The notes under the pieces are model-generated. The model was not told the DNA's origin. It worked only from the letters and a program-made list of their open reading frames with translations, and ran no database searches. Of a stretch of DNA of 64,000 nucleotides, positions 1 through 64,000 are shown piece by piece. Made by a program: the position numbers and the translations under genes. This stretch comes from Prasinococcaceae sp. CCMP 1430. Lineage: Eukaryota > Plantae > Prasinodermophyta. Where the stretch lies: NCBI GenBank assembly GCA_013416795.1, contig RQSC01000520.1, forward strand, positions 12,046 through 76,045, given 5' to 3'. Numbering within the stretch: the first letter of the stretch is position 1; each line of letters opens with the position of its first letter.

Positions 1-669
1 GCGCCCCCGGGCCGCGGTCGCGCACGCGGGCGGGGGCGAGGAGGCCGCGAGGCTGCGCCCTTGCCCTTTGCGAGCAAACCAAGGCGATATCCTAGCAAAT
101 ATCTGCGGAATTTTCGCGAGCGAAACGGTTATTTTCGCGCGCGCGACGCAGCCGGCCGCGCACGGGGGGGGGGGGCGCCGTGACGCGCGCGCGCAGCGAT
201 GGGGATCCGCGGCGCCCACGCGTCTCGAATACATTATCATCTGGCCCGCAGCGGCGTCATGGGAGAGGAGGCGCGCGCAGGGTGCCCTCGCCGCGCTCTT
301 TCCCCCCGCGGGGTTTTTGTCGTCGCGCGCGCCCCCCAAAAAACGGTGCTGTGGGCGTTTCGTGAAAAATCCGCCGACGCCGCGGCTGCTCCGACGCCCT
401 CTGCGCGAAACCTCTCTACCCCCGGTGGAGACAGCGCGCAGACCGCGCCTGCCGGCCTCCCTGAGACGGCACGGCACACCCGCGCCAAAACCTGAGCCCC
501 AGCCTGTGCGCCTGCGCGTGCGCAGCTCGAGCTCACAAAGGCGCCACGCGCGCCCTCGGACTTGGTGCGGTCATGCGCTGACGTCGACGCGTGCTTTCCC
601 CTCCTGCCCCGGCGTGGATTGCGCGCGCCTCGTCGCCGGTGCTTGGCCTGCCCTGCCCGCGCGTTGCAG

Positions 670-1326
670 TACAACTGGCAGCAACAGCAGCAGCAGCAGC
701 AGGCGACGCATCAGCCGCCGAACGAGAAGATGGCGCAGCTCCACCAGTTTTGGCAGGAGCAGATGCGGGCGATCGAGCAGGTGACCGACTTCAAGTCGCA
801 CTCGCTGCCGCTCGCACGCATCAAGAAGATCATGAAGTCTGACGAGGACGTGCGCATGATCTCCTCGGAGGCGCCAGCGCTCTTTGCTAAGGCGTGCGAG
901 ATGTTCATCCTGGAGCTCACGCTGCGGTCCTGGAACAACGCCGAGGACAACAAGCGGCGCACACTGCAAAAGGACGACATTGCGGCCGCGCTCAACACCG
1001 TGGAGGTGTTTGACTTCCTCGTGGACGTGGTGCCACAGGCGAACGACGTGGCGCAGGCGGCGGCAGCGGCGGCCCCTGGGGGTGGGGCGGCACCGGTGGA
1101 TAACAGCGGGGCGGGCGGGGCTGGCATGCCGGCTACCACCATGCCGCCCGCCAGCGTGGTGGGGCGCGGGGATGCCATGGGCGCTGGGCAGCAGTTCCCG
1201 ATGCCTGGCTACGGAGGAATGATGGCGCAGCCGCCCATGCAAACGATGGACCCTGCCATGATGGCGCAGTTCCACTCCGCGGGCATGGCGCCTGGCATGC
1301 CAGGGCCGGGCGCGCCGGGGCCGTGA
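670..1326 (+). CDS. NF-YC: Nuclear factor Y subunit C (histone-fold); 5' exon/start unresolved (in-frame ATG at 730)
   Basis: [49 protein letters not shown]...[12 protein letters not shown] is the NF-YC core. Acceptor TTGCAG ends at 669, followed by a poly-Q tract; stop TGA 1324-1326. Confidence 0.93.
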
Positions 1327-1598
1327 GCTGAGCCGCTCGTGTCGCGGCGTGGCCTTTCTTCCAGGCGTGGAGGCTTGAGAGTGCATGCTCCTCTAGCTAA
1401 GCAAGCCTTTCGAGACTGCGGCGATGAGGGTCTGGGGTCTTCCTTCACAAACGCGCGAGCGCGACCTGAATGGACACGCGTCAGCGCCACGGCGCACCAG
1501 CGGCCACACGTTGAAAAAAAAAAACTCCATAGGATATTATCACCGTCGCCGCGAAACCTCGCCTGAATCACGCCACGGCGCGCGAGCCGCGCGCACGT

Positions 1599-2129
1599 TC
1601 ATGCCGAGCGCTCGCCGCCGCCGCCGCCCTGGACACCCTTGTGCGCGTTGTACCGACGCTCGACCTCCTCTGCCAGGGCCGCGCCTGTGGGCGTGCGCCA
1701 CTTGCCACGCGTCGAGTTGAAGAAGCCGCTGAGGTCCATCCCCTGCGCCTGCTCGTACTCATTGGCCTGCACAATCATCTCGAGCTTGTCGAAGTCCTTG
1801 ACGAGGTTGGCCTCCTTCGTCTCGCCAGCCTCGTATTCATTCCACAGTGCCGCCACCTCGGCGGCCGCCGCGCCGCCACCTAGCATCTCTTTGATGCTCT
1901 CGAGCGCCTCGGCCTCGCGCCTGTGCTTCTCCTCGTCCGAGACGCCGCAGTGCGGCGTGATGTCACCCACGAGCGCTTCGGCCATGTCGTGCACGAGCGC
2001 CATCTTGATGCAGCGCGACGCGTCGGTGCCCTCGGCCCCAGCGAGCACGAGCGCAAGCGACGCCATGCGGAAGGAGTGGTCCGCGACTGACTCGGGCTCA
2101 GAGACCCCGCTGCGCACCCATCCGGTGCG
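1599..2129 (-). CDS. HD-domain 5'-deoxynucleotidase (HDDC2/YfbR-like); first exon upstream not resolved
   Basis: RTGWVRSGVSEPESVADHSFRM...ALVHDMAEALVGDITP...VKDFDKLEMIVQANEYE: H, HD and D metal ligands present. Acceptor CTTCGCAG immediately precedes RTGWV. Confidence 0.88.
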   Translation of the reverse strand, partial: RTGWVRSGVSEPESVADHSFRMASLALVLAGAEGTDASRCIKMALVHDMAEALVGDITPHCGVSDEEKHRREAEALESIKEMLGGGAAAAEVAALWNEYEAGETKEANLVKDFDKLEMIVQANEYEQAQGMDLSGFFNSTRGKWRTPTGAALAEEVERRYNAHKGVQGGGGGERSA

Positions 2130-2508
2130 CTGCGAAGCGAGTGCGTGCAGGAGCGCCGGCGCGGGCGACCGCCTCTCGAGTCAGCGGCAGGCGCGGGCGC
2201 GCGTCTGCACGCTCGGGCGCGCGCACGCGCGCGGCTGCCGGGCGTCCCACACACGCGCGCCCACGCCGCCGCGCTCGCTGCCCTCGGATGCCTGCGCGCC
2301 GCGGCGGCGCGCCCGCGCCAGGTGTGCGCGCACGGGCATCGGTGTGGCGGCGGCCGCCCGCTGTGCGCGCCAGGTAGTCGGGCACTGCACCCGGGTGTGA
2401 CCGCGGCGATTCCGCTGGTACAACCCGGTCAATCCCACCGAAACCTCGGGTCGATTCGATGTGGGACGCCCGTGAGATTGGGGTTCCCGCGCGGTGGGGC
2501 GCGCCAGT

Positions 2509-3555
2509 GATGAGCGCTGCGCTGAGCGGAGCGAGTGCGAGCGCCGCGAGCGAGTGGCGGATTTCGGGCTCCGGAAAACGGCGCCTCGCCTCCATATGGA
2601 TATCGTTTCGCAAGCGCCGGCGTGGGGCGGTGGCGCGGTTTTGTGCGCATTCGCTTCCGCGGCTCCTGTTTTGCGGCTGCGAACGAGCGGCGGCGGGCGC
2701 GCCAGGGGCGCGGCGCGGTGCCACACGCGGCGTGCGACGGCGGCGCGGCGCACGGCCGGGGCGCGCTGCGTGCACCGGCGCCGCGCCGCTCGACCTCGAG
2801 ACTGCGCTCGCGGTGTTCGACGCGCGAGAGGGAAAGAAGGTGTGGTTCACCGCCGAGAAGGGCGGCTCTACCTCCGTCGTGGAGCAGCCAGGCTGGAGGC
2901 CGCTCGCAGACTACATGGCGCTGCCCGTGAGCCAGTACTCGGTGCTCGACGGTGCGACCATTGACCGCCTGTCGGAGGATACCTTCGAGCTCTCCATGGA
3001 GGCTCTCGAGTTCTTCAAGTTTAAGCTCAAGCCTATCCTCACCGCGCAGGTGGTCACCAACGCCAAGGGGTGCTCCATACAGGTTCTCGACGTCACGCTA
3101 CAGGGGCCGAAGCTCATTGAGGCTGCCAACGGCACCTTCTTCATTGACAGCAGCAACGAGGTGAGCTGGCGACAGGCGGAGACGGGCAAGGAGATCACGT
3201 CGCAGGCGCACGTGCGCGTGGGCGTGGTGGTGCCGCGCTGGAACGTGCTGCCTCTGGGCCTGATCACGCGCACGGGCTCGGCGCTTATGGCGGCAACGCT
3301 CAACGTGGTAGTGCCGCGCTTTCTCAAGCAGCTCGCGAAGGACTACGAGGTGCGCTGCGCACGCGAGTCGCCCGCCCTGCCGGCGACCAGCACGCACCTG
3401 TCGCTTGCGCACGCACCTGTCGCTCGTGCTCGTCGGCGCTGACACGAGCGCCCGCGCGCGCGCGCGCGCAGGCATGGGGTGCCGGCGACGACTCCCGAGC
3501 AGCACAGTCAACGGGTGAGGGCGTGTCCGACGAGCCCATCACAGTCAAGAACTAA
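2509..3555 (+). CDS. DUF1997 family protein, probably plastid-targeted; intron 3350-3471
   Basis: LADYMALPVSQYSVLD...PRFLKQLAKDYE spliced to AWGAGDDSR...KN* (exon 3472-3555, frame checked). N-terminus is Ala/Arg/Ser-rich; start approximate. Confidence 0.8.
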
Positions 3556-4223
3556 GCATCTCTCTCGCAAGCAAGGCGCGCGCGCGCGCGCCTCTTGTGC
3601 TCGGTGTGTGTTGCTACCACTTCTCACATCACCGCAGCGCCGTCGTCGCACGCGCACCGTTCCGCCTGTGCCGACACCGGTGGCTGCACCATTGTTCAGC
3701 TCGCGGCGTGATGCGAGCATGCGCCGCTCGCGGCGCGCTCGTGCAGGTGTAAATATGTACTTTTGCACACTGCGCAAGGGCGGCTCAGTCGCATGCTCGT
3801 CCCGCAGCGTCAGGCGCCTTGTCACCTCTCGACTCAGTTTCTGCCACAAGATATTACAGTCACAATTGGATACATGTCGGGTCGCGCTATCCGAAGAATG
3901 AATTGGAATTGCATGCAGTATAGAGGTGTCCGTGTGCGTCCCGCATATCTCAGCTGGACGGGAGCACCGGCAAACGCCTGGGGCGCGTGCGCGCTAGCGC
4001 AAATCACGCTTGTTGGAGGCCCTGGCCTCCGCCCAGGGTCGCCGCATATGGACGAGGAAAAGGAACCCGACGAGGGAACGAGGCCGCGCGCGCGCGCGCG
4101 CGCACGGCCGACGCCTGCCGCCGCCGCCGCCGCTCGCCGCCACCTCCGGTCGCCAAAGCCAAGTAGAATACACTCCGCGCGGTCCCCGCTGCCGCACGGT
4201 AAATCCCACGTGCACTTGCACGT

Positions 4224-6097
4224 CTAGTGTTTGTAGGCCTTCGCCGCCAACCCTGTATCCCACATGGCCTGCAGCACCTCCTTGTTCGCGGCCACGAAAC
4301 CGATGTCGTGGTATTGCACACCGTGGCGGCGCGCGAATTTCTCCACCAGTGGCTTGACCATGCGCAGGTTGTGGCGCGGCAGCCGCGGGAAGAGGTGGTG
4401 CTCGATCTGGAACTGGAGCCCGCCGTGGACCCAGTCCATCCACGTGGGACAGGTGATGTTGAGAGTCCCCGAGAGCTGGTGCTCGAACCAGCCCGAGAAG
4501 TGCGTCGGCTTGCCACTGAAGATGGGGCGGCTCCAGTGCGAGAGCGCGATCTGGTCGTGCAGCAGTGCGCAGCACGCCGTGGCCACCAGCACGTACGTGG
4601 CGCGCAGGCCCGCAGTTGGCAGGAGCGACACCACGCCGGCATACCACGACACGAAGAGGGCAATGCCAAGCCACTCAGTGAATTCCTGGTAGCGCGTCAT
4701 GCTCTTGCGTTCCTTGATGAGGCGGACGAGCCCCTGCGCGTACAAGTTAAAGCGCGCGATGCACATGACCGGGTAGTACGTGAAGAATTGCGCCATGACC
4801 GCAAGCCTGGCGAAGCGGTCCAGGGCGAAAGTGCGGTTGTGGTACTGTGATGGGGAGCGCTTGTCAGCGCTGGCCCGCATGTGCGAACACGCCAGGGCAT
4901 GCGAACGCAGAGGCGAGCGCAAACGCCCGCGGGGCTGCGAAGCGCGGGCACACACCTTGGAGAAGACATTGAAGATCTTCTCGCTGACGCACAGGAGCGG
5001 CAGGTGCTGGATGTCAGGGTCATGAGTCGCCGAGTTGCATACCACATGGTGCACGTTGTGCGTCGACTTCCACCACCCTATGGAGACGCCTGTGAGGATG
5101 TTGCCTACCAGGATGCCAAGATGGTAGTTCGACTTGGAACGGATGCCGCGCACCGAGTTGTGACCGACGTCGTGGCCCACAAACGCCACCTGCTGCCAGA
5201 AAGCGCCCAGCAGGGCGCCAGCGCCCACGACCGCCATCGTGCTGGCCGTTTCCGCGTTTCTGTTCCTGCACACCAGCGCGATGCTCGCGACGAGGATCGC
5301 AGCGCACTTTGCAAGCTCCAGCACGTAGAACGATGCGCGCGTCTTGAACATCGAGGTAGCCTCCGTCTCTGCCACCAGCGCGCGCCATTCCTTTGCCACT
5401 GCCGGGAGCTGCTCGTTGTAGCCTGTGGCGAGCACACGTGCGCCCGAGCGTCCGGTCGCGCACCAGACGCACACGTTGCACCAGATTTGGCATCAAGGCA
5501 TCGTGTGGAAGGCGACGGTGTCAGCACAAGAGAGCAAGAGAGATTCTGCAGCTGCGCGTGCGTGCGCTCGGTGCATTGCAGCAAGCGCAGCTTTGCTCGC
5601 GCGTGCTCCGGCTCACCCTTGACGTGTGCGATTTTGAAGCGCTCGAGGCGCGGCCGCAGCACCGGCGGGTGCATGGCGACGAATGCCTCCGACGCGTCCA
5701 CTCCCGCGAGAGCCAGGATCGCGCGATCGCCGCCGGGGTGCGAGTTAAGGAACTCAGTCACGTCGTAAACCTGGGAGAGGCGCACGCGAGCGCGAGCGAG
5801 TCAGCGCCCGCACACACTCGTCGGCAACGCCGAGCGCTCGCGCAAATTCAACGCGGGCTCGAATGCGAGCGTGCCCCGTGCACGCATTTCCCCCATCGCG
5901 CGCTCCTTCGCACTGACGGACTCACGCGCGCGCTCGCGCCATCACGCGTTCCCGCCCACCTTGCCATCGACGACCGTCCAGCAGCTCTCGACGCTTGCGT
6001 GTTTGGCGACCTCCGCCATGGTCACCTCCTTTTGATTGACCGGTAGCGCATCGACGGCTGCACCCACCAACAGGTTGACCTGCTCGGGCGCGCACAT
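4224..6097 (-). CDS. Cytochrome b5-fused front-end desaturase, Delta8-sphingolipid (SLD)/Delta6 type; exons 6097-5960, 5770-5617, 5422-4956, 4844-4224
   Basis: b5 domain CWTVVDGK|[14 protein letters not shown]; His boxes HDVGH, HNVHH, QIEHH; [15 protein letters not shown] resembles plant SLD. Splice phases join cleanly. Confidence 0.9.
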
Positions 6098-6778
6098 CGC
6101 GGCACCCCGCGTGCCGTGCGCGGGCAGACGGCGGGGTCGAGTGGCGTGAGTTGCTTCTCTCACCGCCTTTTCTGGCGGGGGACGCGCGCGATCGACGCCC
6201 TGCGGGGGCCCGCGCTGTGTGGCGCGGGCGCCGCGCAGCCGCCGTGCGCCTCGAGGCCGCCCCGCTCGAATCGGCCGCGGCGCGCGCGGCGCGGCGCGCG
6301 GTCGGGGAACGCGCCCCATCAAAACCCATTCAGAGCCTCGCGCAAAAGCCAGCAGCCCCACAGCCGCCCGTTCGTTCTCCTTCCGCAGCTGCACCGGCTG
6401 AGATTCCAGCTCAGGAAAAGATCAGGCGCCGGCCATCACCATCACCATCGCAAAGATGCTGTGTCACATCCCCGTTGTCCACACGGCGCCCGAACGGACG
6501 CCGCCGCGCACGTGCGTGGAGCGCTGGGATGGCGCCGTTGAGGCGCGCACACACGTGGATGGCCGCCACGGAACGCACACGCCCTGCCGCCGGGAGCCGC
6601 GGGAGCGCGGAATCCGATCCAAAACCGGTCTGCGTCATCGCGCGTGCGAGGAACCTTCCGGAAGCGTGGCGACGGACACTCGATCCGCTGCCTGCCGATG
6701 CATCCCTGCTGGACTCGATCGATCCAGGTCGATGAACTTCTTATCCCCGGTCAATCGCGACCTCCCAATGCTGCTTGA

Positions 6779-8644
6779 ATGCACGCACGGCAGACATCAT
6801 CGGGTTCGCGACGGCTAGACCGGGTTCGCTGTCCACGAGGGGGGAACGCTGAGAGTCCGTCGCCACCTGGCGCCGCCGCTGTGCGTGGCGCAGGGGGCGC
6901 CGCGCGGGCTGGGCCACACCGCGCGGCGGCGGCGCACTACGCCGGTGGCGGGCTCGTCGCCGGCGCGGGCGGGCGCATCGCCGACGCGAGCGGCCGCCTG
7001 CGGCTCTTCCGTGGCTTCAACGTCGTGGCGAAGCTACCGCCCTTTCTCCCCCGACGCGACGCGTTCGATCCCGCCTTCAGCCTGGTGGCCGAAGACATCG
7101 CCACGCTCGAATCGCTGGGGTCGAACGCGGTGCGCCTGCTCGTGTCGTGGCCTGGCGTCGAGCCGGCCCGGGGAAGCTACAATGACACCTACCTCGACGA
7201 GCTCGAGGCAATCGTGAACGACCTCGGCGCGGCGGGCGTGCACACGCTCTTGGACTTCCACCAAGATGTCTACAGCCCTTTTTTCTGTGGCAACGGATTT
7301 CCTGACTGGGCCACGCATGTGGCGGGCTACAAGCCCCTCCCCAACGCCTCAGAGGACCAATACGGAGCCGCTCCATTCCCCAAACCCGTGCGCGGCCAGG
7401 CGCTGCCCCGCGACGCTCACACGGGCTACGTGCCGCATAAGGCCTGCGCGGCGACGGCGCCCTTCCCCGAGTACTACCTCGCGGAGGCAACGGGCGTAGC
7501 CTTTCAGGCGCTGTACGACAACGTCGGGGGCATCCGCGCCTCGCTGGGCGCCTTCTGGGCGCGCGTCGCCGCGCGCTTCGCGGGCAACCCGCATGTGCTC
7601 GGCTACGACCTCATCAATGAGCCATGGAGCGGCGACATCTACCGAAAGCCGGTGAAGCTTGAAGGCTCAAAGGTGGACCGCGAGGTTCTGCTGCCCCTGT
7701 ACGACGAGCTCTCGGCCGCCATCCGCGCGCACGACAATGACAGCCTCATCTTCTTCGAGCCGGCCGTCATCACATCGGCGATACCCCTGCGGCGCCTCGC
7801 CGAGGAAGTGGGCTTCGACAGACCGCCGAAGAGCAGCGAGGGCAAGGCGGTGCTGAGCTACCACACGTACTGCCCGCTGGGGGGCATCGTCGGGGAGATT
7901 GCGGGGGAGATGGTGTGCAGTGAGTTCTTCGACAATGTTTTTGGCAACCACCTGCCGACAGCGATGGAGACGGCGGGTGTGCCCGCCTTCCTGACAGAGT
8001 TTGGCGCCGTGGTCACCGGCGAGGGGTTCGATGCGTGGACGTTGAATGAGGTCGCGCGCAGGGCGGATGATCTCTTCCTTTCGGCGACCTACTGGGCCTT
8101 TAAGGAGCTCGGAGACCCTACAACGCAGTCGGAGGACAAGCAGGGTGTGCCTCACGAGGGCATTTGGAACACCACCACGGGCGAGCTCGACGCTGGCAAA
8201 GCCACGCTGCTCGCACGCACGTACGCGGCGGCGGTCGCCGGCAAGGACATCACGCTGCACACCTACGATCCGCAGACGAAGGAGTTTGCGCTCGTATACA
8301 CGCATACGAAAGAGCTCGCTACAGAGGCCACGCCGACTGAGATTCGGTGGTCGACTTACGTGTGCCCGGACGGCGTGAGTGCCCACGCGGTGCCAAGCGC
8401 CGCGACGCGCGTGGATGCCAAGAGCATACCTGGCACGGTGCTGGTGTGGCTCAACGCTTCCGAGGACACTCAAGTGATGGTAACCGTCCGAAGGCGCGAA
8501 GGCGGCGAGCGTGGGCGCGCTCCGGGGGTCGCGGACAGGCGAGGTGGTGCCTCCGCAGCGGACGGTGGTCGCCGCTTGGACCCGCCGTGGTCCGCTCTCG
8601 ACCGTCCCGGCTCCTCGGGAGTGCGCGATCTCGCTGCGGTGTAG
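6779..8644 (+). CDS. Glycoside hydrolase family 5, endoglycoceramidase-like
   Basis: LFRGFNVV; NAVRLLVSWPGVEP; LLDFHQDVYS..FCGNGFPDWA; acid/base motif GYDLINEPW; nucleophile motif FLTEFG. Start uncertain. Confidence 0.87.
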   Translation: MHARQTSSGSRRLDRVRCPRGGNAESPSPPGAAAVRGAGGAARAGPHRAAAAHYAGGGLVAGAGGRIADASGRLRLFRGFNVVAKLPPFLPRRDAFDPAFSLVAEDIATLESLGSNAVRLLVSWPGVEPARGSYNDTYLDELEAIVNDLGAAGVHTLLDFHQDVYSPFFCGNGFPDWATHVAGYKPLPNASEDQYGAAPFPKPVRGQALPRDAHTGYVPHKACAATAPFPEYYLAEATGVAFQALYDNVGGIRASLGAFWARVAARFAGNPHVLGYDLINEPWSGDIYRKPVKLEGSKVDREVLLPLYDELSAAIRAHDNDSLIFFEPAVITSAIPLRRLAEEVGFDRPPKSSEGKAVLSYHTYCPLGGIVGEIAGEMVCSEFFDNVFGNHLPTAMETAGVPAFLTEFGAVVTGEGFDAWTLNEVARRADDLFLSATYWAFKELGDPTTQSEDKQGVPHEGIWNTTTGELDAGKATLLARTYAAAVAGKDITLHTYDPQTKEFALVYTHTKELATEATPTEIRWSTYVCPDGVSAHAVPSAATRVDAKSIPGTVLVWLNASEDTQVMVTVRRREGGERGRAPGVADRRGGASAADGGRRLDPPWSALDRPGSSGVRDLAAV

Positions 8645-8914
8645 ACCAGTACATTGTAAACTAACTATGTAGCCAGAGAGCGGACGCTGTGGTGGGCGCG
8701 CGCGCGCGGTGGCCCCAGCTCCACATACACGAGCGCACCACTGCCACCCCCGACGCGTGCGAGCGCACCACCCCACCGCCCCACGCGCAGCGCGAGTGCA
8801 CTTCGCATTGATCTAATTAACAGTATTACGTGTTGCGTGCAGGATAGACTTGCATGCTGTACCTGGGCATATACAGGACCCGGCGTGCCCCGCGTCGGGC
8901 CCGTGTCGGCGTCC

Positions 8915-10110
8915 TCACAGCGTGCGCACGCGACGCAGGCGCGGCGGCGGAGGACGAGCAGAAGGATCGACGCCCTTGCGCAAGCGCTCAATCTCCTCCT
9001 TGAGCACGTCGATCTGCTGCTCGAGCTCCGCTGTGTACGTCTGGCGGCGCTGCCGAGAGCGCGCAGCGCTCTCGCGATTCGCCACCATGCGCTTGAATTT
9101 GCGCGCCGCGTTGGGGTCGTCGGGCTCCTTCTCCGGCAGCCGCCGTTTACGACCGCGGCCGGGCCCGGGCCCGAGGAGGTCGCCCTCGACCTCCTTCTTG
9201 CCGCGTTTCATCTTGCGCGGCTTGCTCGTGCTGCCGCCGCGGCTCTGCGACCCGTTGCCTCCCTTGCTGGTTCGGCTGCGGGTGTTACCGGTGCCCTGCG
9301 ATCCCGTCGCCGTGCTCGTCGGCGAGGTCGCGCGCGCCTTCGCGCTGGCGCCCGATTTGCTTCCAGAGAGCCGCCCCGACCCGCCTGCGGCTCGCTCGAG
9401 CTTCGGCGGTGCGCCCTTTTTTGTCACCGGCGCCCCGCCGGGCAAGTCCTCGTCGTGCGTGACGCCGGCACGCGTCAGGAAGTCCTCGAGCGTCAGCGAG
9501 GGCTGGACTTTTGCCGCGTTGCTCACCTGGCGGCGCTTGAGAGGGCTGGCAGGGTTCGCCTTGGCTTGTATCTCGTTCCAAACGTCCTCGACGGTTCGGT
9601 CGCGCATCTCCTCCGGCACCGTCGTGTGTGTCGCCGCAACCGCCCCCGGAGCCAGCGCTGCAGAGCTCCCCGCGGCAGGAGCGGCGGCCACCACGGCGGC
9701 AGCGGATGCGGCCACTCCCTTCTTCGCACCCGCGAAGAAGGAATGGTCCGCGCCGCCGCCTGCACCGCCCGCGAGCGCATCCCCGGCGCCGGCTTCGCCC
9801 GAGTTGAACAGGTTGTTCACGAGCTCCTGCACCAGCGCGTGGCGGAGCGCGCATGCGCGCACCAGAGAGAGAGCGCGCGTGCCAGGCGTCAGCGGTTGCA
9901 GCGCGCGCGCGCGCATCCGCGCGCGAGGCGGTGGGGACCACTCGGCCCTCTCTCGCGCTCGAGCCCCGGCGCGCGCACCTGCATGTTGAGCGAGCCGAAC
10001 TGGGCGGGCTCGAGGCCGCACGCCTCGGTAAACTCGGTCGAGCCCATGGGCAGGCCCAGCAAGTCATCCTTGTTTTCCCCGAGCGACGGCCACCGCTGCA
10101 GCGCCGGCAT
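8915..10110 (-). CDS. Group-A (ABI5/AREB/ABF-like) bZIP transcription factor; intron 9978-9827
   Basis: Spliced FGSLNMQ|ELVNNLF (C1), RTVEDVWNEI (C2), LTLEDFLTRAGV (C3), basic region KRMVANRESAARSRQRRQTYTAELE, C-terminal LRRVRTL*. Confidence 0.88.
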
Positions 10111-11578
10111 GTCCCCCCCCGCGGCCGCGGCGCCGCCGGACGACGTGCCCAAGGAGTGGATGAGGGAGGCGCGGGAGCTGCGGCTGTCGCAGCAGCTCTC
10201 GCGGCTGCGCAGCTCGCTCGGCGGCGGCGCGGGCACGTTCAGCGGAGCCGGCGGGGGGGCGCTGGGGGGCGACAGGATGCTCGCGACGAGCATCCCGCCG
10301 CCCTCGCGACGCGAGGGCGTGGAGTCCGTGCGGCTGACCCTCACGGCGCCCGAGGCGCGCCTCATCATGCGGCGGCGGCGGTGCGCGCTGCCCGGCGTGG
10401 AGGGCGCGCGCTGGCGGCTCGGGTACAACCTCCAGGCGCTGGGCACGGGCGCGGTGGGGCTGCTGGTGCTCGCTGCGCAGTGTCACGTGCTCGGCAAGCT
10501 GCGGATGCACCGGCGACGCGGCGCGCAGGCGCTCGCTGTCCTGCCGCTGCTGCCCGTGCCCGACGACATGCGCTTCCCGCTGTGCAGCGCGGTCGAGTAC
10601 TTCACGCCGCCGATGGTGCTGCTCACGCTGAGCCTGCCGCTGCGCCCGCTGCTGAGCGACCTCGCTGCGAGGATGGTCCCAGGCATGGCCAAGCGCGCGG
10701 CGAGCGACTACGTCGAGGAGCGCGCGGGATACGTCCAGAAGCACGTCGCCTTGAGGCGCGCAGAGATGGAGCGCGCCGCTGAGGAGGCCGCCGCGGCGCT
10801 CGGCGCGCAGCTGCCGCGCGCCGAGGAGGTCTTCGCGCGACTCGAGCAGATGCGCGGCAGTATGAGCGCAGACGCCGAGGAGTTCCACCGCTCGGTGGTC
10901 GCCGCCGCCGAGAGGGCGCGCGAGTCGATGCAAGCGGCCGCAGACGATCTCGCCGCGCGCGCAGACGCGTTTTTCTCGGCAGGGCGCGGCGACGGCGGCG
11001 GCGGCAGCGACGACGACCGCTTCTCCGACGCAGAGGTTCTGAGCGGCCCGCCCACGCCCGACTCGCCCGGGCGTGCGCCGAGCGCGCCGCGCCACAGGCG
11101 CGAAGCGTCTTTCACACCCACGCGCGGCCTCGCCGAGCTCCTGGATGGGTACAACTCGGAGGAAGAGGGGCTCGCCCTGGGTGACACGCACGCGCACGTG
11201 GGCACGAGCGATGGCGAGGAGGGCGCGCGCGCGGAGCGCGAGTACTTCGAGGCACGCGCGCACGCGCACGCTCAAGAGCAAGAGCATGCGCACGACGAGC
11301 AAGAGAGGGGGCCGGAAACGTTCGAGGACGCGCCCCTGTTCCTGTCGCCGCTCAAGCGGACTGAGGGCAGCGCGCAGACGTCGCGGCACGGCGTTGGCGG
11401 GGACGCTAACGGCGGCATTGCACGGCACGGCGAGGGTGAGGGCGGGAGCGAGGGCGAGGACACCGACGGGTTTGATACGGGGCGGACGGATCTAGAGACT
11501 CCAGACGTTCTGACGCCGTTGTCCATGTCGCCGCCGTCCGTGTCGCGCAGAGACCGAGCTTTCTCCGTCGGACTCTGA
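10109..11578 (+). CDS. Hypothetical protein: hydrophobic middle, Ala/Glu coiled coil, acidic tail (start 10109 or 10160)
   Basis: 3' half of ORF 8837-11578 has protein-like composition (EEAAAALG, FEDAPLF, DGYNSEEEG). The 5' half is only antisense to the bZIP. No family recognised. Confidence 0.55.
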   Translation: MSPPAAAAPPDDVPKEWMREARELRLSQQLSRLRSSLGGGAGTFSGAGGGALGGDRMLATSIPPPSRREGVESVRLTLTAPEARLIMRRRRCALPGVEGARWRLGYNLQALGTGAVGLLVLAAQCHVLGKLRMHRRRGAQALAVLPLLPVPDDMRFPLCSAVEYFTPPMVLLTLSLPLRPLLSDLAARMVPGMAKRAASDYVEERAGYVQKHVALRRAEMERAAEEAAAALGAQLPRAEEVFARLEQMRGSMSADAEEFHRSVVAAAERARESMQAAADDLAARADAFFSAGRGDGGGGSDDDRFSDAEVLSGPPTPDSPGRAPSAPRHRREASFTPTRGLAELLDGYNSEEEGLALGDTHAHVGTSDGEEGARAEREYFEARAHAHAQEQEHAHDEQERGPETFEDAPLFLSPLKRTEGSAQTSRHGVGGDANGGIARHGEGEGGSEGEDTDGFDTGRTDLETPDVLTPLSMSPPSVSRRDRAFSVGL

Positions 11579-11794
11579 GGATTCGACGTGCCCCGAGCGG
11601 AGGGCTACGAGCGTAGCGGCCCGCGCAGTCACGCACATGGCGTGGCGAGAGAGTCCTGCGCGCGCACGCGCACGCATGGCCCAGCCGCACGCACACGGCC
11701 GGCACTGGCACCACCGAATAGACACCTAATAAAATTACAGATGCGTGGGATCTTGACGGCACGTCTCGCGATGCGGTCGCTTGCTGCGACGTCC

Positions 11795-13469
11795 TCACAG
11801 GAGGTCGAGCACGGCATCCATCTCGCACGCATCGCCCAGCGCGCCGAGTGCCTCCTCGAAGTCCGCTCGACCGAGTCCGAACCGGAAATACTGCGAGTGC
11901 GCGGTCAGTGTCTGAAGGGCCAAGGGCAGCACCTCTCGCGTGGACGTCGCACTCGCTGTCATGCGCGCGCGCGCGCGTACCTCGGGCCGTCCGAAATCGA
12001 GCGCGGTGGCGGGCAGTAATAGCACGGACGCCTCTTCCACGATCGCGTCTGACAGCACCTCCGCGTCGGCACCGTCTCGTTTGAAGCGCGGCCTGCGCGG
12101 AGCGTGCGGGCGAGTGATTGGGTCGGGATGCACGCGCGAGGGCGTCAGGGGCGCCTTCCAGCGTTGCAAGCAGCCGCGCACATGCTCCGGGCCTACAGCC
12201 TCCTTGTGCGCGTGCGCGCACGTGCGCGCCCGCACTGTGACGCACATGGCAAAGGTCGCCGCCGCGGGGCCACCCTTGGCCCAAGCGAAGATGTTCTCGC
12301 GTTCAGCAAAGAACTCGTCAGCAATGGCGACGTTCTGTGCAACGCGCGCCTTGACGCGCCCCTGCAGCTCGGGCGCGGCGCGCACGGCTGCGAGCGCGAG
12401 CACCTCGGACGGCCCCGGCGAGCAGATGGTGGTGAAATCGCGCAGCTCGCGCATGCGCGTCATGAGCTTTCTGTCACGCGTCGCAATCCAGCCCATTCTC
12501 AGGCCCGGCAGGCCGTAGGTCTTGGACAACCCCCCCAGGCAGAGCGACGAGCGCTCGACGTCGATGTCTGCGAACGAAGGCAGCGTGCCTCGGCCTCCGT
12601 GCTCGACGCCGCGGTACATCTCGTCGCTGAAGACGGCCGCGCCCGCTCCATTCGCGACGGCCGCCACGCGCGCCTGCTCCTCGGGCGTGAGCATGCAGCC
12701 GGACGGGTTGTGCGGAAAGTTGATCACCACGATGCCCGTCTGCCCTGGCTCGACAAGCGCCTCCAGATCTTCCACGTCGAAGCGCAGCGACACGCCGTCG
12801 GCAGGATCCACGCGCGGCTCCCAGAAGCTCACACGCAGGCCGAAAGTCGACTCCAAGATCTGGTAGAGCGACTGGTATGCCGGGCTGGTGCACACGACGT
12901 GCGTCTTGCCCTCGGCGAGGAGCCGCTCGCCGAGCGCGGTCATCGCCAGGTAGACGCCCTCCTCCGGCGCAATGACGAGCAGGTCCTCCGCGGCGACGTC
13001 AGTGTACTGCTCAGCGATGGCCTCGCGCAGCTCGGGCATCCCCTGCGACTCCGTGTATCCCAGCACCATCGAGTCGTACCGCGCGCGAGAGTCGGCGTCG
13101 GCGACGTCGAGCAGCTCCTGCAGCGTGAGTGGCTCGGGGTCCGAGCAGCACAGCAGGTACTCGGTGCAGAACTCGTACTGGCACGGCGATCGGCGCGGCG
13201 CGTCAGCGGCGACTTGCAGGCGCGGCGGCTGGGCTCGCACGAACGGTCGTCCTAGGCTGCGCACGCACCTTTGCGAACCACCTCTCGAGCCTGAACTGCG
13301 GCAGCGGCGCGACGCCGCCCGCCTGCCCGCTCGCCTGCTCGCCGCGCGCAGTGTGCCGTACGCCGGCATACACACCCACACCCTCCTCCCCTGCCGAGCC
13401 CGCGCCTGGCGGGGCCCCAGGCCCGCCTCGCGCGGCGTGCCCTAATGCTAATGCGCGTACAAACCCCAT
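11795..13469 (-). CDS. PLP-dependent class I/II aminotransferase, bacterial-like (capreomycidine synthase/VioD-like subfamily); multi-exon
   Basis: FRLERWFAK|YEFCTEYLLCCSD...LGYTESQG (intron 13268-13178); INFPHNPSG, FSDEMY, GLSKTYGLPGLRMGW (PLP Lys); last exon YFRFGLGR. Start uncertain. Confidence 0.85.
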
Positions 13470-14315
13470 ATCAAACTCCATTACAAACACAAAGGACATT
13501 CATTATGACCTTCACCAGATCTTGGTCAATCCAAATTAAATGTTTCTATCTTGGCCAGTGTGAATGCAGATGTCGATGAGTTTGAAATGCATGTGTGTGC
13601 GTGTGCCTTCAAATGTACGTATGGAATGTGCTGTACGGCATTTTTGTGTGTGATTTTCGTGGTATCGCGGCGTTCGCGCCGGCGGCTGCGGCGGCTGCGC
13701 GCGGGCCTCGCCCTGTGCACGAGGAGAGGGTGGGTGGGGGGCGTGGGGTCGCCGCCTCCGCCACACGGTGGCGCTTGCGCGCGAGAGGGTTGGCCTCGCG
13801 CGCGCCTCGGCCACCATGTGGTCGCCCTTCCGCGCGGCGGGCGTGGTGTGCGACGGCCCGGCGGCGCCGTACGGGGGGTGAGTGAAGTTCGACGAGGTCT
13901 TCTGGAGGATGCCTGGCCGGTAGCGCGCGCGCGGCGGATCCCGCGGCGGGGCAGCAGCGCATGATGCGACAAGGAGCGGGGCGGGGTCGGCGCCGGCGCC
14001 GGCGTGTGTGCCACGCCCGCCCCCCCAGCCCCGACGCGGCCTCGGGCGGCCTCGATCACCACCTTGAACCCTACTACATGTGCAAACCCAATATTCCGGG
14101 TCTTCGCTGCCTGACCCCCACCGGCCACCGCGCACCGCACGCCGCGCGACACAGGGCGACGCAGACCAGGTGAACGGAGGTGGGATCCTTCTGTGGCGCC
14201 TCTCATCATGAGGGCTTCCTGGAAACTTATATGGGTTCATGGCGGCGGTGTGACCTGCGCGTACCTTGGCCTCGGCAGGGGCGAGGCGAGGCGTCTCTGA
14301 GAGGCGCGAGCGCTT

Positions 14316-15708
14316 CTACCTGCCGTCGGCCTTGCTCGCGACGATTTGCACGTCGGTCCCATTCACGACGCCGTCGCAGTTCACGTCGAAAATGCCTGCG
14401 CAGCCCGCGCCAGCTTGCGCCGACAAGAACACAGGTTCGTACCCCGCGGTCGTGCAACTCATGTGAGTGGCCTCCTGTCGAGGGGCGGTGATCTCTCCAG
14501 TGGAGGGGTAAAAAGCGCCCGTGGTCATGTACGGCTCGGTCGCGTGTGCGGCACCGGAGAGCACGAGCTCGATCACCTCCAGGAGCGCGCAGGCGGACGG
14601 CATCAAGGGGCACAAACAACGTCGGAGCTCCGTCAGTCAGTCGCACTTCAGCAAGCGGAGGAAAAATCAGCGTCTGCCGCGCTCGACGCGAGCAGCAGAT
14701 CGCGCGCAGGGAGGGCACGGCGGTGCGCGTACCTCGTCGGAGCTCGGGGCGTACACACGCTGGAGCTCAAGGAGTGGGAGACCAAGCCCAGCGCGCAGTT
14801 CGCCGAGGAGAAGCCCTACGTAACCTGGCCAGAAACCTGTCGGGGGCGATGCGGTGTAGTTGCCGTCGAGGCCCCAGTCGAAGGGGCCGAGCGCGGCGAG
14901 CTGTGCAACGCGGTGAGCAGCACGCGTCAGTCCTCGGCCGCCCGCGCGCTCCGACTGGCAGAGGCAGCGTCTGACGTGGGAGTGCCACACGAGCACCGAC
15001 GCACGCGATGATGGGCCGCCGTTGGCGCTCGGCACTACCTGCCAGGATCGCCCGCGCGCATAGCGCACATACCTTGAGCACGCCGCTCTGGAAGACGTCG
15101 CTGATGACATCGGTGGCAGGCACGTTGGCGGCGACCGGGTACGGGAAGAGATCGGGCGCGGCGGCGCAGGTCGCCGCCGAGGCCACGTAGAAAGGCGAGC
15201 TAGCGTCAAGCAGCTCTGCGAAGCCGCCACTGGCGACCACGTTGGCGATCGCGGCGTTGACCGCGGCGGCCATGTGCACCGACGAGGTGTACGTCGCATT
15301 GGTGCCGTTCACGGCGTCGTCGCAGACGCGGCTGGGCATGAGCATCATGGCGCGAGGCGATATGGCCTCCGAGGAGAACACGACGAGGCCTTCCGAATCC
15401 TCGGGCGGGCCCGACAGCGATCCCGCCAGCAGGGTGCCCGAGCGCACGGCCTCCAGCAGGTCCGCCTGATCCTCGAAGATTGCTACGGTAGTCTTGCCCG
15501 GCACTTTTGCATCGCCCTCGGCGCGCGGGGGCAGCACGTGCGAGACGCTCGCGTAGTTCGCATCCGAGAGAAAGCCCACTAGGCCGCCCTCCGAGGCGAT
15601 CGTTGAGTACAGATCTGCCGTGTTGGCGATGGGCGCCGCGAGCACCGACGAGGAGGGAGCCGCGAGCGCGAGCGCGAGCGCGAGCGTGGACGCGCGCAAA
15701 GCCACCAT
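14316..15708 (-). CDS. Secreted protein, substrate-binding-protein-like, with C-terminal dockerin/EF-hand-like loop; exons 15708-15073, 14900-14733, ~14576-14316
   Basis: Signal peptide MVALRASTLALALALAAPSSSVLA; GVLK|LAALGPFDWGLDGNY..PTGFWP; ends FDVNCDGVVNGTDVQIVAS. Fold assignment is an impression only. Confidence 0.6.
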
Positions 15709-16749
15709 CGCGGCTGCTGCGGAGGATGATCCGGATCGAGGGCGCCGCCTCGCGCGGAGAAATGCCGCGGGTCGATCCCGCCAAAAATGTCACCGCGCCG
15801 GCGGCGGGGTTTGCGCAATCCGACAGCGCGCGGCAGCGGGAGGGCTCGCCGGGCCACCGACGACAGTGCGGAGGAGGAGGGCGCGTCGCGCGCGGATCGT
15901 GCCGATCGCGCGGTGTGTGGCGTGGCGGCCGCGCGCAGTGAGGACCGCCGGGCCACAGTGGTCGCGCGCGCTTTTGCGCGGCCGCGCGCCAGCCTGTCGG
16001 GCCGCCCGCACGCGCGCCCGTCCCACCCCACCCCCTCGCGTAAGACCCACTCATTGATTGTCCCACACGTCAGGCCCAGGCGCGCCTGGCCGCCGAACAC
16101 GACGGTGCGAGAGGGTGCTTCATCACCACGGGGCCGAGAGAAGCGAGAGGCGCGCGACCTGTCCTCGCCAGGGCAGCAAGGTGGGGTGCGCGCGGCGGCG
16201 GCGCGGATAACGCTCTAGCTACCGAGGTAGAGCGAGGCGGGCGGCGCACGATGAAGCAACGCAGGAGTGCGCGGGACCTACTCTCTAGCTAGAGGGGTTC
16301 CTACCACACCATCGATACAGGTGGCAAGGCACGAGACGGAGCGCCGGCAGGGTCGCGCGATGCCACAGCTGTTGCTGCCACGCTTCCTCCTCCCGCGCGA
16401 CACACCCTCTCAGTCTCTCTAGCTCTCTATCGCCGCGTTGGCGGTTACACATTCCGTGGGCAGGTAGGGTTCTGGCCACGCGGGTCGCTTGTTGCGTCTG
16501 TGTCACGGTCAGTGAGTTCATGCATCTCAGAGTTCGGTGCGAAATCCGATCGATTGCCGCGTCCGACCGCAGAAGGCTCCCCATTCTCATCAATCTCCCT
16601 AAAAGTCCGCTCCGCTGGTATCGCGCGCTCGCGCGCGGGCGGGGGGCGGCGCCCACGGCGACGAGGGACGACGACGGTGTGGTATGGTACACGCTTGGTT
16701 ACACAGTGCACAACGTCGCGGGAGGAGCCGCGCTCCGCTGCCGGCGCGC

Positions 16750-17400
16750 TCATCGCCGCCGCGGCGCGGTGGCCAGGATGGCGGCGGCCATGGCCGCGGC
16801 GCCCACCGCGAGGCCCGCCGACGCCGCCGGCAGCGCGTACTCCCACAGCGCCGCGCGCTTCGACTCCGCGCGGAGCCTCTCGGTGCCGCGGCGCGTCTCC
16901 GTGCGCCACTTGGAGTGCATCTGCTCCTCCACTCGCAATCTCTGTCTGAGCCGCGCGGCCTCGGCGGCCAGCTTGGAGCGCTCCTCGGCGTACTCCGCCT
17001 CCGCCTCCTCCCGCGTCGCCGTGGCGGCCGCAAGCGCGCCTCGCCACACGCCGTCGCGCGCGGCCGCGGCGGCAGAGAGCCGCAGCTCCAGCTCCTCGGT
17101 GCGTGCCTCGGCCTCGCGCTGCAGCGAGCGCGCCTCCTCGGCTTCCGCGCGCGACCTCGCCGCAGCGTCGAGCGCCTTGCTCAGCTGCGCGAGCACCCGC
17201 TCGAGCGCCGACGACGCCTGCGCGGGACCCGCGCTCGCCGCGCTGCCGTAGCTGTTTGAGAACGATGACGAGAGCGACGCCTCGGAGAGCGTCTCGCACG
17301 CGTCTGTGTACGCGTCATCGCCACCGCACGACGACGTCGCCTGTGATCTGTTGCCGCCACTGCCCGCGCCGGGGACGGGCGGCTGCGCGTGCCCAGCGAG
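16750..17400 (-). CDS. Hypothetical coiled-coil protein with C-terminal hydrophobic anchor (partial model)
   Basis: E/A/R-rich heptad region, then ALPAASAGLAVGAAAMAAAILATAPRRR*. One N at 17418; 5' end unresolved. Confidence 0.45.
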   Translation of the reverse strand, partial: LAGHAQPPVPGAGSGGNRSQATSSCGGDDAYTDACETLSEASLSSSFSNSYGSAASAGPAQASSALERVLAQLSKALDAAARSRAEAEEARSLQREAEARTEELELRLSAAAAARDGVWRGALAAATATREEAEAEYAEERSKLAAEAARLRQRLRVEEQMHSKWRTETRRGTERLRAESKRAALWEYALPAASAGLAVGAAAMAAAILATAPRRR

Positions 17401-18764
17401 CTGCTGCTTGTGCGACANGTCGTAGAGCGGCCGCGCGGCGTGGGTGCTCCTACCTGGAAGAAGGCGGAGGGCGCGCTGTGTGGCGCTGCGCCGCCGCACA
17501 CAGGCCAGCCGCACCCTCCGACCCCCCCTTTAATGTGAGTTCCGTTTCGGTTGGGATTTGACCCGACACCTCATAACGAGCGCTGACGGCCCAACGGTCC
17601 CTTCGCTCCAATGGCGACAATAGGGTCCGCATGCAACCCACATTCAAATGCATTGTGATGTGGACTCGAATGGGCTCGCGGTTGGGGTTGCGTCGCGCAT
17701 ACCCGGGGGCCGGCGCGCGCACCCCGCCCGACGGAAAGGAAAAAAAAAAGCGGACGTCAGTCGTTCTTTCTGTACGTACGTACGTGAGGGGACGTCACAT
17801 CAGATGAGAGCGCCGAAGTGGGCTGCCACCCCGTGCGAAGAGACCTCAAAACCCAAACTCAAAATATATGCAATGTGATATACATAAAGAACCCTGTTAT
17901 TTGGATACCCTTATTATTCGACGCGGCGGTGGTAAAAAAAAAAAAAAAACGCCGGGAGCGCGCGCGCGCGCGGCGCCCCCGCCCCCCTTTTTTTTTTTTT
18001 TGCCACCCACCCGCCGCCGCGTTCCGCGGAACGCGTTTTCGCGCGCTCCCGCGCGACCTTTCATCTGTGTGTCGCGACGGATTCGGCGCTTCCAGCGCGG
18101 CGCGTTCCGCGTTTTTTTTTTGTTTCGCGCGCGCGCTCGCGCAACGCCAAACGCCCCGCCCCCCCCACCCCCGCTCCCCCCGTCGCCGGCCGACGCCGCA
18201 ACCCGAACCGTTCGCGGGCGCGTCAATGACATCAAATGACACCCGATGGAGGGACCACCTATAAACCCTAAATAGATATACCGTAAGTGAAGGGAAAAGG
18301 GGAAGAAGAGGCGCGCGCGCGCGCGCGCGCGCGTCACACGGGCGCGGCCGCCTGCGTGGCGGGGGGGGGAGGGGGAGGGCGCGCGGGCGAGCGCGCGCGC
18401 GACGGCGACGACGACGGCGAGGCGCTCGCTGCTGCCCGCGTCCGCGCCGGCGCGACGCGCACCACCCCTCTTCCCCCTTCACCCTCCCCACGCGCGCCCG
18501 CGCCGGGGTGCCGCGCTACTACAAGTAGCGCGAGAGGCGCGCTCCGGCGCCAGCTTTGCTCGGCCGGAGCGTCCGCGAGCTCACGCGTGCCTGCTGCCGT
18601 CCACTTCCGCACACTGCGCGCGCACGCGCCACGCACGCAAACCGCGCCGTCGGACGCGCGCGCGACTCGGTAGAGCATCGCCGCTCGCGCGGCCGCCGAG
18701 TTCCGCGCGCGCACGGCGGCGAGCAAGGCTCTGGCGGCCGCAGCTGGCGGGCCGGCCGCGGCGC

Positions 18765-20292
18765 AGGCCGTGCCGACACCGGTGTATTCCGCGGGCGGCG
18801 TCGGAGTCACGGGCGAGTTCGCGTGGGGGGGAGCACACGCGATGCCCGCGATGCCCGCGGCCGCGCCCGTGCGCATGGTGCAGGTCGACGGCGGCGGCGC
18901 CGAGACGGCGGCCAACGCGCGCTCCCCGACGCGGGTGCGCTCGGCCACGCGGCCGCGCGCGCGCACGACGCTTGCGGCGGGCGGCAGAAAGGTGGCAGGC
19001 GCGAGGGCCACGAACGGTGCCAAGGCGAGGGGGTGCGTCAGGCGCGCGCATTGAGCGCCTGCTCGACCAGGCGTTCGCGCACGCGCGCCGCGCGAGCACG
19101 CCCCGCTCGTTCGCGCCCATGCTCCTCGCGCGCCTGCAGCTCCTCGCGCGCCTGCGCGAGCGCTGCTGACGAAGACGTGTGCGCCGGTGGGCTCTGGTCT
19201 GGACCCCTCACGCGCTCCTGCCCGCATGCGCCCTACGCAAACAGGGCGCGCGCCGCGGGCTCGCGCCCCGCGGCCGGCGGAAAGGGCGGGAAGAGCGGCA
19301 GCAGGAGCGGCAGGAGCGGCACGACGAGCACGGGCGGCAAGAGGCGCTCGCACCAGCGCTGGTCAATGGAGGTGCGCCGCACCCGCGCGCCGCGCGCCCA
19401 CATGCGCCAGCGTGCACTCGCGCTCCCTGTGCGCTGGCTCTGTGGTGCATGCGTGCGCTTGACCGGCGCGCGGACGCTCTGGCTGACTCGCGCTGTGTCG
19501 CCGCGCGATGTGATGCTTCTCGGCGCGCGTGCGTGGCGCCTGCAGGAAACTACTGCGCTGGTGGACGGCGTCGAACGCTTCGGGCTGGGCAAGTGGGCGG
19601 AGATCAAGAAGCACACCTTCGACGAGACGAGCGGGCGCACACCTGTGGACCTCAAAGACAAGTGGCGAAACCTCAGCAAGGCTTTGGCCAAAGCTGCGGG
19701 GTGCGTGCGCGTGCGCGTGCATTGCGCGCGTTGTTCTTGCGGGGGGCGACGATGCGGAGTGCCCCTGAGCGGTGCGCGCGAGGCTGACGCGCGCGTGGGT
19801 CCGCGCACCCCTCGCACGCTCGCACAATCGCTCGCTCGCTCGAGCAGGGATGCCGCAACGCAGCGCCTCGAGACAGAGTACTCGCCCGAGCTTATGCAGC
19901 GCGTACGGGACCTCATTCCTGGCAACGAGGGAGGCAGCCGGGCGCGCGCGAGGGGCGGCGCCAGCGGGAGCGGTGGTGCCGCCGCCGTTTCGCGCGCAGC
20001 GAACGGCGGCGCTGATGCGGCTGGCAGGCGCAAGCGGCAACGAAAGCCGGCCGCGGGAGCAGTGGCGACGGCCGCACCGAAAGCTGCGAGGGGATTGGCG
20101 GACGAAGATGCCCGGGGTGGCCCTGGCGGTGGCGCCGGCGGCACTGCAGGGAGTATGAATGAGGTCTTCGCGCAGCCGCTCCTCGCGCCGCACGCGGCGG
20201 ACGTGCACACTGCCGAGCAGCTGCTCATGCCCACTGCTGGTGTCAACGGGATGGTTGATCCGGCCATGAGCTTCATCCTGCCATCGATCTAG
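18765..20292 (+). CDS. Telomere-repeat-binding-factor-like (TRFL) single Myb protein; multi-exon, start unresolved
   Basis: KRRSHQRWSME|ETTALVDGVERFGLGKWAEIKK...RTPVDLKDKWRNL (intron 19372-19545); VDLKDKWRN is the telobox Myb signature. Confidence 0.85.
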
Positions 20293-20509
20293 AGGAGGGC
20301 ACACAATGCAGGTACAGCGCACGTGCGCGGCTCATGTAAGAGTCGCCATGCGTCCTGTGCGCCAGGCGTGTGCATCCGAGCTGTGCTTTGCGTTGGAAGG
20401 CCTTGGGAGCAAGGCCCGGTAGTTTACAGTGCGTTGGCTTGGATGTCAGACAGCGCCGCAGGGCGTGCGCGGGAGAGCGTCGCCGAGGCGATGAGACCCA
20501 CCCGGCGCG

Positions 20510-22996
20510 TCAAATCCACGTCGGCACCCCGAAGTTCTCGAATACTTTGATTTCGCCCCCGAAGCCTGCGGAGACGATCACGCGACCCACGGCGGCGGCG
20601 GCGGCCACAGCCGCGACGCCCGCCGCCGCGGCGGCCTTGGCGTCTGAGTTGATCACCTTGCCCTGAATCTTGCTCGCATTGGTGCCCACGGGTGGCTGTG
20701 CCACAGCCTCGAGCTCCTCCTCCTCGTGCAGCACAGCAGGTCTGCGCACGCAACTGAATCTGCGCGGCGCGAAGATGGACACCGACACGATGTGCTGGTG
20801 CGCAAGAAAGCACTCGAACGACGCATGCTTGTCCTTTCGGTAGCCCGTGTAAATGGGGTTAATCGACGGCACGAAGGAATTGACCGTCGACCACACATAC
20901 GTGCACTCGTCCTCGCTGCCGCACACGATGAAGTCGCCCTCCTCCGAGAACGATGCGCGGATCTGCGCGTTGACGTTCTGCAGGCCCTTGTACTTGCAAA
21001 CGAGGGTGTATCCATCGTACACGCGCAGCCGGCTGTCGTTGCTTGTCACTAACAGCTTCTGCGAATCGCCAGGCATGAAGCACAGACCGGTGATCTTCTT
21101 GCCGGGGGCATTGGCCGCTGCACGCGCGTTGCGCACGTCGATCTGCGTGACATACTCGAATCGGTGATCCTCTGTGCGGTAGAACCTGCAAGTGCCCTTG
21201 TACGAGCCCACCACGGCCTTGTCCCCGCCGGGAGCGAACGCGACAGCAGTGATCATCTCGTGCAGGTCGACGAAGTCGGTCACCACGTGGTCTGGAATGT
21301 TCCACAGTCGCAGTTTCTCGTCTAGGCTGCCGCTTAGGAAGAACTTGTCGTCCGTGGGGTTAAAGTCCACGCTCGTCACGAAGTCGTTGTGCACAAAGAT
21401 ACGGAGGCACTCATCCATGGAGATGTGCCACAGGCGCACGGTTTTGTCCATCGAAGCGCTCAGCAGGAAGTCGGTCGACGACCACGCGATGTCCAACACG
21501 TCAGCTTTATGGCCACGCCACACGCGCAGCGGCTTGTCCTGGAAGAGCTGGTAGCGCTCGTGAGCACCGTTCGAGCCGTCGCTGGCGCCCATGCGGTCGT
21601 CTGCGCTGAGCTCCGGAGGCGAGGCGTGCGCCCCTCCAGTGCTGGTGTCGCGTCCAATTCCGCCACCCCCGCTGCTCCCTGCGCCATCCGCCTTTCGTTC
21701 GCCTTTCCGGACCCCCCCCGGCGCACCGCCAGCATCCCCTTGCCCCATGGCCCCTACATCAGCCCCGGCCTCTGCTGCGGCTGCGGCAGCTGCCCTCTCG
21801 GCCGGATCCCTCGGGTTGGTAGCCCAGACGCGAACTGTGGCGTCCTGCCCTGCACTGGCCATGTGGCTGCCACCATGTGAGAACTTCATGCACCATACCG
21901 CGCCGTTGTGGCTCCGTAGCTCCTGCGCAAGGCGCACATCGGTGAACTCCTTGTAGTGTTTGCGGTGCACGAAGACCTTCGCGCGCACGGGTGCAGAGCC
22001 CGGTCCGAGCCCAGATTGCGACTCGGGGGTGGTCTGCATGGCGCGCGTGTGCTCCGCAGCGTCGAATGCTTGCTCGGGCATGGCGGGGGACTCGCCCGGG
22101 TACGCGGTCCCCTGGGACATGGCATGCGAGGGGTACGGGCTGCCATTCTCTGAGCGCGAACTAGCCTTGCTAGCATTGCCGCTGCCAGCAGCGGCACGCT
22201 CCGATGCCTGTCGGTCTGGGTGCCGAGGTGCCGTGTCTGCCGTGGGCACGCTCGGGTGCGGGAACGACGGCCGCGAATCGCGCATCGACGGCAGCCGCTT
22301 CTTCATCCAGCCCTTCACCGCTTTCTTGCCTTTGCCCTCGCGGCCATTCGCCCCGCCTGTGGTGCCGACGCCTGCAGACCCACCCGATGCCCCTCCATTT
22401 GCTGCCGCTGCCGCGGCCGCCTCGCGCTGCTGCACCTCACGCCAGATTGGGCTTGCGAATCCGAGGCTCTCGGCGAACTCGTTCATGGAGAGCGAACGGC
22501 CGGTCGCCGGGTCGTGCACCACTGGCGAGTCAGGCGACGACGGCACCTCCTGATCGTAGCTACTCGCAGACGCAGGAGGCGAGGCGTTGCTCGCATGTCC
22601 CGCGAGGTGCGAGGTCGGCGTGCCCGCGCCATCTCCGCGATCGCCGCCGCTCGCAGCAGCGTTGGGCCCCGCACCGCTCGCGTCCATGATGAACTCCCTG
22701 CCGCTGTCGAGGTCCTTGATCACCATGGTGCGCTCAAGCATGGAACAGGAAAGGCCCTTCCCGCCGGACGAGCCAGCATCGTCACTCGCACCCGCCGTTG
22801 CGACGTCGCCAGCATCGGTCGCCCCGTCCTTGCTGCTCGCACCGTTCTCGCCGCCGCCCAGTGCCTCGCTCACACCGGCACTGCTGATGCTGACGAGCGA
22901 GTTCTGCCTGGAGAGGTGATCGGCGGCCTCGAAGAACTCATCATCATCGTCTGAGGTGGCGCACACGTCGCCTTGCGGCGACATGTCCGCCGCCAT
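20510..22996 (-). CDS. WDR44: WD40-repeat protein, WDR44/rabphilin-11-like; apparently single exon
   Basis: HNGAVWCMKFS, GHKADVLDIAWS, LLSASMDKTVRLW, HNDFVTSVDFNPTDDKFFLSGSLDEKLRLW, LLVTSNDSRLRVYD; N-terminal DDEFFEA (FFAT-like). Confidence 0.9.
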   Translation of the reverse strand: MAADMSPQGDVCATSDDDDEFFEAADHLSRQNSLVSISSAGVSEALGGGENGASSKDGATDAGDVATAGASDDAGSSGGKGLSCSMLERTMVIKDLDSGREFIMDASGAGPNAAASGGDRGDGAGTPTSHLAGHASNASPPASASSYDQEVPSSPDSPVVHDPATGRSLSMNEFAESLGFASPIWREVQQREAAAAAAANGGASGGSAGVGTTGGANGREGKGKKAVKGWMKKRLPSMRDSRPSFPHPSVPTADTAPRHPDRQASERAAAGSGNASKASSRSENGSPYPSHAMSQGTAYPGESPAMPEQAFDAAEHTRAMQTTPESQSGLGPGSAPVRAKVFVHRKHYKEFTDVRLAQELRSHNGAVWCMKFSHGGSHMASAGQDATVRVWATNPRDPAERAAAAAAAEAGADVGAMGQGDAGGAPGGVRKGERKADGAGSSGGGGIGRDTSTGGAHASPPELSADDRMGASDGSNGAHERYQLFQDKPLRVWRGHKADVLDIAWSSTDFLLSASMDKTVRLWHISMDECLRIFVHNDFVTSVDFNPTDDKFFLSGSLDEKLRLWNIPDHVVTDFVDLHEMITAVAFAPGGDKAVVGSYKGTCRFYRTEDHRFEYVTQIDVRNARAAANAPGKKITGLCFMPGDSQKLLVTSNDSRLRVYDGYTLVCKYKGLQNVNAQIRASFSEEGDFIVCGSEDECTYVWSTVNSFVPSINPIYTGYRKDKHASFECFLAHQHIVSVSIFAPRRFSCVRRPAVLHEEEELEAVAQPPVGTNASKIQGKVINSDAKAAAAAGVAAVAAAAAVGRVIVSAGFGGEIKVFENFGVPTWI

Positions 22997-23360
22997 CCAC
23001 CCAGTCGCCCTCGATCTCGCCCGCACGCCGCCGCCGACGAACAACCCAAAGGCAGCGCCGTGGCCGCGTCGCGCCGCCGCAGATGCGTGAGCTCTCCGAT
23101 GCCACCGCGCGCGGCGGGGGAAGCGCTGACGGCGCGCCCGAGCGGGCGCCGCGCGTGCGCTTCGATGGGACGCTGCGGCTCACATCAAAATCAAACGCCA
23201 CGCCACGCCACCCCACCTCGGTCCCGTTCAGCTCCAGCCTTCAGCACGAGCGCGAGCGAGCGCGAGCGCGAGCGCGATGAGCAGTAATTAAATAGGAAAT
23301 TAAGTGCTGAGAAATTCAGATCGCGCCGGCATCCGCGAGTTTTGGCCCTGCTTTTGATTC

Positions 23361-26300
23361 ATGGACGCGCGCGCTCGGCGGGGTCCGAAGTCGGTCGGTC
23401 GGAAGTCCGAACGGGCCGACGCGCCCGCGGTGATCGCCTGCGGCGCAGGCAAGGGAGCAGCGGGGAGCAGCCTGTCACACCGCGCGCGCTGCCCGCCCCC
23501 GCGGGGTGCGGGGTTGGGCGGGGAGGGGCGGGGGGTGGTGGTGCTACAATGGCGCGGGACGCGGCGATGGCCACCACACACGCGGGACGTCGTTTCGCGC
23601 GAGCGACTGTGCGGCGTGCTGGGGTGCGGCAGGCGGAGCGGCGGCGCGCGGCGGTGCGGCGGCGTGCTGCTCGCGAGCGCGCAGCTCTCGCGGCCGATCC
23701 GTACGAATGCTGACGTGGACGAGGCCGGCAACAAGTTCCTGCAGCGCACGGGCGACACGGAGTGGGGCCAGGGCGGCGCCAGCGCGCATGCGTCCGAGGT
23801 GGGCGCGGGCCACTGCGCGCAAAACGTCGAGCTGCGGTGGGCGCAAGAGGTCAAGTCGTCGGTGTATGCGACGCCACTCATTACAGACCTTTACGCGGAC
23901 GGACGTAAAGACATCGTCGTGCCGACGTTCGCGCGCTACCTTGAGGCTCTCGACGGCGCTGAGGGCGAGCGCGTCGTGGGGGACTGGCCCGCGTCGTTCG
24001 GGGGCACGACGCACGCGGGGCCCGTGCTGTGGGACGCCGATGGCGATGGCGTGCGCGACATTGCGGTCGTCACCTACGACGCCGAGGTGCTCTTCTTCAA
24101 AGAAGATGGCACGCGCGTTCCTAGGCGCATCGCCGTGCCCAAGCTGCGCGTGCGCAAGGACTGGCACAAGGGGCTCGATGACTCGAACGATGGCATCGAC
24201 AGGGATCATCTCGACGTGGCCGACAGCGGCTTCCGTGACTACGACTTCGACTACGAGGACGCCGAACACGCGACGTTGCGCGACTACGAGATGGGCGAGG
24301 TGAAGCTCGATCCCAATATCCACGGCCGCGCCCCGCCACCTCCGAAGGAACACCGAGCACCTGGCGCAGCGCCTGACGCGCGCGCGCCTGGTGCACCACG
24401 GCAGCAGCAGGGGCAGCGGGGGGAAAGGCACCAGTCTGCGCAGCAGCATCGGGGAGAGGACCTAGCGCGGGGAGCGCAGCACGCCCGCAGCGCAGGTGAG
24501 GGCTCAGACTTCGCCGCGCCCGAGAGCGAGCGCGGCCGTGCGGCTCGCCTCGCAGACCTAAAGGCGCGCGAGGAACTCGCGAAGCGCGCTGTGGACGAGG
24601 CGATGGAGGCCGTCGAGGCCACCCAGCATCCCGACATGGAGACGCTGGTGCTGGAGGCTGCGACGGACGAGCTGAGTGCAGACGCGGACAGTGGTCCGAA
24701 CGGAGTGGACGCCGCGCTCGATGCCGCCTCGGCCGCGTTGGAGATGGCCAAGGCTGGCGATACCGAGCATGCGAGGGAGGCCACAAAACGCGCGGCCCTT
24801 AGCACGCTCGAGGCCGCCAGCCACACGCTCGAGGGGCTGGCCGAGAGCGAGGGCAAGCTTGAACGAGAAGCGTCGCGCGCGGCGAACGAGGTCGTGAGAA
24901 CGGAGGGAATGCCCGAGGGCTGGAAGGAGCACCTTGATCCGGCGAGTGGCAGAGTGTACTACGAGCGGCCGGACGGTACCACGCAGTGGGAGAGGCCGCA
25001 GGCAATGGGGTCGGCAGGCGAGGGAGGCGAGGATGAGTTGGAATTGGAGACAGAGATGCGGCGCAGCCGCTCGCTGCTCCAGATGGGCGATCCCGAGGAC
25101 GACGGCGAGGACGGTGACGAGGATGCCAACGAGGACAAGGAGCTCTCCGACGAGGCCAAGCGAGTGCTCTCCAGTGACTACCGTGACTATGCTTTCGGGT
25201 ACGATTACGCGGATGGCCTTGGGGGTGCTTTCGGGGCCAACGATGATGACTACTACGCATTACGCCGCTCAGCCATGTTCGACTATTACGAGCATGGCGC
25301 GTCCTTCCCAGGCGGAGATCACAGCTCGAGTTGGGACCAGTATGTGTATGTCGACGCGCACGTGCTGTGCACGCCTGTGGTTGCTGACATCGACGGCGAC
25401 GGCGCCGAGGAGCTCATTATGTCGGTGTCCTACTTCTTCGACCAGGACAAGTACTCGAGTGCAGCAAAGAAGGCGGAGCTCGGCGAGGACGTGGACCCAG
25501 CGTACTACGTCGGCGGTGGCATCGTGGTGTATTCGCTGGATTCGAACTTCATGGCGCAGTACCCAGACTCGATGCCTGGCTATCTCAAGTGGAGCACGCA
25601 CCTCGACCTGACGACCGACATTGTGCAGTACCGCGCCTACATCTACTCGAGCCCCACTGTCGCCGACGTGGACGGTGATGGCAAGATGGAGGTGGTGGTA
25701 GGAACGTCCGTTGGGTTCGTGTACGTCCTGGACGCTGAGAACGGGAACGCGAAGCCGGGGTGGCCCGTGCAAATGGGCGAGATCCAGGGGCAGGTCGCGG
25801 TTGGGGATGTAAACGGCGATGGCAGGTGCGGGCGAGCGATCCAGCGCGGCGGCTCCCTGACACGCGCTCGCTCGCTTATGAGCCAAGCACCTGCGGCACG
25901 CGCCGTAGTGCCCGAGTCTGACTCGCGCGCGACGCGCGCTCCCACCGAACGAATGGCGCCAGCCTCGACATTGTTGCCGCGGACGCGCGAGGCAACATCG
26001 CGGCTTTCGACGCGCATGGTAGCGAGCTTTGGGAGCGCCACCTCGGTGCTCTTGTATCCCAGGGAGCGACACTTGGCGATGCCGACGGTGACGGCTTGGT
26101 CGAGGTGGTGGTGGGCACCGCCGCGGGCCACGTGCACGTGCTCGAGGGAGCAACGGGCTTGTCGAAGCCCAACTTTCCATTTCGCACCTTCGGCAAGGTG
26201 ATGGCGCCGGTGCTCATGGTGCAGCTGGCAGCAGAGTTTGGCAGCAGCAGCACGAGCGATGGGATAGCCTGGACCCCCCCGCAGGCGCTCATTGTGCCCT

Positions 26301-27119
26301 CGTTTGATGGGTACGTGTACATCATCGACGGCAAGGATGGGTGCGCCGATACGGTTGACCTGGGCGAAAATGCCTACGCCATGGCGCTCGCAGACGACCT
26401 CGACGACAACGGCAAGCTTGATATCGTCGTGGCGACCATGAATGGCGCTGTCTATGTCCTCGAGACGCCTGCGGAGTATGCTCCCCTCAAGGCGTGGACG
26501 AGCCAGGCACACGGCGCGAATGGCTTCTCGCCGGGCCATGGCCACGCTGGCATTGCAGCGACGGCATCTGCCCGGCGTGCGCGTGACCTCACCGGCGAGC
26601 TCTTCAACGTCGAGTTCGAGATCGTTGACTTGCGACCAGCTCCGAAGGAGAAAGATGAGGTGCGGCGCGCGAATCTGTCTCTCCAGGGCGCGCGAAGCGC
26701 GCGCTGAGCCCTGGGCGACGTGCGCTGACGAAGCTGCTGAGCCGCCATCTCATCCTGCCACCGCGCAGGAGACGCACCCGCAGGGTCCATACAACGTGCG
26801 TGTTGCGTTGCACACAGCAGGACCTGGCGCGGTTGCCCTCACCGCCGCCTTCGACAAGCCTGGCAAGTACGACGTGATGCTCCCCGTGCCGACACAGCGT
26901 GGCCACGGCTCAATCCTGCTCACCATGACGGATGCATCGGGGATGCGCTTCAGCGATGAGTTCACTGTCACCTTCCACACGCGCGCGCACCGCCTGCTGA
27001 AGTGGGTTGTGCTGCTACCGTTCTCAGTGGCTGTCGCGATCGTTCTGGCGGGCAATGCGCCAAACTCGCAGGCAGAGGCCGCACTGCTGCCGGGCGGGGG
27101 CGGCAGCCACGCGGACTGA
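23361..27119 (+). CDS. DEX1: DEFECTIVE IN EXINE FORMATION 1-like FG-GAP-repeat membrane protein with inserted WW domain; introns 25826-25962, 26660-26768; start uncertain
   Basis: ELRWAQEVKSSVYATPLITDL..DGRKDIVVP; several DxDGDG repeats; YIYSSPTVADVDGDG; C-terminal TM LLKWVVLLPFSVAVAIVL. Confidence 0.88.
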
Positions 27120-27210
27120 AGTTTCGCGATCGCGCCTCGCGCTGATAATGAATCCATGAACGCCTACGTGCGCACACGGCCACGACGAGGAGGCCGGGAA
27201 ATTTTACTGT

Positions 27211-29376
27211 TTAGTAGGATTCTGGGTTCGCGCCGTCCCTATGTATGAGCTCAGCCTCCTTTGCCATCTCCCTAGAGCGCGCCTTGAGGAAGCGAGCTCC
27301 CTCGGAAGGCTTGCCAACAGGCGGCGCGTAGAGCGCGCGGATCTCGTTGGTATCCGCTCCGCTGGCGAGCGCCTCACGCGCAGGCACGATGCGCTCGAAC
27401 CACAGCCGGTGCATGACGCTCTCAAGCACGTCCCAGTATCGCTCGTCACGGTGAACTCGGTGGATGACGCTACAGTCGATCGGGGGTGGTGATAGCAGGT
27501 GTCAGTCTCGCAAACACACACACTCACGCGCGAACTGCAGGAGCGCGCGCGCGCGCCGTAGCTCGCGAGGGAAGCAACGCGCGGCTATGCACGCAGCACA
27601 CCTGCCGTGTGGTGTCCACATGAAGAAGTCGCACCAGTCGCGGTCGAGAATCTCCATAAGTCCCTGCGCCTGAGTCATGTAGTAGTATGGAGGATAGCGC
27701 GGCGGTACCGACCCGCGGAACTTGTACGGGCACTTTATCTCCAGCACACCGCGCACACCGACGTCATCGCCCGACGCAGCCGCTGCGACACTCTGCGCAT
27801 GCAGGGTGCCGTTGCTCGACAACAATCCGCCCACTGCATCCACGAGACCGTCGGGCGACGCGCCTAACCACGTCTTGTCCACAGCAGGTGCGTCCGCGCC
27901 CTCCTGATTCGTACCCAGGTCAACCTTCGCACCGCCCTCGCCGCCGCCGGACCCTGTGGCCTCCCCTTCCAGGACACTCTCGGCGGCTGCCACCACCAGC
28001 GGGTTAAAGCCAGCACGCACGGCCGCACCAACGCCACCAGCGCGCAAAGCTTCGGCGGCAGCCATCACCTGCGGGCCAGAGGGAAGGGCGGCGCCGAGAG
28101 CAAGCTCACCGCGTGACGTCGCCGACTGAACAAGGACCACACGAACGATGGCAGCCCAAGGCGCGCAGAGCGGACGCGCGAGTCAGCGGATTGATCACCG
28201 GGGCGAAGGGCACACGCGCAAACATTTCGATTTCAATCTGAGTGCAGCCGCCTTCACGGAAATGGCAAACACGCATGCACACCCCACGTGGTACACACGC
28301 GCACGCACCTCGCCCTCCCACTCGCGAGGCTGACCGTAAATGTGGAATCCCAGCTCGCGCACGGTGTTGCCGGTGAGCTCAGCGTAGCGCGCGTACGCGA
28401 GCGGTTCGTGACGCGTGCCGTAGCGCATGGCGTCGTTTTCGCGAGTGGTGCGCAGACCGAGCTTTTCCTCCCACAAGGACAGCTGGCCGTCGTCGAAAAG
28501 GCCCGCCGCGTTGCAGAACGCCGACGCCGTGATGCGATTCGACCTCAGCGCGTGCCATTCGGCCGAGCGCTGTGCCACCGACGCAGGGCTGGCCGCGCCG
28601 CCAGCCGTGCTACCCGTCGAATCCAAGCGCGCATCCGAGTTCGCGCTTGTGTCGAGCGGGGTGGACGCGAGCGGCTCGGCGGCAGTGGCAGCACTCGCGC
28701 GCGCATCAACGCTGGCAGCACCCCACTCCTGCTGCTGCTTCTGCGGCGGTGGCGTGCGGGTGTGCGCTTGCGCGTCCACCGCAGTCTGCGCGCGCACCTC
28801 GCCCGCCGCCTGGCGCGCGACAGCTTCGGTGACGGTGCGTTGCAGCGTATCGGTGAAGACCACGTGTTCAGGGCGCATGTGCACGTGGCGTGCGCCTGCG
28901 CCAGATACCTCAACCAGGAAGGCGAGCATCTCGCGCACAAGGTTGAGCCGGTCGCCCACGCCTAGCGATCGGTACGCGCGGAAGCCCGCGTGGAGCTCGC
29001 TGAAGCGAAGCCTTTCGTCACCAGCGATCAGGAGCGGCCCGAGCTCAGACAGCGCGCCGCTGGCCCACTCGGAGAACGTCGCACCCGTCCGGCCGCGCAC
29101 GTCAATGCATCCCGCGGCGCCCTCGGCGTTGAGCGCGATAAGCGCCTGGCGGATGCGCTTCCCTGCCTCGCGCCAGCGCTCGTCGGACAGGCGTGCGGAC
29201 ACGCCATCGGCGGGCGGAGGGAGCGGCGGCGGCGGCTGCATTCCCCTTTCACCGCCATGCGGCTGTGCGGCGCGCAACTCGCGGCCGCGCGCGCGGCGCG
29301 ATGCGGCGGGCGCGCGGCGCGCAGCGACAGTCGACCACGCCGAGCCATCGTCCGCAACGGCGCCCCATGTGGTCAA
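27211..29376 (-). CDS. YqaJ/lambda-exonuclease-like PD-(D/E)xK nuclease; exons ~29376-28310, 28125-27602, 27469-27211; start uncertain
   Basis: QRSAEWHALRSNRITAS, AMRYGTRHEPLA, WLGASPDGLV, VLEIKCPY, YYMTQAQGLMEILDRDWCDFFMWTP. Confidence 0.87.
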
Positions 29377-30077
29377 GGCGGGGGCCTCGCTGTGCGCGAG
29401 TGATCGAGCGCGTGGTCGGGAGCAAAGCGTCAGCAGCGATCACATGCACGTGGAGGCTCCAGGCTCCAGGCGCACGCGCGGGCGCGCGCGCACGCGCACA
29501 TGCACGCACCTGCTGCCTGCTCCAGCCCGTGCGCTCCCACTGACGGAACGCCGCTGCTGCTGTCCTCGCGCGCGTCGCAGTGCGGTGCGGGCGGCCGCGC
29601 TTGCGCCCGCGCCGGGTGCGGCGCCGATCACCCCACCAGCCGTCGCCCTCATCGCTGCTGCGCCGCGCGGCCACAGCACTACCGGCGATCGCATTCAAGA
29701 ACGACACGTCACCCAAGGCGCGCAATACAAACCCTACATACCTCCACGAACCGTAACATGCACGAGCGCCGAACCACGAAAAGTCGATTCGTTTTGATAT
29801 GCGAGAGTTAGGGGTCGGACGTGGTTTCGCGCGAATCAAAATCAAAATCAAAAAGTGGCGCGGCGCGGCGGCCGCCGCTGGCGTGCGCTGCGGAGCGTGC
29901 GATGGGGGAGGGGATGGGGGGGAGGGGGGATACGCCACAGCGCGAGCGTGCGCGCCCTGGGGCGAGGGCAGAGGGTGGAGGGGGGTGGGTGGGTGAATTA
30001 GAACTTTAGATCGGGGCGCCGGGTCTCGCTGCGGTCGTGGCCGCGGTGCGACGCGGCGCGGCCGCGCCACGGCGGGC

Positions 30078-31726
30078 ATGGCGTCCCCGGCCGGCAGCAG
30101 TGGCGACGATGACGACTTCGCGGCGCTGCTTGAAGACGATCTCGAGGCGTCCGATGGGGAGGATGAGCCGCGGGGTGGCGCCTCGGCAGCTGGCGACGGG
30201 GATGGCGCGCCGCCGGCCAAGCGTGCGCGTGTCGAGGCCGGAGGGAGCGGTGGCGGCAGCGGCAATGGGTGTTCCCACCCAGCATACTTGGGCGACCTAT
30301 GCGTTGTGTGCGGTGCGCAGCGGCCAGACGGAGACGCCCGCGGCTTGAGCCTGCGCCATGTGCACGCAGCGCTCGATGTGAGTGAGGCTGAGGCGGCGCG
30401 GCTACGAGCAGCCGAGCACGCACGCTCGAGACGCGACGGCAAGCTGCAGCTCCTGCTCGACCTCGACCACACGCTGCTCAACTCGGAGAAAATTGCGAGA
30501 CTCGAGGCCGACGGATTGCTCGCAGACCTGTACGCGCTGAAGGGCGTCGAGCCGCCGCCCAGCACCAAGAGGTAAGCCCGCGCAGAGGCGCCGGGATGCT
30601 TGCGTGTGCGCGCTTCCGCGTGCGCGGCTGCGCATGGCTGGCCGCACCCTCATGCGCGAGGGGGCATGGATTGCTGACTCGGCGCCCGGCGCGCGACGCA
30701 CGGGGTCGCTCGCAGCACTGGCAGCGAGGGCGAGGGGGGGGGCGCACGCGGCCACATAGCCGACTTCGACCCGGAAACACTGTACAACCTACGCCATATC
30801 GGCATGTGGACCAAGTTGCGCCCAGGGGCGCGCACTTTTCTGCGCGAAGCCGCTCGTCTCTTTGAGCTCAGCGTGTACACGATGGGCGCGCGCGCGTACG
30901 CCGAGGAGATGGCACGGCTGCTCGATCCGGACGGCTCGCTCTTTCATGGCAGGATAATATCGAAGGACGACTCTACGAATAGCCACACGAAGTCGACCGA
31001 CGTCACACTCGCCGACAACAGGACGGTGCTCATCGTTGACGACACCGAGGTGGTGTGGCCAAACCAGCTCGCCAATCTGGTGAACGTCGACAGGTACCAT
31101 TTCTACCCCAGCAGCCGCAAGACGTCCGCTCGCGGCGAGCGCACGGCGACGGATCCGGGTGCGAGACCACAAATGGAAGCGGTGCTTGACTCGCGTGTGG
31201 ACGAGTGCGGTGAGGAGGGGCAGCTTGCGCGAGTACTCGAGGTCATCAAGAGGGCCCACGTCGCGTACTTCAACAATGCCGAGGTGCGCTAGCGCCGGCG
31301 CCCGCGCCCATGCGCTCAAGTCCGCATCCGCACCGCTGATGTTGACCAGTGGTCGCTCTCGCTCTGTGTGTTACGCCCCTTCCACAACTGTAGAGCACGC
31401 AGCCCGACGTGCGCGTTGGGCTGGCGTCGTGCCGCGCTGAAGTGCTCGCTGGCACCGTGCTGCTCTTCACGCGCGTGATTCCGCTCGAACAAGCGCGCGA
31501 CGCTCGACGCCATCAACTGGTGCGCGCGGCGGAGGGGCTGGGCGCGAGGGTCGTGCATGCCGAGTGCGATGAGGTGACGCACGTTGTAGCGGGGGCAGCA
31601 GGCACTGGTAAGGCGAGGTGGGGACGCAAATTCCGGAAGCACGTGGTGTCGCCCAAGTGGCTGTGGGACTGTCACTTCCGGTGGAAGCACCTCGACGAGT
31701 CCCAGTATCCCCCGAAGGACGCATGA
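30078..31726 (+). CDS. CPL4: RNA Pol II CTD phosphatase-like (FCP1/CPL4): FCPH domain plus BRCT; introns 30572-30724, 31284-31402
   Basis: CSHPAYLGDLCVVCG; LLLDLDHTLLNS (DxDxT); WTKLRPG; LIVDDTEVVW; BRCT VTHVVA..GTGKARW...VVSPKWL. Confidence 0.9.
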
Positions 31727-31864
31727 GCGCCGGCCGCGTGGTCAGATAATCAAGTTATTAGTACTACGTATACACTGGAGGCTCGCCACTGCGCTGCGTC
31801 GCTCCCTTCGCGTGCTCTCGCGAACGCTCACGCCGCCAGCCGGAAGAGCTTCGGAGCGCGCGCT

Positions 31865-32793
31865 CTACTTCGGCGTGCACCTCTTCTTTTTGAAAGCGCA
31901 TAGCTTCTTGGCGTCACCCTTCTTGCACCTCTTCTTGGACTTGGCCTTCTTGCACAGCTTCTTCACCTGCTTCTTGCTCAGCTTCTTGGAGTTTTTGGCC
32001 TTCTTGGCCTTCTTGGAGTTCTTGGCCTTCTTGGCCTTCTTGGCCTTCTTGGCCTCCTCGACAAGTGCGGGCGGCGAGGGCGAGGGAACAGGGACGGGCG
32101 GAGGCGAAGGCGAAGGCGGAGTAGGTGAAGGCGGAGGCGGAGGAGGTGAAGGCGAAGGCGGAGGCGGGGAAGGAGGCGGAGGTGACGCTGCTGGGGCAGA
32201 CACCACCGCGAATTCGGCCGATGCCCGCTGGAAAGGGATATTTCTGTACGACATCGTCACCTGCACGTGTGCACATGCACGCGAGCGTGCGCGCCGGTGA
32301 CGGGCGTGTGTAAGGGATGATGCCGAGCGGTCAGAGGACGCCAAAACACTCGCGTGCGCGCACCTGAGCGCGCGAGCATGGCAGCGTCTCCCCAAGCCTG
32401 TCCCCTGCCTGACGTCCTGCACGCACGCGCGCGCACCTTGAAGGATACCGTGCCTTCAAGCGGCGCTGTGAACGCCACCTCGTGCGCAGACTTGCGCGAA
32501 GTGACTGTCTTGCATAGATCGGTCGTCTCCTCGGTGAGCAGCAACGCCCTCGGCTGGTCGCCGCTCACCACGGCGGTGTACGCGCCGCCAGGGGCGACCT
32601 CCGAGACCTCATCGCCGTTGCCGTCGCGCAGGACTACGGTGATTGCGCTGTTGTCGACGGGCGCACCGTGCGGGCCTCGGGCGGTGACCGGGTGGTTGCA
32701 TCCGGCACGCGATGGCCACGCAGCCGCCGGGCGCGGCGCGGCCGCGGCCAGCAGCCCAAACGCGGCTGCGGCCGCGACTGCGCGTCGGCCCAT
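31865..32793 (-). CDS. Secreted protein: Reeler-like N-domain, Ser-Pro(n) stalk, Lys/Cys-rich tail; intron 32436-32261
   Basis: Signal peptide MGRRAVAAAAAFGLLAAAAPRPAAA-W; SPPPPSPPPPSPSP; (KKA)n; LCKKAKSKKRCKKGDAKKLCAFKKKRCTPK*. Confidence 0.7.
31984..32054. repeat. Imperfect 9-bp tandem repeat (CTTCTTGGC)n encoding KKA on the minus strand
   Basis: Read directly: cttcttggagtttttggccttcttggccttcttggagttcttggccttcttggccttcttggccttcttggcc. Confidence 0.9.
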
Positions 32794-34718
32794 CTCACCA
32801 GCTCGCCTCAGCCGCTCCGGCGACCCGGTCGGCGGGCGATGGACTGTTCCGGGCGCAAGCACGGCCGCGCGCGCGTCCGCGCGTGTGGCGCGCGAGAGAG
32901 ACGACGCCGCACCCACGCAGCTCTCTCTCTCTCTCTCTTTCCCGCGCGCGCGCGCACGGGGAACGCACGCCGCCTTGCTCACAGCCACACACAGAGACAG
33001 ACACGTGTCAGCCCTCTCGTGCCGAATGACCTCTCCGTCGAACCGGAGGCTATCCAAATAGACCGGCCATCAAATCGCGAACGAATCCCCAACCCAAACC
33101 GCCGGCGCCGCGAACGCGCGCGAACGCGCGCGCGCGCAATGCGCAACGGCCTAAAATCGCCCACACTTATAAACCCTAATTGCCATGTATGAACCTCAAA
33201 TGCGATCGTGTCGCGTCGGTGCTCTACAGAGTACTGACCATCCCGGTATACGTATACGTAACCGTTGGATGGCGAGTGTCGTTTGACGTGCGTTTCGCGT
33301 GCGTTTTGTCGCGAGGCGTATGAGTATGAATGCGCGGGCGCGCGCCGCGCAGGGTGGGTGGAGAGGCGCGGGGCTCACAGTGCGCGCCCGCGGCGGGGCG
33401 CGCTGCGCGGCGCGGGGCGGCTGGGGGCGGTGTCTGAGGTGGTGGGAGGGGGGAGGGTACGAGGGTTGGGGAGGCCGAGGGGGTCATGAGGGGCGAGAGG
33501 ATGATTGATGGCGCTGTTGGCGCTCTGAGGCAGCGTCGGAAGGCTCGACGGCTGTTTGCGGGACTTTCGACGCAAGGGGGCGGTTTCTCATTGACTGGCA
33601 CGTTGAGACATGTAGGTATGCGCACCGGACGTACCATTACACGGCCGCCAGCTCTGCCCTTGCTTCGTATCGCATCATACGCTCTCGATGATGCTCTTGC
33701 TCGGCCGTCGCGAGGCAGTTTTCTACCACGAAGTCGCCTTCCGACGTGTTCATCGAGCGTTGCGAAACGCGCGCCGCGGCGCGCGCGTTCCCCTCGCCAT
33801 GCCCGAGGGGCAGGCGCCCGCCACACGCGCCGCGCGAGATCCACGCGGCGCGCGGCGGCGGTGGGACGTCGCGGCAGCGGCAGCTGGGTCGGCGCACGGC
33901 GGTGGTGCGCGCGCAGCGGTGCGCGGAGACTCACAGGAACGAGCGATGCACGCGGGCAGCGAGCTCGGCGCGCGCGGGTGCGCGGCGGTGAAGACGTGGC
34001 GGGAATGCGAGCGTAGGCAGCAGCATGCCTACACCTCGCGGCGGGCGCACCGGCGGGAGCCACCACGGGAGGCTGCGCCTCGGCGGCAGTTGCGCCTTGA
34101 GCGCGAGCACCAGGCAGAACACTCGATGCAGAAACTCAAGCCAATTTCGCCTGTGGGTCGGGTACGTGGCGATGTGAGCTTCACTGGCGCACCCAAGACC
34201 AGTACCACTACAGCTGCCGGCGGTGCGCGACAGCGCAGCCCCCGCCGCGGCGTCGTGTGCCTGCCGTGAGCCGTCAGAGGTGAATAATACAGTACAACAT
34301 GTAAAGTAGGAATGACAATACGCGGGTGTGTAGTATGGGTGTGCTTGCGTGCGCTCCGTGAATTGGTATGCATACCTGGCGCCGAGCGCCGGTAGATGGC
34401 TTTGATCAGCTCAGTGCGCCAGTGTGACACTGCGTGGGTTTGATACGGTTTGCTTGCAGCCAGTCTCAGACGCCGGGATCATTCTGCGGATGGGAACTTG
34501 TCGCCACACTCTTTCTCCAGAGCGGGGAGTACATATGGTGTTGGCGCAACGAAGGAGCTGGGACGGGTTTGCACGTGCGTCGCAACTCTCAGTTCGGGAG
34601 CATGACGCCCGTCGAACAGTGCAAGAGATGCGCTAGTGTTGGACACATTGCACGCTTGTCGGGAGTTTTGTAGGAGTGTTGAAGGTCGCCCTCCAGTGCT
34701 GCCCGTCGGCATCGTGTT

Positions 34719-35586
34719 TCACGACTTGAAGGCCAGCGCAAAGAGCGATGGCTGCTGCTCCCCTTTCCTGTGATCGTCGCCGCTCGCGCTCGAAGTCAGA
34801 GGTGCCGTTGGCGGCGACGATGCGCTGGCTCCGCCGTCGGATGACGGGCGCGCGGCTGCCTTTGCACGCCGCTGCGAGCGCCGCTGGACGATGCGGCGCA
34901 TGTGGGAGTCGACGAACTCGGCGCCAAGCTCACGACGATCGCGTTCGATCTCCTTCATCGTGGGCAGACGCGGCGGCGAAGTCACCCAGCGCACCTGGCG
35001 TGCGCCAGCGCACTCGTGTTGCGGGTGCCCGTCGGCTGCAGTAGCGAGTGAGCGCAGCGTATGCGCGGTGTAAGCGCGATGGTGGATGCGAGATGGACAT
35101 GCAGAGAGACAGCGGGGGCGGGAAGGCGGGCGGGTGAGCGTTTACCCACGAGCTTCGTCGGCACATGCAATCCGTCCGACACTCGAGAGGGTGTTGCAAC
35201 TGACGCCGAGCCTTTCCAGGCGCATTCCCTGACAAGCACAAAACAGCGCGGTGATGCGCACCTGACCCAAGTGGCCCCTGCGCAAAGCTCACACGCCGGC
35301 GCCGCTTTTCCCCCACGACCTCCTGCGCGTGCCCTGTCGCATCGTCAGCCCCATCCTCGCCTGCCTCAGGGCTTCGCTGCTGTTCGGCGGCCTGTGCATG
35401 CCCGGACCCGGATTCGGGTGCACACTCGCCCTCGTCCCTGCTGCCGCCCATGCCAGCTCGTTCGACCGCGTCGGGAGGTGGACCCTCGGCAGGCGCGGCG
35501 GCCGCTTCGCGCGCTCGGCACGGTCCCATCGCCGCGGCACCTCCTGAGGCGGGCAGGGCCCTCAGCAGAGGCGCGCCCGCCCGCAC
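34719..35586 (-). CDS. Hypothetical protein (probable intron ~35145-34995)
   Basis: Acidic/Gly N-terminal part with KRRRRVSFA (NLS/RVxF-like); last exon VRWVTSPPRLPTMKEIERDRRELGAEFVDSHMRRIVQRR. No family recognised. Confidence 0.35.
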
Positions 35587-35627
35587 CGCGCGCCCGCACG
35601 CGCGCTGCTACGCAATTTCTTCAGACC

Positions 35628-35661
<34 letters not shown>

Positions 35662-35725
35662 CGCAGCCTCCGCCCCAGAGCAGCGCGGAACAAAAAATTC
35701 GAGCGCGCAATTGCTCTGTTGCATG

Positions 35726-35743
35726 ATTAGGGTGAACCCTAAT
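35726..35743. promoter_or_regulatory. Palindromic double telo-box ATTAGGGT-GA-ACCCTAAT
   Basis: Perfect 8-bp inverted repeat with a 2-bp spacer, in an AT-rich island between divergent genes. Confidence 0.55.
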
Positions 35744-35961
35744 ATGGAACCCAAACCACATTCACATTCGCTGAGACCGAGCCACAGTGCGCGCGCTGCG
35801 AGCTCCCCACTCACCCCCTCTAGCCCGCGCGCCCTTTCACGCTGCCGCCGTGCACTCGTCTTCCTCTGGGCAGGGACCGCCCAGCCCCGCTTGCGGCTCG
35901 TGTGCCGCCCCTGGCGCGGCGCAGGCCGCGCTCACCCCCCCCCCCCCGGGCGCGCGCCGGC

Positions 35962-36081
35962 ATGCGCAACGACACCGCGGCCAAGCTCGCGGCGGCAACG
36001 TTTGCGGCGGGGCTCGTGTGCGGCCTCATGCTGAGCCGCACGCTGCGGCGGTACCTCGGCAAGCTCTCGAAGGAGCTCTAG
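35962..36081 (+). CDS. Small ORF, 39 aa, one predicted TM helix
   Basis: MRNDTAAKLAAATFAAGLVCGLMLSRTLRRYLGKLSKEL*, translated by hand (below the ORF track cut-off); host-like codon usage. Confidence 0.5.
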   Translation: MRNDTAAKLAAATFAAGLVCGLMLSRTLRRYLGKLSKEL

Positions 36082-36155
36082 AGAGAGAGGGTGACTACAA
36101 CGGCGTGCGCGCGCGGCGCGGGGTGTGAAGCGAAAGAGCCAGCGCGCCAGCTGCC

Positions 36156-38148
36156 ATGGACATCTACGTGGTAGCAGGTCAGAGCAACGCAGCCGGGCGC
36201 GGCGGCGTGCGTCGTGACGCGCAGGGTGTCAAGGCATGGGATGGCGACGTGTCGCACCTGCCGCCGTGTGTGGCCAGCGGCAGCGCAGGCGCGGCCGTGT
36301 TCTCCTTTCGTCCAGACGAGGGGTGGGCCGCCGCTGTGGAACCGTTGCACGCGGGGCTGGAGCGCAAGGGAAAGGTGGCGGGCGTTGGCTTCGCGACTGT
36401 GATGGCGGAGCGCGTGCGGGCGCATACGGGCGCGCACGCGAGCGTGGGCGTCGTGCCATGCGCTCACGGCGAGACAGCAGTGCGCGAGTGGGAGGCAGGA
36501 TCAGGGTGGTGCTACGCGGAGATGTGCGCGCGTGTGCGCGCGGCGCTCGCCGCCGCCCCACCCCACAGCGGAGTGCGTGGCCTTGTGTTCTTCCAGGGCG
36601 AAAGCGACTGTGCGGAAGAAGGGACCGCGCGTGTGTGGCCGGCAGCGGCAGCGGAAGTAGTACGCTCGTTCGCACGTGAGCTTGGGCAGCCGCGCCTAGC
36701 GGCCGTCTTCGTGCTCCCCTCGCCCCTGCCGGATGCGCCCAATGGCCGCGCGCTGTGCAAGCACATCGAAGTGCTGCGCGTGGCTTCCGCCGAGTTCGAC
36801 CTTGCGCGCTCGCTGGCCCCCGACGCGGATGCGTGTGTGATTGACGCCCAGGCGTTGCCGCTCGAGGCAGATGGCGTGCACCTCACCTCAGCAGCACAGG
36901 CGCTTCTCGGTCGGAGGATAGCAGACGCATTCGTATGCGGGGCGGACGCGCTGCTGCCGGAGGTGTCGGTGCTCATGCCATGCCGCAACGCTATGCCTTG
37001 GCTCGCGCTAGCGGTAGGGTCGGTGCTGCTTCAGCGTAGCGTGCGGCTGGAGCTTATCGCTGTGGATGACTCGTCCGTGGACGGCTCGGGAGAATTCCTC
37101 GATGAGCTGGCAGCGCTCCTTGAGGAGGGGCGCGTGGGTGACGGGAGCGACACGGATGCCGCTGCAGCGTCGGCAGCGCAGCGCGCGGTGGAGGCCGCCA
37201 TTGCGCGCGCTGAGCGTGGCGAGACGCCCGAGACCGACTGGGACCGCACGCAATGGGAGGCATGCGACGACTGCAAAGTGCTCACCGCGCATGGACTTGC
37301 CGCGGCGTGGCGCGCACAGCGCGCAGCAGGCGTGGTGGACACGCGGCTTGTGGTGAGGCGTGTGCGAGCGTTCGGCCCAAGCGGTCAGGGTCGTGCGCTC
37401 AATGCCGCGCTGCACGCCGCGCGTGCGCCACTCGTGGGTGAGATGGAGAGCGACGATGTGCGCCCCCTCAACACGTACGCCGTGCTTTGCGAAGAGCTGC
37501 TTGAGGGCGGTAGCGAGCTGGACGGCGTTGCGTCGTGCGTAGGGCTGTGCGGCTGGGAACGCGAAGGAATGCAGCGCTACGCGCGGTGGCAAAATGGGCT
37601 GGTCACCAATGAGGAGATGGAGAGGGGGCGCTGGCTCGAGATTCCTGCGATGCGCGCGAGCGGCCTGTACCGTGCAGGGGCGCTGCGGAGCGTCCTGTGC
37701 GGGTACCGTGACCTCTGGGAGATGGACGCGGACGTGAACGATAGAGAGGAAAGGGACGCCAGGGGGAACGAATCCTCGGGGCTCAAGCGCCGCCGCGTGG
37801 TAGTTGACTGCGCTGTGCCCGAAGGCGTGGATGCATACGCTGCCGCTGCGGCGCGCCCGCCGGAGGGCTGGTGGCCTGTCGATAGCGACTTCTGGATGCG
37901 CTGGTTCGCGGCAGGGCTGCGCATCCGCAAGGTGACGCAAGAGCTGTACCTGTGGCGACAGTACCCGGCGCAGTCGACGCGCACGCACTCGCGCTGCTCA
38001 CTGGAGCGCTTGCGTGCGTGCAAGGCGTACCACCTAATGCAACAATTACGCACGCTCCACGCGGCACAAATCGGCAACACTGGAGCAAGGTAAGGGCGAT
38101 GCTCGCGGCTGCAGACAGGAACACGTCAGCCTTGCGCGCACCTCATTC

Positions 38149-38200
<52 letters not shown>

Positions 38201-38562
38201 ACGCGGGAAGCGGGGCATCCTGGAGGCCGCCCAAATGCCCCCCCCCCGCGCCTCCTCACGGCACCCTCCTTGACCTCCCGCGTGCTAACACTGCTTCTGG
38301 TAGTGCACTTCCGCCTGTGGAGGTGTGGGGCGTTGGCACGTCGCTGGATGGCTGGGTGCAGACGCTGTCTGCGCTGGACGTGCGCGCTCGCAAAGTCGAA
38401 CACAAGCCCGGTGCACCAATGCCCAAACCGCCCAAGGGGGGGCACGCGCGTGGCGAGCGCCCGGCAAGGCTATTTGCATACGGTATGCCCAAGGCGAGGG
38501 CGAAGATATTGAACACGGCCAAAGACTTCGACACCAACTGGGACATCTTTGTGGGGAGCTGA
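36156..38562 (+). CDS. Fusion: SGNH carbohydrate esterase (CE6/SASA) plus GT2 glycosyltransferase; intron 38090-38303
   Basis: VVAGQSNAAGRG, GLVFFQGESD, DGVHLT, then VSVLMPCRNA, LIAVDDSSVDGS, GEMESDD, RYARWQNGL, YLWRQY in one frame; last exon SALPPVEVWGVG. Confidence 0.85.
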
Positions 38563-38738
38563 GCCGTGCGCAGGCCACCCGTGAATATGTGATACAGTGC
38601 ATTTTACAACACGCGCTCGCGCCCCCTACGCGCGAGCGCGCCGATTATGCCTGCACGGCGCGGCGTCTCGCTGAACGCGCGCTCCCATGCCGCCGGGCAC
38701 GCCTGGAGGCGCGTGCGTGTTGATAGCGGTGAGAGAGG

Positions 38739-39573
38739 TCAGCAGCGCTCGTGAGCCAGCGGGCGGTCGCACTGCGCGGGCAGCCAGACGCGCACCTTGA
38801 TGTCCCCTTCGCCGCTCGTCCGCGCTGCGGCCTCGCCAGCGCCGCGTAGCGACGCAATCCACTCGCCAAGCGACGCCAAGCGCTGTTCGAAGCTTTCCCG
38901 CGCGAGACGCTGCTGGTTGCGAGCCACCGCTGCCTGCCGTCCGTTTGCCCCCCGAGCGCGTGTGGTCGCACAACGCGCTTTCGAGTCAGCACTTGCCCCT
39001 CGCAGAGGGCGCGCACCAGAACGCCACACCAGAAGATGCAAATGAGCGCCCAAGGCTTACCTCACTGATACCTACTCCCGTCCATCGGCTTCGCAACCCC
39101 TGCGTCGCCATCTCGAACATCCTCTCGGCAGCCAGCATGTGCAGGCGGAAGGCCTGCAGGCACAGCCGCCGCGTGTGCGCGTCGGCCGGCCGCGGACTCA
39201 CCCATGAGCCCGTCGCCAGCGCCGCGCCCTCGATGCACTGCGCAGCATGCGCCGCACCAGCTGCACCCGCCCATCCGCAGCGCAGGCACAGCGTGAGCAC
39301 CTCGTATGCAAGCCACTCGCCACCACTGCCGCCGCCTCCACCACCCGCGTGCAGCGAGAGCTCTTGAAGCGCAGCGTCCAGCTCGGCGAGCGCGCGGCGG
39401 CACCCCGCGCCGCCGCTGCCGCTCACGAAGGCGTCGGGCGCGGCGCGCAAGTCCGTCGCATGGTGGCGTGCCGCTGCGGACAGACGCTTGGCGAGCGCCA
39501 CCGCCTCAGCCGCAGCCGCCACCGGCTGGGCGGCCGAGGCACCCGCCTGCAGCTGTGCGGTCTCAAGCGACAT
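38739..39573 (-). CDS. Hypothetical protein (two exons likely)
   Basis: Ala-rich ORF 39573-38986 with donor after ...GISE; downstream ORF ...RESFEQRLASLGEWIASLRG...HERC*. No family recognised. Confidence 0.4.
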
Positions 39574-40134
39574 CCTCGCGCCGCTCGCACGCCCGCGCGG
39601 GGAGACGAGGCGCCGCGGCGGGGGGGGCAGCGCCGCCCGGCACGCGCAGGCGCGGATGCGCAGGAAGCGCGACTGGTCCCTCGCGGCTGAGATGGGCCCG
39701 GACCGGGGCCCGCCTCGCCCACTGGGCGAGCAGCGGCCGCCTCCCCTCGGGTGCGCGCCACGCGCGCGCTGTGCGACCCCACGCGCGGCGCAGCGCTTTT
39801 CGATTTTCCCACCCGCTTTTCACGGGGGACTCAGCGGTGCCAGATTTTCAACGATACCAGGGAGAATGGAGAAAATTGCATCGTCATGCATTTTGATAGC
39901 ATCATCCGAAAGCCCTCGATGTGTGGCTGCTAGGGCACGTACCGCCGCGCACCTGCTCCGCCGCCGGGCCGCCGGGCGCTGCCGGCGCGGGCACACACGC
40001 GCACCCGGACGGCAGTCGGGGCGTCGCGTGTCGCGCGGAGAGCTCCATGGCGTCCCTCGCGGCGCACGGCCGCGCGGCGCCCGCGAGCGCGGCGAGCGTG
40101 TGCGCGCGGACGCGCGGACCGCGCCTACTCGCAG

Positions 40135-41316
40135 TGGCTCGCCTTGCCCATCCAACCGGGCGCGCAGCGCATCACCACGCGCTCGGAGCTCGTGCGTGGA
40201 CGCGTGTGGTCCTTTGAACAGACGCAGGGCGTGCTTAATGTGCTCGTCAACGTGCGCATGACGGCCGTCAAACTCAACGACGGACGTCTGCTCATCTGGT
40301 GCCCCATCGCGCCGACGAAGGAGTGCCTGCGACTCGTTGAGGAGATCGGCGAGGTGGCCTACGTGGTGCTGCCAACCACCGCGCTGGAGCACAAGGTCTT
40401 TCTCGGCCCCTTTGCGCGTGCATTTCCCAGCTGTGAGGTGTACGTCGCACCCGGGCAGTACTCGGTGCCACTTAACCTACCACTGAGCTTCCTTGGTCTG
40501 GGCTTCAAGGGCGTGGACGGCGTCCTTGGCGAGTGTGAGTTACCCTTCGCCGACGAATTCGAGGATCCCGCGGTCCTGTCGCTCTCGCTCGGCGCAGGGA
40601 CCTTCACGGAGGTTGCAATGTGCCACCGCGCTACCCGGACGCTCCTGGTGGTTGACAGCATCGTGCAGTGCCCCACGGACCCGCCGGATGTGTGTGTGGC
40701 CGACCCGCGGCCGCTGCTGGCACGCGCCAAGGCCAACGGGATGGAGGAGGACAAGGAGCCCACTCCGCAGGTGCTGCGCGAGGGCTGGGCGAAGACCGCA
40801 CTCTTTGGCCTGTTCTTTCAGCCAATATCAGTGGAGTACAAACCCTCGCCGGCCGCGATTGCTGACATCGATAAGGGCTTCACGTGGACAGACGAGTGGC
40901 GCTCATCTTTCGAGCGCATAAGGAACAAGGTGTTCGTAGCGCCAATTCTGCAGCAAGTGGTACTAAACAAGCGCCCGGGCGCCGTGCTCGCTTGGGTAGA
41001 CGAGGTTGCCGCCATGCGCTTCGACAAGGTGGTGCCTGCCCACCTGCAGGCGCCCATCAAGCTCAGCCCCGCGCAGTTCTCTCGCCGCTTCGACTTCGTC
41101 AGGAGGCTCCAGGCGGAGAGGCAGGCAGCCAGTGACGGCGACGGCATCCGCTCCAAGCCCGCCTTCGGGCTGCCGGCATTGAAGCTGCCGTCGCTAAGCA
41201 GCGGTCTCGGTGGCGCCGTCGGCGCTCCGGTCACTTTCGCCGAGGGCGACATGAAGTTTCTCGCAGATCTTGATGACATCACAGTGAAGAGTGGCTTCGT
41301 CAAACTCGAGGAGTGA
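40135..41316 (+). CDS. DUF4336 family protein (metallo-beta-lactamase-like), cyanobacterial/plastid type; 5' exon unresolved
   Basis: VWSFEQTQGVLNVLVNVRMTAVKL..GRLLIWCPIAPTKEC, LPTTALEHKVF, FTEVAMCHRATRTLLVVD, VPAHLQAP. Confidence 0.82.
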   Translation, partial: WLALPIQPGAQRITTRSELVRGRVWSFEQTQGVLNVLVNVRMTAVKLNDGRLLIWCPIAPTKECLRLVEEIGEVAYVVLPTTALEHKVFLGPFARAFPSCEVYVAPGQYSVPLNLPLSFLGLGFKGVDGVLGECELPFADEFEDPAVLSLSLGAGTFTEVAMCHRATRTLLVVDSIVQCPTDPPDVCVADPRPLLARAKANGMEEDKEPTPQVLREGWAKTALFGLFFQPISVEYKPSPAAIADIDKGFTWTDEWRSSFERIRNKVFVAPILQQVVLNKRPGAVLAWVDEVAAMRFDKVVPAHLQAPIKLSPAQFSRRFDFVRRLQAERQAASDGDGIRSKPAFGLPALKLPSLSSGLGGAVGAPVTFAEGDMKFLADLDDITVKSGFVKLEE

Positions 41317-41444
41317 GGATGGCGGGCGAGTATTGTACAGGGGCGCCGCACGTGTAATAAGGCAATGAAGTATACGAAGAGGCACGCGCGCGCGCTCGGC
41401 CGTTTTGGAATCGAAGTGGTGAGCTCTGGGACTGGTGCGTGTTT

Positions 41445-43668
41445 TTACTCGTCGCCTGCCATCGCCTCCAGCTTGTGCTTGGCCAAGAAGGCCGCCAGGC
41501 CGGCCTCCGCGTCGTCCTCACCAAGCAGAGTCTCGAGCTTGAGTCCGCTCTGCGCGAGCAGTTCCTTGGCCTTGGCCTCCCCCGCGCCCTCAGTGTCTGC
41601 AACCCAGCGCAGCAAATGGCACACAAGCGCGAGCCCCGGGCCAAACTTCACGAGGTCGCCCTCATTGGCATCTGCCACTGCCTTGCCCACGTCGCCGAGC
41701 GCGAGCACGCCCTCGAGAACGAAGCGCGCAAGAAGCCCACCAATGAACTCTGGCGCACGCGGCAGGTCCATGGCAGCTTCGTCCAGCCCCTCGATGATCG
41801 CGTTGGCGCCTGCGCACACATGGGCGGGCGTGAAGACTGGCGGGGCCTTCTTGCCGTCGGCGCCCTCGCCCTCGCCTTCCTTCAGCAGTTGGAGAATGAG
41901 GTCGCCCATGAGCGCAAAATAGCCCTTGAGGTCGCCCTTCTGCGAGTACGTCGCCTCGGCCATCTTCGCGATGACGAGGCCATGCTGCGCAGGTGCCTTC
42001 AGCTCGGCCACGCACAGGATAGCCTCCTTGAGCCCCGCCTCGCGCAGGCCGTAGTACTCGGCGATGAGGGCCTTGGTCTTCTTCTCGATGTGCTCCTCCG
42101 AGTGCCCAGCTGGCGCCTCCGGCTTGGGCGGAGCCTTGGGCGCCTCCTGTGACGGCGGCGCCCCCCTGCCGGGGGCGTTCGGCAGGATTCCACGTCCAGG
42201 CGGGCCTGGCGGCCTGGGTGGGCCGGGCGGGCCGGGCCGCCCGGGCGGGCCGAGGCGGGCCGGGCGGGCCGGGCGGGCCGCGCATCCCACCAGGTGCGTT
42301 GCCCATTGGACGAAGCCCTGGCGGGCCCGGTGGCCCACCCCCCGCGCCGCCACGCGCGCCCTGCCCGCTCATCATGCCGCCGCGGGGGCCCAGCACGCCA
42401 CCAGCGCCCGCAGCGCCCTGCGAGAGCGGCCTGCGATTGGGCGGCTCGTCGCGGCGGAAGCCGCCGCCGATGGGCCCGTTGTTGGGGTTGCCCATGAAGC
42501 CGCCGCTGTTGCCTCTCCTGAAGTCACCCGGTCCAGAATCGAACCCGCGGCTGGGGCCGCCGCGCATGCCACCGCGCATGTTGCCCGCGGCCTTGCGCTG
42601 TGCCTCCATCTGCGCCTCGCGGTGCACATCCTCGATCTTTTTGGGGCCCTCCTTCTTGCGGCGCGCGCGCCAGCCGTGGCCACGCATCTCAATCAGATCT
42701 GCCAACAGGAAGCGGATGCGCGACGACGTGTTCTCCTTGTCACGCGACAAATCCCTGATGCGGCGGAAGTACGCTTCAATGTGCGCCTTGGCGTCAGGGG
42801 TGTCGAGCATCTCGCCCACTGTGCTGAGCAGCTTGCATAGCGCCTCCAAAGTGTCCTCCTCGGGCGGCGCCTGCAGCAAGTTTTGCACGCAGATATGCAT
42901 GATCTTGTCGGTAATCATGCGCTGCTTGTACAGCTCGCCCACAAAGGTGACATTGTTGAGCGACTTCTTGCGGCGCATCATCTCCTCGTACTCCTCTTTC
43001 TCGCGCGCGAGGCGCTCGTCATATTCGCGCTTCTTCTTCTCCTCCGCGGTCTCCTCCTTCTTCTCCTCGCCCGCGTTGGCCTTGTCGCCCTCCTCTTTCT
43101 CGACTTCGTCGCCATCCTTCTTCTCCTCCTGGTCGGCGTCATCACCTTCCTTCTTCTCCTCCTTGTCCTCCTTCTTCTCCTCGCCGTCCTCCTTCTTCTT
43201 CAGGCCCTGGATGACTGTGTCAAATTTCTCCTGGCACTTCGCGAGCATGAGCTTCTTGAAGGTGAGCTTCGCGCCGTTCTCCTCGAACACTGGAACATCG
43301 GCGTTGAGTCGCGCGCAGAGCTGAGCATAGAGCTCGCAGAACGTAGGCTCGAGAAGCGCCTTGTCGAAGATCAGTGAGATGACGCCACGCAGCATGGAGA
43401 TCGAGTCGATGCCGACGCCCATGATCTTTTCGAGGAGCGTCTCGAAGTTCTCCGGCGTCAGCTTGTTGAGGAGACCAATCAGGACCTTCATGCGCCTCTC
43501 GTCCTCCTCGAGGTCCTCGCTCTTGACGGGCGCCCACTTGTTTTCCGTCTTGTGCAGCTCAGGCAACGGGCCAGTAATGATGCCCTGCGGCATGGGCATG
43601 TCGCCACCGCGGCGACCGCCACGCCTATCCGGTGGCGGCGGCGGCAACGCCTTGCCACGTTCCCACAT

Positions 43669-43715
<47 letters not shown>

Positions 43716-45731
43716 GGGGGCCGCCGTGGTGGAAATCGCGCCCGCCGCCGCCGCGAGGCGGACCGCCACCCATGCCATGCATGCGCGCACTCGCGATGCC
43801 AAGCGGCTTAATCTGCGCGGGGTTCAAGTGGCCCATCGGATGCCCACCTGGAGACAGCATCGGGCCGTCATGTCCGCCATGTCCGCCTCCGCCGCCGCCA
43901 CGACGCTCCCAGTTGCCGTCCGAGCCCCCACCGCCGCCGCCGCGCCCGCGGCGTCCGCCGCCGCCACCGCCACCCATGCCTGGGGGCGGTCCACCCGCCG
44001 CCGCCTGCAACCTCTGCTGCTCATACGGAAAGAAAACCTCGAGCTTCTGCACGATGTCAGGCGCCACCGTGTTGAAGACGCGCACGGCCTGCAACCAGTC
44101 CCTCGGGTAGCGCTTCACCCCGTCGTCGCCCATGGGTGGGCACGGGGGCGGGGCCTTTGGCTTCTCAGGCTCTGCCGGGGGTGCTTTGAGACCAGGAGGA
44201 CCACCAGCCGCCGGTTTGTCCGCCTCCTTGGCCTCGTCGCTGGCCTTGCTCTCACCGTCGGCCTTGGGCTCGTGGTCGGCCTTGGGCTCCTCCGCCTTGG
44301 GCTCCTCCGCCTTGAGCTCCTCCTCCTTGGGCTCCTCGGCCTTGGGCTCGTCGTCGGCCTTGGGCTCCTCGGCCTTGGGCTCATCCACCTTGGGCTTCTC
44401 CGCCGTGGGCTCAACCTTAGTCGATTCCTCGTTGTCAGCAATCGACATGGAACCGATCTCGGCGGCGATGGCGGCGACACCATCGGTGCCCGGCGCGGGC
44501 TCGGCCTTTGCCGGCGCGGGCTCAACCTTCGGCGAAGCGGCGTTGTCCGCGGCCGGCACTTCAGGCCTCGCCTCCTCCTGTTTGGGCTCAGCCTGATCCT
44601 TCGGCGCCTTGACGGCCGCTGGCTCGGATGCCGTTGCAGCCGGCATCTCCGGGGCAGGTTCGGCCTTCGCGGCTTCGGTCACGTCGGCCTTGGCCTCACC
44701 CTCCTTCTTGTCGGGCGATGCCTTCACCTCCTTGCCGCTGTTGGGGTTGACAATCTTGATAGCCGCACTTACGCGCTTCTTGGCGGGCGCGGCCACCGGC
44801 GTGCCCCGCGCGGGCGCCTGCGGCGGCCCACCCGGCTGCGCCACCTGGGGCACCTGCCCTGGGAAGCCAGCCGCTGGGCCGGCCCCGCTCGCACCGACCT
44901 GCGGAGGCATGCCTTGCATGTGCCCGCCGGGCATGCCGCCCAACGGCGGCGGCTGCTGTCCGGGCGCGCCGGGCATGGGAAACATGCCCGGCACGCCAGG
45001 CGCGCCGGCGAGCCCTGGTGGCATGCCCGGCATGCCCGGAATCGGCGGCATGCCTGGCATGCCGAGCGGCGGCGCCATGCCTATGCCGCCGGGCTTGATC
45101 GACGGCACTGAGCCGAACGCGGGCATGCCGCCCATCGCGCCGTCGAGGCCGGCGGCTCCCATGCCGGGAATCCCGTGCGGCAGGCCGAGGGACGTCGGGG
45201 GGGGCGCCAGGAAGCCCTCGGGCGGTGGCGAGGCGCTCATCATGCCAAGCACACTCGCGCCGGGCGGCGTGCCGATGGGCATTGCGCCCATGCCGTCGAG
45301 CTGGTCGGGCAGGCGCATGCCGGCAATGGGTATGCCAGGGGCGCTGGCGCTCACGCCGGGCGGCGGCGCGAGCCCTGGCGCGGGCGGCACGCCAGAGCTA
45401 GCGCCGAGAATATCGCCGCCGATCGAGCCGAACTGCGGGAGCGGACCACCCGCGCCGAGCGGGGCTGGCTGCGCGGCCGTCGGCATGGGCATGGGCGCAC
45501 CTGGATTCAAAGCGGCCTGCGGCAGCGCGGGGGCGCCGCCCTTGCTGGCGCCTGCGGGCGAGCAATGGCACCACGCATCGGCGGCACGGGGTGCGCAAGA
45601 TGTGTCAGCGACGACTATCTGCCTCGACGCGCGCGGACTCGCACACAACGCCATACGGAGAGGGTAGCGCAATCCGCTCGCCGCTCGCCGGCTGGCACGA
45701 ACCTCTCCCTCCGCCGCGGCCGCTGCCGCGG
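41445..45731 (-). CDS. eIF4G: Translation initiation factor eIF4G (MIF4G plus MA3); 1-nt frameshift near 42252; intron 45702-45552; further 5' exons upstream of the foreign insert
   Basis: eIF4E-binding KRYPRDWLQ; MIF4G GLLNKLTPENF...IFDKALLEPTFCELYAQLC; MA3 KALIAEYY...EAILCVAEL in the alternative frame. Confidence 0.92.
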
Positions 45732-45735
45732 CTGG

Positions 45736-46187
45736 TCGTCGTCGTGGCGCTCGTGCTCTCTTTCGCCCTCTCCGCCTGGTACATCCTTGACGGCGCGGGG
45801 ACGGGAATGTCCTCCGTAGAGATGTCTCTGGAGACCGGGGCCGCCGGGGCGCTGATCGCGGGCACAGACGATATGATCGCGCCTCATGTCTGGTCGTTCC
45901 GCTACGCCGTGGTCGTGTTCGTCATGTGGTGGCTGATGATGGTCGCCATGATGATACCCAGCGCGGCCCCCACCGTTTTGCTTTACGGCGCGCTGTATAG
46001 AGAGCGTGGCGCGTTGGGGGCGCTCGAATTCCTCGCCGGATATCTTACGATCTGGGGCGCGTTCAGCCTTGCAGCGACCCTGGTTCAGGGGCTTTTGGCG
46101 TCAATCGGCCTGATGTCGGCGATGTACATGAACGTCGGCAGCACATACCTGGCGGCCGTGGTTCTGATCGGAGCCGGGGTCTATCAA
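45736..46187 (+). pseudogene. Truncated bacterial DUF2182 (predicted metal-binding integral membrane protein) fragment, foreign
   Basis: AWYILDGAGTGMS...MWWLMMVAMMIPSAAPTVLLY...FLAGYLTIWGAFS...LIGAGVYQ; breaks off at GVYQ; no introns or (GC)n tracts. Confidence 0.8.
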
Positions 46188-46359
46188 TGTTTTATATATT
46201 AAACATTTAAAAGAAAATCAACATGTCTGTACAACGTGTGGTTATCATTTACGTATGAATAGTACGGACCGTATTCAATGTTTAGTTGACGAAGGAACAT
46301 GGATTCCATTATTTACAGAATTAACACCTACTGACCCATTATCCTTTAAAGATAAACGT
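46188..46359 (+). pseudogene. accD: Plastid-type accD fragment (zinc-finger region), AT-rich, NUPT-like
   Basis: Frame from 46189: VLYIKHLKENQHVCTTCGYHLRMNSTDRIQCLVDEGTWIPLFTELTPTDPLSFKDKR; A/T-ending codons, unlike the host. Confidence 0.9.
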
Positions 46360-47583
46360 GGCGGAGTTGTAATGAGGTGTGATGGATGGGGGCAGGGGGT
46401 AGTGCGAGAGGGGGGCTCACTGCGTCAGCTCTGCGTTGGCTCGCGCGTGCGCACAGCGCACGTCGCGGGTAGGGTCGCGCGCGCGCGGCGGCGCTGCTAA
46501 GGTCTACGCCTCGCGGCCACATGGCGCAGCGCACAGGCTGCAGAGGCGGGATGCGGGGCGGGGTAGCGGAGCGAGGCGATCCGCGCGCCTCGCGCACGCC
46601 CGGTGCCCCGCGGCGGGCGCGCACACGCGGGCCACATGGCGCCGCCACGCGGGGGGGGCGCATTCCCGCCAGCAGGCAAAAAAAAAAATGCGTCACCCGC
46701 GCTGGACGGGCCCGCCACCGCCACCGCTGCGGCTGCGCCAGCGGACGCTGACACTGTGGCTGGGATCACGGTGCTGCCGCCCGCGAGGGCTGCTGCGGAA
46801 CCCTCCCCCGTGCCTGGCCCTGCCTGCGCGCAGCAGCGGCTGCCGCTGCCGCCAGCCTGCCCCCGCGCGAGTGCATGGGCACGCTAGTGCGCGCGCGCAC
46901 ACGCCAGCAAAAAAAAAAATCGCGCGATCGATCGGCAGGCACGGCCACGCAGCGCACATCGCGCAGCGCGCAATCGAGAGGTGCCGGGGGTGGGGGTGAG
47001 AGGCAGAGGGGAAGTGGGGTCTCCCATCCTCCAACGACACTCGCGCGCCCTCTCCCCACCCTGTCGCTCCTCCCCCCCCCCGTCCCGCCGCGCGACGCAC
47101 CCCCTTCCGCCGCGGCCTGCCCCGCGGCCGCCGCCGCCGACGCGTGCGCGCGCCAAGCCGCCGCGCCAAACCGCGCGCGCGCGCGCGCCTGGCCGAACGG
47201 CGAAACCCAAACCCTGCCCCCATGCGCACACATCAGAATGCACCTCTCGAGAGGCGATTCGGACCCTGGTGGAGACTCACCCCAACGCGCGGCACACGGC
47301 GCGCGCGCGCGCGCGGTTGGGTTCGCTCCACCTGCCGGCCTCGGCGCAGCGCGCGCGCACAGGCGTTTTTTTTTTTTTTTTTGGATGCGGGGTGGGGCCG
47401 AGCGACCGGGCCCGGGAGCTGCGGGCCCAGGAGCTGCGGGGTGGGCTGCTGGGTGGCCGAGCGGCGGCACGCGCGAGGTGGCGGACGGACGGATGCGCCT
47501 ACAATTGATTATCACCCGACAGCGGTCCCGCCGCCCGCCCGGGGTGGGGGGTGGAGGGTGGGAGGGCACCGCGCACCGTTCGT

Positions 47584-48774
47584 TCAGCCTGACGAGCCCC
47601 CTGCCCCACCCCCCGCGGCGGCCTGCGCGCGCTGCAGCTGCTCCCGCCCGTGCCGCGGCACGAGGCGGTTGACGAGGTCCTCCGAGGCGCCCTTGAGCTC
47701 CTCTGGCCGGAAGTCGAAGAGCGGGGGCGGCGGGCGCCCGTTGGGCAGGCGCAGGTTGGGATCGCGCAGCTCGTCGAAGTATGGGTGCGCGCACACTTCC
47801 AGCGCCTTGTAGCGCAGGTTGGGCGAGTACTGCAGCATCTTGGACACGAGCTCGACGGCGTCCTGGGGCATCCTCTTGTTAAAGACCTTGGTCCAGGGGT
47901 GCGCCTTGATCTGTGGGAACTTGAACTCGGTGTAGTTGGGGTTCATCGTGTGGATCTCCTCGCGCGTGGGCGTGCCCAGCACCTTGATGATCTCGACGAG
48001 CTGGTCCACGCCGGACTCCCCCGGGAAGAGCGGCTGCCTTAGCAGCAGCTCGGCCATCACGCATCCCATCGACCAGATGTCGATCGCTGTTGTGTAGTCT
48101 GTCGCCCCGAAGATGAGCTCGGGCGCGCGGTAGTAGCGGCTGCAGATGTATGATATGTTCGGCTCGCCACGCACCAGGATCTTCGCGCTGCCGAAGTCGC
48201 ACAGCTTGAGCTGGTGGGTGGTCGTGTTGACGAGGAGGTTCTGCGGCTTGATGTCGCGGTGGCACACGCCCTTCGAGTGGATGTACGCCAGACTGCGCGC
48301 CATCTGGTACATGTACAGCTTGACGTGCAGGCTGGGGATGCGCTGGTTGACTTTCCTGAACTTCCTGGCCACGTTGTACACCGTGTCGGGGACGTACTCG
48401 AGGACCAGGTTGAGATACACCTCCTCTTTCTTCGTGGTACTGTAGTAGCAGTGCTTCAGGCGCACCACGCACGGGTGGTCGAGGATGCGCATGATCTGCA
48501 GCTCGCGGTTCTTAAACCGCTTGTCCTGCAGTACCTTCTTGATGGCCACTGTTTCGTTCGTCTCCAGGCACGTCGCCATCACCACCACACCGAAGCTCCC
48601 ATTTCCGACCACATCCTCCACCTGGTAGTTCAGAGTATACCGCTGCCCATTGTGCATGCACTGCGTGTGAATGACCTGCCCCTGCTCCGCGGTGTTGCCC
48701 GTGTCCATCGTCGTCGTCTCATACACGCGATCGATGTCATCACGCTCGTGGCGACCGCTGCCGTTGAGATCCAT
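47584..48774 (-). CDS. GSK3: Shaggy/GSK3-like protein kinase
   Basis: [68 protein letters not shown]. Confidence 0.97.
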
Positions 48775-49892
48775 CTCCTGCGCGGAGCAGCGAAAAGCAG
48801 AGGGGACACCGCGCGCCGGGGCGATGCGCAATGCAGCGGCCAACATGACCTCGTCAGCACCGCAGTCCGTCGGCGCGCAAGCGGCGCACGCAGAAACTGC
48901 GCGAGCGGGCGCGAGCGGGCGCGAGCGAGCGAGTGGCCCGCTCCCCCTCCCGTGGAAACGACCAGCGGCAGCCAAGGTCCGAGTCCACGGCGCATATGCG
49001 CAAGGCCCGCACCGCCAGCAGGCAACCCGGCTGGTGCCTCGTCTGCGCCAGCCTTGCACGCGGTCCCAAGCGCGGCGTTCCAACGCACCTCAAGTTCTCG
49101 AGCAGCAGCTGCGGTATCTGTGCTCGAACCGGCCATGCTATTGCTGCCTGCGCGACCGGCGCAGGCACGCCGCGCCCGAAAGCGCCGCGGGGGCGCACAG
49201 CGCCCCAATGCGGGCACGCGTGGGGGCGCCGGCCCATTCAGGTGCAGGGCAACGCGACAGCCGTCCAGAGACCACGCGCGCGACAATGGCGTTGCCACGC
49301 GCGAGCGGACATAGGCGGCGCGAGAGGTGGGCGCACGCGCGCATGCACGCGCGCATGCATGCGCGCCGTGAGCGCGAGCAGGGCGCACGTGCGTCAGCGA
49401 CGACGCGTTTGAACACAGAGGCGCCCAGCGCCGCGCGGTGCCCGCGCGCACCGGCACCGCAGCGAGGAGCGCATTCGCCCGCGAGGAGTTGGCCAAGCAC
49501 ACGCTCTTTCCGCACCACGCAGTCGGCGCGCACTTAGACGGGCTGGGGCGAGGTGGGGGGTGCCACACGCAGCGCCGCGTGGCCACCAGCGAGGTCGAAG
49601 GGAAAGAAACGGGGAAAAAGGGGGGCAAAAAAGGCGACCGTGCGCGTGCAACGCGCGCGCGGGGGGGGGGGGCAAAGAGGGGCCAACCCGCCTTGCGCAG
49701 GGCGCGATTGCCCCCGCTCGAGCGCATTCGGACAGCTTTGGGCCACTGGCGACCCCCCTGAGCATCCGCTGCGCGCACGCGCGCCGCGATGCCCCTGCCG
49801 GCCCCCGGGGGGACCACAACGGTGCACCCCCCCGCGCGCGACCACGGCATTTCAAATTTTTTGCGGCTCCACCGTGGGGAAAAAAAAAATCG

Positions 49893-49943
<51 letters not shown>

Positions 49944-50150
49944 ACAGGCGCGCAGGCGCGCGCGCGCGCAGTGGCCGCTGGCGCCGCCATCGCCGCACCA
50001 CCCAGCGCCAGCCCGGCCCAGGCCAGCCCGCATCATGCATGCACGCAAACAACACGGAAAAACAACGAGGAAACGCAACAACAACAACAAAAAAAAAAAA
50101 ACCGGAGGAAGGAAAAGTGGAATGTTTGTCGGGCTCTTGTTCGTGTTGGG

Positions 50151-50177
50151 GTAAGGGTTAGGAGTTAGGGTTAGGGT
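50151..50177. repeat. Short degenerate TTAGGG (telomere-like) cluster
   Basis: gtaagggttaggagttagggttagggt, in the divergent GSK3/UAP56 intergenic region. Confidence 0.7.
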
Positions 50178-50766
50178 CTGGGTGCAGGTGCGTTCGCACC
50201 CGCGCGCGCCCGCGCGCACCCGCGCGCCCTTTTTTTTTTTCCCCTCCAGCTCAGGCCCTGTTGGCCTGCGTGTATGGGAGACGCGCGGAACCGGCTCCAG
50301 CCAGGAAGAAGCTTCTTGCCCGAGGCACCGACCGACAGACCGAGGCCCGGCGGGCGTTTCCCGGGTGGTTCCTGGGGGTTCGCGGAGGGGCTCCGACCGA
50401 GACCTCCGCCCGCGACTCCGCCCGCTTGGCCTCTTGCTCTTGTGTGTCCTGCCTGTGGTTGCAGTTGCATGCTGAGTCCTGCACGCAGCTCCTTTTTTTT
50501 TTTTTTTTGCCAGGCCATGCCACGTCTGCACGCCCGACCGAACTCGAAAGAAATGCCGCGCGCGTGGAGTCGCGCGCACAGGTCGCCGTGGGATTTGATG
50601 GCGATGGTCAAATCGCAGGCGGGCCGCGCGCGTGGCGCGGGCGCCACTTCGCGCGTGCCACTTGCCGCGCCAGCAGCCCCGCGCGCCCCACCCACCCACC
50701 CACCACAAACACACACAGCACACAGGCCTGCCCCCGCCCGCAGCCCCGCAGCCCGAGACAGCGACC

Positions 50767-53587
<2,821 letters not shown>

Positions 53588-54008
53588 ATTCCTTTTGGCG
53601 AACTTATGTATAAGATGCGATTCCAGAGTGTAGCTCCCCGTCGCTCGCAGCGAGGTTGGCGCTTGCTTGCTCTGTTTGGAGGGGAAGCAGAGAGCGCGAG
53701 TGCGTGCGGCAGCATGGGGAGAAAGCCCTGATTATAGAGTCGTCTTGCGAGCGCGCGCCGGCTCCTACCAGCGCCCAGCAAGCAGCGATTATTAGATGTG
53801 CTCTCTGCGGTCATTGCGCCTGGGCGGGCGGGCGCCGAGTGAATATGTCAGCTCGATGTCATCCAGGGGTCGACGTCAACTCGCGGGCTCGCACCCTGAT
53901 GCACGAGTCGCCGGGCGCGCAGCGCCTCTTCCCCCCCACACGCTCCATGAGGGCGATGTGTTCCCATCCCATACACCCCCCACACACCCCACACCCCGCA
54001 CCACTTAC

Positions 54009-55061
54009 CCTCAGGGCGGCCTCTGCTTCCTCCGCGAGCGCAACGAGCTCCGCGGCGCTCGCGCGGTTTTTGGGGTCTGCTTGCAAGCAGCGCTTGACGA
54101 AGCGCTCGATGCGCTCCGAGCTGCGCGCCGCTGGCAGCGCATCGTACGCGCAGTTGACGATGGCGCGCCCGAGCGTGTAGTAATTGAGGCCTGGCTTGTC
54201 GAAGGGCGAGCGCAGCGCCGCCATCTCGTATGCCAGGCAGCCAAGCGACCACACATCGCTCGCGAAGTCGTACGGCTTGCCTCTGATGACCTCGGGGCTC
54301 ATGTAGAAAGGTGTTCCCACCATCGACTGCAGCTCGACCGTTTTGGACGACATCACGCGCGAGAGGCCCAGATCGCCAAGCTTGACTGTGCCGTCGGACC
54401 CCAAGAAGACATTGCTGGGCTTGAGATCCCGGTGCATTACCCTCCGCGAGTGCATGTGCGCGAGGCCACTCGCTGCCTGCCGCAGCACCGACCAAATCGT
54501 GTGCTCGGGCAGGAGCTCGGAAGCCAATGCCTCCCCATCGCTGCTGGCGCCGACATCGCCGGCGCCGACCCCGCCGCGTGCGGCCCCCGCGCCGCCCGCG
54601 CACTCCTCCCCACGCACCCTCGCGAGCAGTTTGCCGACGTCGCCAGCGTCTGCCCACTCGAGCACGATGGCCAGCTCGTTGTCCTCCAAGAAGCTGTCCA
54701 CGTAGCGAACGATGTTGGGATGCTCAAGGGTCTGGAGCGAGCGCACCTCATTGACGCAGTCTGCGCGCCTCTCCTTGTCCATGATGGAGAATATCTGCAC
54801 GCGTTTGAGTGCCACGCGCTCGCCCGTGCGCCGGTCGGACGCGCAGAAGACGGTGGAGTACTTCCCGGAGCCAATGGGCGCGCCGACGTCGTACTGCGAG
54901 AGGCGGCTCGACGAGCGAGGTCGCACGCCGCTCCCGCTCGCCCCGCTGCCCGACGAGCCGCCCGAGCACGACGTCACCGCGAGGGCGGGGGGCGCATCGT
55001 CCATTGACATGTCGAGTGCTGGCTCCTGCGCGTGGGCGGCGCCAGACATGGCCTCCTCCAT
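54009..55061 (-). CDS. NIMA-related kinase, NEK6/7-like; donor at 54008, last exon unresolved
   Basis: VALKRVQIFSIMDKERRADCVNEV, FLEDNELAIVLEWADAGD, HSRRVMHRDLKPSNVF, VKLGDLGLSR, VGTPFYMSPE. Confidence 0.9.
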
Positions 55062-56000
55062 CGCGCGCGCGCTTCGTCACTATCCCTAAGCGCGCACGCG
55101 AGCCGCAGCCGCAGCGACTACCTGATGAGTGTCACCAGCGCAGCGCCGTGGTGGGTCTGTCGGGCGACTCGACGGGAAGCCGCGCGGCACCGCCCCGCCC
55201 CGCCGGCCGGGCGCCCCCTTTTTTCTTCGCCGCCCATTTCGCGCGCATTTACGCGCGAATATTTCCGCCCAAAACGCGCCCGCAAAAAAAAAGGGGGCCG
55301 GCGGGGGACCGGGCGACCAACCCTACGGATTGCGCCGCTCAATTTCAAAATGGCCTCGCGAGTAGAATGGCGAATGGGCTTTAAAAGCGGATTGGGAGGT
55401 GGACGAAATCGGATCTGTGGTATCGTCCGATCGGGGGGCGGCGACGCGACGCGCCGCGGCCACGCGCGCGGCAGCGCGCGCGACTCGTTGATCCGACCAG
55501 TCGTGGTGGTGGGAAGGGTGTGTCTCCGCGCGCGCCCGCCGTCGGGGAACCGGTCCCTCCTCAAAAAAATACGCGCAGGGCAAAACAAAACGCTCCTACC
55601 GTACATAAAAATCAACCGCCAACAAAAACCGTTAAAAAAGGGTATCACATCATCGCACCAATCCCAAATCGGCAAATCCATCGGAGCGGATCGCCCGGCG
55701 TTCGTCGTGGACACAACATGCCATCAAAAAGCACCCGCGAAAACTGTGTTTTAACCACGGGAGAGATTTTTTGTCGTGCGTGCTGCCTGCGGTCTTCGGC
55801 GCAGTGCAATTTGACGTGCAGCGCCGCGAGGGCCGTTGGGGCGCTGGATGGGGGAAAATCTGCAGCGCGCGCCCGCACGCGCGCGCGCTTCCGATATCGC
55901 GCCGATGTGACGCGGCGGCGTGGGGCGCCACAGAGCGCACGCGCGGGGGGGTGGGGAGGGGGGTGAGGAGGGTTGGTGCCGCGTGTCATCGGCCGTGGAG

Positions 56001-57381
56001 ATGGCGGCGCCGCTGCTGCTCTTCTGCGACGGCGCCTCGCGCCGCAACGGCGCGCGCGCCAAGGGCGACAGCGCGGCCGCGGCCGTGCTGCTGGACGCGG
56101 CGACGGAGGCGCTGCTCGTGCAGCGCGCCGTGAGGCTCGCCGAGGGGACGACGAACAACGCCGCGGAGTACGAGGCGCTGCTGATGGGCATACGCATGGC
56201 GGCGGCGATCAGGGGCAAGAAGGCCGCGGTGCGCGCGTTCACCGACAGCGAGCTGCTGTGCAAGCAGTTCCACGGCGAGTGCGGCTGCAAGGTGCCCGCG
56301 CTCCAGGAGATGCTCAAGGAGCTGCGGCGCTCCGTGCGCATGGTCGGGAGCTTCTCGCTGCGCCACGTGCCGCGCGAGCAGAACAAGGCCGCCGATTCGT
56401 TGGCAAATGGCGCTCTTGACGAGCTTGATGTGGGCAAGTCGTTCACGATGGGGCCCGAGGCCAAGGATGTGCGCGCTGCAGAGGAGCAGCACGCAGCGGC
56501 AGTGGAGACGGTCGCGGGCACCTCCAATGCTGGAACGTGCATCGTCCTCACGGAGGCCACACTCGCGGCGCACGAGCTCGCGACTGCCAAGCGCGAGCTT
56601 CGCATGTTCTGCTGCGACGTGCACGGGCCATTCTGGAAGCGTGTCGATGCTCACAAGCCCGTCGCGAGATGCTTCGGCGTGGCCGGCACGAGGGAGTGCT
56701 CGAAGGCAAAGCTCGACCCGTTGCCACGCAGGTGCGCGCGCGCGAGGGAGCGCGCGCGCGCGCGCGAGCGAACCGGCGCGTGCGACCGCCAGCGACTTTG
56801 CGTGCACTACTGACAGATGCCACGCGCGCGCGCGCGCGCTCGTGATCACATGCACGCCCTCGAACACCTCCAGCGAGGAGCGCGGCGAGGGGCTCTTCCA
56901 TTGCACCACGTGCGGACAGAAGTGGGCAGACAAGCTGGCGAAGCGCGGTGTGCCTCAGCCGTGCCCCGGGGAGGCCCCGGACGGCAGCGAAGGCGAGTGC
57001 GGCACACTGGTCGAGCCGCATAAGCTGCGGCCGATGAAGTCGCTGCACGCGCGCGCGAGATACCACCGCGAACAGAGGAGGGCCTACCACAAAGCTCTGT
57101 CGTCAACGAGCAGCGTTAGCAGTGCGGATTCCACCTGGGTCAAAGTTGAGGGCGAGGGCGTTGGGGCCGGCGCCCCAGCTGCCAGGAGCGGTGGGCGGAA
57201 GCATCCACACCGTTCCAAGCATAAGTGCGCGCTGTGCGAGAGCGGCGAGTGCCGGCGAAAGCCACCGGCATCACGGCCTCACGAGTCGTCGGGCTCCACG
57301 ATCTCTAATGCGTCCACCGTCAGTATGATGAGCCAGCTCTCCCTGAGCTATTTCAGAATGGAGACCCCGCCCGTCGCGTAG
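56001..57381 (+). CDS. RNase HI (plant RNH1/archaeal type) fused to Shiftless (SHFL/RyDEN)-like zinc-binding domain; exons 56001-56731, 56874-57381, 412 aa
   Basis: RNase H: LFCDGAS, TNNAAEYEAL, FTDSELL, HVPREQNKAADSLAN. SHFL-like: LTEATL, RMFCCDVHGPFWKRV..KPVARC, PLP, GEGLFHCTTC, GVPQPCP, SRPHESSGST. Phase-2 intron joins cleanly. Confidence 0.85.
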
Positions 57382-57492
57382 TGGGCGTGGAGCGCGCGCG
57401 CGCGCGCGCAGACTAGCGGGAGCTCAGTGTGTATAGTCTATAGTAGTACTACTGTATGTACATGAACGACGTGCCTCGTGACCAAAGGAGAC

Positions 57493-59185
57493 TCAGTGCT
57501 TCGTGACAATCGTGCGGCGCTCGGAGAACGCGTCAAGCGAGTGGTGGCCCCCCTCGCGCCCGAGGCCCGAGTCTTTCATTCCCCCGAAGGCAACGCGCAG
57601 GTCGCGCTGCAGCCAGCAGTTCACCCACACCGTCCCCGCATCAATGGCGCGCGCGATACGCTGCGCGGCCCCGCTGTCGCCGGCGAAGACGCTCGCCGCG
57701 AGGCCGTACTTGGTGCCATTCGCGAGCGCAATCGCCTCCTCCTCGGTGTCGAAGGCTTGCAAGCTGGTCATAGGGCCAAATGTCTCGTTCTGCGTGATCC
57801 GGTCGTCCTGCTTGGCGCCCTCGAGTACGCAAGGCGCAACGAAGCATCCTCGTTGGCAGCGCTCCGGGAGGCCGGCGGGCGTGCCACCGCCGCACAGCAA
57901 GGTCGCGCCATCGTCGGCAGCTTCTTGCAACATTCGGCGCACCTTTTCCACCTGATTAGGATGGATGAGCGGGCCGCATTGCGTGCGACTGTCCTCGGGG
58001 TCGCCGACAACGAGCTCGCGCGCGGCATCCACGAGCGCGCCGCGCACCTTGTCGTACACGGCGCGCTGCACCAGTACACGCTCGCAGCACAGGCAAATCT
58101 GTCCATTGTTGAGGAAAGCCGCGCGAGCGAGCTCCCGCCCCACCAGATCCGTATCGGCGTCCGCCATCACCACGGCCGCGTTCTTGCCTCCTAGCTCGAG
58201 CGAGCAGCGCTGCATCGCGCAAGGAGGGTGTGGCAAGCGGCGAGGGAGAGAGCGAGAGGAAAAGAGAGAGAGAGGGAGGGGAGAAGAAATAGAATGAGCA
58301 CGGGCGAGAACGTGCGCACGACCGCGTCGCCGTAGCATTCGCGCGGACTGGCATCGCGAGCAGCACACGTGCACGCGGTCGCCAGCGCGCGCGCGCACCT
58401 TAAAGAGCCTGCCGCAGTGCCCGCCCACGATGCGGCCGGTGACCGTGCCGCCGGTGAAGGAGACCATCTTGACGCTCGGGTGCCTCACGAGCGCGTCGCC
58501 AGCGCACGCGCCACGGCCGTGGACCACGTTGAAAACACCGGGGGGGATGCCCGCCTCGGCGACGATCTCGCCAAGCGCGAGCGCTGTGAGCGGCGACCAC
58601 TCGCTGGGCTTTGCCACCACGGTGTTACCCATGGCGAGCGCGGGCGCCACCTTCCACGTCAGCAGGTACAGCGGCAGGTTCCACGGCGTGATGAGCGCGC
58701 AAACGCCGTGGGGCGAGCGCTCCTCGTAGTTGATCACGCCGTCGGACAGATGCGCAGGCGTGGCGCCGGCCTCGTGGCGCACGAAGGATGCGAAGAAGCG
58801 AAAGTTCTCCTCTGCGCGTGCGACATCCACCACGCGCGCCAGCTGGCGCGGCTTGCCGCAGTCGAGGCTCTCGAGCAGCGCGAGGTCGTCGGCGCGGGCG
58901 ACGATGGCATCGGCGACGCGGACGAGCGCGTCGCAGCGTCGGTCGACGCTCCAGCCGCGCCATTCGGCGCCCGCCCTCCGCGCGGCCGCCACCGCCGCGT
59001 CGACGTCCTCCTCCGAAGAGTCGGCGACGAGCGTCAGCTCCTCGCCGTACGCCGGGGCGATGTTCGAGAGGGCGTGCGCCGGAGCGCCGCCGCCGCCGCC
59101 GCCGGCCGCCGCCTCCGCCNNNNNNNNNNNNNNNNCCGCCCCAGCCGCCCCCGCCAGCCAACCGCAGCGCCCCGCTGCGCCGCAT
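57493..59185 (-). CDS. ALDH8A1: 2-aminomuconic semialdehyde dehydrogenase-like (ALDH8A1); intron 58398-58210; N-gap 59120-59135 in the 5' part
   Basis: LITPWNLPLYLLTWKVAPALAMGNTVVAKPSE, SFTGG, ELGGKNA, FLNNGQICLC (catalytic Cys), VWVNCWLQRDLRVAFGGMKDSGLGREGG. Confidence 0.88.
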
Positions 59186-59374
59186 GCGCGTGCGCGTGCG
59201 CGCGCCCGCGCGCGCAATCCCGACGCGCCTCTTCGTTGCGCAGTGTATCATACCCACGGGAAACTCTTTTTGGCCCGGCGCGCGAGTGCGCGCGCGCGCG
59301 CGCGCGCGCCCGTTTTTTTTTTTGCGCGCGCGTCAGTTCCCCCCTTCGAAAACGCCGAACGATGTGCATTACTG

Positions 59375-59418
59375 TAACCCTGATTTAACCCTACAGTATA
59401 CTGTAATTGTAACCCTAA
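59375..59418. promoter_or_regulatory. Telo-box-like cluster (TAACCCTGA, TAACCCTAC, AACCCTAA) in the ALDH8A1/KMO bidirectional promoter
   Basis: Three AACCCT motifs within 44 bp of an AT-rich island. Confidence 0.45.
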
Positions 59419-59734
59419 CCTCGACGCAACGTTTTTTTTCCCACAAGCGCGCGCGTTCCGGGGGCGCGTTCCGCGGGTTGAGACGATCGTTGGGATTGAT
59501 TGATTGACGCCGGAGCGCTTCTCACTTTTCGGCGGAGCGAGCGGGCGTCGCTCGGCCCGCGCGCGCGCGCTGCCGCGCGCATCGGTGCGCAAGCAGCTGG
59601 GGGTCGTCGGCGCGCTCGTCGGCGCGGGGGGGGGCTCGAACGGACACTCGTGGGCGCGCGCGCGGCCCAGCCGCGGGAGCAGGCGCAGGCGCGGGGGCGG
59701 GGACGGGGACGGCGGTACGCGGCCCTAGGACGGC

Positions 59735-62268
59735 ATGGTGACAATGTCGCAGGACACGCCGCCCGTGGTGGTCGTTGGGGCGGGGCCGGTCGGCTGCGTG
59801 CTGGCGACGTGCCTTGCGCGCCGCGGTCGGCGCGTGCGCGTGTTCGAACAGCGCGCCGACCCCCGGGCGGGCACGGCGGGCTGGGGCGCCGAGGGGCGCT
59901 CGATCAACCTGGTCGTCACCGGACGCGGCTTCGCGGCACTCGAGCGCTTCGGCCTCGCCGACGCGCTGCGCGCCATCTCGGTGCCCATCCGCGGCCGCAT
60001 GGTGCACAAGGCCGACGGGTCCACCGCGTACCAGCCTTATGGGATCGGCCACGAGGCCAACTACTCGATCTCGCGCGGGGAGATGAACAAAGAGCTCATG
60101 ACGCTCGCGGAGGAGGTGCGAGTGCGCCCCGAATCGGCCCTTCGCGCGCGCAGCGGCACCTCCAACAGCCGCGCCTGTGCCGGCGCCGCCCACACGCCGC
60201 GCGCGACGAAGCTCGCGCTGACCGCGCGGCGAAACTCCCGCACACACACACCGTCCCCATCCTCGTGCGCGACGCGCCCGCGCCGCAGGCCGGCGTTGAG
60301 ATCGCCTTCGGCGCCTCGTACGATGCGAAAGCGAGCGCGCCGCTCGCCGGCCGACACGTGGTGATCACCGCCGACGGCTCGCGGGTGGAGGTGCCCGCGA
60401 AGACGTACGTCTTTGCGGCCGATGGCGCGGGCTCGCGCGTACGCGCGGCGCTCGCTGCGGAGTGCGCGCGCGGCGAGGGCGGCGAGGTGACCTTCAAGGC
60501 GCGTAAGGAGCCGCTGGGCCATGGCTACAAGGAGGTGCTCTTCCCGCTGGGCAGGGACGGCGCGCCCACGATGCGCTCCGACGCGCTGCACATCTGGCCG
60601 AGAGGCCATCACATGCTCATGGCTCTGGCCAACCTGGACGGCTCCTTCACGGGCACCGTCTATCTGCCGGAGGAAGGCAAGGACAGCTTCGACGAGTGTG
60701 CCCAGGCGGGCGAGTTGGGTTCCAAGGACTTCTTTTCAACGCACTACCCCGACGCCACGCCGCTCCTCGACGACGAAATGCTGGACGTCCTGCTGCCCGC
60801 CGAGCGCGGCGGGGGCGCGCTGGGCATGCTGGGGACCATGCGAGTCTCGACGTTCGCGCCCGCGCCCAGGCTGGCGCTCATCGGTGATGCCGCACACGCG
60901 ATTGTACCGTTCTTCGGCCAGGGCTGCAACTGCTGCTTCGAAGATTGCGCGACGCTCGATGCAGCCATCGAAGCGGCTGGCGGCGCCGCCACCGACGCCA
61001 AGCTCGACGTGGCGGTTGCGGCCTGGGCGCGTGAGCGCAAGGTCAATGCTGACGCCATTGCTGACATGGCGCTGGAGAACTTTGAGGAAATGCGCTCAAA
61101 GGTGGGTGACGCGGCCTTCCTGCGCAAGAAGGCGCTTGAGCACGCCGTCGAGGAGGCCATGCCGGAGATGATGCGCTCGCGCTACGCGATGGTCGCGTCG
61201 TCGACCATTTCGTACGCTACATGCTTCCAGGCGGGCTTGGCCATTGAGGGCATCCTGGCGGAGCTCGCGGCGTCCATGGAGGATGACGCGCCCGCCGAGG
61301 CCTTCGATCGCCCGCTCGCGCGTCGCCTCATCGCCGAGCGCCTCACGCCCATACTGCACGGCGCGGGCGTGTCCGACCTGTCGTTTGGCTCAGGTGGCGC
61401 CAAGCGGAAGGTCGGCATTCTCGGATACGGTCATCTCGGGCAGCACCTGTACGGCGCTATCCAAGACGGCGCGCCGGGCACTGAGGGCCTCGAGGTTGCG
61501 TTCGTGTGGAATCGCTCCGCTGACAAGCTCGAATCGCTGCCCGAGGCGCTGCGCCTGACGGGCGACGCCTCGGTGTGTGTGCGCGAGGCGCAGGCGCGCG
61601 GCGTCGGCGTGGTGGTCGAGGTAGCGCATCCCAGCATCTCGGTGGCCCTCGCAGCGCCCCTGCTGCGATCGGGCGTGGACTTCGTGTGTGGCTCGCCCAC
61701 GGCGCTCGCCGACTCGAAGGCTGAGGCTTCCATGCGCGAGGCCACCAAAGGCGTGCAGAGCGGTGGCTTGTACATTCCCAGTGGCGCATTCTGGGGGGCG
61801 CAGGACGTCCAGGCACTCTCCAACCGCGGCGGCCTCGCCGAGCTTGTGGTCACCATGAAGAAGCACCCGTCGAGCTTCAGGCTGAACGACGCCACCTTGG
61901 ACGCGAAGCGCGAGACGGCGACCAAGGAGGGCTCTGGCGAGACGCTGCTGTACGAGGGCCCCGTGCGGGGGCTGTGCCCCCTTGCGCCAAATAACGTGAA
62001 CACGATGGCGTGCGCGGCGCTCGCGGCGGCGGGCTTGGGCTTCGATGGGGTGACAGGGAGGCTGGTCGCGGACCCCTCCCTGGTGACGCACGAGATCGAA
62101 ATTGAGACGCGCGGGCCGACTCGCCCGGACGGCTCGCGCTTCAGCTGCGTCACCAAGCGGTCGAGCCCCGCGCCTCCCGGTGCAGTGACCTCAAAGGCCA
62201 CATACGGCTCGTTCCTGGAGAGCCTCGTGCGCGCAAGGGGGCGCGGCGCGGGCGTGCACTTCGTGTGA
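59735..62268 (+). CDS. KMO: Kynurenine 3-monooxygenase fused to C-terminal ASPDH (aspartate dehydrogenase domain); exons 59735-60115, 60289-62268, 786 aa
   Basis: KMO: VVGAGPVG, GRSINL, HGYKE, LHIWPRG, MALANLDGSFTGT, GDAAHAIVPFFGQG, AIADMALENFEEMR. ASPDH from ~61400: VGILGYGHLG, VVEVAHP, GSPTALAD, GAFWG, LYEGPVRGLCPLAPNNVNTMA, GAVTSKATYGSF. No stop between them. Confidence 0.92.
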
Positions 62269-62435
62269 TGAGTTTTTCCTGTAGAGCACATGTATGTACT
62301 TTGTGTATCGAAGAAGGTGCCCAACTGCGCCATTCGCCACCTGCGCGTGCAGCGCAGCGCGTGCGTGGAGTCGGCAGGGCCGAGGGGCACGCTCGCGCGC
62401 AGAGGGTCACTTGAAGCACTGTACGTAATTAATTA

Positions 62436-63960
62436 TTAGGGCGCCTTGTTGCCTACCGCTCGGTCCTGGCGCTCGACGCGCACCCGCCCCCGTTTCTGCG
62501 GATGTCCGCGGTGCTGCCGGCCGCGCGCTGGTAGCACAGAGAAGGGCCCATTCTTCTCGGCAGAGTCGGCGCGCTCGACAACCACAAAGCCGTCCGAGCG
62601 CATGCGTGCGAGTGCAGCTTCGAGTGCGTCGCCGTCCGCCTTGCCGAGCTCGTACGTGTCGGCCTCCCACGCGGGCGCCAGCGCCTGTGTGCCCGCAGCT
62701 GCCTCCCCCTTTGCCTGCGCCTGGTCGCGTGCGCGGCTCTGCGCGCGCGCGCGCTCGAGCTTGACGAAGGGCACGAAAGAGCGGCCGTTGGGCCGATAGC
62801 CCCTGCCGGGCATCGCGCGCAGGTGCGCCCACGCGCGCACCACCTCGCCCTTGGAGCACCAGCCATCGATCAGCGTGTTGTGCGCCTTCGGACGGCGGCG
62901 GAGCGAGTCAGCGGCGTCGCCTGGGTGCGCGTCGTGACGAGCGAACACTCCACGCGCGTGGACGGGTTGCGCGTGCGCGGGCCCATCGAAGCTCGAAGCG
63001 CGCGCGCGCGCATGCACGCACCTGCAGATCGGCCGCCACGCCCGCGTCGCGCATCTGCTCGAGAGTGAACTCGGCGGCGCTCATGTCGCCTTCGCGGCAG
63101 TAGTGCGCCATGAGCGTGGAGAACGAGACCACGTTGGGCGAGAGTCCCGCCTGCTGCATCTCGGCCAGTGCGCGCTCGGCACCAGCGATGTCGCCGACGT
63201 GACACCGCGCCTGCGCGCGCGGCGCATTGTTCGCGCGGCGCGGGGTACGGGCAGCGTGTCAGCGCGCGCATCGTACGCCAGCGCTCGCGACACGCTCGAG
63301 CGCGCCGGTGCACGGGCAGACGCATCGAGGTGGCGCGCGCGAGCGCGCGCGCACCCGAATGAGCGTGTTGAAGGTCACAACGTCCGGAGCGACGCCCGCG
63401 CGTTCCATGTCCGCCAGCGTCTCATCCAGCGCTCGCACGTCGCGCGCATCGCCGTGCGCGCGCAGCAACACGTTGAACGAGACGACGGTAGGCGGCGGTA
63501 CGCCGTCGGCTCCCATGCGCGCGAGCAGGGCGCGCGCGCTGCGGACGTCGCCCCTGTCGCAGCACCACGCGATGACCGCGTTGTAGCTCACCGCATCGGC
63601 CTGCACGCCGGCCACGCGCATCTCCTCCACGGCTGCGAACGCGGCGGAGCCCTCGCCTCGCGCCGAGTGCCACCGGAAGAGGGTCGTGTACGTCACCACG
63701 TCGCGCGCCACCCCGGCGGCCGCCATGTCGCGCAGCGTTTCGTCCACGGCAGGCCCATCGCCGGCATCGACCGCGCCTTTGAGCAGCGTGTTGAAGGTCC
63801 ACGCGTCTGGCTCCACGCCTCGCTCGGCCATGTGCGCCAGCACGGCGCGCGCGCCGGCCAGGTCGCCTCGCACGCACTTGTCGCGCAGCGACTTGTTGTA
63901 CGCGAGCACGCGCCGCGACGAGCCGGCGGCGGCGGCGTTCCCGATGGGGGGGGTGGTCTG
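62436..63960 (-). CDS. Pentatricopeptide-repeat (P-type PPR) protein, about 8 repeats, multi-exon; 5' end probably outside the window
   Basis: 35-aa repeats: PDAWTFNTLL, RDVVTYTTL, ADAVSYNAVI, PTVVSFNVLL, PDVVTFNTLI, PNVVSFSTLM, AHNTLIDGWC. Confidence 0.9.
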
Positions 63961-64000
63961 TTCCGAATCGGGGAACGGGTGCTAATCGCCGCGCGCCGCC

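Follow-up and report, generated by a model that had tools for sequence, protein, structure and literature searches.

The locus occupies positions 57493 to 62268 of the window, by which we mean the whole 64,000-nt stretch of DNA that was analysed, and consists of two genes standing head to head: an Aldedh-family gene of two exons on the minus strand, running from 57493 to at least 59119, and, on the plus strand, a gene of two exons and 786 codons, from an ATG at 59735 to 62268, in which a kynurenine 3-monooxygenase (KMO) is joined to an ASPDH-type domain. The preliminary description had proposed just this arrangement, an ALDH8A1-like gene facing a KMO-ASPDH gene, and the sequence signatures given below support all three of its enzyme assignments. 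Homology searches were run exon by exon, and the ALDH was also searched in a single run over 57496-59118, which is in frame, free of stop codons and includes the intron. A search of 57000-62600 against Rfam returned no RNA family. As the genome is compact, head-to-head gene pairs are common in it.

The readable part of the first ALDH exon (58399..59119) matches the Pfam Aldedh profile over positions 9-229 (2.8e-72) and the second exon (57493..58209; 238 codons plus stop) over positions 231-461 (4.9e-80), so that the Aldedh fold is nearly full length. Exon 1 ends in a (CGC)n repeat and an assembly gap, with the N-terminus and start codon lying outside the readable window sequence. Between the two exons is a 189-nt GT..AG intron (58210..58398) that is in frame and contains no stop codon. 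It is spliced: an RNA contig (X15 record 8) joins 58209 to 58399, omitting exactly this stretch. The intron is also missing from the gene of a relative discussed below, and it aligns to nothing in the structures of 2-aminomuconate 6-semialdehyde dehydrogenases (AMSDH), which are the best solved structures for exon 2 (2.5e-60).

The residues expected of such an enzyme are kept. LELGG and GQICLC align with the catalytic Glu268 and Cys302 of the P. fluorescens AMSDH (chains 4i1w and 4npi; P. fluorescens numbering), and VARAEENFR and LQRDLR align with Arg120 and Arg464, respectively. In the alignment to this enzyme, exon 1 has the equivalents of Arg120 and Asn169. The two catalytic residues lie in exon 2, Glu at 58195-58197 and Cys at 58093-58095, and so does the second substrate arginine. 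Arg120 and Arg464 are conserved in the HMSDH/AMSDH family and not in other ALDHs, and Cys302 and Glu268 have catalytic roles (PMC4286809). The nearest database proteins are named aminomuconate-semialdehyde or 2-hydroxymuconate-semialdehyde dehydrogenase; no animal ALDH8A1 occurs among the 120 best matches to the ALDH or in the PDB. Among NCBIfam models, TIGR03216 (2-hydroxymuconic semialdehyde dehydrogenase) ranks first or second for either exon, but its scores of 269.5 and 231 bits add up to about 500, which falls short of the bacterial equivalog cut-off of 693. By these signatures the gene encodes an AMSDH/ALDH8A1-family enzyme, an assignment at the level of the family that takes in both the animal ALDH8A1 and the bacterial AMSDH branch. 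With P. fluorescens AMSDH (NbaE) and human ALDH8A1 it shares the Aldedh fold, Cys302, Glu268 and the Arg120/Arg464 carboxylate clamp; it differs from them in being about 50% identical and in its low-complexity, Gly/Ala-rich N-terminal region.

The first exon of the plus-strand gene (59735..60115; 127 codons from the ATG) encodes the FAD-binding N-terminus of KMO, with Pfam matches to FAD_binding_3, DAO and NAD_binding_8; KMO accounts for all ten of its best matches among solved structures (3e-19; residues 4-123 of P. fluorescens KMO). A 173-nt GT..AG intron follows (60116..60288), which RNA contigs of X15 and X16 remove by joining 60113 to 60287, a junction equivalent to 60115|60289 because an AG is repeated. 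Like the ALDH intron, it is missing from the relative's gene. Exon 2 begins with the rest of the monooxygenase, its C-terminal domain and a short linker (60289..61398), matching P. fluorescens KMO over chain residues 146-435 (1.3e-38). For this exon too, the ten best PDB matches are all KMO, and the next family does no better than 1e-7 for either exon, which identifies the N-terminal part of the protein as a kynurenine 3-monooxygenase. The remainder (61402..62268, including the stop codon) is the ASPDH-type domain, matching Pfam NAD_binding_3 and Asp_DH_C. A single 2,324-nt RNA contig covering 59791-62287 crosses both parts, and the fusion is therefore one transcript; for the relative, full-length fusion proteins of 791 aa are on record. 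Both genes were found in two transcriptome assemblies and one seawater metatranscriptome, all as assembled contigs, which show that a transcript is present and spliced but not how strongly it is expressed, where it ends or whether it co-varies with others.

The preliminary description had placed the two genes about 550 bp apart. In fact, about 1,163 nt separate the KMO ATG from the last ALDH codon that can be read, since a 12,344-nt DNA contig of run X1 fills the 16 N of the window with 407 bases and has an additional 156 bases at 59590-59618 that are missing from the window; a similar extra G-rich segment is seen in L008. Within the divergent intergenic region (59136..59734 in the window, which falls short by these roughly 156 nt), the AT-rich island described earlier is real, with GC down to 0.587 at 59250-59549 from 0.66-0.79 on either side. 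So are its three AACCCT motifs, which in fact read TAACCCT (59375-59381, 59386-59392 and 59410-59416). This heptamer occurs five times in the window against 0.96 expected by chance. The same motif cluster occurs at 50154-50173, in a different intergenic island, and no AACCCT motif is present between the relative's two genes; as a result, the motifs are not pathway-specific evidence.

The linkage itself can be compared with that in a second species, as had been proposed. In a relative from Tara metagenomes, about 75% identical, the ALDH and KMO-AMR genes are again head to head (contigs L001-L006), flanked by topoisomerase and HEAT-repeat genes, and only the two genes of the pair align to the window. 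These contigs are unscaffolded and provide independent support for the adjacency. It is nonetheless conceivable that both genes belong to the pathway and lie side by side incidentally, with separate promoters and no co-regulation, as neighbours in a compact genome often stand head to head. Gene density is high across the window, the motif cluster is neither specific to this locus nor conserved, and the true spacing of about 1.1 kb includes partly unread sequence, all of which would suit such a reading. We consider it unlikely, however, given that the pair is kept in the relative while both of its flanks differ and that several other lineages have genes for the ASPDH-type enzyme clustered with genes of the pathway.

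A function for ASPDH was assigned in June 2026 from co-evolution among animals and the biochemistry of the human enzyme, which reduces 2-aminomuconate and is thus a 2-aminomuconate reductase (AMR; bioRxiv 10.64898/2026.06.05.730449). The algal domain is about 50% identical to animal ASPDH/AMR, vertebrate orthologues included, and the alignment has 37 columns that do not vary among the sequences from animals, choanoflagellates, amoebozoans and the environment. One of these is a His (codon 62089-62091) matching His223 of the human enzyme, an equivalence drawn through the vertebrate orthologues and the text of the preprint; it was invariant in 26 and then in 54 eukaryotic sequences, again including vertebrates. 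In an unrooted tree from a quick search, the domain falls within a mainly eukaryotic group of 56 rows (SH-aLRT 92) and in a clade of 21 rows (SH-aLRT 100); it is not nested among the animal sequences and sits in a well-supported clade of marine eukaryote sequences, which has 19 environmental members. One match, "85% identical" and from a "bacterium" MAG (L065), proved to be a multi-intron eukaryotic gene and was set aside as a Prasinoderma relative. Judging from the sequences among which it falls, we predict that the domain has the activity of the eukaryotic AMR kind. It shares with human ASPDH/AMR the same two Pfam domains, the invariant residues including the His223 match, and the pathway partners. 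In contrast to the human protein, it forms the C-terminal half of a KMO fusion, occurs in a green alga, and belongs to a separate clade with the distinctive motifs THEIEI, RSSPAP and a C-terminal GVHFV.

The Pfam domains are nevertheless those of aspartate dehydrogenase, and Prasinoderma coloniale possesses both NAD pathways as well as quinolinate synthase (PMC7455551), such that the domain could instead be a true L-aspartate dehydrogenase delivering iminoaspartate to quinolinate synthase, with the fusion linking the alga's two NAD routes. Four observations make this quite improbable. The NCBIfam cut-offs for bacterial aspartate dehydrogenase are missed by a wide margin, with the best model, PRK13304, reaching 68.5 bits against 267. 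Aligned to T. maritima ASPDH, the algal domain has Glu at the position of His193, and its His lies three residues upstream (two without the gap), as in AMR. The domain also groups with animal AMR, whose human member is AMR-active (bioRxiv 10.64898/2026.06.05.730449), and its head-to-head neighbour would produce the AMR substrate.

The assembly gap (59120..59135) is written as 16 N, with about 407 nt really missing, and lies at the edge of the (CGC)n repeat within the ALDH N-terminal coding region (tandem repeat 59085-59119). The X1 contig runs across it from record position 5165 to 5573. As X1 may be the source sample, it counts as a second assembly rather than as an independent organism. The hidden 407 nt probably hold ALDH N-terminal codons; an X16 RNA contig has unaligned sequence beyond 59106 that continues in the ALDH frame. 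Setting the relative's N-terminal exon against the reading frame over the gap gave weak resemblance, with Gly/Ala-rich peptides in both upstream frames, and no start was assigned. An exact-product look-up of the 209-aa exon-1 ORF for a gap-spanning contig returned no record. The Logan metagenome contig L007 departs from the window sequence exactly at the gap and was rejected as a gap filler: it enters unrelated genes from inside the GGC repeat, has no other match in the window, and is probably a chimera at that repeat. That the gap joins two unlinked contigs, with the cluster absent from the strain, is very improbable: the gap, which sits in a GC-rich trinucleotide repeat, does separate the two genes, and L007 does continue from the ALDH to genes for a SUMO-activating enzyme and Cupin_3, but a switch inside a GGC run is typical of k-mer chimeras, the X1 contig matches 57300-62400 perfectly to the left and right of the gap, and the relative's unscaffolded contigs have the same arrangement.

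As such, we regard it as likely that this is a genuine, expressed and evolutionarily conserved divergent kynurenine-pathway gene pair in a Prasinoderma-type green alga. Its gene structures, signature-based family membership, transcription and splicing, single fusion mRNA and conserved linkage are observed, and we infer the enzymes' activities, the promoter shared by the two genes and their co-regulation. The NAD+-dependent ALDH would convert 2-aminomuconate 6-semialdehyde (2-AMS) to 2-aminomuconate, and the AMR domain would reduce this with NAD(P)H to 2-aminohex-3-enedioate, like human ASPDH, possibly using NADH produced by the ALDH. The idea that the ALDH product is the substrate of the ASPDH-type domain, already put forward for this locus, is strengthened by analogy with the human enzyme, for which it was demonstrated (bioRxiv 10.64898/2026.06.05.730449). 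2-Aminomuconate is chemically labile, and one divergent promoter region of about 1 kb could match the two activities to each other. The KMO domain would hydroxylate kynurenine with FAD/NADPH. As KMO and AMR catalyse non-consecutive steps, their fusion points to common pathway membership and not to substrate channelling.

The rest of the kynurenine pathway, whose presence the preliminary description had suggested checking, is present in the alga: P. coloniale has been described as having the pathway with a KYU-HAAO fusion, dual NAD pathways and quinolinate synthase (Li et al. 2020, PMC7455551). That account follows the pathway as far as ACMSD, with picolinate as the proposed end product. It agrees with ours in the organism, the pathway and the tendency to fuse pathway enzymes, and differs in making no mention of the ALDH, of an ASPDH-type domain on KMO or of the gene pair. 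The published KYU-HAAO fusion and the GC content both fit P. coloniale, in support of the green-lineage setting given in the preliminary description. Together with the TDO, KYNU-HAAO and ACMSD-PhzF genes elsewhere in the genome, the pair would carry tryptophan past the picolinate branch point towards full catabolism. Given both AMSDH and AMR, the pathway would not have to stop at picolinate, the end point proposed in 2020, and the carbon and nitrogen of tryptophan could go onward.

While the kynurenine pathway of P. coloniale was already published (PMC7455551), the literature searched contained no report of the KMO-AMR fusion, of its pairing with the ALDH or of an AMR in a green alga. Late catabolic genes are also linked in a Sciaridae cluster (AMR, HAAO, ACMSD, ALDH8A1 and AFMID), and ascomycete clusters with AMD likewise include an enzyme acting on 2-aminomuconate (bioRxiv 10.64898/2026.06.05.730449). 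The algal locus differs from both in comprising only two genes with three putative activities, in including the early-step KMO by fusion, in having AMR instead of the fungal deaminase, and in belonging to Viridiplantae. A KMO-AMR fusion paired with a substrate-making ALDH and kept in two algal species would provide independent genomic support for ASPDH being AMR. Eukaryotic AMR homologues were reported to be largely restricted to metazoans and Capsaspora and absent from plants (same preprint), a statement that the algal domain, if correctly assigned, would correct, as AMR would not be confined to animals.

More tentatively, AMR may be an old enzyme common to many protists, a basal green alga and some bacteria rather than a metazoan invention, and its fusions and neighbourhoods may offer candidates for the steps after 2-aminohex-3-enedioate, namely a PhzF/PBLD-type isomerase and a KAT II/AADAT-type aminotransferase. 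If this possibility holds, the Prasinoderma locus would be a piece of a tryptophan-catabolism gene set in which only the final steps to 2-oxoadipate are unassigned, and our searches would yield concrete candidates for steps left open by the preprint (bioRxiv 10.64898/2026.06.05.730449). On other marine eukaryote contigs, AMR genes adjoin KYNU, ALDH and ACMSD fusions, and a Xanthomonadales cluster contains KYNU, ACMSD, ALDH, HAAO, AMR and PhzF. In 10 bacterial loci the PhzF/PBLD-type isomerase gene adjoins that for AMR, and in algae it forms a fusion with ACMSD; the KAT II/AADAT-type aminotransferase is fused to AMR in one Tara transcript.

On the minus strand of this G+C-rich region (~68%, with many (GC)n and (GGC)n runs), a stop-free frame running from 59118 down to 57496 encodes an aldehyde dehydrogenase (ALDH) and includes a 189-nt intron with a GT start and an AG end (58210-58398), which separates the readable part of exon 1 (58399-59118, Pfam Aldedh profile positions 9-229) from exon 2 (57496-58209, positions 231-461). 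The intron does not align to related enzymes and is absent from the gene of a relative known from marine contigs. It is also free of stop codons and a multiple of three in length, so prokaryote-style gene callers read through it, as in database protein P0051 (499 aa), and entries of this type carry 63 false residues. On the plus strand, a fusion of kynurenine 3-monooxygenase (KMO) and an ASPDH-type domain begins with an ATG at 59735 and a first exon of 127 codons encoding a flavin-monooxygenase N-terminus, followed by a 173-nt GT..AG intron (60116-60288) and a second exon of 659 codons, ending with the stop at 62266-62268, which encodes the rest of the monooxygenase followed by NAD_binding_3 and Asp_DH_C domains. 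Transcriptome-type contigs of the same organism have both introns removed, with assembly X15 joining 58209 to 58399 in the ALDH, and X15 and X16 both joining 60113 to 60287 in the KMO. A single 2,324-nt X15 contig spans 59791-62287, which places KMO and the C-terminal domain on the same mRNA. Fragments of both genes are present among the assembled contigs of a seawater metatranscriptome (X17), which indicate presence and not levels.

Protein searches were performed by single exon or, for the ALDH, with the in-frame stretch including the intron. The best solved relatives of the ALDH exons are the 2-aminomuconate 6-semialdehyde dehydrogenases (AMSDHs) 4u3w and 4i1w (2.5e-60 and 6.5e-54), and the whole in-frame stretch matches structures of this enzyme at 3e-114. 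A residue alignment found Arg120, Asn169, Glu268, Cys302, and Arg464 of the Pseudomonas fluorescens AMSDH all kept in the algal protein; according to Huo et al. (PMC4286809), members of the hydroxymuconic-semialdehyde dehydrogenase family invariably have the two arginines, which other ALDHs lack. The closest database proteins are ~50% identical and mainly bacterial or metagenomic, the named close matches being aminomuconate-semialdehyde/2-hydroxymuconate-semialdehyde dehydrogenases and the 120 best matches including no animal ALDH8A1, and in an NCBIfam profile search the protein falls below the bacterial equivalog cut-off. For each KMO exon, the ten best solved matches are kynurenine 3-monooxygenases, together spanning residues 4-435 of the P. 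fluorescens enzyme.

The C-terminal domain lies below every NCBIfam aspartate-dehydrogenase cut-off (68.5 bits vs 267). It shares ~50% identity with animal "ASPDH" proteins and that of Capsaspora, and 55-62% with unnamed metagenomic proteins. A June 2026 preprint shows human ASPDH to be a 2-aminomuconate reductase (AMR) that uses NAD(P)H and yields (2S,E)-2-aminohex-3-enedioate, its His223 lying two positions ahead of the catalytic His of the prokaryotic enzymes (bioRxiv 10.64898/2026.06.05.730449). In alignments of 26 and then 84 sequences, the alga has a His in this column (codon 62089-62091, motif THEIEIE), as do all eukaryotic sequences, vertebrates included, whereas the position of Thermotoga maritima ASPDH His193 is a Glu in the algal domain when aligned to that enzyme. 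A quick maximum-likelihood tree placed the domain in a mainly eukaryotic group, within a 21-sequence clade of environmental eukaryote sequences (SH-aLRT 100) apart from the holozoan group, and this placement rules out animal contamination or a recent transfer from animals as its source. At the level of sequence, the three enzyme identities given in the preliminary description hold.

Among AMR-domain proteins of 362-1153 aa, a KMO part occurs in only two clusters, that of the window itself and that of the relative, which is 77% identical in the AMR domain and includes full-length 791-aa products. The relative's contigs (L001-L006, Tara and other marine sources, G+C 68%) carry the ALDH and KMO-AMR genes on opposite strands, head to head, with protein identities to the window of 75-76% (ALDH), 67% (KMO), and 77% (AMR). 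Both window introns are absent and two others occur at different sites, and the flanking topoisomerase and HEAT-repeat protein genes have no counterpart in the window. The proposed linkage is thus conserved, having outlived substantial divergence and rearranged surroundings.

The 16 N of the window (59120-59135) fall in the Gly/Ala-rich N-terminus of the ALDH and adjoin a (CGC)n array (59085-59119). When Logan contigs were compared with 57300-62400, a 12,344-nt contig from DNA run X1 had no differences to 57300-59119, 59136-59590, and 59618-62400; X1 is a second assembly rather than a second organism and may be the genome's own source sample. Since this contig matches both flanks, the two sides are continuous and the gap is far longer than written, with 407 bases in place of the 16 N. 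The X1 contig has 183 bases against 27 in the window at 59590-59618, ahead of the KMO start, apparently a stretch that is collapsed or polymorphic; a comparable extra G-rich segment is present in Tara contig L008. As such, the head-to-head arrangement first described stands, being bridged by X1 and independently supported by the relative, but the ~550 bp spacing does not, and the ALDH start lies unread. The relative's ALDH has an additional N-terminal exon (M...ARNWVAGSG...LAPATGQQ) and then an intron ahead of LARVADS, and an X16 RNA contig continues past 59106 with unaligned sequence in the ALDH frame (...VPDGV-GGGGG). The predicted start in the window must lie within or just past the 407 bases. 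Between 59117 and 55602, the Tara-derived Logan contig L007 matches the window at 97% identity, and beyond the GGC run at the gap (L007:1-2363) it has a SUMO-activating-enzyme gene (UBA2-like) and a Cupin_3 gene instead. This is either a genuine rearrangement in the ocean population or an assembly chimera; we read it as the latter, unproven, because the switch sits within the GGC repeat.

The three AACCCT motifs reported between the genes are present, as TAACCCT, at 59375-59416; the whole window has five copies, where 0.96 would be expected. The remaining two share a different AT-richer intergenic island (50154-50173), which has poly-A/poly-T runs, and the motif is missing from the relative's intergenic region. 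We therefore rejected the motif as evidence of a pathway-specific switch; it appears to be a telomere-repeat-like promoter element used generally in this genome. The second cluster (50140-50180: GGGTTAGG, AGTTAGGGTTAGGG) may likewise be a common promoter element.

The other genes expected of a tryptophan-catabolic module are reported for Prasinoderma coloniale, whose genome (69.8% G+C) has both NAD pathways and encodes TDO/IDO, AFM, KMO, KYU, HAAO, ACMSD, and a KYU-HAAO fusion, a pathway suggested to serve picolinate production (Li et al. 2020, PMC7455551). That study mentions neither AMSDH nor the ASPDH-type domain. The idea that the ALDH product is the substrate of the ASPDH-type domain also survives, 2-aminomuconate being what the human enzyme reduces. 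With both AMSDH and AMR present, 2-AMS can be oxidised and the product then reduced, and the pathway probably continues into catabolism, while some picolinate could still be formed. The AMR preprint describes eukaryotic homologues as largely confined to metazoans and Capsaspora and as missing from plants, which keep QPRT only, and mentions neither a fusion nor an alga (bioRxiv 10.64898/2026.06.05.730449). The KMO-AMR fusion with its divergent AMSDH is a new architecture of known enzymes, in a lineage believed to lack AMR.

The same preprint states that the steps downstream of AMR are unknown, and AMR neighbourhoods and fusions elsewhere offer leads to them. The closest stand-alone AMR genes adjoin pathway genes in marine eukaryotes (L016-L018, L019, L020, and a JGI 3300072015 contig; G+C 38-56%): ACMSD fused to a kynureninase-like domain in L016-L018, KYNU and an intron-bearing AMSDH-type ALDH in L020, and KYNU, an ALDH, and an ACMSD-PhzF fusion in the JGI contig. 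Bacterial AMR-type proteins with the eukaryotic His also exist. One is encoded on a Xanthomonadales MAG chromosome (OY760942.1, L024:1321-7720) with KYNU, ACMSD, an AMSDH-type ALDH, HAAO, and PhzF, so bacteria too have kynurenine-linked AMR-type enzymes, a fact not described in the 2026 preprint. The AMR-type gene has a PhzF/PBLD-like gene as its immediate same-strand neighbour in ten bacterial loci from several phyla. In nine (L021, L022, L023, L026, L028, L029, L030, L031, and L035) the PhzF-like gene occupies ~5070-5970, ending 30-60 nt ahead of an AMR gene that starts at 6001, and in the tenth (L024:5962-7720) the two genes overlap by 20 nt at the AMR stop. This adjacency makes PhzF/PBLD a candidate for the reaction that follows 2-aminomuconate reduction. 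A 688-aa protein from Tara metatranscriptome ERR1719329 (P0014, L067:248-2314) joins an AMR domain, sister to that of Perkinsus in the tree, to a kynurenine/alpha-aminoadipate aminotransferase resembling human KAT II (4e-111), and this fusion suggests that the AMR product is transaminated.

A separate, well-supported clade of bacterial ASPDH-like proteins (L036, L039, L041, L044, L045, L048, L050-L055, L059, L060, and L063) has Ala, Ser, or Gly at the AMR position and no His there or in the next few residues, and may represent a third functional type. Finally, a 481-kb contig (L065) from a MAG labelled "bacterium" has an AMR gene of eukaryotic type with several introns, so that either this contig or its bin is probably a mislabelled eukaryote.

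Follow-up and report, generated by a model that had tools for sequence, protein, structure and literature searches.

A predicted kynurenine 3-monooxygenase-2-aminomuconate reductase fusion gene, head-to-head with a putative AMSDH gene, in a marine alga

Human ASPDH was found through its co-evolution with kynurenine genes, and according to a June 2026 preprint the recombinant enzyme does not oxidise L-aspartate but is a 2-aminomuconate reductase (AMR), which uses NAD(P)H to turn 2-aminomuconate into L-2-aminohex-3-enedioate (Km, 36.5 uM; kcat, 2.9 s-1) (bioRxiv 10.64898/2026.06.05.730449). The preprint describes the ASPDH family as "largely restricted to metazoans," sets a "metazoan branch" against a fungal deaminase, and reports a Sciaridae gene cluster, AMR-HAAO-ACMSD-ALDH8A1, with no mention of any fusion (bioRxiv 10.64898/2026.06.05.730449). 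In the alga Prasinoderma coloniale, both NAD pathways and a KYU-HAAO fusion have been reported, and the kynurenine pathway of Prasinoderma was suggested to serve mainly for picolinic acid; the genome paper does not mention a KMO-AMR gene (PMC7455551). Our literature search found no paper combining kynurenine 3-monooxygenase (KMO), aspartate dehydrogenase and fusion. The first-pass annotation of the DNA studied here had treated eukaryotic ASPDH as an orphan without a firmly established reaction, a description that is now outdated, and had mentioned a proposal, based on co-evolution with kynurenine genes, that ASPDH is the missing 2-aminomuconate reductase; the proposal was verified and is stronger than it was put there, since it now includes biochemistry (bioRxiv 10.64898/2026.06.05.730449). 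Because ASPDH is no longer an orphan, the KMO-ASPDH fusion described below corroborates the AMR role and does not discover it.

The fusion gene, its transcript and its linker

The features of the locus are collected in Table 1; the window is the whole stretch of DNA that was analysed (64,000 nucleotides). Splicing of exon 1 to exon 2 yields a 786-aa product in which 17 linker residues connect a complete KMO to a complete ASPDH-type domain. The open reading frame of exon 2 (60289-62268) contains no internal stop and terminates in a stop codon, and no stop, UTR or start codon lies between the two domains. That this exon runs from KMO into ASPDH through a short linker had been claimed in the first-pass annotation, and the reading frame, the Pfam matches (FAD_binding_3 pieces in both exons; NAD_binding_3, E 4e-10, and Asp_DH_C, E 2e-21, over exon-2 residues 379-638) and the RNA all agree with it. 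In RNA run X1, a 2,324-nt contig joined 59791-60113 to 60287-62287, with the intron gone, no indel, and the reading frame continuous across the linker down to the stop; its single substitution was T>A at 60536 (V>E). In RNA run X2, the same 173-nt-skipping joint was present, and a separate contig (61264-61550) crossed the linker. This transcript evidence consists of assembled contigs rather than single long reads, and the contigs of the two runs gave no sign of separate transcripts, or of an overlooked stop or an indel within the linker.

Table 1. Features of the fusion gene and of its divergent neighbour (positions are those of the window)
Feature	Positions	Strand	Remarks
Predicted AMSDH/ALDH8A1-type aldehyde dehydrogenase (ALDH) gene	57493-59217	-	Head-to-head with the fusion gene; Pfam Aldedh, E 2e-153
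Intron of the ALDH gene	58210-58398	-	189 nt, GT..AG
Run of 16 N	59120-59135		In the N-terminal region of the ALDH
Intergenic region	59218-59734		~0.5 kb between the divergent genes
Exon 1	59735-60115	+	127 codons; KMO N-terminus; FAD-binding GxGxxG, GRSINL and IRGRMVH motifs
Intron	60116-60288	+	173 nt, GT..AG, phase 0; removed in RNA runs X1 and X2
Exon 2, KMO part	60289-61359	+	DG motif AADGAGS, GD motif GDAAHAIVPFFGQG, C-terminal helical domain
Linker	61360-61410	+	17 residues, GAGVSDLSFGSGGAKRK
Predicted ASPDH/AMR domain	61411-62268	+	Rossmann motif GYGHLGQ, EVAHP, LAPNNVNTMA, conserved His; stop codon at end

The N-terminal half is predicted from its sequence to be a full-length kynurenine 3-monooxygenase. 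Among solved structures, exon 1 matched KMO residues ~4-129 (E 3e-19) and exon 2 matched KMO residues ~146-435 of 460 (E 4e-39); the best 10 structures for each exon were all KMO, and the next families followed at ~E 1e-6. The motifs of class A flavoprotein monooxygenases, VVGAGPVG (GxGxxG), AADGAGS (DG) and GDAAHAIVPFFGQG (GD), are present, and P0001, an exon-2 allele, agrees with a 31-sequence KMO alignment in every one of its 30 invariant columns. In a model of the orthologue from a second species, the KMO domain had a pLDDT of ~90 up to residue ~490.

This second species keeps the fusion at 77% identity and a dS of ~0.9 (0.8-1.0), with dN/dS values of 0.30 for KMO and 0.19 for ASPDH/AMR; the fusion is under purifying selection there. 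We considered the possibility that KMO and AMR are made as separate proteins from the one gene and its one mRNA, either through an internal start or because the linker is cleaved by proteolysis, in which case the fusion would be a co-expression device only. A linker that is short, that varies between species by in-frame indels, and that is predicted to be disordered (pLDDT <50 in the orthologue model) would suit such an arrangement, as would the size of the nearest stand-alone AMR relatives (~290 aa). However, neither the linker nor the stretch right behind it contains a Met, the AMR part starting with KRKVGILGYG, and the frame of the linker has been kept over this divergence despite the indels. 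No pile-up of read starts or ends was reported either, a weak argument given that the data are contigs. Separate release of the two enzymes is thus improbable, and a single bifunctional polypeptide is preferred.

The C-terminal domain and the neighbouring dehydrogenase gene

Sequence and model comparisons identify the C-terminal domain as a predicted eukaryotic (animal-type) ASPDH, with 42-52% identity to animal ASPDH and 45-62% identity to eukaryotic ASPDH. The domain was modelled on its own (pLDDT, 95.5), and its model superimposed on those of vertebrate ASPDH (Xenopus, Danio, human and mouse) with TM scores of 0.88-0.94 at 42-47% identity, compared with 0.71-0.83 at 20-27% identity for prokaryotic L-aspartate dehydrogenases; the T. 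maritima enzyme matched the domain at E 1e-5 only. For the whole-fusion model of the orthologue, a KMO-only alignment (A3) was used, and the AMR half was modelled poorly in that run because the alignment was shallow there; a mixed KMO and AMR alignment (A2) was dropped, the two Rossmann domains having been mis-aligned in it. The assignment to the animal type had been made in the first-pass annotation from the motifs VEVAHP, LYEGPVRGLCPLAPNNVNTMA and PGAVT; all three were found in the ASPDH part, and the identity to the vertebrate proteins bears the assignment out. His728 of the fusion (62089-62091, in THEIEIE) occupies an alignment column that does not vary among 32 eukaryotic sequences, including those of vertebrates, and that corresponds to the position of the catalytic human His223. 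By sequence alignment only, it lies 3 residues upstream of T. maritima His193 according to the aligner, or 2 residues upstream when counted ungapped from the ADP motif, and the His193 position itself is occupied by I or E, with no His. For the human enzyme, the preprint gives a displacement of ~7 A for the alpha-carbon of the His (bioRxiv 10.64898/2026.06.05.730449). The domain thus lacks the marks of a prokaryotic L-aspartate dehydrogenase, namely, close kinship and a His at the His193 position, and it has those of eukaryotic ASPDH/AMR: NAD_binding_3 with Asp_DH_C, a place in the eukaryotic clade, and a His at the AMR position.

The gene that diverges from the fusion gene is predicted, again from sequence, to encode an aldehyde dehydrogenase of the 2-aminomuconate-6-semialdehyde dehydrogenase (AMSDH/ALDH8A1) type, the product of which would be 2-aminomuconate. 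For both of its exons, the best match among solved structures was AMSDH (206 and 186 bits), the margin over other aldehyde dehydrogenases being clear in the C-terminal exon and small in the N-terminal exon. The motifs NFRFFAS and WLQRDLRVAFGG fall on their counterparts when aligned to AMSDH structures, as do the catalytic motifs ELGGKN and GQICLCC; the two Arg residues by which AMSDH/ALDH8A1 binds the substrate carboxylate belong to NFR and RDLR. The start codon of this gene is uncertain because of the run of N in the N-terminal region. The divergent head-to-head arrangement is conserved in three further loci (L012-L014), and in L012 the AMSDH orthologue is 75-78% identical and has no intron. 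The intergenic region may hold a shared bidirectional promoter. When the 64-kb window was searched by tblastn for further pathway genes with KYNU, ACMSD-like and other proteins of two related gene clusters (L003 and L006), only the ALDH and ASPDH parts were matched.

The sister clade of the fusion AMR consists of stand-alone AMR genes (support, 100/100). AMR is accompanied in the L006 cluster by KYNU and an AMSDH-type aldehyde dehydrogenase; on a JGI contig by KYNU, an aldehyde dehydrogenase, ACMSD-PhzF and a KMO-like gene; and in L003 by an adjoining ACMSD/KYNU-like sequence. Four AMR genes outside the sister clade had no kynurenine-gene neighbours.

This context also bears on the possibility that the domain is in fact an L-aspartate dehydrogenase and provides quinolinate synthase with iminoaspartate, so that the fusion would join the aspartate and tryptophan routes to quinolinate and NAD. 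Both Pfam families of the domain are aspartate dehydrogenase families, and the two NAD pathways have both been reported (PMC7455551) from Prasinoderma coloniale, which is probably the type of organism in question. Nevertheless, the identity of the domain to prokaryotic L-aspartate dehydrogenases is less than that to animal ASPDH, the domain falls within the eukaryotic clade and keeps the invariant His of that clade with I or E at the His193 position, and human ASPDH is without L-aspartate dehydrogenase activity (bioRxiv 10.64898/2026.06.05.730449). Moreover, the neighbour is of the AMSDH type, and the clusters that hold the sister genes contain KYNU, ACMSD and AMSDH, not nadA or nadC. We therefore regard an aspartate-oxidising domain as very unlikely and retain the AMR reading. 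The first-pass annotation had taken physical fusion to KMO as independent evidence for a kynurenine-pathway role; this argument holds and is stronger than first thought, because it now includes a fused mRNA, conservation under purifying selection, an AMSDH neighbour in both species, and clustered sister genes.

Spread of the fusion and related gene fusions

Independent DNA contigs from the same species, forming a cluster of 16 members, carry the same continuous reading frame. The same architecture is found in P0002, P0307, P0309 and P0312; P0309 and P0312 are full-length, intron-free proteins of 791 aa, and P0307 is carried by 20 contigs, of which the three listed are Tara metagenome scaffolds. 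The chance that the fusion is an artefact, either adjacent genes merged by assembly error or a chimaeric transcript contig, is negligible: there is an assembly gap (59120-59135) 0.6 kb upstream and the RNA evidence consists of assembled contigs, but the frame recurs in the same-species contigs, in the Tara scaffolds of the second species and in both 791-aa proteins, and no stop, UTR or start codon separates the domains.

When 1.84 billion representatives were scanned with exon 2, no protein matched both halves. Among 5.8 billion proteins, a search restricted by length recovered P0001 from the same species and P0002 from the second species and nothing else, and the ESM Atlas contained no cluster with the KMO-ASPDH architecture. 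These searches, of the kind the first-pass annotation had called for, thus placed the fusion in one further species and otherwise nowhere in the databases covered, and therefore the KMO-AMR fusion appears to be confined to this lineage. Stand-alone KMO and stand-alone AMR exist elsewhere. One spliced mRNA, occurrence in two species, and separate homologues elsewhere make up the pattern of a Rosetta-stone fusion, the single polypeptide being predicted from the mRNA.

Other fusions of pathway enzymes were also found. In L002, AMR is fused to an AADAT/KAT-II aminotransferase (AADAT-AMR); when P0014 was used as the seed of another search restricted by length, no other AADAT-AMR fusion turned up, leaving it a singleton. 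ACMSD is fused to a PhzF/PBLD-type isomerase (ACMSD-PhzF) within a cluster of AMR, KYNU, AMSDH and KMO, and P0164 combines KMO with a PF04199 cyclase/formamidase.

Proposed role and comparison with known systems

Taken together, the analysis makes it highly probable that the locus encodes a real bifunctional kynurenine-pathway enzyme with predicted KMO and AMR activities. The ASPDH domain would act like its ~42%-identical human orthologue, as an NAD(P)H-dependent AMR yielding L-2-aminohex-3-enedioate, as the preprint describes for the human enzyme, and its substrate, 2-aminomuconate, would be supplied by the neighbouring AMSDH. Substrate channelling by the fusion is probably absent, because KMO and AMR do not catalyse consecutive steps. 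The fusion may rather ensure that an early and a late step, each dependent on NAD(P)H, are expressed equally and in the same place, although any selective reason that we offer is a guess. The fusion gene and the divergent AMSDH gene might form a co-regulated unit, and the alga may run the full oxidative branch (ACMSD, AMSDH and AMR), beyond the quinolinate/picolinate part of the pathway. If the alga is Prasinoderma or close kin, AMSDH and AMR argue that its pathway continues to full catabolism.

Three aspects are new: the KMO-AMR architecture, seen in this lineage only; the occurrence of AMR outside animals, in a GC-rich marine alga and other protists, often in kynurenine gene clusters; and the AADAT-AMR and ACMSD-PhzF fusions as candidate leads to the step after AMR. 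The presence of AMR outside Metazoa qualifies the picture of a "metazoan branch" opposed to a fungal deaminase (bioRxiv 10.64898/2026.06.05.730449). Domain fusion, together with conserved pairing with a substrate-making gene, is also a different kind of evidence for the AMR assignment. It is a tentative and rather doubtful extension of these results that the AMR branch is an older eukaryotic module, not an animal invention, and that marine-protist fusions and clusters name the post-AMR enzymes, with AADAT/KAT-II and a PhzF/PBLD-type isomerase as candidates; if L-2-aminohex-3-enedioate is indeed processed to 2-oxoadipate by PBLD or AADAT, human tryptophan catabolism would be left with no missing step.

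The KMO half resembles the Pseudomonas fluorescens and human KMO structures in its full length, its FAD-binding, DG and GD motifs, and its C-terminal helical domain. Animal KMO ends in a membrane-anchor tail, and the fusion protein has the AMR domain in that place; by eye, no strongly hydrophobic stretch was apparent ahead of the linker. The AMR half shares with human ASPDH/AMR the same two Pfam domains, ~42% full-length identity, TM scores of 0.88/0.91 between predicted structures, the motifs LAPNNVNTMA and EVAHP, and the invariant His, but it forms the C-terminal part of a 786-aa KMO fusion in a non-metazoan, and its activity is predicted from that of the human enzyme. With the L-aspartate dehydrogenases TM1643 and that of A. 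fulgidus, it has the fold and the NAD_binding_3 and Asp_DH_C architecture in common, whereas identity (20-27%), His position and genomic context differ. The Sciaridae cluster parallels the link of the fusion gene to AMSDH/ALDH8A1. Two kynurenine enzymes also share a polypeptide in KYU-HAAO of Prasinoderma coloniale and in P0164, which like KMO-AMR come from marine protists or metagenomes, although the partners differ: the two steps of KYU-HAAO follow directly on each other, whereas in KMO-AMR step 3 is linked to the step five reactions later.

Structure and transcription of the fusion gene

The first-pass annotation had described a kynurenine 3-monooxygenase (KMO) fused to an ASPDH domain at 59735-62268, and had taken the fusion to tie the orphan ASPDH to the kynurenine pathway. 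The fusion was confirmed, with every described element found at the coordinates given and the linker sequence as quoted there. The window has a G+C content of ~70%, and the protein encoded after splicing is 786 aa long. Both exons contain Pfam FAD_binding_3 matches, whereas exon-2 residues 379-638 match NAD_binding_3 (E 4e-10) as well as Asp_DH_C (E 2e-21). Downstream of the gene (62400-63909, minus strand), translations resemble pentatricopeptide-repeat proteins.

Features of the fusion locus in the window and gene content of related loci
Locus	Feature	Position	Strand	Details
Window	ALDH (AMSDH type)	57493-59217	-	head-to-head upstream of fusion; intron 58210-58398
Window	Exon 1, KMO N-terminal part	59735-60115	+	ATG at 59735; 127 codons; FAD-binding motif of class A flavin monooxygenases
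Window	KMO intron	60116-60288	+	173 nt, phase 0; GT at 60116, AG at 60287-60288
Window	Exon 2	60289-62268	+	659 codons, open
Window	Linker	61360-61410	+	
Window	ASPDH part	61411 (start)	+	directly after linker
L006				AMR, kynureninase, AMSDH-type ALDH
12.5-kb JGI contig				AMR, kynureninase, ALDH, Ntn-hydrolase, ACMSD-like + PhzF fusion, KMO-like gene
L003				AMR adjoining 976-codon ORF with ACMSD-like and kynureninase-like parts

Transcript evidence came from assembled contigs of public RNA runs, which are contigs and not single molecules. In run X1, one 2,324-nt contig joined 59791-60113 to 60287-62287, with the intron removed precisely at its GT..AG borders and no indel anywhere from KMO through linker and ASPDH to the stop codon; the sole substitution, T>A at 60536, replaces V by E where the sequence is variable. 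Run X2 gave the identical splice joint, and a separate X2 contig (61264-61550) spans the linker, where the first-pass annotation had called for a check for a missed stop or indel; the X1 contig has neither. Because an intron-free contig could not have come from genomic DNA, a spliced mRNA spanning KMO and ASPDH exists, and a single polypeptide is predicted from it. The unbroken KMO-ASPDH frame in a second species (below) makes an artefact in place of a real fusion very unlikely. Two sites, 60536 and exon-2 residue 303 (A>T in the DNA-derived protein P0001), are polymorphic when the window is compared with other data from the same organism.

In human and Pseudomonas fluorescens KMO, exon 1 corresponds to residues ~4-129 (E 3e-19). 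Exon 2 aligned with residues ~146-435 (E 4e-39) of the P. fluorescens enzyme, which has 460 residues; the best structure hits of exon 2 were all KMOs, and 30 of 30 KMO invariant columns were kept in a 31-sequence alignment. The model of P0309, a full-length orthologue from the second species, had a pLDDT of ~90 at residues 11-490, C-terminal helices included, and <50 in the linker. The ASPDH domain, modeled by itself from a 32-sequence alignment, had a mean pLDDT of 95.5. Structure matches, invariant columns, and models thus bore out the earlier view that both domains are complete. The gene yields one spliced mRNA whose reading frame carries two complete catalytic domains with a flexible linker between them. 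The domains probably work independently, one as KMO and the other as 2-aminomuconate reductase (AMR); processing into two proteins is a less likely alternative to one bifunctional enzyme.

Type of the ASPDH domain

An unlikely alternative to the AMR reading is that the domain is a true L-aspartate dehydrogenase. The nearest solved structures to its model were the Thermotoga maritima and Archaeoglobus fulgidus enzymes, which by sequence matched only at E 1e-5. The model was closer to the human ASPDH AlphaFold model (TM 0.88/0.91, 42% identity) and to Xenopus ASPDH (TM 0.91/0.94, 45%) than to prokaryotic L-aspartate dehydrogenases (TM 0.71-0.83, 20-27%). Among 32 aligned eukaryotic sequences, 27 columns were invariant, including EVAHP, GSPTA, LAPNNVNTMA, and, within THEIEIE, His728 of the fusion (62089-62091). 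His728 falls in the vertebrate His column of the sequence alignment, 2 residues upstream of T. maritima His193 when counted ungapped from ADP (3 in the gapped aligner version), and in this alignment the window domain carries a residue other than His where the prokaryotic enzymes have theirs. A June 2026 preprint reported that human ASPDH does not oxidize L-aspartate but uses NAD(P)H to reduce 2-aminomuconate to L-2-aminohex-3-enedioate, and that its catalytic His223 precedes the prokaryotic His by two residues (bioRxiv 10.64898/2026.06.05.730449). The reductase role that the first-pass annotation had mentioned as a suggestion is thereby verified biochemically for the human enzyme, and the main inference of that annotation has been overtaken by the preprint. 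Still new are the KMO-AMR architecture, the occurrence of AMR beyond animals, and pointers to the step that follows it.

Second species and kynurenine gene neighborhoods

A second-species fusion protein (P0002) was 77% identical to that of the window. Four contigs of this species (three Tara metagenome scaffolds, L012-L014, and L001, another ENA metagenome contig; GC 0.68-0.69) all carried an unbroken KMO-ASPDH ORF; one of its proteins (P0307) was present on 20 contigs, and two others (P0309 and P0312) were full-length, intron-free, and 791 aa long. Between the species, dS was 0.8-1.0 and dN/dS was 0.30 for KMO and 0.19 for ASPDH, and the linker differed by in-frame indels. Intron positions were not shared: the window KMO intron follows codon 127 and that of the relative lies earlier, after ...ALTV (L001 and L012), and the window ALDH intron is missing from L012.

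The head-to-head upstream ALDH gene was common to both species. Among solved structures it is closest to 2-aminomuconate-6-semialdehyde dehydrogenases (AMSDH), and its catalytic Glu and Cys are conserved, as are the NFR and RDLR arginine motifs. Judged from sequence, its predicted product is 2-aminomuconate, the AMR substrate. A 16-N assembly gap at 59120-59135, in the N-terminal region of the gene, makes the start codon and any targeting peptide unreadable; translation may begin at the ATG at 59186-59184. The 0.5-kb divergent intergenic region, in which a (GC)n microsatellite is followed by a T run (59286-59309), may co-regulate AMSDH with the fusion. Equal co-expression and co-location would be a more likely purpose of the fusion than channeling, because the KMO and AMR steps are five reactions apart.

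No further protein with both halves was found in a 1.84-billion representative library or a 5.8-billion protein collection. Stand-alone eukaryotic ASPDH proteins (Stereomyxa, Perkinsus, and Capsaspora, for example) were numerous in metagenomes, MMETSP, and EukProt, scoring equal to or above animal ones. Maximum-likelihood phylogeny placed the pair of fusion proteins as sister to six stand-alone ones (support 100/100). Kynurenine genes adjoined AMR at all three of the sister loci looked up; four ASPDH genes outside this clade had no kynurenine neighbors. Together with the transcript, the conserved AMSDH neighbor, and the preprint, these clusters support the proposed kynurenine-pathway role.

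The L006 genes, on a eukaryotic contig (GCA_013565615.1, 57-5945), are contiguous with an NAAA-beta-like gene, and the L006 ALDH has NFD in place of the window's NFR. An Ntn-hydrolase (NAAA-beta/CBAH on the JGI contig) lies beside the cluster in both L006 and the six-gene JGI contig (metagenome 3300072015), on which the KMO-like gene carries FAD_binding_3. The N-terminal domain of the L003 ORF (3284-6214, minus strand) is ACMSD-like and its C-terminal part matches kynureninase residues 182-289; the ORF is either another fusion or introns read through. Elsewhere, P0164 (701 aa) joins KMO to a PF04199 "cyclase" domain of the kynurenine formamidase family, and in P0284 (424 aa) ASPDH is combined with an HpcH_HpaI aldolase domain.

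Candidate next steps and comparison with known systems

The preprint left the step after AMR open and mentions neither AADAT nor PBLD/PhzF (bioRxiv 10.64898/2026.06.05.730449). Two fusions supply candidates for it. On a Tara Oceans metatranscriptome contig (L002, 47-2314, plus strand; true ORF start ATG 47), P0014 combines a full AADAT/KAT-II aminotransferase (E 4e-111 to human AADAT) with an AMR-type domain that groups with Perkinsus olseni ASPDH, through a linker of ~27 residues with no stop or start codon between the domains. This fusion, a singleton (2 contigs), points to transamination as a candidate. The JGI fusion (705 aa, Amidohydro_2 plus PhzC-PhzF) suggests as a second candidate a PhzF/PBLD-type isomerase, which would act on the beta,gamma-unsaturated product of AMR. 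Human PBLD is not known to have an assigned function. The titles and abstract openings of the eight papers naming both PBLD and kynurenine gave no sign that the two are mechanistically linked.

The preprint describes the ASPDH family as "largely restricted to metazoans" and mentions no fusion (bioRxiv 10.64898/2026.06.05.730449), whereas stand-alone and fused AMR occur here in non-metazoan protists and an algal lineage. The window's G+C of ~70% and hits in marine metatranscriptomes are consistent with Prasinoderma coloniale or a near relative as the source. The P. coloniale genome (69.8% G+C) has a kynurenine pathway and a KYU-HAAO fusion; picolinic acid synthesis was the proposed role of the pathway, and ASPDH was not mentioned (PMC7455551). 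The putative AMSDH and AMR genes of the window argue for flux beyond aminomuconate semialdehyde.
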